This document shows, in pieces, positions 1-32,000 of a DNA stretch of 32,000 bases. The stretch is taken from contig NZ_CP042905.2 in the NCBI RefSeq assembly GCF_008000775.2, forward strand, positions 3,060,001-3,092,000, in the 5' to 3' direction. Below the pieces are notes generated by a model. That model made no database searches. It had not been told where the DNA came from and saw only the letters and a program-made list of their open reading frames with translations. A program made the translations under genes and the position numbers. Numbering within the stretch: position 1 is the stretch's first letter; each line of letters starts with the position of its first letter. This stretch comes from Promethearchaeum syntrophicum (lineage in GTDB: Archaea; Asgardarchaeota; Lokiarchaeia; Sigyniarchaeales; Promethearchaeaceae).

Positions 1-837
1 ATTGCGGACTATATCAAAGAAAATATTTTTATACCACTTGAAATGACACGAAGTACCTATCTAAAAGAGGATATTGAAAGTGATCCCCTTCAAAACTCTT
101 GTATCGGTTATATTTCAACAAAAGACGGTAAATCGATTAAGCCAAACCCATTTCCTTATGATACATTCCTTGGTGGAGCAGGAGGTATTTTAAGTTCAGT
201 AAATGAACTGAAAAATTATCTTGAAATGTTGGTTAGTGGGGGAAAGTTTAAAGACAAGCAAATAATTTCAAAATCCTCTATTGAAAAATTATGGACACCC
301 GTTATTTCGACTCCTTATGGTGGTGGTAAAGATCCGCATTATTGTTATGGTTGGATCAGGGAAGATGATTTTTTTGAAGATATATTTATTCACCATAGTG
401 GAAGTGTTGATGTTTCATCTGGATTTGTAGGTATTATTCCGAAATTGAAATTATATATTATAGCTGGTGAAAATGACGGATTTACTATTGGAAAAACAAT
501 ATCTCGAGCAGCTTTTGCATTATTACAAGATCGAGATGTTGAAATCGCTGCTCCAATATTAAAATCACAAAGAATTATAAAAAAACTAACCGGAAAATAT
601 ACAACATATCGAAATATTTATTCAGCAGAAATTTATCAAACAAATTTTGTTTTAATGGCTAAAGTGGAAGGAGACGAAGGTTTTTTAACATATCCGCTAG
701 CTCCTAAGGATCTTGATAATCTTTTATTTTCGATTCCTTCTCTTTCTAAAACGTTTGGGGACGTAAAATTTGAAATAGATGAGAAAACTGGAAAGATTTC
801 TTTTTCATTTGATAGATATATTTACCATAAGAAGTAA
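1..837 (+). CDS. Serine hydrolase of the beta-lactamase/esterase family, 5'-truncated by the window edge
   Basis: Frame 1 is open from base 1 (IADYIKENIFIPLEMTRSTY...), so the Met at 43 in the ORF track is internal. Stop is TAA at 835-837. The sequence resembles the C-terminal half of class-C beta-lactamase/EstB-type hydrolases (IHHSGS in the position of the KTG/HxG box). The SxxK nucleophile motif would lie upstream of the window. Confidence 0.6.
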   Translation: MADYIKENIFIPLEMTRSTYLKEDIESDPLQNSCIGYISTKDGKSIKPNPFPYDTFLGGAGGILSSVNELKNYLEMLVSGGKFKDKQIISKSSIEKLWTPVISTPYGGGKDPHYCYGWIREDDFFEDIFIHHSGSVDVSSGFVGIIPKLKLYIIAGENDGFTIGKTISRAAFALLQDRDVEIAAPILKSQRIIKKLTGKYTTYRNIYSAEIYQTNFVLMAKVEGDEGFLTYPLAPKDLDNLLFSIPSLSKTFGDVKFEIDEKTGKISFSFDRYIYHKK

Positions 838-874
838 GGATAAAATCGTATATCCTTCATTTATCTCTTTTTTT
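836..874 (+). terminator. Candidate terminator: 7-bp hairpin followed by a T7 run
   Basis: AAGGATA (836-842) pairs with TATCCTT (851-857) across an 8-nt loop and overlaps the stop codon. A run of 7 T follows at 868-874. Oligo-T is the usual archaeal termination signal. Confidence 0.3.
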
Positions 875-965
875 CCTAATTATTATAAATGATTATAGCA
901 AAAAATTTATAACCATTAAGAAGGAATATTTTAAAATTCCGAAAATAAAATAGTATAGAGACATT

Positions 966-1748
966 ATGTGGTTAAATTTCTTATGGTTAGGATTAGTAAT
1001 TTTGACATACATGATTATCATGTATTTTGTCGCGGTAAAAAAAGTTGATTTTAGTATTGTGGATGTTGCCTACGGGATTGGTTTTATTCTTCTATCCTTA
1101 TCAGCCTTGATTTTTTCTAGTAATTTTTCTTTCAATCATTTGATTCCAGTAATATTAGTTAGTCTTTGGGGTGTAAGATTAGCTTGGCACGTATATAAAA
1201 GAAATAAGAAAAAAGGAATCGAAGATATTCGGTATCAAAATATGCGAAAAAATTGGCAACCTCACCCAAATCGAAGCGCTTTCTTCAAGGTTTTTCTCTT
1301 TCAAGGTATGGTTATTTATATTATAACTTTTTCTATAATGTATTATATTACTTTTGAGTCTGAGGGAACTTTACATTGGTTCAGTTATATTGGATTAGTT
1401 ATTTGGATTGTGGGGTATTTCTTTGAAGTTGTTGGGGATGCTCAATTGAAAAAATTCATAGCAAATCCAGAAAATAAGGGACATATTATTCAAACGGGAT
1501 TGTGGCGTTATACTCGGCATCCGAATTATTTTGGAGAGGCTACTATGTGGTGGGGACTTTTTTTCTTCACCTTACCAGTGAATTTCCCTCTCTCATTGAT
1601 TGCCATTATAAGCCCCCTATGGATAACGATTTTGCTCTTATTCATTTCCGGAGTTCCATTACTAGAAAAACATTATGAAGGCAATGAGGAATATGAAGAA
1701 TATAAAAAACATACCAGCAAATTTTTCCCTTTACCCCGAAAGAAATAA
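966..1748 (+). CDS. DUF1295 / steroid-5-alpha-reductase / ICMT-like polytopic membrane enzyme
   Basis: ATG start at 966. The 260-aa protein has multiple hydrophobic helices. The C-terminal block GLWRYTRHPNYFGE is the signature I associate with the DUF1295 family. Confidence 0.7.
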   Translation: MWLNFLWLGLVILTYMIIMYFVAVKKVDFSIVDVAYGIGFILLSLSALIFSSNFSFNHLIPVILVSLWGVRLAWHVYKRNKKKGIEDIRYQNMRKNWQPHPNRSAFFKVFLFQGMVIYIITFSIMYYITFESEGTLHWFSYIGLVIWIVGYFFEVVGDAQLKKFIANPENKGHIIQTGLWRYTRHPNYFGEATMWWGLFFFTLPVNFPLSLIAIISPLWITILLLFISGVPLLEKHYEGNEEYEEYKKHTSKFFPLPRKK

Positions 1749-1777
1749 TGCTAAACGTTTTCTTTCGATTTTTTATT

Positions 1778-3103
1778 TTATTTTCTGGAGTACATATTAT
1801 ATCCCGATTTTAATGAATCATTCAAATCTTTCCATCGCTCAAGTTCAGCATTAGATACTATATTCCGAAGATGCTCAATTGATTTTTTTATTAGAGTTTG
1901 GAATTTTCCTAGTGAATTAAGCCCTGTTAAATCTATTTTTATAGGGAGTATATATAAATTCTCATCTAATTGGGAATGTAGTTTGGAGGATGCAAAAAAA
2001 TTAGATATTAAACTCATTAAAAAATTGTCATTTCGATCGCGCTCGTAACTTTTTTCCAAAATATCCATCATTTTACTTGATAATGCATGATAAAAATCAT
2101 CAAAAGTTGTTTTATTAATAAGCTCAAATTCATCCCGGATTCGAATTGAAAACTTACGTAATTCTTCCCAAACATGGATATAACGAATCAGATATGGATA
2201 GATAATCTTATTTATGGAAATACTCATTTCTCCGTGAAATATTTTTCCTGTTGAATCCCAGAATTGTTTACTTATTTCAGCTAAAGGTTCTGGGTCTTGG
2301 AATTCGATTAACGATTTACCTAATGTTCCTTGAGGATATATAAGCGCTGGAATTATCGGAGTTCCTGTCATTTTATGGATTCTAATTGCGCTTTGTGGAG
2401 TTGTAATTAACAATGGATATTTCTTGTCTACTAGGGGTACCTGCAGGTTATGTTTTTTAGAATAATCTTGTAGAATTACTAAAACACCATTTTGGTTTAA
2501 ATGGGAAATCATTCTTTTTTTTATTTCAACAAATTTTGAATGGGTAACTGCTTTTAAATTGGTCAATTCGGGTCTTTTAAGAATATTTTCATACATAACT
2601 TGATTTCGGGCGCGATTTATTGTCAGAACATTATATTTTTTTGGGTGGTAGACCAGACCAGCAATCAAATGAAAATACATCCCCGCATGTGGTCCAACTA
2701 TAATGGCACCTTTCTTTAGAGCAAGCGCTTCATCTATATATTTTAAATTTTTAAATTCAATGAATTGATTTAATGTATGTTCATATATATTGGGTGAATA
2801 TAACATAGCATCCAAAACCAAGGATGCCATATATTTAGCATTTGCTTGGAAAATTTTTTCTTTGAATTCAGTTGAGACTCGATCTTCAAAAAGAAAATCA
2901 AGCCCATTTAAAACATATCTACGCAACTTTGGTCGTGCCACAAATAATTTACCGAAAAGATGTCCCCACATATAAAGGAATGAAGGGGTAATTCTACGGA
3001 ACGGGAGAAAAATTTTGTATTGATGAATATAACTGATTATTTTATAAATTCCTTTTAATTGTTCGGCTCGGTTTTTCTTTACTGATTTTTCTGGATTTTT
3101 CAT
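1778..3103 (-). CDS. LpxL/HtrB/PatA-family (lipid-A-type) acyltransferase-like protein with a C-terminal helical extension
   Basis: The track ORF begins at TTG 3109; the first ATG is at 3103. Residues ~60-290 follow the family template: RRYVLNGLDFLF, ALKKGAIIVGPHAGMYF (conserved His), VLVILQD, TPQSAIRIHKMTGTPIIPA. The acidic residue expected at His+5 is Phe here. The last ~150 aa have no family I recognise. Confidence 0.55.
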   Translation of the reverse strand: MKNPEKSVKKNRAEQLKGIYKIISYIHQYKIFLPFRRITPSFLYMWGHLFGKLFVARPKLRRYVLNGLDFLFEDRVSTEFKEKIFQANAKYMASLVLDAMLYSPNIYEHTLNQFIEFKNLKYIDEALALKKGAIIVGPHAGMYFHLIAGLVYHPKKYNVLTINRARNQVMYENILKRPELTNLKAVTHSKFVEIKKRMISHLNQNGVLVILQDYSKKHNLQVPLVDKKYPLLITTPQSAIRIHKMTGTPIIPALIYPQGTLGKSLIEFQDPEPLAEISKQFWDSTGKIFHGEMSISINKIIYPYLIRYIHVWEELRKFSIRIRDEFELINKTTFDDFYHALSSKMMDILEKSYERDRNDNFLMSLISNFFASSKLHSQLDENLYILPIKIDLTGLNSLGKFQTLIKKSIEHLRNIVSNAELERWKDLNDSLKSGYNMYSRK

Positions 3104-3180
3104 ATACAATATTTAATAATAGTTACACTTATTTATAAAAAAAAGTAATTAAAATATGATTAATTTCCGGTGGAAATTTT

Positions 3181-4932
3181 ATGAATCAAAACTCGAATAA
3201 GATGGAATTGGATTGGATAAAATCAACAGCACCCTTAAATGAAAATATTGAAGACTATCTATGGTATCAATCTTGGCCAAAAGACATTCGGAAGCACCTA
3301 ACATATCCAAACAAATCCTTACATGAATTATTTACCGAATCGGTTAAGCGTAATTCTGATTTACCTTATTTAAGTATTTTAGGTATAGATTATTCTTACA
3401 ATCAAATAAATGATATGTCTAATCGGTTTGCAAACGCTTTAAAATTAAAAGGTTATGGAATAGGGGATCACATTGCGATATTTATGCCAAATTTACCACA
3501 ATTTGTATTTGTATTCTTTGGTATATTAAAAATTGGAGCAACTGTTGTTCCTATATCCCCTCTTCTAGGCAAAAAGGAACTCACCAAAATTTTCAAAGAC
3601 AGTAAAATTTCAGCGTTAGTAGGGCTTGATATTTTATATCCGAATTTAGAGCCGATTCTGTCTGAAATTTCTGGATTAAAAGATGTGATATTTACTTCTC
3701 TTGGTGATCTTATTTCACCAGTCTTACGAATAGTTGCAAAACTCATAAGAAAGATCCCTCCAACCCCTAAAATAAAAATTAAATATGAAAAACTCTATTC
3801 TCTTATAAAAAATTCCTCAAATCACCCAATTTCCACTAAAATTGATCCAAAGGAAACCATTGCGGTTATAGGATACACTGGTGGAACCACAGGTATACCA
3901 AAAGGGGCCATGCTTACTCATCAGAATTTAGTATCGAATTTACACCAAGGAAGAGAATGGGCTCGAATCGCTCATCCCATTGGAATCCATAAACGGTTTG
4001 TAGGAGCAGTTCCGTTTTTTCATATTATCGGATTAAATGCCGTAATGTTAGTTGCAATGTTTTATGATAGTACGATCTATCTTTTCCCAGATCCTCGAAA
4101 ATTTGAATCGATTTTACAAGGAATTGAGAAAAATAAAATAAATTACTTTCATGGAGTACCCACCCTACACCAAGCAATACTCAATCACCCAAAATTTGCA
4201 AAATATGATTTGAGTTCCCTAGAGATGATTTTTTCGGGGGCAGCACCTCTTCCAAAGGAATTAGGTGAACGGTTAGAAAAAGAGACACGAGCTATGGTTA
4301 TTGAAGCATATGGAATGACTGAGACCAGTCCGATGGTAGCAGCAAACCCGTTTGAAGAAAATAACCACCGCTTTGGATCTATCGGTATCCCTTTTCCAGA
4401 TACTGAATTTAAGATATTCAATGAAAATGGGGATTTAGAGCTAGATGTAGGAAAAATTGGTGAAATTGCTATTAAAGGTCCTCAAGTGATGAAAGGATAT
4501 TGGAATAATCCATCAGAAACCGCAAAAACATTACGAAATGGGTATATATTTACAGGAGACATGGGATATTTGGATAAAACTGGGTTCCTTTACATAGTCG
4601 ATCGAAAAAAAGATATGATTATTGCATCAGGATATAAAATATTCCCCAGTGAATTAGAACAGTTAGTAATACAGAATTTCCCAGAATTTAAAGAAGCAGT
4701 AATAACTGGCACTCCTGATGAATATCGAGGAGAAACTGTCAAATTAATTGCAATTTTAAGAGAAAATGTCTCAATTTCAAAAGAAAGAATTATCAATTTC
4801 TTTAAAGAAAATGTAGCGGTTTACAAAATCCCAAAAATAATTGAGTTCCGCTCCGAACTTCCTAAAACTGCTCTAGGCAAAGTAAACCGACGAAAAATTC
4901 GCACTCAAGAATTTAAAACTCAAGTATCTTAA
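3181..4932 (+). CDS. Long-chain-fatty-acid--CoA ligase (AMP-dependent synthetase/ligase, FadD type)
   Basis: All adenylate-forming motifs are present: YTGGTTGIPKGAMLTH, EAYGMTETS, TGDMGYLDKTGFLYIVDRKKDMI, and the C-terminal PKTALGKVNRRKI with the catalytic Lys. Size is 583 aa. Confidence 0.85.
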   Translation: MNQNSNKMELDWIKSTAPLNENIEDYLWYQSWPKDIRKHLTYPNKSLHELFTESVKRNSDLPYLSILGIDYSYNQINDMSNRFANALKLKGYGIGDHIAIFMPNLPQFVFVFFGILKIGATVVPISPLLGKKELTKIFKDSKISALVGLDILYPNLEPILSEISGLKDVIFTSLGDLISPVLRIVAKLIRKIPPTPKIKIKYEKLYSLIKNSSNHPISTKIDPKETIAVIGYTGGTTGIPKGAMLTHQNLVSNLHQGREWARIAHPIGIHKRFVGAVPFFHIIGLNAVMLVAMFYDSTIYLFPDPRKFESILQGIEKNKINYFHGVPTLHQAILNHPKFAKYDLSSLEMIFSGAAPLPKELGERLEKETRAMVIEAYGMTETSPMVAANPFEENNHRFGSIGIPFPDTEFKIFNENGDLELDVGKIGEIAIKGPQVMKGYWNNPSETAKTLRNGYIFTGDMGYLDKTGFLYIVDRKKDMIIASGYKIFPSELEQLVIQNFPEFKEAVITGTPDEYRGETVKLIAILRENVSISKERIINFFKENVAVYKIPKIIEFRSELPKTALGKVNRRKIRTQEFKTQVS

Positions 4933-4987
4933 AATGCAAAAATAGTATTTTAGGCATATCTGATTGAGATTTTCTTTAATCTACATC

Positions 4988-5007
4988 TTTTTTTTTCAAA
5001 TTTTTTT
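4988..5007 (+). terminator. Oligo-T tracts downstream of the acyl-CoA ligase gene
   Basis: T9 at 4988-4996 and T7 at 5001-5007, about 55 nt after the stop codon. This fits archaeal-style oligo-T termination. Confidence 0.3.
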
Positions 5008-5081
5008 ATATTTTAGAAGCAATTGTTTACCCGAACAAACAAAAATTTAGGACAACAGTAATATAAACTGAAAAATATCTA

Positions 5082-5465
5082 ATGACTATGGAACTCACAC
5101 GAAAAATGCTACCATCTTATTTTCTTCCCGTATTTATGATTTGGGTGGCATTGACCAACATCGGAGTAATAGTTGTCGCATTATTTCTATTTTCTTCAAA
5201 TATAGCCCTCTTTAGCTCAAATCCGGGATTGATTCTTGGTATTATTATTGCGATCAATGTATTAAGTATCATTCTTTTGTATCCGCTTTTTAACATGGAT
5301 CCGATTAAACCCTTTTTAATTCCTGCATTAATCTGGTTTGCAGTAGTAGCCATTATTTACATTATAATGGGGATGTATTGGTTACTAATCTTCTCATTTA
5401 TTCAATTAGGCGCAGATTTATGGTTTGAATGGATGGCACGAAGCATAATCAAAAAAAACACATAA
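5082..5465 (+). CDS. Small polytopic membrane protein, function unknown
   Basis: ATG start. The 127-aa protein has about four hydrophobic helices. I recognise no motif. The antisense ORF 5117..5353 looks spurious. Confidence 0.5.
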   Translation: MTMELTRKMLPSYFLPVFMIWVALTNIGVIVVALFLFSSNIALFSSNPGLILGIIIAINVLSIILLYPLFNMDPIKPFLIPALIWFAVVAIIYIIMGMYWLLIFSFIQLGADLWFEWMARSIIKKNT

Positions 5466-5473
5466 ATCGTTAT

Positions 5474-6343
5474 TTAACTCGAAGAAATCCATTCGGTTAA
5501 TTCATTCATTCTCTCATTAGCTAATGAATAACCTTGATTAAACAATTTTTTTAATTTTTTTGAATCTTTTGTTGTTCTCCCTACTTGTTGAAGATCGTCT
5601 GGTCTAAATATGAATACTTTTCCATCTTCTTCCAATTTCTTAAGGAAATCAAGAGTGTCATTATATACTATATGCCGATTGTTCATTATTTCTTCAATAC
5701 CCTCATATCCCTTGAACAATTTCTTAAGTAAATTAAAATTCTTGAAAGATTCTTTCCTATAATTGTCATTTTGGGTTAGAAGAACAACATTTTTCTCATA
5801 TCCATCCTCAATTGCCTTTCGAATCGGAATTGGATCCGAAATGCCACCATCTAGATAATTTTTTCCATTAAATTCTTTTATTCTTCCCATGAACGGTAAG
5901 CTACAAGAAGCAATAGCGATATCCATTAAATTTTTTTTTTTTGTTAAATTTTTCTTATAGAAATACTCAGTTTTTCCCGTTTCGCAAATAGTTGCCCCAA
6001 TTACATGCTCAGTTGATGAGTTAAAATAGGTTTCATAATCAAAGGGAACTAAGTGATTTGGAATTTCATCAAAGAGAAATTTCATTCCGAAGACAGATCC
6101 ATCTCGTAAAAAATTTCTAAAACTCGAATACCTACGATCTTTGGCAAATTGTATATCAACAATTCGATTTCTTCCTATCTGACGAGAAATATAAGACAAA
6201 GAATTTGACGCACCAGCGGAAACCCCAATTACATAGGGAAAATGTACATTATTTTCAAGGAAAAAATCTAAAATCCCTGCTGTGTGGACAATACGTTGAC
6301 CCCCACCTTCACAAACTAATCCAATATTTTTAATTTCTGACAT
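5474..6343 (-). CDS. Patatin-like phospholipase
   Basis: All three patatin blocks are present in order: oxyanion CEGGGQR, nucleophile elbow GVSAG (GxSxG), catalytic Asp in YLDGGISDPIP (DGG). ATG start at 6343. Confidence 0.8.
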   Translation of the reverse strand: MSEIKNIGLVCEGGGQRIVHTAGILDFFLENNVHFPYVIGVSAGASNSLSYISRQIGRNRIVDIQFAKDRRYSSFRNFLRDGSVFGMKFLFDEIPNHLVPFDYETYFNSSTEHVIGATICETGKTEYFYKKNLTKKKNLMDIAIASCSLPFMGRIKEFNGKNYLDGGISDPIPIRKAIEDGYEKNVVLLTQNDNYRKESFKNFNLLKKLFKGYEGIEEIMNNRHIVYNDTLDFLKKLEEDGKVFIFRPDDLQQVGRTTKDSKKLKKLFNQGYSLANERMNELTEWISSS

Positions 6344-6410
6344 TCTATATTTAAATGATAGTTATTCATCCCATAAAAAAAAAAATATAATATCTATTTT
6401 ATGGCATATT

Positions 6411-6476
6411 TGTTCTATTTGAAATTGATTTTGAAATTATTAATGTATCTGGAAGAATCTCAGTTTCAATAGAACA
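6411..6476. promoter_or_regulatory. Imperfect inverted repeat in the divergent patatin / SIR2-TPR intergenic region
   Basis: TGTTCTATTTGAAA (6411-6424) versus TTTCAATAGAACA (6464-6476). The arms are complementary apart from one extra T. A TTTGAAATT direct duplication lies between them. Confidence 0.25.
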
Positions 6477-6583
6477 CAATATTTACTTCTAAAAATCGTC
6501 CTAAATAACTGTCATAATTTTAAACAATGACCAATATTGAATTAAACGGTATTATTTATTAGATAAAAAGTTGATAAAAAAGT

Positions 6584-8572
6584 ATGGAAAAGACAGCATT
6601 TATTAAATCTTCTTTAAACTTGAATAAATTGTTTGGAGAGCAGGAAAATTATACATTCTTAGTGGGAGCAGGTATTTCTATGGATTCTCCATCTAATGTT
6701 CCATCGGCGAGGCAAATAATAAAATATCTCCTGAATATTTGTGCTTCTAACAAAGATCAAGCAAAAATTCTTGATATTGAAAATTTAAGTTATGAAATCT
6801 TTGTTGAAATCTTCCAAAATAACATAGATCAAAATTTAATGTTTTTGGATTATTTCGATCTGATTACTAAACCTAATATTATTCATTTTTTGCTTTCTAT
6901 GATGTTAAAAGAGAGGCAGTACGTAATTACAACAAATTTTGACTATTTAATAGAACATGCATTAATGAAAATTGAAGAAAATTTAGATAATATTACTCTA
7001 GTAATCACCAAGAAAGATTATCATAAAAATAGTAATCCTGAGAAAAAAGATAAATTACTGCTTTACAAACTTCATGGTTCTAAGAGAAATATAATTACAA
7101 AAGAGAATACCGAAAATTCACTGATTACCACCATATCCTCTCTTGGGAGAGATAGAAAACAAGGAGAGACTTTCGCAATTGAACCATATAAGAAACCTGC
7201 GATAATAAATTTAATGAAAAACAGAACCCTTATCGTGTTAGGGTATTCCGGCTCAGATGCTTTTGACATAAGCCCTACATTATTTGAATTACCAGAATTA
7301 AAGAGAATCATTTGGATATCTCATTCTAATATTGAAAAACCATTAATTGATGTAGTTAACAAGGAGGTTGATTTAGATGATCAAGATTTTCATCAATTCT
7401 CGTTAACAGATCAGATGCTTATTGATTTGGCACAAAATAATCCTTATGAAATTTACCGTATATCAGGAAATACACGTGTCATTACTGAAATGATCTGGAC
7501 TATAATATTTCCAAATAAAAACGAAAAGATTCCTGAACTGATTTCAGAAGAAGACAATCAAATACCTGATTTTAACGATTTTATTTCTTCTATTTATAAT
7601 GATATAACTGAAATTGATACTTTGTTTTTCACAGAGGAAATTTTCTCCACTTTTGGTCTTTATAAACGTGCACTTGACTGTATTGAAAAAGGATTGGAGA
7701 TTGTGTCCCAAAAAAATGATCTCGATCTTAAAATCAGATTTATTAATAGATTAGCGATGATTCATATGACAAGGGAAGAATACGATGAAGCTTTGAATTG
7801 CAGGGAAGAAGCCTTAAAATATTACTCAAAAACGAATAAAATATGCAGTAAAGCAGATCAATTATCATCGATTGGCTCAATTTTTCTTTCCAAATTTGAT
7901 TACGATCAAGCATATAAATTTGTAAAACGAGCCTATTCTATCCATAAGAAACTAAAAAATACTTATGGTCTGGCAAGTGATTTGAATTTATTAGGCCTAA
8001 TTTTCTCAAAAAAGGGAAATAAAAAAAAATCGTTATCCTATTATAAGAAGGGTTTGAAATTCTCCGAGATCAATGGGGATTTATATTCAAAGGCAGCATT
8101 TTTAACTAATATTGGAATTATTTATTATGAATCTAAAGAATATAGTAGAGCTTTACCTTTTTATTACGATTCTTTAAAAATAGAAGATCTTCTTGGAAGA
8201 AATTGGCAATCTTTTATAATTTTAAATCGTATTGCTGAAATTCATTATGAGAAAAAAGAGTGGAAAAAAGCAATTCCCAATTTTCAGAGAGCTTTAGAAA
8301 TCGCAGAAAATATTGGTGAAAATGATATTGCGTTTATTCAATATGATCAAGGCATTGGTCATATGCTAAGTTACCTTGGAGAATGTTCTGATAAGATTGG
8401 AGACCTTGAAACATCGTTGAAGTACTATGAAAAATTGTTAAAAAGAGATGAATTATTTAACGATATAAAAGCAATTAAGATTGATTTGGAACTCTTAGGA
8501 AACCTGCATTTAAAGCTCAATAATAATATATTAGCTCAGGAATTTTTGGAGCGTGCTGATAATATAGATTAA
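6584..8572 (+). CDS. SIR2-like (SIR2_2/NADase-type) domain protein fused to C-terminal TPR repeats
   Basis: N-terminal blocks are FLVGAGIS, VITTNFDYL (Asn118), LYKLHGS (His164) and LIVLGYSGSD. The C-terminal ~320 aa form 7-8 TPR-like helical hairpins of ~40 aa. There is no Walker A motif anywhere in the protein. Confidence 0.75.
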   Translation: MEKTAFIKSSLNLNKLFGEQENYTFLVGAGISMDSPSNVPSARQIIKYLLNICASNKDQAKILDIENLSYEIFVEIFQNNIDQNLMFLDYFDLITKPNIIHFLLSMMLKERQYVITTNFDYLIEHALMKIEENLDNITLVITKKDYHKNSNPEKKDKLLLYKLHGSKRNIITKENTENSLITTISSLGRDRKQGETFAIEPYKKPAIINLMKNRTLIVLGYSGSDAFDISPTLFELPELKRIIWISHSNIEKPLIDVVNKEVDLDDQDFHQFSLTDQMLIDLAQNNPYEIYRISGNTRVITEMIWTIIFPNKNEKIPELISEEDNQIPDFNDFISSIYNDITEIDTLFFTEEIFSTFGLYKRALDCIEKGLEIVSQKNDLDLKIRFINRLAMIHMTREEYDEALNCREEALKYYSKTNKICSKADQLSSIGSIFLSKFDYDQAYKFVKRAYSIHKKLKNTYGLASDLNLLGLIFSKKGNKKKSLSYYKKGLKFSEINGDLYSKAAFLTNIGIIYYESKEYSRALPFYYDSLKIEDLLGRNWQSFIILNRIAEIHYEKKEWKKAIPNFQRALEIAENIGENDIAFIQYDQGIGHMLSYLGECSDKIGDLETSLKYYEKLLKRDELFNDIKAIKIDLELLGNLHLKLNNNILAQEFLERADNID

Positions 8573-8593
8573 ATTTAAAAATAAAAAGAATTT

Positions 8594-10552
8594 TTATTTT
8601 ATCCAATTACGTAAATCCCGTCCTTTCTTCTTTGATTTCGCGAGAAGACTTCGTACAACTTTCGTAATTGCATAAGGATTCAACCCTTGATGATTTAATT
8701 GTTCCCACAAACCCGTAATCCCGAGCTTGGTGACTCCTAGATGTTGATACAATGGACTATATCCGGCCTCCAACAACCATGTGCCAAACCGAATTCCCAA
8801 TCCGGTCTTGTAATTTTGACTTTCTACCAGTAAAACGAATGGAGCTTGCCCAATCTTTGCCATCATCGCCTTGTCGGTCTTATTTATTGTGGGCTTGTTA
8901 ATTAATCCTACGAATTTTCCTTCTTCACGTAAAGTTTCAACAACATCAAGGCATCGATAAAGCATTTCACCGTAAGTCACAATATAACCATCAGTTCCTT
9001 CCCGAACTACTTCATCTTTCTTTGGTTTGAATCTATAGCCCCTACTTATATCAAACATATGGTTTCCTTTCTCATCTAAAATGAAGGGGGTTGGAGAGCG
9101 TGTAGAGAAAACAAATTTTAATCCAGGATCATCCCAAACTTCTTTTACAATGGCCCCCATTTGATGCCAATCTGCAGGGAAATAAAGCCGAGTAATATCA
9201 CCTTCGGCAATGCCGTTATCTGCAAAGAAATGATTAATACCAAAATGACAATTGTTATCTGCCATCCAATCAACCCCGCTATGCGAAAAATGAGCCAAAA
9301 CATTTGCATCGTTATAACGAGCCATTGTAATTTCAGAAGGTAACATTTCTAAGAACGCAGAGAAAGTGGCCGTAATCCCTATTCTACTAGGGATATTCCC
9401 AAACCCAGCAGCTACTGAAAAATTGTTTCTTTCCATAATTCCCCCGTTTATATATACTTCAGGGAATTCTTCTTTAATGAAGTGGAGTCCTGTAGAACCT
9501 GCTAAATCATTATCGATGACTTTTACTTTATGGATTCGTTCTTCGTAGGACATTTTTCCTAAGATTTCACAAACCACTTTCCCAAATTTATCTCTCGCTT
9601 TGCGAAATTCTGAAGTACTCCCTTTATATTTAAATTCTGCCTTTTGTTTGATAGCATTCTCGATAAGATTTATTGCTTTATCATATTTTCTCACTTTTAA
9701 ATATTCAATTGCGGCTTCTTTTGGAATAACATCATGGCCTTTCGTTGTATCTTCAATACCTTTGATACCTTGAGCCATTTTCCTCCGAATTACAACTGCT
9801 GCAGTACCTTTTTCTAGAATTGCCCACCGCATTACCCGATAGAGATCCCGAATATCTTCAGGATTATTACATATTTTAGTATTAATTCCATGGCCTTGCA
9901 GGGTTTTTTCAATATCATATCCACGTAAATATTCTTTTGGATGCCCGGTAATGGTCATGTTATTATCATCAATAAATAGTTTTACTTCTAAATTATTAGT
10001 AGATGCAAATCTTGCCGCTTCAGCATTATTACCTTCTTGTTGGGATCCGTCACTTCCCATTATGAGTGTTTTTTGATGAGGATTCGCTAATGCAACCCCG
10101 TTTACAAAGGACCACATGTGACCTAATCTACCAGAGCTGAATTCAATTCCGGGTGTTTCCCCTTTCTCTGGATGACCCGGGAGCCAACAAAAAGCCTGTC
10201 TATATTGCATCAAATCTTCAAATGGCATAAATCCATTTATTGCTGCTAAAAGGTAGTGAGCGGCAACCCGATGCCCCGCTTCATCAAAAATCACAGGATG
10301 TATGTGATTGCGGCCTTTCCGTATGCTATCTGCAATGATCATCTCAGGTGTTATATCAAACGCGCCGCCGGTATGCCCTCCTAAGCGTTTCACCCCAGCG
10401 TAGGCAGTGAAAAATACGATTGCATCTCTTGCTAATTCGATATTTTTTTTCAGTTGTTTTACTTGAGCATCAGAAAGTTCTTCATCGTTTAGATTTAGAA
10501 TAACATGTCGATAAGCTTTCATGTCGATTGGGAATTTTACTTTAGCAGCCAT
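8594..10552 (-). CDS. Transketolase-family thiamine-diphosphate enzyme (N- and C-terminal halves fused in one polypeptide)
   Basis: Motifs seen: LGGHTGGAFD, GHPEKGETPGIEFSSGRLGH, and the TPP/metal block GSDGSQQEGNNAEAARFA. The pyrimidine-binding half follows (MERNNFSVAAG...FSHSG). Size is 652 aa. Confidence 0.7.
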   Translation of the reverse strand: MAAKVKFPIDMKAYRHVILNLNDEELSDAQVKQLKKNIELARDAIVFFTAYAGVKRLGGHTGGAFDITPEMIIADSIRKGRNHIHPVIFDEAGHRVAAHYLLAAINGFMPFEDLMQYRQAFCWLPGHPEKGETPGIEFSSGRLGHMWSFVNGVALANPHQKTLIMGSDGSQQEGNNAEAARFASTNNLEVKLFIDDNNMTITGHPKEYLRGYDIEKTLQGHGINTKICNNPEDIRDLYRVMRWAILEKGTAAVVIRRKMAQGIKGIEDTTKGHDVIPKEAAIEYLKVRKYDKAINLIENAIKQKAEFKYKGSTSEFRKARDKFGKVVCEILGKMSYEERIHKVKVIDNDLAGSTGLHFIKEEFPEVYINGGIMERNNFSVAAGFGNIPSRIGITATFSAFLEMLPSEITMARYNDANVLAHFSHSGVDWMADNNCHFGINHFFADNGIAEGDITRLYFPADWHQMGAIVKEVWDDPGLKFVFSTRSPTPFILDEKGNHMFDISRGYRFKPKKDEVVREGTDGYIVTYGEMLYRCLDVVETLREEGKFVGLINKPTINKTDKAMMAKIGQAPFVLLVESQNYKTGLGIRFGTWLLEAGYSPLYQHLGVTKLGITGLWEQLNHQGLNPYAITKVVRSLLAKSKKKGRDLRNWIK

Positions 10553-10670
10553 AAGATTCTCTCATAACGTTTTTTTTTTGAAAACTAATTAAATCAAGCT
10601 TTCTCTTCTTTATATGATTTAGTAAAAAAAAATAATTAAGGGATTAATATTCAATTTAGAAATTTCAATT

Positions 10671-11258
10671 TCACTTTAGAAAGGGGGTATCTGGGGGTAA
10701 AAAGGGGTAAATCTGAAAAATATTAAAATCCACTTCTTTCATTCTAATAAAATACTCTCTTTCTAATTCTCGTTCTCTATAGATTTTTTGTTTAATTTCT
10801 TCTGGAGAAAACTTAAAAGTTTCATTTAGATTTTTCTGTAATCCTTCACAATATTTGATAGTTCGTCTGAAATTTTCTTCAGAAGTCATAATCATGGACC
10901 AAAACGGGAAAAGATCGCATTGAACAGGGCGGGATTGATAAATTTTACATAAGTTCTTGCCATCTTCAATAAAAAGAAAAATACAATCGGAGGATTGTTC
11001 AAAATTTAAGACTAAAGTATCCATAGTTTTCGTATTCTTTGTAGCTTCCAAATTTTCATCCCAGATTGTATATTCATATTTTGTAATCGAGAGATATTTT
11101 TTAGCAAATTCTTCTTTAGAAATCTGTAAATTTTTTGAAATTTTTTCTATATCCACCATATACATAAAAATATATCCTTCTGTTTCATTTGAGCAGCATT
11201 TTCCACATTGTTGACATTGAAATGTGAAACCCGAAGAAACAGAATCACAAAGATCCAT
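10671..11258 (-). CDS. YkgJ-family cysteine-cluster (CxxCxxCC) zinc/iron-chelating domain protein
   Basis: CQQCGKCCSN lies near the N-terminus, with later Cys residues (DCIF, LCKIY, VQCD). The track start at 11309 is a TTG codon; the first ATG (MDLCDSV) is at 11258. Confidence 0.6.
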   Translation of the reverse strand: MDLCDSVSSGFTFQCQQCGKCCSNETEGYIFMYMVDIEKISKNLQISKEEFAKKYLSITKYEYTIWDENLEATKNTKTMDTLVLNFEQSSDCIFLFIEDGKNLCKIYQSRPVQCDLFPFWSMIMTSEENFRRTIKYCEGLQKNLNETFKFSPEEIKQKIYRERELEREYFIRMKEVDFNIFQIYPFLPPDTPFLK

Positions 11259-11351
11259 ATTCAAAATTTGTAAGATACATTTAAAAAAATTTTTCTTTAT
11301 TATTTGCAATTAGATAATTTCACATTTATTTTAGAAAGAAAAATGTGAGGG

Positions 11352-12746
11352 TTAATTCTGAATTAATTTCCATCGTGTTCCCTTTGGAGTATCCTCTATT
11401 AATACACCCATTTCTTGAAGTTGATCCCGAATCATATCAGATTTTTGCCAATTTTTTTCTTCTCGAGCTTTTTCTCTTGCTTTAATTAAATTTTCAGCTT
11501 CTTCAGAAATGAATTCTTCTTCAATCAGATTTAAACCTAAAACCTGATCAAATTGGGAAACAAGTGCCAATTTTTCTTCTCCGTTTAAGTCAGATTTAAG
11601 CATAGTCCATACAAGGCCCAGAGCTTGTGGAAGGTTCATATCGGAATTTATATATTTTAAAAATTGCATTGAAAATTCTTCTTTAAGTTTGGGATTGGGT
11701 GTTCCAGATTTATCTTTTGCTAACTGTACCCGATTTTTCAAAGACATATAAGCTTGTTGAGCCATTTCGAGATTTTTCCACGAAAATGAAAGAGCAGATC
11801 GATAATGGGCAGTCAAACACATATAGCGATAGGCAAGGGGGTTAATTTTCTTGGATTCAATATCTTCCAAGATGATAAATGAACCTTGAGATTTACTCAT
11901 TTTTTCTTTATCCAAAACTAAAAATTCCCCATGTAGCCAATAATTCACCCACTTTTTCCCAGTCGCACTTTCCGATTGGGCAATTTCATTAGTATGATGA
12001 ACCGGAATATGATCTATTCCTCCACAATGGATATCAAATTGGTCGCCCAGATATTTAATTGACATTGCAGAACATTCAATATGCCACCCGGGAAAGCCTC
12101 GACCCCAAGGAGAATCCCATTGCATAATATGAGACGGTTGATTTGATACCCATAAAGCAAAATCGGAAGGATTTTTTCGTTCAGGATCTATTTTTACCCG
12201 TGCACCTGCTTTTTGATTATCAAGATTCAATTTCGCAAGTTTGGTATAATCCACAAATTTCCTTGAATTGAATATTAACCCAACGGATGTAGGATAGGTG
12301 TATTCCATTTTTTCTATGCGTTTTATAAACTCAATCATGTCAGGAACGTGTTCTGATGCTTTGCAGATGACAGTTGGTGTGATAATATTTAATTTAGCAC
12401 AATCTTCGAAAAAGCGAATTTCATACTTCTTCGCTAAAGCCAACATGGTTTCAACTGAGGGATCTAATCCAAGCTTTCTGATCGATCTCATCAATTTATC
12501 TTCCCCAACATCAGCGTCAGAAGTTAAATGCCCCACATCTGTGATATTCATTACATGCTTTACAGAATAACCGTTAAAGTGTAAAATACGGAGGAGAATA
12601 TCCTCAAAAATATAAGTTCTTAAGTTTCCGATATGTTGATAATCGTAAACCGTTGGACCGCAACAGTATATTCCCACATACTCTTTATGGATTGGATGAA
12701 ATACCTCTTTTCGGCGCCCCATGGTATTAAATAATTCTAAGGTCAT
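11352..12746 (-). CDS. cysS: Cysteine--tRNA ligase
   Basis: [17 protein letters not shown] (Zn-binding Cys plus HIGH-type motif), KMSKS present (EKMSKSQG), [14 protein letters not shown] block. Size is 464 aa. Confidence 0.95.
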
Positions 12747-12897
12747 GATTTTTACCTTTGTAATAATTACTAATTACGAATTCTTGAAAAAAAAAATTAC
12801 TATTTTTCATTTTCAGATTTCATTTTTATTAATATCAATTTGAATTTTGGAATTAACTAAACTAAAAATTAAATGAAATAAAAATAAATTATCTTTA

Positions 12898-13803
12898 ATG
12901 CAAGTATTTGAAGTCCTACGTTCAATTGAAACACGGTTAATTCCGGGAAATAATTCTCAGATTAAAAATATAATAAGCCCAGATAAAGTATATTTAATAA
13001 CAAATGATGAAAGCAAAAAAATATATATCTTAAGGGGGGGAAGATCTACATTAGTATATTATTTTATTGCACAAAAACTTGCAAAAGCGATAAGGAAAAG
13101 TAAACGCGGATTTTATGGTATCGAGGAAATTAAATCAGAGGAGCAAACGGTACAAATGATGGATATGGTTGCAGATGATACTGGAATCATTAAAGAATTT
13201 GTAAATCCTGATTTTTATTCAAAAGACGATCCCATAATGGACCCAAATAATACGAAGGTTAATTTCTTAGAGACTGATCCTACTTGGCGTGAAAGAATAC
13301 AACCAAGCAATTTACAAGTTTTTAAAAAAAAGCAAAATACGGAACATGTTTTTGATCAAATCAAACAGAATCCTTTGAATCCAAAATATAAAACAGATTT
13401 AGTATTAATTGATTCTTCAATTTATACACCAACTAAGAAATTAACGAATTTTTTAAAAGATCGGAAAGAGGAACGAGTTTATGAAAAAATTGGAGAATTA
13501 ACAGAGGGAAAGTTTTTTTCTCCTCAATATATGTGTCGTTTCATTGTTAAAGGAGAACACATTAATTCAATTGAGTTAATACGAAAGAAAGATCAAATGG
13601 AAATGAATACTGATAAGATTAATGCTCCTGTATTGTTTATAAGACGAATTATATCGGAAAGATCTATTGATATTTTGAGAAGTTCCTTCGATTTACCTAA
13701 AGTTGAATCATTTGATGATTTACTAGCACGAGTAAGAGAAGAAAAAGCAAGTAAAGAACCCCTATTGTCTTCTTTGGATGATATGAAGGACAAGAAGTCA
13801 TAA
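12898..13803 (+). CDS. Hypothetical protein; the N-terminal ~85 aa may be a gelsolin/cofilin-fold domain
   Basis: ATG start. The 301-aa ORF ends 12 nt before cca on the same strand. The segment ISPDKVYLITNDESKKIYILRGGRSTLVYYFIAQKLAKAIRKSKRGFYGIEEI follows the gelsolin-domain sequence pattern. This product call is tentative; the confidence given is for the gene being real. Confidence 0.6.
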   Translation: MQVFEVLRSIETRLIPGNNSQIKNIISPDKVYLITNDESKKIYILRGGRSTLVYYFIAQKLAKAIRKSKRGFYGIEEIKSEEQTVQMMDMVADDTGIIKEFVNPDFYSKDDPIMDPNNTKVNFLETDPTWRERIQPSNLQVFKKKQNTEHVFDQIKQNPLNPKYKTDLVLIDSSIYTPTKKLTNFLKDRKEERVYEKIGELTEGKFFSPQYMCRFIVKGEHINSIELIRKKDQMEMNTDKINAPVLFIRRIISERSIDILRSSFDLPKVESFDDLLARVREEKASKEPLLSSLDDMKDKKS

Positions 13804-13815
13804 ATCGGTGAAGAA

Positions 13816-15294
13816 ATGGAACCACCAATTGAAGTTTTATCAATATTCAATGAAATATTGGATAAAATTACACCTGATGAGAGAGAATTAGACCATATTG
13901 AAAACGTTACTACTTCTACCATAAAGATTATTAGAAATAGCAAAATCCCAGATGAAATTTCAATTCGATTTATTGAACCCCAAGGTTCTACAGGATTAAA
14001 GCAAACTGCATTAAAAAACACTGCAGATATTGATCTGTTTATTGGAATAGATCCAGAATTTATTCTTAATCATCAATTTTCATCTAAAAAGGAGAAAAAA
14101 GAGTTCATTCATACTAAATTTAAGGATTTGACAAATCTCTGGTTAATACCGAGTCTGAAAAATCAAGGGTTAAAAAATGTAAGGATGAGTTATGCAGAAC
14201 ACCCTTACGTCTCTGCAGACTTTATGGGGATCGAATTGGATATAGTAATATGTTTTGATGTATCAAGCGATTATTTGCAAAAAAATGGGCCAATCACTGC
14301 AGTGGATCGCACACCTCATCATACTCGATTTATTCGGGACAATGTGAATGAGAAACAAAAGGATGATATTCGATTACTTAAACATTTTTTTAAATGTTAT
14401 CATTGTTATGGAGATAAGAGTGCCCTTGGCAGAAGTGGATTTATTGGATATAGCGCAGAACTCTTAATTATTTATTATGATTCCATTTGGAATCTTTTCT
14501 TACATTTTGAAGAAATTAGTTCTAAAATTATTTTCCAGCACAAAAATTTCAATTCAATAAAAAATCCTTATCAAAATAAATCATATTTGACAATCAAATC
14601 GAAAATTTTTCCTAATGATTTTTTAATTATATTAGATCCTACTGATGCAAATAGAAATGTCGGTTCTTCTATATCAAAAAGAGCATTCGAGTTTATAAAT
14701 TATCAAATTAAAAATTTTTGTGAGAATCCAAAGCGTATTTATTTTGAACATCATGATTTACCGGATATTAATCATTTAGAATTATCAAGCACACAACTTT
14801 CTTGCTATTTTTATGCCCAATTTCAAGAAATTCAAGAGGATCATTACACTAAATATCGGGATAAGTTGTACTCCCTAATGGAGCAAATTATAAAAAAAGC
14901 AAGCAGAGAAAAAACATTAGAACCAAGATTTATGAATGTTATTGGTGAACTAGTTTTTAATACTGAAACAGGGCAATATATTCTAGCCTTTTTTACAGAA
15001 ACTCCCACAATAAGTTCAAAATTCAAAAGAGAAGGTCCGATGAAGAAATCAAAACCACATTATCAGAAATTTAAAGAAAAACATCCTGATGCATTTGAAG
15101 AGAATAATCAGATATTTCTCATTTTAAAACGACCTTTTACTCAATTTAAGGACTTTTTGGAGAAGAATTTAGATAAAAAATCAATAAAAGGATTGGAGCT
15201 TATTGAAATTGGATGCGCAATTAATCCTGAATATCCAATATTTGCGGCGAAAGGAATGGGAAATCTACATAAAAACGTAATACCATTTATTTAG
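13816..15294 (+). CDS. cca: CCA-adding enzyme (archaeal class-I tRNA nucleotidyltransferase)
   Basis: GSTGLKQTALKNTADIDLFI (GS...DxD nucleotidyltransferase motif), AEHPYV and VDRTPHHTRF blocks, all typical of archaeal CCA enzymes. Size is 492 aa. Confidence 0.85.
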   Translation: MEPPIEVLSIFNEILDKITPDERELDHIENVTTSTIKIIRNSKIPDEISIRFIEPQGSTGLKQTALKNTADIDLFIGIDPEFILNHQFSSKKEKKEFIHTKFKDLTNLWLIPSLKNQGLKNVRMSYAEHPYVSADFMGIELDIVICFDVSSDYLQKNGPITAVDRTPHHTRFIRDNVNEKQKDDIRLLKHFFKCYHCYGDKSALGRSGFIGYSAELLIIYYDSIWNLFLHFEEISSKIIFQHKNFNSIKNPYQNKSYLTIKSKIFPNDFLIILDPTDANRNVGSSISKRAFEFINYQIKNFCENPKRIYFEHHDLPDINHLELSSTQLSCYFYAQFQEIQEDHYTKYRDKLYSLMEQIIKKASREKTLEPRFMNVIGELVFNTETGQYILAFFTETPTISSKFKREGPMKKSKPHYQKFKEKHPDAFEENNQIFLILKRPFTQFKDFLEKNLDKKSIKGLELIEIGCAINPEYPIFAAKGMGNLHKNVIPFI

Positions 15295-15298
15295 GGCT

Positions 15299-17557
15299 TT
15301 ATTTCTTTACCTTGTCCATATATCCACAGGTACATTTAAGTTTCGCGCACATTGGACAAATTTTAACTTTTGTTTTAGTCCCGCTTGCTTGAGAGAGTCT
15401 TCTTCTAGTTCTCCTTTTCGGAATAGAGGTTTTTTGTGACACTGCAGAACCTTGTGAACTCGGTTGCTTTTCTGAATCTTTGACTATAGTAGGTTGAGAT
15501 TTATTGTTAGAACCCCTATTCGGAACACCAAACATATTATAACTCATAGCTGATTTATTAGGCGGATCTACAATTTTTTCAGCAACTTTGATAGGTTTGA
15601 TTTCAATTTTTTCTTCTTTTATTCCTTTTGATGTTAAAATTTCGTTGGAATTAGTGTCAGTTTTTGAAATCGGAGATTCTTCAGAAGAAATCACAGGTTT
15701 AATTGTAAATTTATTATCCTCAGAACTTTGTTGTTCAATCAGGTTTTTAATATCGTTTTCTAATTTCTTATGCCCAGTTTCTTCTTGTAATAAACTTGGA
15801 ATATCTTTAGATCCTTCAAATTCGTCATCTTGAAGCGAATTTTCAAAAGTCTTAATGGGTGTTGGAGCTTTAACTGGTTTTAATGTAAGATTTTGTATGT
15901 TAGATTTTTTGATTTTCTTCATTATATCTTCTATGGATCCTGATATAGGTTCTTCTTCAGAAGTCTCGGGTACTACTTCCTCAACAGGCGCGGGAACTTC
16001 TTCAAAAGGCGTAGGAACCTCTTCTTCAACAGGCGCGGGTACTCCTTCCTCAATAGGCGCGGGTACTCCTTCCTCAATAGGCGCAGGTGCTATTTCTTCG
16101 ACAGGCGCGGGAACTTCTTCTTCAATAGGCGCGGGAACTTCTTCTTCAATAGGCGCGGGAACTTCTTCTTCAATAGGCGCGGGAACTTCTTCTTCAACAG
16201 GCGCGGGAACTTCTTCTTCAACGGGCGTGGGTGCTATTTCTTCAACAGGCGCGGGAACTTCTTCTTCAACGGGCGTGGGTGCTATTTCTTCAACAGACGC
16301 AGGAAATTCTTCTTCAAAAGGCGTAGGAACCTCTTCTTCAACAGGCGCGGGTACTCCTTCATCAATGGGTTTGGATTCTTCATCTTCATCTGGTTCGAGC
16401 GGTACAATTTCAATTAAATTTGTTAATCGGAAGATTTCTTGTTTCGCTTTTTCAAAATCAGCAGCAGACCATACCCCGCTATCCACTAGAGGTTTTGAAG
16501 CTCTTTTGATACAATAAACAGATTCTTGGTATTTGCCTTGTTGTTCAAATAATTTCGCTTTTTGGAGGAGTTTTATTCCAACTTGAACAGGATCGTCCGC
16601 TTTTTCATGTGGTTCTTTCTTATCTTTTATAGTTACTTCTTTATCTGGTTTAATAGCAGAAATTTTTGTTTGAATCTTAGATTTTAGTTTTTCAGATTTT
16701 TCTTGCAATTTGTTATATTTCCAGCTTGAACTAAAGATAACTATCTCTTCGAGTAATTCAAGAGATTCTTGAACCATTTGGGGATTTTCATCTTTGCTCT
16801 TTAATAATGCTTGAAAATAGAGAAATTCAGAATGCAATTTTTCATTGTTTAAGCTATCTGCAAGTTCAATACCCCCCTCTATGAGCTGAAATAACTGTTC
16901 GCGAGGTAGATTGATACTGTTTTCCGTTTCTAGTTCTGTAATTTTACTGCTAAGGTTAATAAAAAAACTTTCCGCACCTTGTAAACAATCATAACAAATT
17001 AATTGATGATCAAATAATTCAGCATCATGTTCAGAAACACTATCTCCAACTAGCATTTTCAACCCTTTACAACTATCACATCGAGATCGCGGAAATTCTT
17101 GATTAACAAATAAAATTTGAATTAAAATTTTCAGTATTTTTGATTTAATGTCTGTATCTCCAATAATTGTGCATTTTCCCCAAGAAATAGGTTTATTGGT
17201 TGGAAATCCTTCGAGAGACTTTATCCCATGGGGCATAAATGTAAATACTACTTTCTCTTCTTCTAATGAAGCTGTCAAAATCCTATGACTGGGAAGGGTT
17301 ACTGAATAATTTTTCTGCTTATTTTCAAATTTAATATCTGGAAAAGGATTTTTTATTTCGAAAATAGCTGAGGCATTTTCTTCAAATTTTATTGATTCTG
17401 CTGGAAAAACACCAATATTAAATTTTCCTTCGATTTTCGTTTCATCAGGGGGGTTTTCAAAATTATGATATAAATTCCACGAAATAGAAATGTTTTCCAG
17501 CAAGAGGGGCTCTATAGTTTCCATGAATTCATTGATTTTCAATTCGTTGATCTCCAA
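15299..17557 (-). CDS. Large orphan protein: N-terminal domain, CxxC...CxxC zinc-ribbon-like motif, helical region, 17 acidic Pro-rich 8-aa repeats, disordered basic tail, terminal Cys cluster
   Basis: Long ORF of 752 aa. The track start at 17557 is TTG; the first ATG is at 17524. Motifs: CDSCKGLKM...CYDC, the repeat block EEEVPAP[VI] x17, and the tail KRRTRRR...KICPMCAKLKCTCGY. I recognise no family. Confidence 0.8.
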   Translation of the reverse strand: MEINELKINEFMETIEPLLLENISISWNLYHNFENPPDETKIEGKFNIGVFPAESIKFEENASAIFEIKNPFPDIKFENKQKNYSVTLPSHRILTASLEEEKVVFTFMPHGIKSLEGFPTNKPISWGKCTIIGDTDIKSKILKILIQILFVNQEFPRSRCDSCKGLKMLVGDSVSEHDAELFDHQLICYDCLQGAESFFINLSSKITELETENSINLPREQLFQLIEGGIELADSLNNEKLHSEFLYFQALLKSKDENPQMVQESLELLEEIVIFSSSWKYNKLQEKSEKLKSKIQTKISAIKPDKEVTIKDKKEPHEKADDPVQVGIKLLQKAKLFEQQGKYQESVYCIKRASKPLVDSGVWSAADFEKAKQEIFRLTNLIEIVPLEPDEDEESKPIDEGVPAPVEEEVPTPFEEEFPASVEEIAPTPVEEEVPAPVEEIAPTPVEEEVPAPVEEEVPAPIEEEVPAPIEEEVPAPIEEEVPAPVEEIAPAPIEEGVPAPIEEGVPAPVEEEVPTPFEEVPAPVEEVVPETSEEEPISGSIEDIMKKIKKSNIQNLTLKPVKAPTPIKTFENSLQDDEFEGSKDIPSLLQEETGHKKLENDIKNLIEQQSSEDNKFTIKPVISSEESPISKTDTNSNEILTSKGIKEEKIEIKPIKVAEKIVDPPNKSAMSYNMFGVPNRGSNNKSQPTIVKDSEKQPSSQGSAVSQKTSIPKRRTRRRLSQASGTKTKVKICPMCAKLKCTCGYMDKVKK
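15959..16363. repeat. In-frame tandem repeat, 24-nt unit, 17 copies (one of 21 nt)
   Basis: Three identical consecutive units of AATAGGCGCGGGAACTTCTTCTTC at 16124-16195. A perfect 48-nt duplication at 16196-16243 / 16244-16291. Flanking copies are degenerate. The block is visibly more GC-rich than its surroundings. Confidence 0.95.
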
Positions 17558-17678
17558 CTTTAAGTTAAAGCCATTTATAATTAAAAATAATTAATTCGCT
17601 CTTAAGTGTGTTTTTTAAATGGAGAAAGTGAATTGAGTTAAAACGTAAAAAAGCTTCTAAAAAAAAAGTAGAAAAAAT

Positions 17679-19931
17679 TTAAGTTCGCACATAAAGAAAC
17701 CGCTTGAACGAAGCCCCATCTGGTAAATGATCTGGCATCTTTTTGCGAGCACGAATTTCCAAAATAAATTTCTCAGAAAACGACTTTGGAACAGGCTCGA
17801 AACCTATAAACTCATACCCGAAAAATGCTCGACCTTGAGTAGCTCCGCGAAAATCGTCAGCTATACCACCAGAAATTTCCGATGCAGGTAATTTACCCTT
17901 TACTCGCATATATGCGCCATCGGGAACAATTTCGGCTATTTGACCACGGTGTTGGGTAAGTACCTTAATTACACCGCCTTCTGAACCATTTGGAGTCTTT
18001 ATATCTACGTGCTGCATTGGTTCGAAGAGTTTAGCGCCCGCATTTAAAAATCCTAATGAAAGATTTGAGTTTATCATTGTAGCTATCTCACCATAGCCCG
18101 TATGAGCTGGATCCGTGTGTACTGTGGCGTCTGTGAAAACAGCTCTTATCCCCATGACTGGTTCCTTGCAAAGAGGCCCTTGAGAAACCCATTCTCTGAA
18201 AGCACCAATAACATACGATTTAATACGATCAAGTCTTTGTAAACCTTTTGAACCATCAATAAGCATATTACCTTCGTAAACATCCCAGATTTTCCGGGCT
18301 TCTTTGGCATCCCATCCGGCTCTTTCTCGGAGCAATCTTGCCATGGTCTTCTTATCGGTCATATCATTAATTTCGCCATCGAGACTCATTTTTGTTGCAA
18401 CTGCATCTAAGGGTTCAACAAACATTTTCATTCGGTTGTGGCCATTAGGTGATTTTGTATACAACACTTGTCCTTTCTCGGTGACCATTTCACGATAAAC
18501 TATGATAGGAGCTCCTACTTTAATCTTAACTTGCTTGTCAATTCTTTTGGTTATGATTTCAATTTGTAATGGATCAATTCCGCTCAGAACATATTCTTTA
18601 GATTCTTTATTTAAACTAAATTTAGCAGTATTATCGGCCATGAGCCATTTATTGGTCACTTCACCGAGTTTAGCCAAGTCTTGTGGATCAACTGGAGTAA
18701 TAGAGCGCGATACGACAGCTTCACAGGAATATTTGATACTTTCAAAGCGTGGGATATCTCCATGGTCTTCAAAAGTTTGAGCATATTCTGATGATACAAA
18801 AGACTCACCTGAGGGACATATGAATCCAAATAGAGCAAAAAGGTTTCCCGCTGGAACTTCTTCCATATCCAAGATATCTGTAATTTCCATAACACCTAAA
18901 CGCTTAACTTTTCGATTTTCTCTTCTGTTCACTAAGTAGATTTTATCCCCTTGATGTAATGTACCAGAAAAGATACGCCCGATTAGAGTTGGTCTAAAAG
19001 ATTTTGGATCAATGAATACTTTCGCAATCATTCCTAATAATTCACCCTTAGGATCTGATTCTTTCAATGATTTTCCGAGATCTGAATCCCAATCAATTCC
19101 TGAAATAATTTCTGGCAATCTGTATCGAGAAGCAGTAACTGGATCTGGTAAATGATCGATAACCATCCGTAAAAGTGCATCATCGAGTGTTAAATGCTTG
19201 CGAAGCCATTCAATATCCCCTTCATTATATTTCTCAAATACATATGTTGGTTTGATATTGTGATCTTTTAAAATTTCCATGGTGAATCCCCAACCATGTT
19301 TAGCCGATCCCAATGCTACTTGACTTTTTGCAAAATCAACTACCCAGTCTTGGCCTTCTGGTTGTAATTCTCGAATTAAATCATTGACACCATTAACAAT
19401 TGCATCAACACGTTGATATACCTCTGCAGGTTCCAATCGTAATTCTGAAATAAGTCGATCTACCTTATTGATAAACAATACTGGTTTACATTTTTCATTT
19501 CCAACACTTAAACGGATGTTTGTTTCTGTTTGAGTCATTACTCCTTCCAATGCATCAACTAATAAAATAGCACCATCAGAGCTTCTTAAAGCTCGAGAAA
19601 CTTCTCCAGTGAATGATAAATGTCCTGGAGTATCATTAATTTGGAAAATATATGGTTCTTCATCGTCTTTTGCCCGATCATCGTTAAAAGCTAATAATAC
19701 GACTGAAGTGAAAATTGTAATTCCACGTGCTTGTTCTTCTTCATCAGAGTCCATGGCTTGCATGGCTCCTGCATCTTCAGGTCGCATCAGACCTGCACGC
19801 TTTAATAGAAAATCGGAAGTTGTAGTTTTACCATGATCAATATGTGCGACGATTGAAAAAATTCTTTTTTTAGCAAAAGCCCCATTTTGTACCATTTCTT
19901 CGATTTCTTTAGGATTTCTAACTTTAACCAT
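17679..19931 (-). CDS. Elongation factor 2 family GTPase (aEF-2 or EF-2 paralog) with an atypical domain-IV loop
   Basis: G1 AHIDHGKTT, G3 DTPGH and G4 NKVDR are intact, and the five-domain EF-2 length (750 aa) is kept. The domain-IV tip reads HTDPAHTGYGE instead of the canonical H-x-D-x-x-H-R-G-x-x-Q. Confidence 0.9.
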   Translation of the reverse strand: MVKVRNPKEIEEMVQNGAFAKKRIFSIVAHIDHGKTTTSDFLLKRAGLMRPEDAGAMQAMDSDEEEQARGITIFTSVVLLAFNDDRAKDDEEPYIFQINDTPGHLSFTGEVSRALRSSDGAILLVDALEGVMTQTETNIRLSVGNEKCKPVLFINKVDRLISELRLEPAEVYQRVDAIVNGVNDLIRELQPEGQDWVVDFAKSQVALGSAKHGWGFTMEILKDHNIKPTYVFEKYNEGDIEWLRKHLTLDDALLRMVIDHLPDPVTASRYRLPEIISGIDWDSDLGKSLKESDPKGELLGMIAKVFIDPKSFRPTLIGRIFSGTLHQGDKIYLVNRRENRKVKRLGVMEITDILDMEEVPAGNLFALFGFICPSGESFVSSEYAQTFEDHGDIPRFESIKYSCEAVVSRSITPVDPQDLAKLGEVTNKWLMADNTAKFSLNKESKEYVLSGIDPLQIEIITKRIDKQVKIKVGAPIIVYREMVTEKGQVLYTKSPNGHNRMKMFVEPLDAVATKMSLDGEINDMTDKKTMARLLRERAGWDAKEARKIWDVYEGNMLIDGSKGLQRLDRIKSYVIGAFREWVSQGPLCKEPVMGIRAVFTDATVHTDPAHTGYGEIATMINSNLSLGFLNAGAKLFEPMQHVDIKTPNGSEGGVIKVLTQHRGQIAEIVPDGAYMRVKGKLPASEISGGIADDFRGATQGRAFFGYEFIGFEPVPKSFSEKFILEIRARKKMPDHLPDGASFKRFLYVRT

Positions 19932-20079
19932 TATAATTGCACCTAAATTTCATTTAGATAAGGAAAAAAATGGATCATATGATTTGAATTTTTGGGATTA
20001 GGAAGAAGTTCGCATAAAATTCGACTATCGCGAATTCTTAAATAAACTACCCACTCTTATTATATAGGGAAAAAATCAC

Positions 20080-21708
20080 ATGACCAATAATGCAATATGG
20101 GAAAACCCAAAATTACTGGGAATTCCTCCTTATAAACGATATGAAATGAAATTACCTCAAACTGCAAGAAAAGGATTCCATAAAAGAATAATTTTAATTT
20201 CGGATACTCACATCTCCACAGACAACAATCCAAGTTTAAATTCGGTCATGTTAAGAAAAGGGATCGAAGAAATCGACCGATATAAGGATGTTGATTATGT
20301 AATTCATTTAGGTGACCTTACTCATGATGGAACCTATTTGGAATACCAACAATCGTTAGATTTAATTCGACGATTGAATAAAGATAATTTTTATATAATC
20401 CCAGGGAACCATGATGCACGGAATGTAGGAGATAAATTATTTGAAGAATTTTTTGGATCTCGTCAGTTTGAAATTGAAGATGAAGATCTTTATATCTTTG
20501 GAGTTGACAGTTCACTTCCCGATAGAAACACAGGGAGAATTGGGAAAATGGCAATTCTAAGAAGCGAAGAGAATTTTTTGGCGCACCAAGATAAAATAAA
20601 AATATTCTGTTTCCATCATCAACTGATCCCAATCCCTCATACAGGGCGTGAACGATCAGCAGTCTTTGATGGAGGAGATGCTTTAGAAATGGCATTAAGA
20701 ACAAATGTTGATATAATTTTGAATGGACATCGCCATATTACCAATATCTATTCTTGTAGCGATGGAAATTCTGATTTACTTATATTCAATTGTGGAACAT
20801 TATCTGCAAATAAAACTCGCTATAAGGAAATGTTCTCCTATACTGTGCTAGATATAAATGAAAAGACTGTTAAATTTACTACTAAGAAACTATTGGATGG
20901 AAGTTTTTTGGAGAGATGGCGTTATATCTCCCAAAAATATCAGCAACCTCAAAAAATTTCTATCAAACCGATAAATACTCTTATTCATATGGGGGTTGTC
21001 AATTTTGGAGAGGGTTTATTTCTACCAGATATTTTCGATGATGGATGTAGGCAAGTAAAAAATTACAATCCAAATTTAATCTGTATGACCGGAAGTTTGA
21101 CGGGACACAATAAAGTGAGTGAATATCAATTTTCTAAGGAAAAATTAGCTGCAATTGAATGCCCTATGCTATTACTTCCAGGTTTTCAAGATTTACAGAA
21201 ATATGGGTGGGATCGGTATGCAGAATTTATGGGATCGTTAGATCCAAAATACAATTCAGAAAGGCTAAGAGTGTACGGGCTAAACGCCATTGATCAACAC
21301 TTAACCGATGGAGCCGTTGGTCGAAGTCGAATGTATGAAATTTGCAAGTATTTTAAAGAAACAAATGATAAAAAGTTGAATATACTTGCTTGTAATCATC
21401 GATTTTTGCCTTCTCCTAAATTGATATTTGAAACAATCTTAGAAGATTCAGGAAGTGTATTAAAAAATTTTACAAATCGGGAAAATAAAATTAAGTTAAT
21501 TTTAATGGGGCGTAATAATAGCAGTTATTCTCTACAAATTGAAGACACAGTCCTATCTTATTGTGGGTCCTTTTGTTCCCAAAATGTGGTGATTAGTAAC
21601 CACCATTCCTTCAATGTGATCAAAACCTATGAAAATGGGCTAACTCAAGTGTATGAGCATTGCATCGAAACGAATAGTTCGAAGTTATTAGGGCAGTTCT
21701 GGCAATAA
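20080..21708 (+). CDS. Calcineurin-like metallophosphoesterase with a duplicated, ligand-depleted second domain
   Basis: Domain 1 carries ISDTHIS, HLGDLTHDG, IPGNHD, FHHQ and NGHRH. Domain 2 has the parallel blocks IHMGVV, MTGSLTGHN, LPGFQD, ACNHRF and MGRNN, with most metal ligands replaced. Confidence 0.8.
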   Translation: MTNNAIWENPKLLGIPPYKRYEMKLPQTARKGFHKRIILISDTHISTDNNPSLNSVMLRKGIEEIDRYKDVDYVIHLGDLTHDGTYLEYQQSLDLIRRLNKDNFYIIPGNHDARNVGDKLFEEFFGSRQFEIEDEDLYIFGVDSSLPDRNTGRIGKMAILRSEENFLAHQDKIKIFCFHHQLIPIPHTGRERSAVFDGGDALEMALRTNVDIILNGHRHITNIYSCSDGNSDLLIFNCGTLSANKTRYKEMFSYTVLDINEKTVKFTTKKLLDGSFLERWRYISQKYQQPQKISIKPINTLIHMGVVNFGEGLFLPDIFDDGCRQVKNYNPNLICMTGSLTGHNKVSEYQFSKEKLAAIECPMLLLPGFQDLQKYGWDRYAEFMGSLDPKYNSERLRVYGLNAIDQHLTDGAVGRSRMYEICKYFKETNDKKLNILACNHRFLPSPKLIFETILEDSGSVLKNFTNRENKIKLILMGRNNSSYSLQIEDTVLSYCGSFCSQNVVISNHHSFNVIKTYENGLTQVYEHCIETNSSKLLGQFWQ

Positions 21709-21893
21709 CACCTCAGTTTAATCCTACTAAACTTAGCGAAAATATTCCGCTAGTTCTCCTTTTTTCGCGCTTGAAAACTTATTAACATTAAGTCTAGTAA
21801 TTCATTATATCCCAGGATAAAAATCACATATCTAAAAAAATATCCAAGCTTATCTTTATTAAAAGTAGTAAATAATAAAATGATGAAATAAAA

Positions 21894-22496
21894 ATGGACA
21901 ATTTAGACCAAAATGATTATAATCTAAGGAAGCAAATGCGCTCAAATATTTTTGATAAAATCCGGGATGGAGTAATAATTATGGATTTAAAAGGTTTTAT
22001 TGTGGATATAAATAAAAGTGTTGAGAAAATAACAGGTTATACTCGAGAAGAAGGACTATCGCGAAGTTGGAAAGATTTTGCTCCTGAGGAGGTGATTAAT
22101 CCGCTTCGAGAAATGTTTCATCAAAATCGGTTATTAACAGACTTTTCCAAGATTTCTGAATTTAAATTCCTTCATAAATCAGGTAAATTTATTCCCATGG
22201 AATGTTTCTTTGATATAATAAACGATAACCATGGTAACATGGAATATGTTGTACTTTTTATTCGTGATATTATTAAGCGAAAAACTTTTGAGGAAAAATT
22301 AGAGAAAACCTTAGATCATTTAAATACACTGAGTGACCTATTACCGATTTGTGCCAACTGTAAAAAAATTCGCGATGATAAAGGTTATTGGGAACAAGTA
22401 GAGACTTATCTCCAGAAACATAGTGATGTCAAGTTTACCCATGGGATCTGTCCCAAATGTGCTAAAGAATTGTATGGGGATTTACTTAAGGATTAA
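21894..22496 (+). CDS. PAS-domain sensor protein with a C-terminal CxxC...HGICPxC module
   Basis: PAS core (IIMDLKGFIVDINKSVEKITGYTREE...). The C-terminus is CANCKKIRDDKGYWEQVETYLQKHSDVKFTHGICPKCAKELY. There is no kinase, HTH or other known output domain. Confidence 0.8.
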   Translation: MDNLDQNDYNLRKQMRSNIFDKIRDGVIIMDLKGFIVDINKSVEKITGYTREEGLSRSWKDFAPEEVINPLREMFHQNRLLTDFSKISEFKFLHKSGKFIPMECFFDIINDNHGNMEYVVLFIRDIIKRKTFEEKLEKTLDHLNTLSDLLPICANCKKIRDDKGYWEQVETYLQKHSDVKFTHGICPKCAKELYGDLLKD

Positions 22497-22502
22497 TTTG
22501 TT

Positions 22503-23651
22503 TTACAATAAAATTTCATAAATGAATTCATCCCAGCAGCTACCTTTAAAATTATTAGGAATAATATCAATATCCTGGGTCTCTACAAATTTATGTAAAA
22601 TATCCAAGCAAAAATCATTACTTTCATCATAAGGACTGCAATTATGAACCCCTCTTTCTTTTCCAGCTGCAGAGGGATCACAGATTACACGAGTTTGCTT
22701 CAATTCTTCATTAGATATGGAATGTTTTAAAAGCCAAAGCAGTGAAAATAGCCAAGGGGATCTAAATTGGCGGACTTTCTCCAATTCATTACTTAATGTA
22801 TTCATCTGAATATTTGCGGGGTTAATAGAAATGGTATCGACATTATTTTCAACACAAATTCGTACCGTTTGAAAAGTGTCGTATATCGCCCCATATTCAT
22901 TAATAAATGGCGGTTTAAATAAAATATAGGCTTTAATTCCGAAATTAAAAGAATGAAGTAAATCAATGGCAGCTAAAAACGAATTAAAATTAAACCCTTT
23001 ATTAATCAAGTTTATTCGAATAAAATCGCTACTTGTTTCCAGCCCCACACCGATTTCTAAATATTTATTCCCGATTAATGGTCTGTATTGTTCTAATATC
23101 TGCTTTGTAATATATTCTGGGCGCGATTCAATGACAATTTCTTTAATTGTGGAAAATTCACCCAGTGTTTTAAGGATTCTTAACTGAATTTCAATTGGGA
23201 TCTCTTTGGGATCGCAAAAACTCCCTGAGGTAAATATTTTAAAAACAATTTTTGAAGATGGATCTTTGAGTAATGATTCATTTTTTGAAAGAGAAACTTG
23301 GAATTGATTCCAATAATTTTCTCCCGTAATGGACTCTGGGGCTCTGTCATTCCAATAACCGCACATAGTACAGCCACCTGATTTGGATTTTGCCCAAGAA
23401 CACGCTGACGAACGAATAATTAGAGTAATTTCAGTCCCCATTCCATTTTTTAATCGTTCTGGTTTGGAAAAAACTGCCACTGGTCGATTTAATTGGGTTT
23501 GCTTGTCGTATTTACGTTTTTTTAAGGGACGATGGCGGAGATATACGAGTTCTTCCCATAATTCTTTTCCAAAATTATCTTGGGTAGCGAGCCACTCTTG
23601 AATTTCTTTTTGCATAAAATATTGATCATTATTGGTATCTTGTAGGGTCAT
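22503..23651 (-). CDS. Radical-SAM protein, probable archaeosine-biosynthesis partner of ArcS (RaSEA-like)
   Basis: Cys cluster ACSWAKSKSGGCTMCGYW (C-x9-C-x2-C) followed by a TIM-barrel-like region. It starts 5 nt after the arcS stop on the same strand. Size is 382 aa. Confidence 0.6.
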   Translation of the reverse strand: MTLQDTNNDQYFMQKEIQEWLATQDNFGKELWEELVYLRHRPLKKRKYDKQTQLNRPVAVFSKPERLKNGMGTEITLIIRSSACSWAKSKSGGCTMCGYWNDRAPESITGENYWNQFQVSLSKNESLLKDPSSKIVFKIFTSGSFCDPKEIPIEIQLRILKTLGEFSTIKEIVIESRPEYITKQILEQYRPLIGNKYLEIGVGLETSSDFIRINLINKGFNFNSFLAAIDLLHSFNFGIKAYILFKPPFINEYGAIYDTFQTVRICVENNVDTISINPANIQMNTLSNELEKVRQFRSPWLFSLLWLLKHSISNEELKQTRVICDPSAAGKERGVHNCSPYDESNDFCLDILHKFVETQDIDIIPNNFKGSCWDEFIYEILL

Positions 23652-23656
23652 TTTGA

Positions 23657-25894
23657 TTACACCTTTTTCCTGTGTTGCTTAATTTTCTTACGCAGTTTGC
23701 AAATCATCCCACTTGTAGCAAGATTCGCATCCGGGGGAGCTTGAACTAATTCACCAACACCCAAATATTTTCCATTTTTATTTACCACAATCATTTCATC
23801 TCCAGGATGGACGGAAGGATCGATTTCTTTTAAAATCGGTCGAAAAACCGTAGTTCCTTGTAAATTCTCCTCATTAATGCTAATTTGATGTTTCCCTAAT
23901 GGAATGAGTAATTCTGCACCCCTAGGAGCTAGTTTAATTAATCCAGTATTGACATATAATCTTCCAACGAGTAATTTGCCTGCACCATCGTATGTATATA
24001 TCTCGTTATATTGAGGCCGTTTTCCTTTGATAATAATAGCACCATTGTTAATTATCAATTCTCCCGCTCCATTCCCGAATTGATAATCCAGAGTAGCTTT
24101 TATAATGATTTCATCTTTGGTTATTTTATTATAATCCTTTGAATTATTGGATGGTGTGTTATCTTGAGAGATACTTTTCAAATTCTCAGAAATTTCAGAC
24201 TCTAAATTATTTAAACCATCATAACTACTGGCACCAAAATCATCGGTTTGGGATATTGAGTAGGTAAAATTGAATTTATTTTTATATTTATTGTCACGTG
24301 AGAGAAATAATTCTGCAATCTCGCACGCTTTTCGATATCCTCCGGTTAGATGGGCGATAACTGTCAATGGTGAATTTTTTTCGAATTCATATTTTTTAAG
24401 CCAATTTGCTAAACATTCGGCCGTGGAGCGAATTTCATAGGCATCCCATTCACCTGTAACAGGAATATCATAGTGAGCAGCAGGAAAAACTTTTTCCAAT
24501 TCGCGCGGTATGACTCCAGTCGGAGATGTAATTATCACTTGATGAATATCGTTATATATTTTCCCTGCAGCTTTTCGTATTGTTTTGATAAATTTTTGGT
24601 GGGATCTTGATTGCGAATACGGTTTTTTGGCTGAACAGGGTAAAATAACAACCATTTTATATTTTTTTGCGGGAGTTATATCATTTTTAACTCGGTTTAT
24701 GAAATTGATAATTTCTGGTCGGGTATAAGATTCTGAACCAATGCACATAACTGGATGTGAATTCATAATTGGAAAACGGAGATTGATTTCTTTAGCATAT
24801 TGGGTGTCGATCGTTCGTAAAAATGCGACTGCTAACGGACTGGAATGGATTTTCCTTTCAATATAGGATCTTATAGTATGATCTGCAATGGATTGTTTTC
24901 CTCGCCATAATTCTCCAATCGCGGAATAAAAATTATGATTTAAAACCAAAGATTTGACTTGAGGAGTCTCTTTTTTCATATTATTTAGATAAGAAATTAA
25001 TTGCTGACAATGTTTACATGAACACAGAGGATAACTCAATTCTCTTAGCCACTTTGTACTCTCTGGAGAAATATATAATCCTTTCATGCCCATTTGAAAT
25101 ATAAAACGCGTGTCAATTATATCAAAACCCATGTAAAGAGCCAAAGCATAATTTTGAGGAAAAATTTTACCACCTGCAATCCACAGTAAATTTGAGGGTA
25201 ATTTTCTTTTTAATTCAATTATCCATTGCAAGATTCTCTTACTTTGCATAAGATTTGCGAAAATATTACGGATACGTATGCCAAAGAGGTGATCTTGATT
25301 ACGTAGAATCCACTCTATAATATATTCCAATATTTTAGGATCTTCTTTAAAGGTAAATTCCAGAATGAATTGATCATCGGGATATTTTTTTAGTAATAAA
25401 TCTTCATACATTCTAAGTCGAGTAGATGTTGCGGCTAGTTCGTAAGATTGATATCTGGTTTCACTTGTATTTGGATAATTATCTGTTAAAATGTATAATT
25501 TCTGATGCATATTTGCTTGATCTTCTGATGTAAATTTTGAAATACGTGGAATTCCCCATAATTGCTTAGTTTCTGAAAAGACAGCTTCCTTTTCTTTTGT
25601 ATCTTCGGTTTTTTTTGTTTCAATTGCTTCCTTTTTTTCATTTTTTTCTTTCATTTCTTTCTCGGAAAAAATTCCTAAAGGATCTTGAATCTCATAACCA
25701 ATCAACTGATTAAAATTGTCTTTGTTTGGAATAAAATTAAAATAATTTAAGGTTTCATCTTTCTCTATACTGTTTAAAATGGTTTTGTTTATTGGGACCA
25801 TCAAATTTGGAGTTTTATACGATCGTTCCCCTAGTTTAATTCTCCCGAAACGAGCGAATCCGAGCTGCGATCTTACATCAAATCTTTGTTTCAT
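23657..25894 (-). CDS. arcS: Archaeosine synthase (ArcS): TGT-like N-domain, PCx3KPY domain, PUA domain
   Basis: TGT-like N-terminus (FDVRSQLGFARFGRIKLGERSYKTPNLMVPI), zinc motif CSCKHC, diagnostic ILPCSAKKPYSQS (PC-x3-KPY), C-terminal PUA-like segment (HPGDEMIVVNKNGKYLGVGEL). Confidence 0.75.
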   Translation of the reverse strand: MKQRFDVRSQLGFARFGRIKLGERSYKTPNLMVPINKTILNSIEKDETLNYFNFIPNKDNFNQLIGYEIQDPLGIFSEKEMKEKNEKKEAIETKKTEDTKEKEAVFSETKQLWGIPRISKFTSEDQANMHQKLYILTDNYPNTSETRYQSYELAATSTRLRMYEDLLLKKYPDDQFILEFTFKEDPKILEYIIEWILRNQDHLFGIRIRNIFANLMQSKRILQWIIELKRKLPSNLLWIAGGKIFPQNYALALYMGFDIIDTRFIFQMGMKGLYISPESTKWLRELSYPLCSCKHCQQLISYLNNMKKETPQVKSLVLNHNFYSAIGELWRGKQSIADHTIRSYIERKIHSSPLAVAFLRTIDTQYAKEINLRFPIMNSHPVMCIGSESYTRPEIINFINRVKNDITPAKKYKMVVILPCSAKKPYSQSRSHQKFIKTIRKAAGKIYNDIHQVIITSPTGVIPRELEKVFPAAHYDIPVTGEWDAYEIRSTAECLANWLKKYEFEKNSPLTVIAHLTGGYRKACEIAELFLSRDNKYKNKFNFTYSISQTDDFGASSYDGLNNLESEISENLKSISQDNTPSNNSKDYNKITKDEIIIKATLDYQFGNGAGELIINNGAIIIKGKRPQYNEIYTYDGAGKLLVGRLYVNTGLIKLAPRGAELLIPLGKHQISINEENLQGTTVFRPILKEIDPSVHPGDEMIVVNKNGKYLGVGELVQAPPDANLATSGMICKLRKKIKQHRKKV

Positions 25895-25959
25895 CAGTTA
25901 AATTCTAAAGGAAAAGGAAAGCAAAAAAATTTTTGATTCTTTGGAAGAATGAAATAGGT

Positions 25960-26211
25960 TTAAAATATCAATTCCCAGGTTATCGGATTGAAAAGATTTT
26001 TCAAGAAAATCCAAAATTGTGTAAAAAACGGGGCAGGCATAAACTCCGTACATACAACCGGATATTCTGAAATATTAATTTTCTCACCTTCTATGGGTGA
26101 ACATGTAAACGTTAACGCGTTTTTCCAAACAATAAATATTATTACCAGAAACACGATAATGCTTAGAAAAAACAATAATATTATAATACCAACTATTTTC
26201 TTTTTTTCCAT
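25960..26211 (-). CDS. Small single-pass membrane protein, hypothetical
   Basis: The track ORF starts at TTG 26256; the ATG at 26211 gives MEKKKIVGIIILLFFLSIIVFLVIIFIVW, a clear N-terminal TM helix. It is on the same strand as its neighbours. A + strand ORF overlaps it (25988..26266), so the call is weak. Confidence 0.4.
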   Translation of the reverse strand: MEKKKIVGIIILLFFLSIIVFLVIIFIVWKNALTFTCSPIEGEKINISEYPVVCTEFMPAPFFTQFWIFLKNLFNPITWELIF

Positions 26212-26340
26212 TTTGATCCCTTTGATGAGAACGAAATTGTTTAAAATTAGATTCAAAGTTATATAAAAACTTATTTGTATTATTTTTTTAAAAGTTCTCG
26301 AAAAGTTTCAAGGGTAAAAAGGTGTGGGAGATAAGCAAGC

Positions 26341-27582
26341 TCATGCCTCTTCCCAATCTTTTTTAATTTTTTTTATTTGATAAGGATTCTCTTCAATCTT
26401 TTCTTGAGGATTAACTAAAATTCGATGCGAAGGATTCAAAATATCTTCAATTGATGTTTGATTATATATATTATTCGCTAATTCCATTAATCCTTCAATG
26501 CCAAGTGGAGGGTGATCTAAAAGGTTTGATTCCCAAATTTTTAATTCAGAAAACTCATGATGGATCAAATTTTGATATTTTTCTTGATACCCATACAAAT
26601 TATCCAAATATTTTGAACGTCCTCGTTCATCTTCAGGAATTAACCGGTTGATGTGCAAACCGTCTATCGAAATAAAGGGTTCAGACATTTTTTTAGCGCG
26701 TTTGACCTCTTCAAATGAGGGTTTTTCTGCAATTGAGACAAGACGGAGTGAACCAATACCTTTTATGATAGAAGAAATTCTACTCGATCGTCTCTCCATA
26801 TCATGCAGAATATCAAGGATATCTTGAGCCAAATTTTTTTGCTCTTCCTTTTCTAGCTTATAATCATCATTTCTCTCATCATTCACTAATCCTTTAGCAA
26901 TCCATGCAGCGGGTTTTGCCCATTTAGTTAATTTTTTAATTTTATTAAACGAATTTTGGACTGTAGAAAGAACGCGTAATGTAAATTTCATTGATCTTTG
27001 CGCATTGTCTTGAGGCACTTCAAATAAAGCAATCATATTACCTGTTGGAGGAAAATCACAAACCAGAATATCAAAAGCAGGAATTTTTTTTCGTAAATCT
27101 AATGGTGTCGAATCATTTTGATTAATTCCTTTATATTTCATTTGTTTTTCGCCGATATCCGCCATAGGATTTTCTGCATCAATAATACTCTGGAAAAAAA
27201 GAGAATTTTTCATCGCTAACGGAATATTTTTACTTTGGAGAGATTCCGTAATAATTGTTTCGAGATCCGTGATCATTGATATTATTTTTGATGATTTTAT
27301 CAAAATACGCGCTTTTTTTGAAAGTTCTCCTGTATATCGTTCAGCATATTTATCAGGATCAGGTTCAATAGCAAATAAATTATTGGTGATTTGAGTAACA
27401 TCATTTCCAATTTTTTTATCAAAAAGATCGGATAGATTGTGAGCAATATCAAAAGAAATAAGCAAAATTTTTTTATCTGTTAGCTGATTTGCTAAAAAAA
27501 CTGCTGTAGCTGCGGATATTGAAGATTTTCCAACACCACCCTTACCACCAAAAACAAGAAGATTCTCCATATTATTTCCCAT
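26341..27582 (-). CDS. ArsA/Get3-family P-loop ATPase (single ATPase domain) with a divergent switch II
   Basis: Deviant Walker A GGKGGVGKSS, SFDIAHNLSDLF (cf. STDPAHNLSD), LFAIEPDP, and switch II CDFPPTGN (canonical DTAPTGH). There is no CxxC zinc motif. Confidence 0.8.
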   Translation of the reverse strand: MGNNMENLLVFGGKGGVGKSSISAATAVFLANQLTDKKILLISFDIAHNLSDLFDKKIGNDVTQITNNLFAIEPDPDKYAERYTGELSKKARILIKSSKIISMITDLETIITESLQSKNIPLAMKNSLFFQSIIDAENPMADIGEKQMKYKGINQNDSTPLDLRKKIPAFDILVCDFPPTGNMIALFEVPQDNAQRSMKFTLRVLSTVQNSFNKIKKLTKWAKPAAWIAKGLVNDERNDDYKLEKEEQKNLAQDILDILHDMERRSSRISSIIKGIGSLRLVSIAEKPSFEEVKRAKKMSEPFISIDGLHINRLIPEDERGRSKYLDNLYGYQEKYQNLIHHEFSELKIWESNLLDHPPLGIEGLMELANNIYNQTSIEDILNPSHRILVNPQEKIEENPYQIKKIKKDWEEA

Positions 27583-27622
27583 TTTAATATATTTAATATT
27601 AAATGAAAATAAACAATAAATT

Positions 27623-27634
27623 TTTCTCGAGAAA
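27623..27634. promoter_or_regulatory. Perfect 12-nt palindrome TTTCTCGAGAAA in the divergent ArsA-like / clpB intergenic region
   Basis: Read directly. The CTCGAG core stands out in an otherwise almost pure A/T spacer, ~150 nt upstream of the clpB ATG and ~40 nt upstream of the ArsA-like start. Confidence 0.25.
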
Positions 27635-27771
27635 TTTAAACTAATAATTGCGTCAGATGAAGAATTTAAGTAATATTTAGGAATATTAAGAAAAATTTAA
27701 TTCAATTTTATGGGAATATAGACAACTTAAAGTTCACAAAATTTAAATATTAGTTTTGATATATCATATTT

Positions 27772-27776
27772 GGAGG
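27772..27776 (+). promoter_or_regulatory. Shine-Dalgarno-like GGAGG upstream of clpB
   Basis: GGAGG at 27772-27776, 8 nt before the ATG at 27785. It lies inside the TTG-started extension given in the ORF track. Confidence 0.5.
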
Positions 27777-27784
27777 TAAAAAAA

Positions 27785-30367
27785 ATGGAACTTAACAGAT
27801 TTACAATAAAATTACAAGAAGCCATGTTAAAAGCAAAAAATAAAGCTCAAAAGCAGAAAAATCAACAAATTGAGATCGAACATCTCATTTTCGCTTTTCT
27901 CTCTGATCCAGAAAATATTGCGAATTTAATTTTTCAAAAAACTGGAGCAAATTCCAATCAAATTCAAAACGAAATCGAAAATGAAATAAAAAGATATCCA
28001 CAAGTCACCGGAAATACCAGTGAAGTTTACCTTTCTAAATCATTGAACAATACAATTAATGAAGCCATGTCGGTAATGGAAGATATGAAAGATCAATATT
28101 TAAGTGCTGAACATGTCATCCTTACAATTTCAAAAGATAACAGTACTAACGTTTCAGGAATTTTCCTTAAACATGGATTAACCTATGAGAGGATATTGCA
28201 AGCAATTTCAGAATTTCGTGGAAATATTAGTATTGATAATCCAAATCCAGAAACCCAATACCAACCTTTAGAAAAATACACGAAAAATTTGATAGATATG
28301 GCTCGACAACGGAAATTAGATCCTGTTATTGGAAGGGATGATGAAATCCGTAGAGTGATTACAATTTTATCGCGTCGAACTAAAAACAACCCAGTATTAA
28401 TCGGAGATGCAGGTGTAGGAAAAACAGCGATCATTGAAGGAATTGCTCAAAGAATTTATAAAGGGGATGTTCCCGAATCCTTAAAAGATAAAATTGTCTT
28501 AAGTCTTGATCTAGGTGCACTTATCGCGGGAGCAAAATATCGTGGTGAATTTGAAGAACGCTTGAAAAGTGTTCTTAAGGAAATTACAAAAGGTGAGGGA
28601 AAATACATTCTTTTTATTGACGAATTACACACACTCGTTGGAGCAGGAGCTGCAGAAGGCGCTATGGATGCAAGTAATATGTTAAAACCCGCTTTAGCAC
28701 GTGGAGAACTAAGAAGTATAGGAGCAACAACTATCAAAGAATACCGTAAATATATTGAAAAAGATACCGCTCTAACCAGAAGATTCCAACCAGTGATGGT
28801 TTCAGAACCAACAGTTGAACAAACAATAACCATATTGAGAGGATTGAAAGAAAAATATGAGGTTCATCATGGGATCCACATAAAGGATAGTGCATTAATA
28901 GCGGCGGCAACTCTTTCTTCGCGATATATAACAGATCGATTTCTTCCTGATAAAGCAATTGATCTTATAGATGAAGCGAGTTCCCGATTAAGAATAGAAT
29001 TAGATTCAATTCCTCTTGAAATGGATGAAATTCATAGAAAAATTATACAACTTCAAATAGAAGAACAAGCTTTAAAAAGAGAAAATGAAAATGAACACAA
29101 TAATCAACTGAATATATGTCAGGATGAGATAATAAGGCAACAAAAAGAGTATGAAACCTTAAAGGAGCAATGGGAAAAAGAAAAGAATGTAATCACGACA
29201 ATTTCTAAAATCAATGAACAAATTGGACAAACAAAGAATGATGAGGAAAAAGCTACAAGAGAAGGTGATTTAGGGAAAGCGGCTGAGCTCAGATATGGCA
29301 AAAGATTAAATTTACAAAAAGAGAGAGAAAGACTTCAAAAAAAATTAAAAGAATTGACAAAAAATAAGAAAATGCTACGTCAGGAAGTGTCTGAAGAAAA
29401 TATTGCTCAAATAGTTGCTCAATGGACATCTATCCCAGTAACTCGTTTATTGGAAGGGGAAAAAGAGAAAATATTGGAAATGGAAGATCGAATGCGAGAG
29501 AGAGTAATTGGCCAAGACCAAGCTTTAAATCTAGTTTCCAATGCCATAAGACGAGCCCGTTCCGGAATTCAAGATCCTGATAGACCAATTGGTTCATTTA
29601 TTTTTCTAGGACCTACAGGGGTTGGAAAGACAGAAACTGCCAAAGCACTGGCAGAATTTTTATTTGATTCAGAAGATGCACTTATAAGGATAGATATGTC
29701 AGAATATATGGAAAAACATAGCGTAGCACGTTTAATAGGAGCGCCACCTGGTTATATTGGTTATGACGAAGGTGGTCAATTAACAGAAGCCGTAAGACGA
29801 GCTCCTTACTCGGTTATTTTATTTGATGAGATTGAAAAAGCACATCATGATGTATTCAATATATTATTACAAGTGTTAGACGATGGACGTTTAACCGATG
29901 GGAAAGGCCGAACTATAGATTTTAGGAATACCATCCTTGTAATGACAAGCAATATTGGTGGATCTATGATTGCCGAACATAAAAGAAATTTGAATGAAGA
30001 ACTAATAACACAAATTAAGAAAATGCTAAAAAGCTACTTTCTGCCTGAATTTCTCAATAGGGTAGATGATATTGTTATTTTCAATTTCCTTTCAAAAGAG
30101 AATATTGAGAAAATAGTTGATGTTCAAATTCGGGAATTAAATCATATTCTTGCGACCAGAAAAGTAAAGATCAATTTATCCAAGAGTGCTCGAGAAAAAT
30201 TAGCAGATATTGGTTTTGATCCAGAAAACGGCGCAAGACCTTTAAAACGAGCGATTCAAAGGAATATTCAAGATAGATTAGCCACATCTTTACTAATGGG
30301 AGAAATCCAACAAGATCAAACTCTAATGATTGACATTGACAATTCGGGGAAATTCATTTTCAAATAA
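27785..30367 (+). CDS. clpB: ClpB-type AAA+ disaggregase
   Basis: Clp N-domain, NBD1 Walker [11 protein letters not shown], long coiled-coil middle domain ([22 protein letters not shown]...), NBD2 Walker [10 protein letters not shown], sensor/ARPL motif [10 protein letters not shown]. The ATG at 27785 is preferred over the TTG at 27770 because of the RBS. Confidence 0.95.
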
Positions 30368-30372
30368 AATTA

Positions 30373-30393
30373 TTTTTTATTTCTGATTTTTTT
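30373..30393 (+). terminator. Oligo-T tracts in the 41-nt gap between convergent clpB and padR-like genes
   Basis: T6 at 30373-30378 and T7 at 30387-30393, immediately after the clpB stop. Confidence 0.35.
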
Positions 30394-30408
30394 ACTTCTT
30401 GATAAATA

Positions 30409-30783
30409 TTAAATTTCAAGAGAATCAATGATAGAAATTAGGGGGTTTAGGATAAATTTAACTCGCTCTTTAATTTGAGCGGATATATTTTTGAGAGTCT
30501 CCTTTCCTGCTTGGGTGATTTGATATTTTCTCTGCTTTCGTCCAGTCGAGGATTGTTCCGATGAAACTAAACCCATATTTTCCAGTCTTCGTAATTCTGA
30601 ATAAAGAGTACCTGATTTAAACCTAATGCGATTATTCATAATTTTTGGGACTAAATTCATCAATTCATAGCCGGTAATATTTGGAGTTTTGCAAATTAAG
30701 GCAAGAAATATAGCTCTTGTTAAGGGGACAGGATCGTGACTTTTCAATGTATCATTTTTTTTATTAGAAGTCTCGTTTTCCAT
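30409..30783 (-). CDS. PadR-family winged-helix transcriptional regulator
   Basis: ITGYELMNLV...SGTLYSELRRLENMGLVSSEQ...GRKQRKYQITQAG is the PadR wHTH pattern. Size is 124 aa, with an ATG start. Confidence 0.8.
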   Translation of the reverse strand: MENETSNKKNDTLKSHDPVPLTRAIFLALICKTPNITGYELMNLVPKIMNNRIRFKSGTLYSELRRLENMGLVSSEQSSTGRKQRKYQITQAGKETLKNISAQIKERVKFILNPLISIIDSLEI

Positions 30784-30832
30784 TTTTTCCCCTTCAATAA
30801 TTTAAATTGTAATTAAAATAAAAAAAAATGCC

Positions 30833-31321
30833 TTAAACTGTAGGCATAAAACTGATATATGCACTCAAAAATAAAACTGCAATACCAACAAGTATATTGA
30901 TGATTAATATGATCATATTAAGTTTTTCTTTTACTGGAGGTGTAAGTTTATCCAATTTATCAATGATTAAACTTCGAAAAATGCTTAGAAGAATCATTAA
31001 GATATATAATATGTGCTTAATGCTCAATATTGTTGTATAAGGATTTCCAAATGTAAGAAATCCTGTTGATTGTCCTGATTGTTTGGCCATCAATAATCCA
31101 GTTAGAATCAAACCGACCATGCTTACATAGACAAATATACTCATTCTTTTCTTGATTGTTGAAATTGAAAGTTTGGTTTCTTTTGATTTGCCGAAAACCT
31201 TCATAATTGAAGGAAATACAGCAAATGCTAGCGTTAACATCCCTCCTATCCATAGAGCAGTAAATAGATTATGGAGGGTCGTAATAATTATTGGAACGAA
31301 TGGAGCTGCCATAGTAGTCAC
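30833..31321 (-). CDS. Four-helix membrane protein, possibly CopD-like
   Basis: Four hydrophobic helices. The first contains HNLFTALWIGGM, resembling the CopD-domain H...W.GG motif. The start is GTG at 31321 or ATG at 31312. It lies directly upstream of the PadR gene on the same strand. Confidence 0.6.
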   Translation of the reverse strand: MTTMAAPFVPIIITTLHNLFTALWIGGMLTLAFAVFPSIMKVFGKSKETKLSISTIKKRMSIFVYVSMVGLILTGLLMAKQSGQSTGFLTFGNPYTTILSIKHILYILMILLSIFRSLIIDKLDKLTPPVKEKLNMIILIINILVGIAVLFLSAYISFMPTV

Positions 31322-31340
31322 CTAAATTTTTAATTTTTTA

Positions 31341-31368
31341 ATATGTAGTCAATTGATATGTAGCCAAT
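31341..31368. promoter_or_regulatory. Direct repeat ATATGTAG(T/C)CAAT x2 upstream of the membrane-protein/PadR operon
   Basis: ATATGTAGTCAAT at 31341-31353 and ATATGTAGCCAAT at 31356-31368 (15-nt register), 20-47 nt upstream of the operon start. A related GATGTATAG occurs at 31401-31409. Confidence 0.3.
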
Positions 31369-32000
31369 AAATATATTGACGAATCACATATAAATTTTTT
31401 GATGTATAGTTATTCAAAACCTATAATATTTAAAGCAAAACCTTTTTTGGTTGAATTTCTTTAATAATAGTAGAAGGTTTAGAAAATCTAAGCCTTGAAT
31501 TAACTTAAGTTATAGCAACAAATGAATTAATTGAAACGAAAACAATAAATAAGCAACGTTTCATATATGAAATACGATATAACGTTATAATGTGTAACAA
31601 AATCATCAATTGTCAATTATTAATTAAAAATAAAAATGTTATTTAAGAAAATAATCGATTAATTACGGAAGAAATTACAAAAATAATTCAAAACAAAAAA
31701 AATTGCTAAAAAGCAATAATATTCAATTAAAAGAATGTAAAATCACGAAACTTTACAACTACAGGGGCAAGACCTCAAAATAATTATTAAGGTTTAATAA
31801 AAGAAAAATTCTTCAAATATAACAAAACAAATGAAATTATTACGAAAAATCACGATAATTTAACCCAATGCATAAAATCTTTGAGCAAAGCTCAATTTAA
31901 TAGAGCTATGTTTAAAAATAAGCATACAATTGCAAATATTAAATGGAAAAATTAAGAATATAAAAACAATCTGAAAAATTGTAAAATTATTTCATTTAGA

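What the first reader, a model, noticed from the sequence alone, without database searches (positions are those of the whole stretch)
6584..8572. SIR2-like (NADase-type) domain fused directly to a TPR array: candidate single-protein immune/conflict sensor
The N-terminal ~240 aa carry the SIR2_2-type blocks in order: FLVGAGIS, VITTNFDYL (Asn118, bases 6935-6937), LYKLHGS (His164, bases 7073-7075) and LIVLGYSGSD. The equivalent Asn and His are catalytic in NAD+-consuming defence SIR2 domains (ThsA, DSR-type, SIR2-HerA, SIR2-Avs). No sirtuin zinc-ribbon is visible, so the domain looks like an active NADase-type module rather than a deacetylase. After a ~100-aa linker, aa ~345-660 form 7-8 TPR hairpins of ~40 aa (e.g. 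LNRLAMIHMTREEYDEALNCREEALKYY, LTNIGIIYYESKEYSRALPFYYDSLKI). There is no P-loop/STAND NTPase between effector and repeats. The architecture is therefore effector plus helical-repeat sensor only, parallel to DSR2 but much shorter, and in an archaeal genome. The gene has a 240-bp upstream spacer and ends 21 nt from a convergent housekeeping gene, consistent with a single-gene insertion.
Basis: partly seen in the sequence, partly recalled or inferred. Interest (0 to 1): 0.7.

Follow-up and report, generated by a model that had tools for sequence, protein, structure and literature searches.

The report
Asgard SIR2-like enzyme fused to TPRs
This intact gene of an Asgard archaeon joins an NAD-cleaving domain of the type used in antiviral defence to a protein-binding repeat array; it belongs to a large family I did not find described, and its biological role (immunity or cell regulation) is still open.

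Summary
ORF 6584-8572 (+, 662 aa) carries a SIR2_2 domain above Pfam's threshold. Asn118 and His164 sit at the catalytic positions, there is no zinc ribbon, eight TPR hairpins follow, and there is no NTPase. The "100-aa linker" is really a folded, conserved part of the SIR2 domain.

The window comes from Promethearchaeum syntrophicum. The protein is one lineage-specific paralogue of a large SIR2–TPR family. All named close members are Asgard archaea, there are 574 clusters at E≤1e-30, and many genomes hold two or three copies.

Sequence and fold place the SIR2 domain with immune-type SIR2s (SPARSA, SIR2-HerA, FAM118B, Avs5), ahead of sirtuins.

Two related contigs have transketolase directly followed by patatin. 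The gene therefore lies in a roughly 2.25-kb single-gene insertion.

Several results do not fit an immune sensor:
- The TPR array is as constrained as the catalytic core (dN/dS about 0.2).
- Genes flanking other paralogues are metabolic, not defence genes.
- The main ~803-aa clade is syntenic across Asgard lineages, next to nadB.
- A housekeeping gene (CysRS) has also moved nearby.

Best reading: a TPR-controlled NAD+-consuming enzyme whose biological role is unresolved. It is a new variant of a known kind.

The parts
6344..8593 (.). About 2.25-kb segment present in this genome but absent between transketolase and patatin in two related contigs (single-gene insertion).
   Evidence: In L084 (transketolase 88% identical) and L095 (92%), the transketolase stop is followed after 40 bp or 7 bp by the patatin start, with no SIR2-TPR gene between. 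The segment has 27.8% GC. The gene's GC3 of 0.240 lies inside the range of its neighbours, 0.17-0.34.
6344..6583 (+). 240-bp AT-rich (20% GC) upstream spacer shared with the divergent patatin gene. It presumably holds both promoters.
   Evidence: The promoter role is inferred. The sigma-70 scan is not meaningful for archaea.
6584..8572 (+). Coding sequence of the SIR2-TPR protein, 662 aa plus stop.
   Evidence: 100% identical to P0001, 'tetratricopeptide repeat protein [Promethearchaeum syntrophicum]'. Whole-gene dN/dS is 0.21-0.30 against three orthologues.
6584..7603 (+). SIR2 domain of the immune (SIR2_2 / 'SIRim') type, aa 1-340, including the former 'linker' (aa 241-340, bases 7304-7603).
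   Evidence: Pfam PF13289. A profile of this region matches SPARSA Sir2 8jkz/8in8 in the PDB at E=5e-4. Foldseek places the AF2 model with SPARSA 8y80 (6.5e-7), SIR2-HerA, FAM118B, KomBC and Avs5, ahead of SIRT2 at 1.3e-3.
6665..6679 (+). GAGIS (aa 28-32), the glycine-rich motif of SIR2 domains, presumed to bind NAD.
   Evidence: G28, A29, G30 and S32 are invariant in 82 homologues. The NAD-binding role rests on general knowledge of SIR2 domains, not on a test here.
6929..6943 (+). TTNFD (aa 116-120), containing the catalytic-position Asn118 (6935-6937).
   Evidence: N118 is present in 120 of 120 homologues. It aligns to TTNFD of SPARSA Sir2 and TTNYD of the SIR2-HerA Sir2. The equivalent DSR2 N133 is needed for NADase activity (PMC10981675).
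7073..7081 (+). HGS (aa 164-166), containing the catalytic-position His164 (7073-7075).
   Evidence: H164 is present in 118 of 120 homologues. It aligns to KIHG of SPARSA Sir2 and KLHGS of the SIR2-HerA Sir2. The equivalent DSR2 residue is H171.
7241..7267 (+). GYSGSDAFD (aa 220-228), a family-invariant SIR2_2 motif.
   Evidence: G220, Y221, S222, G223, D225, F227 and D228 are invariant. It aligns to GYSGRDE of SPARSA Sir2.
7610..8566 (+). Eight TPR hairpins (aa 343-661) of the 40-residue TPR_12 / LGN / kinesin-light-chain type. This is the presumed ligand-binding module.
   Evidence: Pfam TPR_12 at 1.5e-28. The model has 16 helices with pLDDT mostly above 90. The best fold matches are the LGN/Pins TPR domains (E=2e-10, TM 0.75 on the target). 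The profile also matches LGN, KLC and consensus TPR proteins.
5474..6343 (-). Flanking gene (not part of the feature): patatin-like phospholipase with DUF6363, the left border of the insertion.
8594..10552 (-). Flanking gene (not part of the feature): transketolase-like protein, the right border of the insertion.

Best explanation
The gene is functional and selectively maintained. It is a lineage-specific accessory paralogue of a large SIR2-TPR family seen so far in Asgard archaea.

The N-terminal 340 residues form an immune-type (SIR2_2 / 'SIRim') SIR2 domain with all NAD-binding and catalytic motifs intact. The C-terminal eight TPRs form a peptide- or protein-binding superhelix.

Most likely mechanism (inferred): the SIR2 domain cleaves NAD+ as an NAD+ glycohydrolase. 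Its activity or target is set by what the TPR groove binds. Ligand binding would release autoinhibition or drive oligomerisation, as in other SIR2 effectors that carry sensor modules.

What is shown: the architecture, the conserved active site, the fold relationship, family size and distribution, purifying selection, and the insertion polymorphism.

What is inferred: NADase chemistry, TPR gating, and any role in conflict. I judge a role in virus or stress-triggered NAD+ depletion plausible for this mobile paralogue, but no more likely than an endogenous regulatory role.
For: - SIR2_2 scores above threshold, and the motifs GAGxS, TTNFD, HGS and GYSGSDxFD are invariant or nearly so in 82-120 homologues.
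- N118 and H164 align to the Asn and His of SPARSA Sir2 and the SIR2-HerA Sir2. The equivalent DSR2 N133 and H171 are required for NADase activity.
- The AF2 N-terminal model matches solved immune SIR2 NADases and NAD processors (SPARSA, SIR2-HerA, FAM118B, KomBC, Avs5) better than sirtuins.
- There is one Cys and no zinc ribbon.
- The TPR array is a confident eight-repeat superhelix like LGN/KLC, which are peptide-binding TPRs.
- Across the family SIR2 is always joined to TPRs only. Repeat number is highly variable (about 600 to 2025 aa) and permuted forms exist (TPR-SIR2, TPR-SIR2-TPR).
- Genomes carry two or three or more copies.
- dN/dS is about 0.2 in both modules.
- The gene is absent from the same site in two relatives, and sits in four different contexts in four genomes.
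Against: - No biochemical data exist for any family member.
- PADLOC recognises no known system, and gives only partial domain hits.
- No partner gene is conserved with this clade.
- The TPR array shows no accelerated evolution.
- Neighbours of 58 paralogous loci are metabolic, not defence genes.
- The window itself is a housekeeping region with no mobile-element genes and no tRNA gene.
- The main clade is syntenic and looks vertically inherited, which fits a cellular role.
- SIR2 folds can also deacylate or ADP-ribosylate proteins.
Confidence: 0.45

Rival explanations
1. It is an endogenous regulatory enzyme. The TPR array recruits a cellular protein, and the SIR2 domain deacylates or ADP-ribosylates it using NAD+. 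In this reading the protein is a substrate-targeted protein modifier, not a bulk NADase and not an immune protein.
For: - The TPR array is as conserved as the catalytic core (81% against 82% identity, dN/dS about 0.2), as expected for a conserved endogenous partner.
- The main clade is syntenic across Loki-, Hermod-, Hod- and Odin-labelled genomes.
- Flanking genes of paralogues are housekeeping or metabolic.
- LGN/KLC-type TPRs are scaffolds for endogenous partners.
- There is a weak hit to an NAD-dependent deacylase model (NF001752, E=4.7e-6).
Against: - The domain falls in the SIR2_2 / immune-type group by sequence and fold, and the solved members it matches best are NADases or NAD processors.
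- There is no zinc ribbon or sirtuin-type substrate module.
- The NF001752 score is 26 bits against a cut-off of 221.
- Asgard archaea already have canonical sirtuin deacetylases, LoSIR2a-c, in a preprint that never mentions TPR.
Confidence: 0.27
2. It is a dedicated single-chain antiviral (abortive-infection) sensor. The TPR array binds a viral protein, the SIR2 domain then depletes NAD+, and the infected cell stops growing. This would be a DSR2-like logic without homology to the DSR2 sensor. It is the first reader's reading taken strictly.
For: - The SIR2 domain is immune-type with an intact active site.
- The architecture is effector plus repeats, with no other domain.
- There is a presence/absence polymorphism at this site, and no synteny among orthologues.
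- The family is expanded, with variable repeat number and several copies per genome.
- dN/dS is higher than for neighbouring genes: 0.21 against 0.05 for transketolase and 0.12-0.14 for patatin.
Against: - No link to defence islands was seen, either in this window or at 58 paralogous loci.
- No diversifying signal is visible in the TPR array at domain level.
- Composition matches the neighbouring genes.
- No similar gene is found in phage records, and only one weak plasmid hit.
- CysRS also differs in position between these genomes, so relocation is not specific to accessory defence genes.
Confidence: 0.2
3. It is a redundant or decaying duplicate of the nadB-linked core gene. The family's real function would be NAD+ homeostasis or NAD-linked signalling by the ~803-aa syntenic clade. 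This shorter copy, with 8 instead of about 11 TPRs, would have little function of its own.
For: - The core clade lies 85-132 bp upstream of L-aspartate oxidase (nadB), on the same strand, in 20 of 21 nadB-linked loci.
- The window clade is shorter and sits on a long branch.
Against: - The ORF is intact in five genomes at 71-78% identity with almost no indels.
- All catalytic motifs are kept, and dN/dS of about 0.2 shows ongoing purifying selection in both modules.
Confidence: 0.08

Closest known systems
SIR2-APAZ of short pAgo systems (SPARSA; PDB 8jkz, 8jl0, 8in8, 8y80)
   Same: This is the closest SIR2 domain by profile-sequence search (E=5e-4) and by fold (Foldseek E=6.5e-7, TM 0.56 on the query). 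TTNFD, K-I-H-G and GYSG align directly. The best PADLOC SIR2 hit is the pAgo-associated Aga_SIR2 model.
   Different: There is no APAZ domain and no Argonaute gene nearby. The C-terminus is a TPR array. Sequence identity is only 16-19%.
DSR2 (defence-associated sirtuin 2)
   Same: A single polypeptide with an N-terminal SIR2 NADase domain and a C-terminal all-helical sensor, and no NTPase. The catalytic Asn and His (N133, H171) correspond to N118 and H164.
   Different: No DSR2 model in PADLOC hits the protein. The C-terminus is made of canonical 40-aa TPRs, with no detectable similarity to the DSR2 MID/CTD. The protein has 662 aa against about 1000. It is archaeal. Tetramer formation and activation by a tail-tube protein are untested.
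SIR2-STAND / NLR-like proteins (Avs5, PDB 9nc9; fungal and animal SIR2-NACHT-TPR 'clade A sirims')
   Same: An immune-type SIR2 effector at the N-terminus and TPR-type repeats at the C-terminus. The Avs5 SIR2 is a fold match at 4.9e-4. The tripartite SIRim-NACHT-repeat architecture in eukaryotes is described in 10.1101/2024.09.18.613514.
   Different: The central P-loop NTPase that defines STAND/NLR proteins is absent.
Human FAM118B/FAM118A ('SIRanc'; PDB 9r3e, 9r0p)
   Same: SIR2_2-type fold match at E=2.3e-5, TM 0.56 on the target. It belongs to the same non-sirtuin SIR2 branch.
   Different: FAM118 proteins have no TPR array and act as filaments. Identity is 14-16%.
LGN/Pins and kinesin light chain TPR domains
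   Same: These are the best fold and profile matches for aa 343-661: an eight-repeat superhelix of 40-aa TPR_12-type repeats that bind extended peptides.
   Different: Identity is 15-22%. Those proteins are eukaryotic scaffolds with no enzymatic domain. This repeat type is common, so the resemblance does not show shared ancestry.

Membership tests
SIR2_2 / immune-type SIR2 ('SIRim') domain superfamily | Match to Pfam PF13289 above the gathering score | tested here: met
   40.4 bits against 24.5, E=3.9e-10.
SIR2_2 / immune-type SIR2 ('SIRim') domain superfamily | GAGxS glycine-rich motif, and catalytic Asn and His at the aligned positions | tested here: met
   GAGIS at aa 28-32. N118 and H164 align to TTNFD and KIHG of SPARSA Sir2 and to TTNYD and KLHGS of the SIR2-HerA Sir2. 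They are conserved in 100% and 98% of 120 homologues.
SIR2_2 / immune-type SIR2 ('SIRim') domain superfamily | Fold closer to immune SIR2s than to sirtuins, with no zinc ribbon | tested here: met
   The top 13 Foldseek hits are SPARSA, SIR2-HerA, FAM118B, KomBC and Avs5. SIRT2 first appears at 1.3e-3. There is one Cys in 345 aa.
SIR2_2 / immune-type SIR2 ('SIRim') domain superfamily | NAD+ hydrolase activity | not testable with these tools
   Needs an enzyme assay.
DSR2 | Homology of the region after the SIR2 domain to the DSR2 MID/CTD sensor | tested here: not met
   The PADLOC scan at E≤1 returns no DSR model. The C-terminus is a canonical TPR array.
DSR2 | Tetramer activated by a phage tail-tube protein | not testable with these tools
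   This mechanism is described in PMC10981675. No data exist for this protein.
Thoeris ThsA | SIR2 fused to a SLOG (or Macro) domain, with an adjacent TIR gene (thsB) | tested here: not met
   No SLOG, Macro or TIR hit in the protein or its neighbours. ThsA 8wc0 is only a marginal profile hit, E=0.27.
SPARSA (SIR2-APAZ plus short pAgo) | APAZ domain and a neighbouring short Argonaute gene | tested here: not met
   Only the SIR2 part aligns. The neighbours are patatin and transketolase.
STAND / NLR-like SIR2 proteins (Avs5, SIR2-NACHT-TPR) | Central P-loop NTPase (NACHT, NB-ARC or AAA) between effector and repeats | tested here: not met
   No NTPase family is hit in Pfam, NCBIfam or PADLOC. Residues 241-340 are the only stretch between the core and the TPRs, and they carry no NTPase hit.
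Canonical sirtuin deacylases (PF02146) | Match to the sirtuin model, and a Cys4 zinc-binding module | tested here: not met
   PF02146 is not among the Pfam hits at E≤1. NF001752 scores 26 bits against a cut-off of 221. There is a single Cys.
TPR superfamily (TPR_12 / LGN-KLC type) | Tandem helix-turn-helix repeats matching TPR models and forming a superhelix | tested here: met
   TPR_12 at 1.5e-28 in five stretches. The model has 16 helices. LGN TPR matches at TM 0.75 on the target.
Asgard SIR2-TPR family (defined here) | About 345-aa SIR2 module with invariant E71, N98, H101, TTNFD, E124, K162, HG, GYSG-D-FD and W244, joined only to TPR repeats | tested here: met
   The query carries all the invariant residues. 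It forms a five-member clade (662-664 aa) on a separate branch of the family tree.

The most novel reading that the evidence does not exclude
The Asgard SIR2-TPR proteins could be an NTPase-free family of single-chain innate-immune or stress receptors, with a TPR sensor directly gating a SIR2 NADase. They could also be related by descent to the eukaryotic immune-type SIR2 proteins that branch with pAgo-associated SIR2s, some of which carry TPR-like (PF14938) domains. That would add a further immune module shared between Asgard archaea and eukaryotes. A variant of this reading: the nadB-linked core clade couples NAD+ consumption or sensing to de novo NAD+ synthesis, and the accessory paralogues were recruited from it for conflict.
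Probability: 0.15. Interest if true: 0.8.

Novelty: new variant of a known kind. Interest (0 to 1): 0.5.

Why it matters
Immune-type SIR2 domains are NAD+-depleting effectors in many bacterial defence systems. They have recently been tied to human FAM118 proteins.

Asgard archaea are the closest prokaryotic relatives of eukaryotes. They turn out to hold a very large family that joins this enzyme to TPR arrays alone: hundreds of 50%-identity clusters and several copies per genome. I did not find this family described in the literature I could search.

Two outcomes are possible:
- If the proteins are ligand-gated NADases, they are a minimal sensor-effector design without a nucleotide switch. They would also be a candidate link to eukaryotic SIR2-TPR and SIR2-NLR proteins.
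- If they are regulators tied to NAD+ metabolism, as the nadB-linked core clade hints, they show that 'defence-type' SIR2 domains also have housekeeping uses. That would caution against calling immunity from domain content alone.

Tried and rejected
- Single-sequence PDB search with aa 1-349 found nothing relevant.
- The full-length profile against the PDB, and the full-length model against the PDB, were swamped by TPR matches. I therefore built an N-terminal-only alignment and model.
- The context of the second paralogue in the same genome (P0023) was not on record. The source genome also did not appear in the genome-contig scan, so the copy number in MK-D1 is only known to be at least 2.
- A search for target-site duplications or terminal repeats at the insertion borders gave only an AT-rich 26-nt direct repeat at 81% identity (6377-6402 and 8577-8602). 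I regard it as chance.
- No tRNA gene lies in the window.
- The sigma-70 promoter and terminator scan gave counts at the shuffle expectation. It does not apply to archaea in any case.
- The phage collection gave no hit to the SIR2 domain. The plasmid collection gave one weak Agrobacterium SIR2 hit at 27% identity.
- A conserved partner gene for the window clade was looked for in four genomes and not found.
- A foreign-composition signal was considered and rejected: GC3 is within the local range.
- A pseudoenzyme reading was considered and rejected because the catalytic residues are invariant.
- Literature: the terms 'SIR2-TPR' and 'TPR-SIR2' do not occur in the library. The Asgard defence survey (PMC11291487) mentions neither SIR2 nor TPR. 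The Asgard SIR2 chromatin preprint concerns SIR2-family histone deacetylases and never mentions TPR.
Full report
**1. What is in the sequence**

ORF 6584-8572 on the + strand is open, starts with ATG and encodes 662 aa. Pfam finds SIR2_2 (PF13289) at E=3.9e-10, 40.4 bits against a gathering score of 24.5, over aa 114-226. It also finds several TPR families: TPR_12 at 1.5e-28, TPR_1 at 8.5e-24 and TPR_2 at 2.8e-22. NCBIfam and PADLOC add only TPR-containing models and partial SIR2 hits. The best PADLOC SIR2 hit is the pAgo-associated Aga_SIR2 model at 6.5e-9, and no DSR or ThsA model appears. No P-loop or STAND family is hit in any library.

Asn118 is at 6935-6937 and His164 at 7073-7075. The first 345 aa hold a single cysteine, so there is no zinc ribbon. 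The 240-bp upstream spacer and the 21-nt gap to the convergent gene are as stated.

**2. Structure**

An AlphaFold2 model built on 82 homologues is confident, with mean pLDDT 90.2 and pTM 0.85. It shows an α/β domain over aa 1-340, followed by 16 helices between aa 343 and 661. That is eight TPR hairpins with a 40-residue period.

Their block pLDDT is mostly 77-92 (67-76 over aa 311-330), and they contain the family-invariant W244 and T297. This stretch is part of the catalytic domain, not a linker.

The N-terminal model alone (pLDDT 83, pTM 0.85) was compared with the PDB. The best matches are:
- SPARSA Sir2 (8y80, E=6.5e-7; 8jl0, 8jkz)
- SIR2-HerA (8sub)
- human FAM118B (9r3e, 9r0p)
- KomBC (9xvc)
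- Avs5 (9nc9)

Sirtuins such as SIRT2 follow only from E=1.3e-3.

A sequence profile of the N-terminal module gives the same order: SPARSA Sir2 at 5e-4, the SIR2-HerA Sir2 at 0.054, Sir2Tm at 0.21 and ThsA at 0.27. In those alignments TTNFD matches TTNFD or TTNYD, and K-L-H-G matches K-I-H-G or K-L-H-G-S. The corresponding DSR2 residues, N133 and H171, are needed for NADase activity (PMC10981675).

The TPR half is most like the LGN/Pins and kinesin-light-chain TPR domains, with Foldseek E=2e-10 and TM 0.75 on the target.

**3. Where it comes from and how big the family is**

The protein is 100% identical to a 'tetratricopeptide repeat protein' of Promethearchaeum syntrophicum on a 4.32-Mb contig. 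Four orthologues of 664 aa share 71-78% identity. All other hits are 30-43% identical, carry the same two modules and, where named, come from Asgard archaea (Promethearchaeota/Loki, Hermod, Hod, Odin).

A scan of one genome per species found 280 relatives. The best 80 are all Asgard or unnamed archaeal MAGs. In that subset alone, 21 genomes have two or three copies.

A search of 1.84 billion cluster representatives with the SIR2-module profile gave 574 clusters at E≤1e-30 and 2172 at E≤1e-10.

Members range from about 600 to 2025 aa, and one representative reaches 3154 aa. The differences lie in the number of TPRs. Permuted forms exist (TPR-SIR2 in L063, TPR-SIR2-TPR in L057), but no other domain type was seen.

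N118 is present in 120 of 120 homologues and H164 in 118 of 120. GAGxS, TTNFD, HG and GYSG-D-FD are invariant.

**4. Family structure**

Clustering of the SIR2 modules gives one large clade of 85 sequences with a median length of 803 aa, plus many smaller clades.

In 21 of the 25 loci of the large clade, the gene is followed on the same strand by L-aspartate oxidase NadB (NF006567, 696 bits against a cut-off of 629). The spacer is 85-132 bp in 20 of these 21 loci. Next come ADH synthase and an S8 peptidase. A divergent low-molecular-weight phosphatase/ArsC-like gene lies upstream. The genomes carrying this arrangement are labelled Promethearchaeota, Hermod-, Hod- and Odinarchaeota. This clade therefore behaves like a vertically inherited, syntenic gene.

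The window protein is not in that clade. With its four orthologues it forms a separate long branch. The second paralogue from the same genome, P0023 (804 aa), is also outside the nadB-linked clade.

**5. Is it an insertion?**

The four genomes carrying the 662-664-aa gene have four unrelated neighbourhoods (window; L001, L002, L083).

Using the neighbouring transketolase as an anchor, two metagenome contigs from relatives were found: L084 (transketolase 88% identical) and L095 (92%). In both, the transketolase stop is followed after 40 bp or 7 bp by the patatin start, with nothing between. In the window the same two genes are separated by 2250 bp (6344-8593). That segment holds only the SIR2-TPR gene, in the opposite orientation, plus its upstream spacer. 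This is a clean single-gene presence/absence difference.

Several caveats apply:
- No repeat, tRNA gene or mobile-element gene marks the borders.
- Composition is native, with GC3 0.240 against 0.17-0.34 for neighbours.
- On contig L096 the CysRS gene is missing from between its window neighbours. Relocation of single genes in this lineage therefore also affects housekeeping genes.
- The rest of the window is housekeeping: EF-2, CysRS, CCA-adding enzyme, a TGT-like protein, ClpB and ArsA/Get3.

**6. Selection**

Within the five-member clade, identity is 82% in the SIR2 core, 69% in aa 241-340 and 81% in the TPR array.

| Region or gene | dN/dS |
|---|---|
| SIR2 core | 0.15-0.28 |
| aa 241-340 | 0.28-0.75 |
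| TPR array | 0.19-0.25 |
| Transketolase (flank) | about 0.05 |
| Patatin (flank) | 0.12-0.14 |

dS among the SIR2-TPR orthologues is 0.33-0.9.

Both modules are under purifying selection. It is somewhat weaker than on the neighbours, and there is no domain-level sign of an arms race in the presumed sensor. In the core clade the TPRs are also well conserved, with 56% mean identity against 69% for the SIR2 core.

**7. Context of the paralogues**

I scanned 149 genes flanking 58 loci outside the core clade. They are mostly methyltransferases, dehydrogenases, transporters and iron-sulphur or radical-SAM proteins. PADLOC hits at E≤1e-10 are few and look generic, with counts that match the Pfam methyltransferase and radical-SAM hits. 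There is no defence-island signal. Phage records contain no similar SIR2 module, and plasmids give one weak hit.

**8. Interpretation**

Shown:
- an intact, conserved two-module protein with an immune-type SIR2 active site and an LGN-like TPR superhelix;
- membership of a very large SIR2-TPR family whose named members are all Asgard archaea;
- accessory, relocating behaviour of this particular clade.

Inferred: the SIR2 module consumes NAD+, and the TPR array controls or targets it.

The others are an endogenous protein-modifying regulator and an NAD-homeostasis role. The evidence for immunity is architecture, expansion and mobility. The evidence against is conserved TPRs, housekeeping neighbourhoods, the syntenic core clade and the absence of known-system hits. 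I put the generic mechanism, a TPR-controlled NAD+-consuming enzyme, at about 0.45. The strict antiviral reading is at about 0.2.

**9. Comparison with what is known**

The protein works most like DSR2 (SIR2 plus a helical sensor, no NTPase). It fails the DSR2 membership test, because the sensor is not homologous.

Its SIR2 module is closest to the pAgo-associated SIR2s, but APAZ and Ago are missing. It lacks the NTPase of Avs5 and NLR-type SIR2 proteins, and the SLOG domain and TIR partner of Thoeris.

The literature I could search does not describe this family:
- The terms SIR2-TPR and TPR-SIR2 do not occur.
- The Asgard defence survey mentions neither SIR2 nor TPR.
- A 2026 preprint on Asgard SIR2 proteins deals with SIR2-family histone deacetylases and never mentions TPR.
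- The SIRim preprint included 496 Asgard genomes. It notes eukaryotic SIRim proteins fused to a TPR-like PF14938 domain, and eukaryotic clades that branch with pAgo-associated SIR2s, but the passages I read say nothing of an Asgard SIR2-TPR family.

PF14938 also hits this protein (E=1.6e-5) and L063 (4e-19). That is a lead, not a test.

**10. Verdict**

This is a real feature, correctly observed. It is a new variant of a known kind: an immune-type SIR2 effector fused directly to a TPR array, in Asgard archaea. The immune interpretation is only partly supported. Interest is moderate (0.5). The family is large, conserved and uncharacterised in a lineage of evolutionary importance, but nothing here yet shows what it does.

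Noticed in passing
L004, L006, L008, L009, L011, L012, L014, L016-L021, L023-L027, L029, L039 (for example L018:4983-9073): The main ~803-aa clade of the SIR2-TPR family is followed on the same strand, after 85-132 bp, by L-aspartate oxidase (nadB), the first enzyme of de novo NAD+ synthesis. ADH synthase and an S8 peptidase come next. A divergent low-molecular-weight phosphatase/ArsC-like gene lies upstream. This order is kept in genomes labelled Loki, Hermod, Hod and Odin. An NAD-consuming domain next to an NAD-synthesis gene may be functionally meaningful.
   Followed up: partly
L096:1-1733 compared with window 10671-13803: In a close relative, the CxxCxxCC-domain gene lies 62 bp from the homologue of ORF 12898-13803. 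In the window, the cysteinyl-tRNA synthetase gene (11352-12746) sits between them. A housekeeping gene therefore also differs in position between these genomes.
   Followed up: partly
window 5474-6343 (-) and 8594-10552 (-); L084, L095: The transketolase-like gene and a patatin-like phospholipase (with DUF6363) are directly adjacent and on the same strand in two relatives (7-40 bp apart). They may be co-transcribed there. In this genome the inserted gene separates them.
   Followed up: partly
window 8594-10552 (-): The single-chain, 652-aa transketolase-like protein matches the three transketolase Pfam domains only weakly (E=1e-8 to 1e-14). Homologues at 49-57% identity occur in many metagenome contigs. 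It may be a divergent member of the transketolase / DXP-synthase-like group.
   Followed up: no
L063:2568-6497, L057:3654-6908, L074:1084-7161, L030:4845-10511; P0121: The family includes permuted architectures (TPR-SIR2 and TPR-SIR2-TPR). It also includes giant members of 1600-2025 aa made of one SIR2 module and very long TPR arrays. One 3154-aa representative has three matched stretches to the SIR2 profile.
   Followed up: partly
window 6377-6402 and 8577-8602: An AT-rich 26-nt direct repeat (81% identical) lies just inside both borders of the inserted segment. It is probably chance in sequence with 20-28% GC.
   Followed up: partly
window 15299-17557 (-) and 22503-23651 (-): Two sizeable ORFs (752 aa and 382 aa) have no Pfam match at E≤1e-5.
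   Followed up: no
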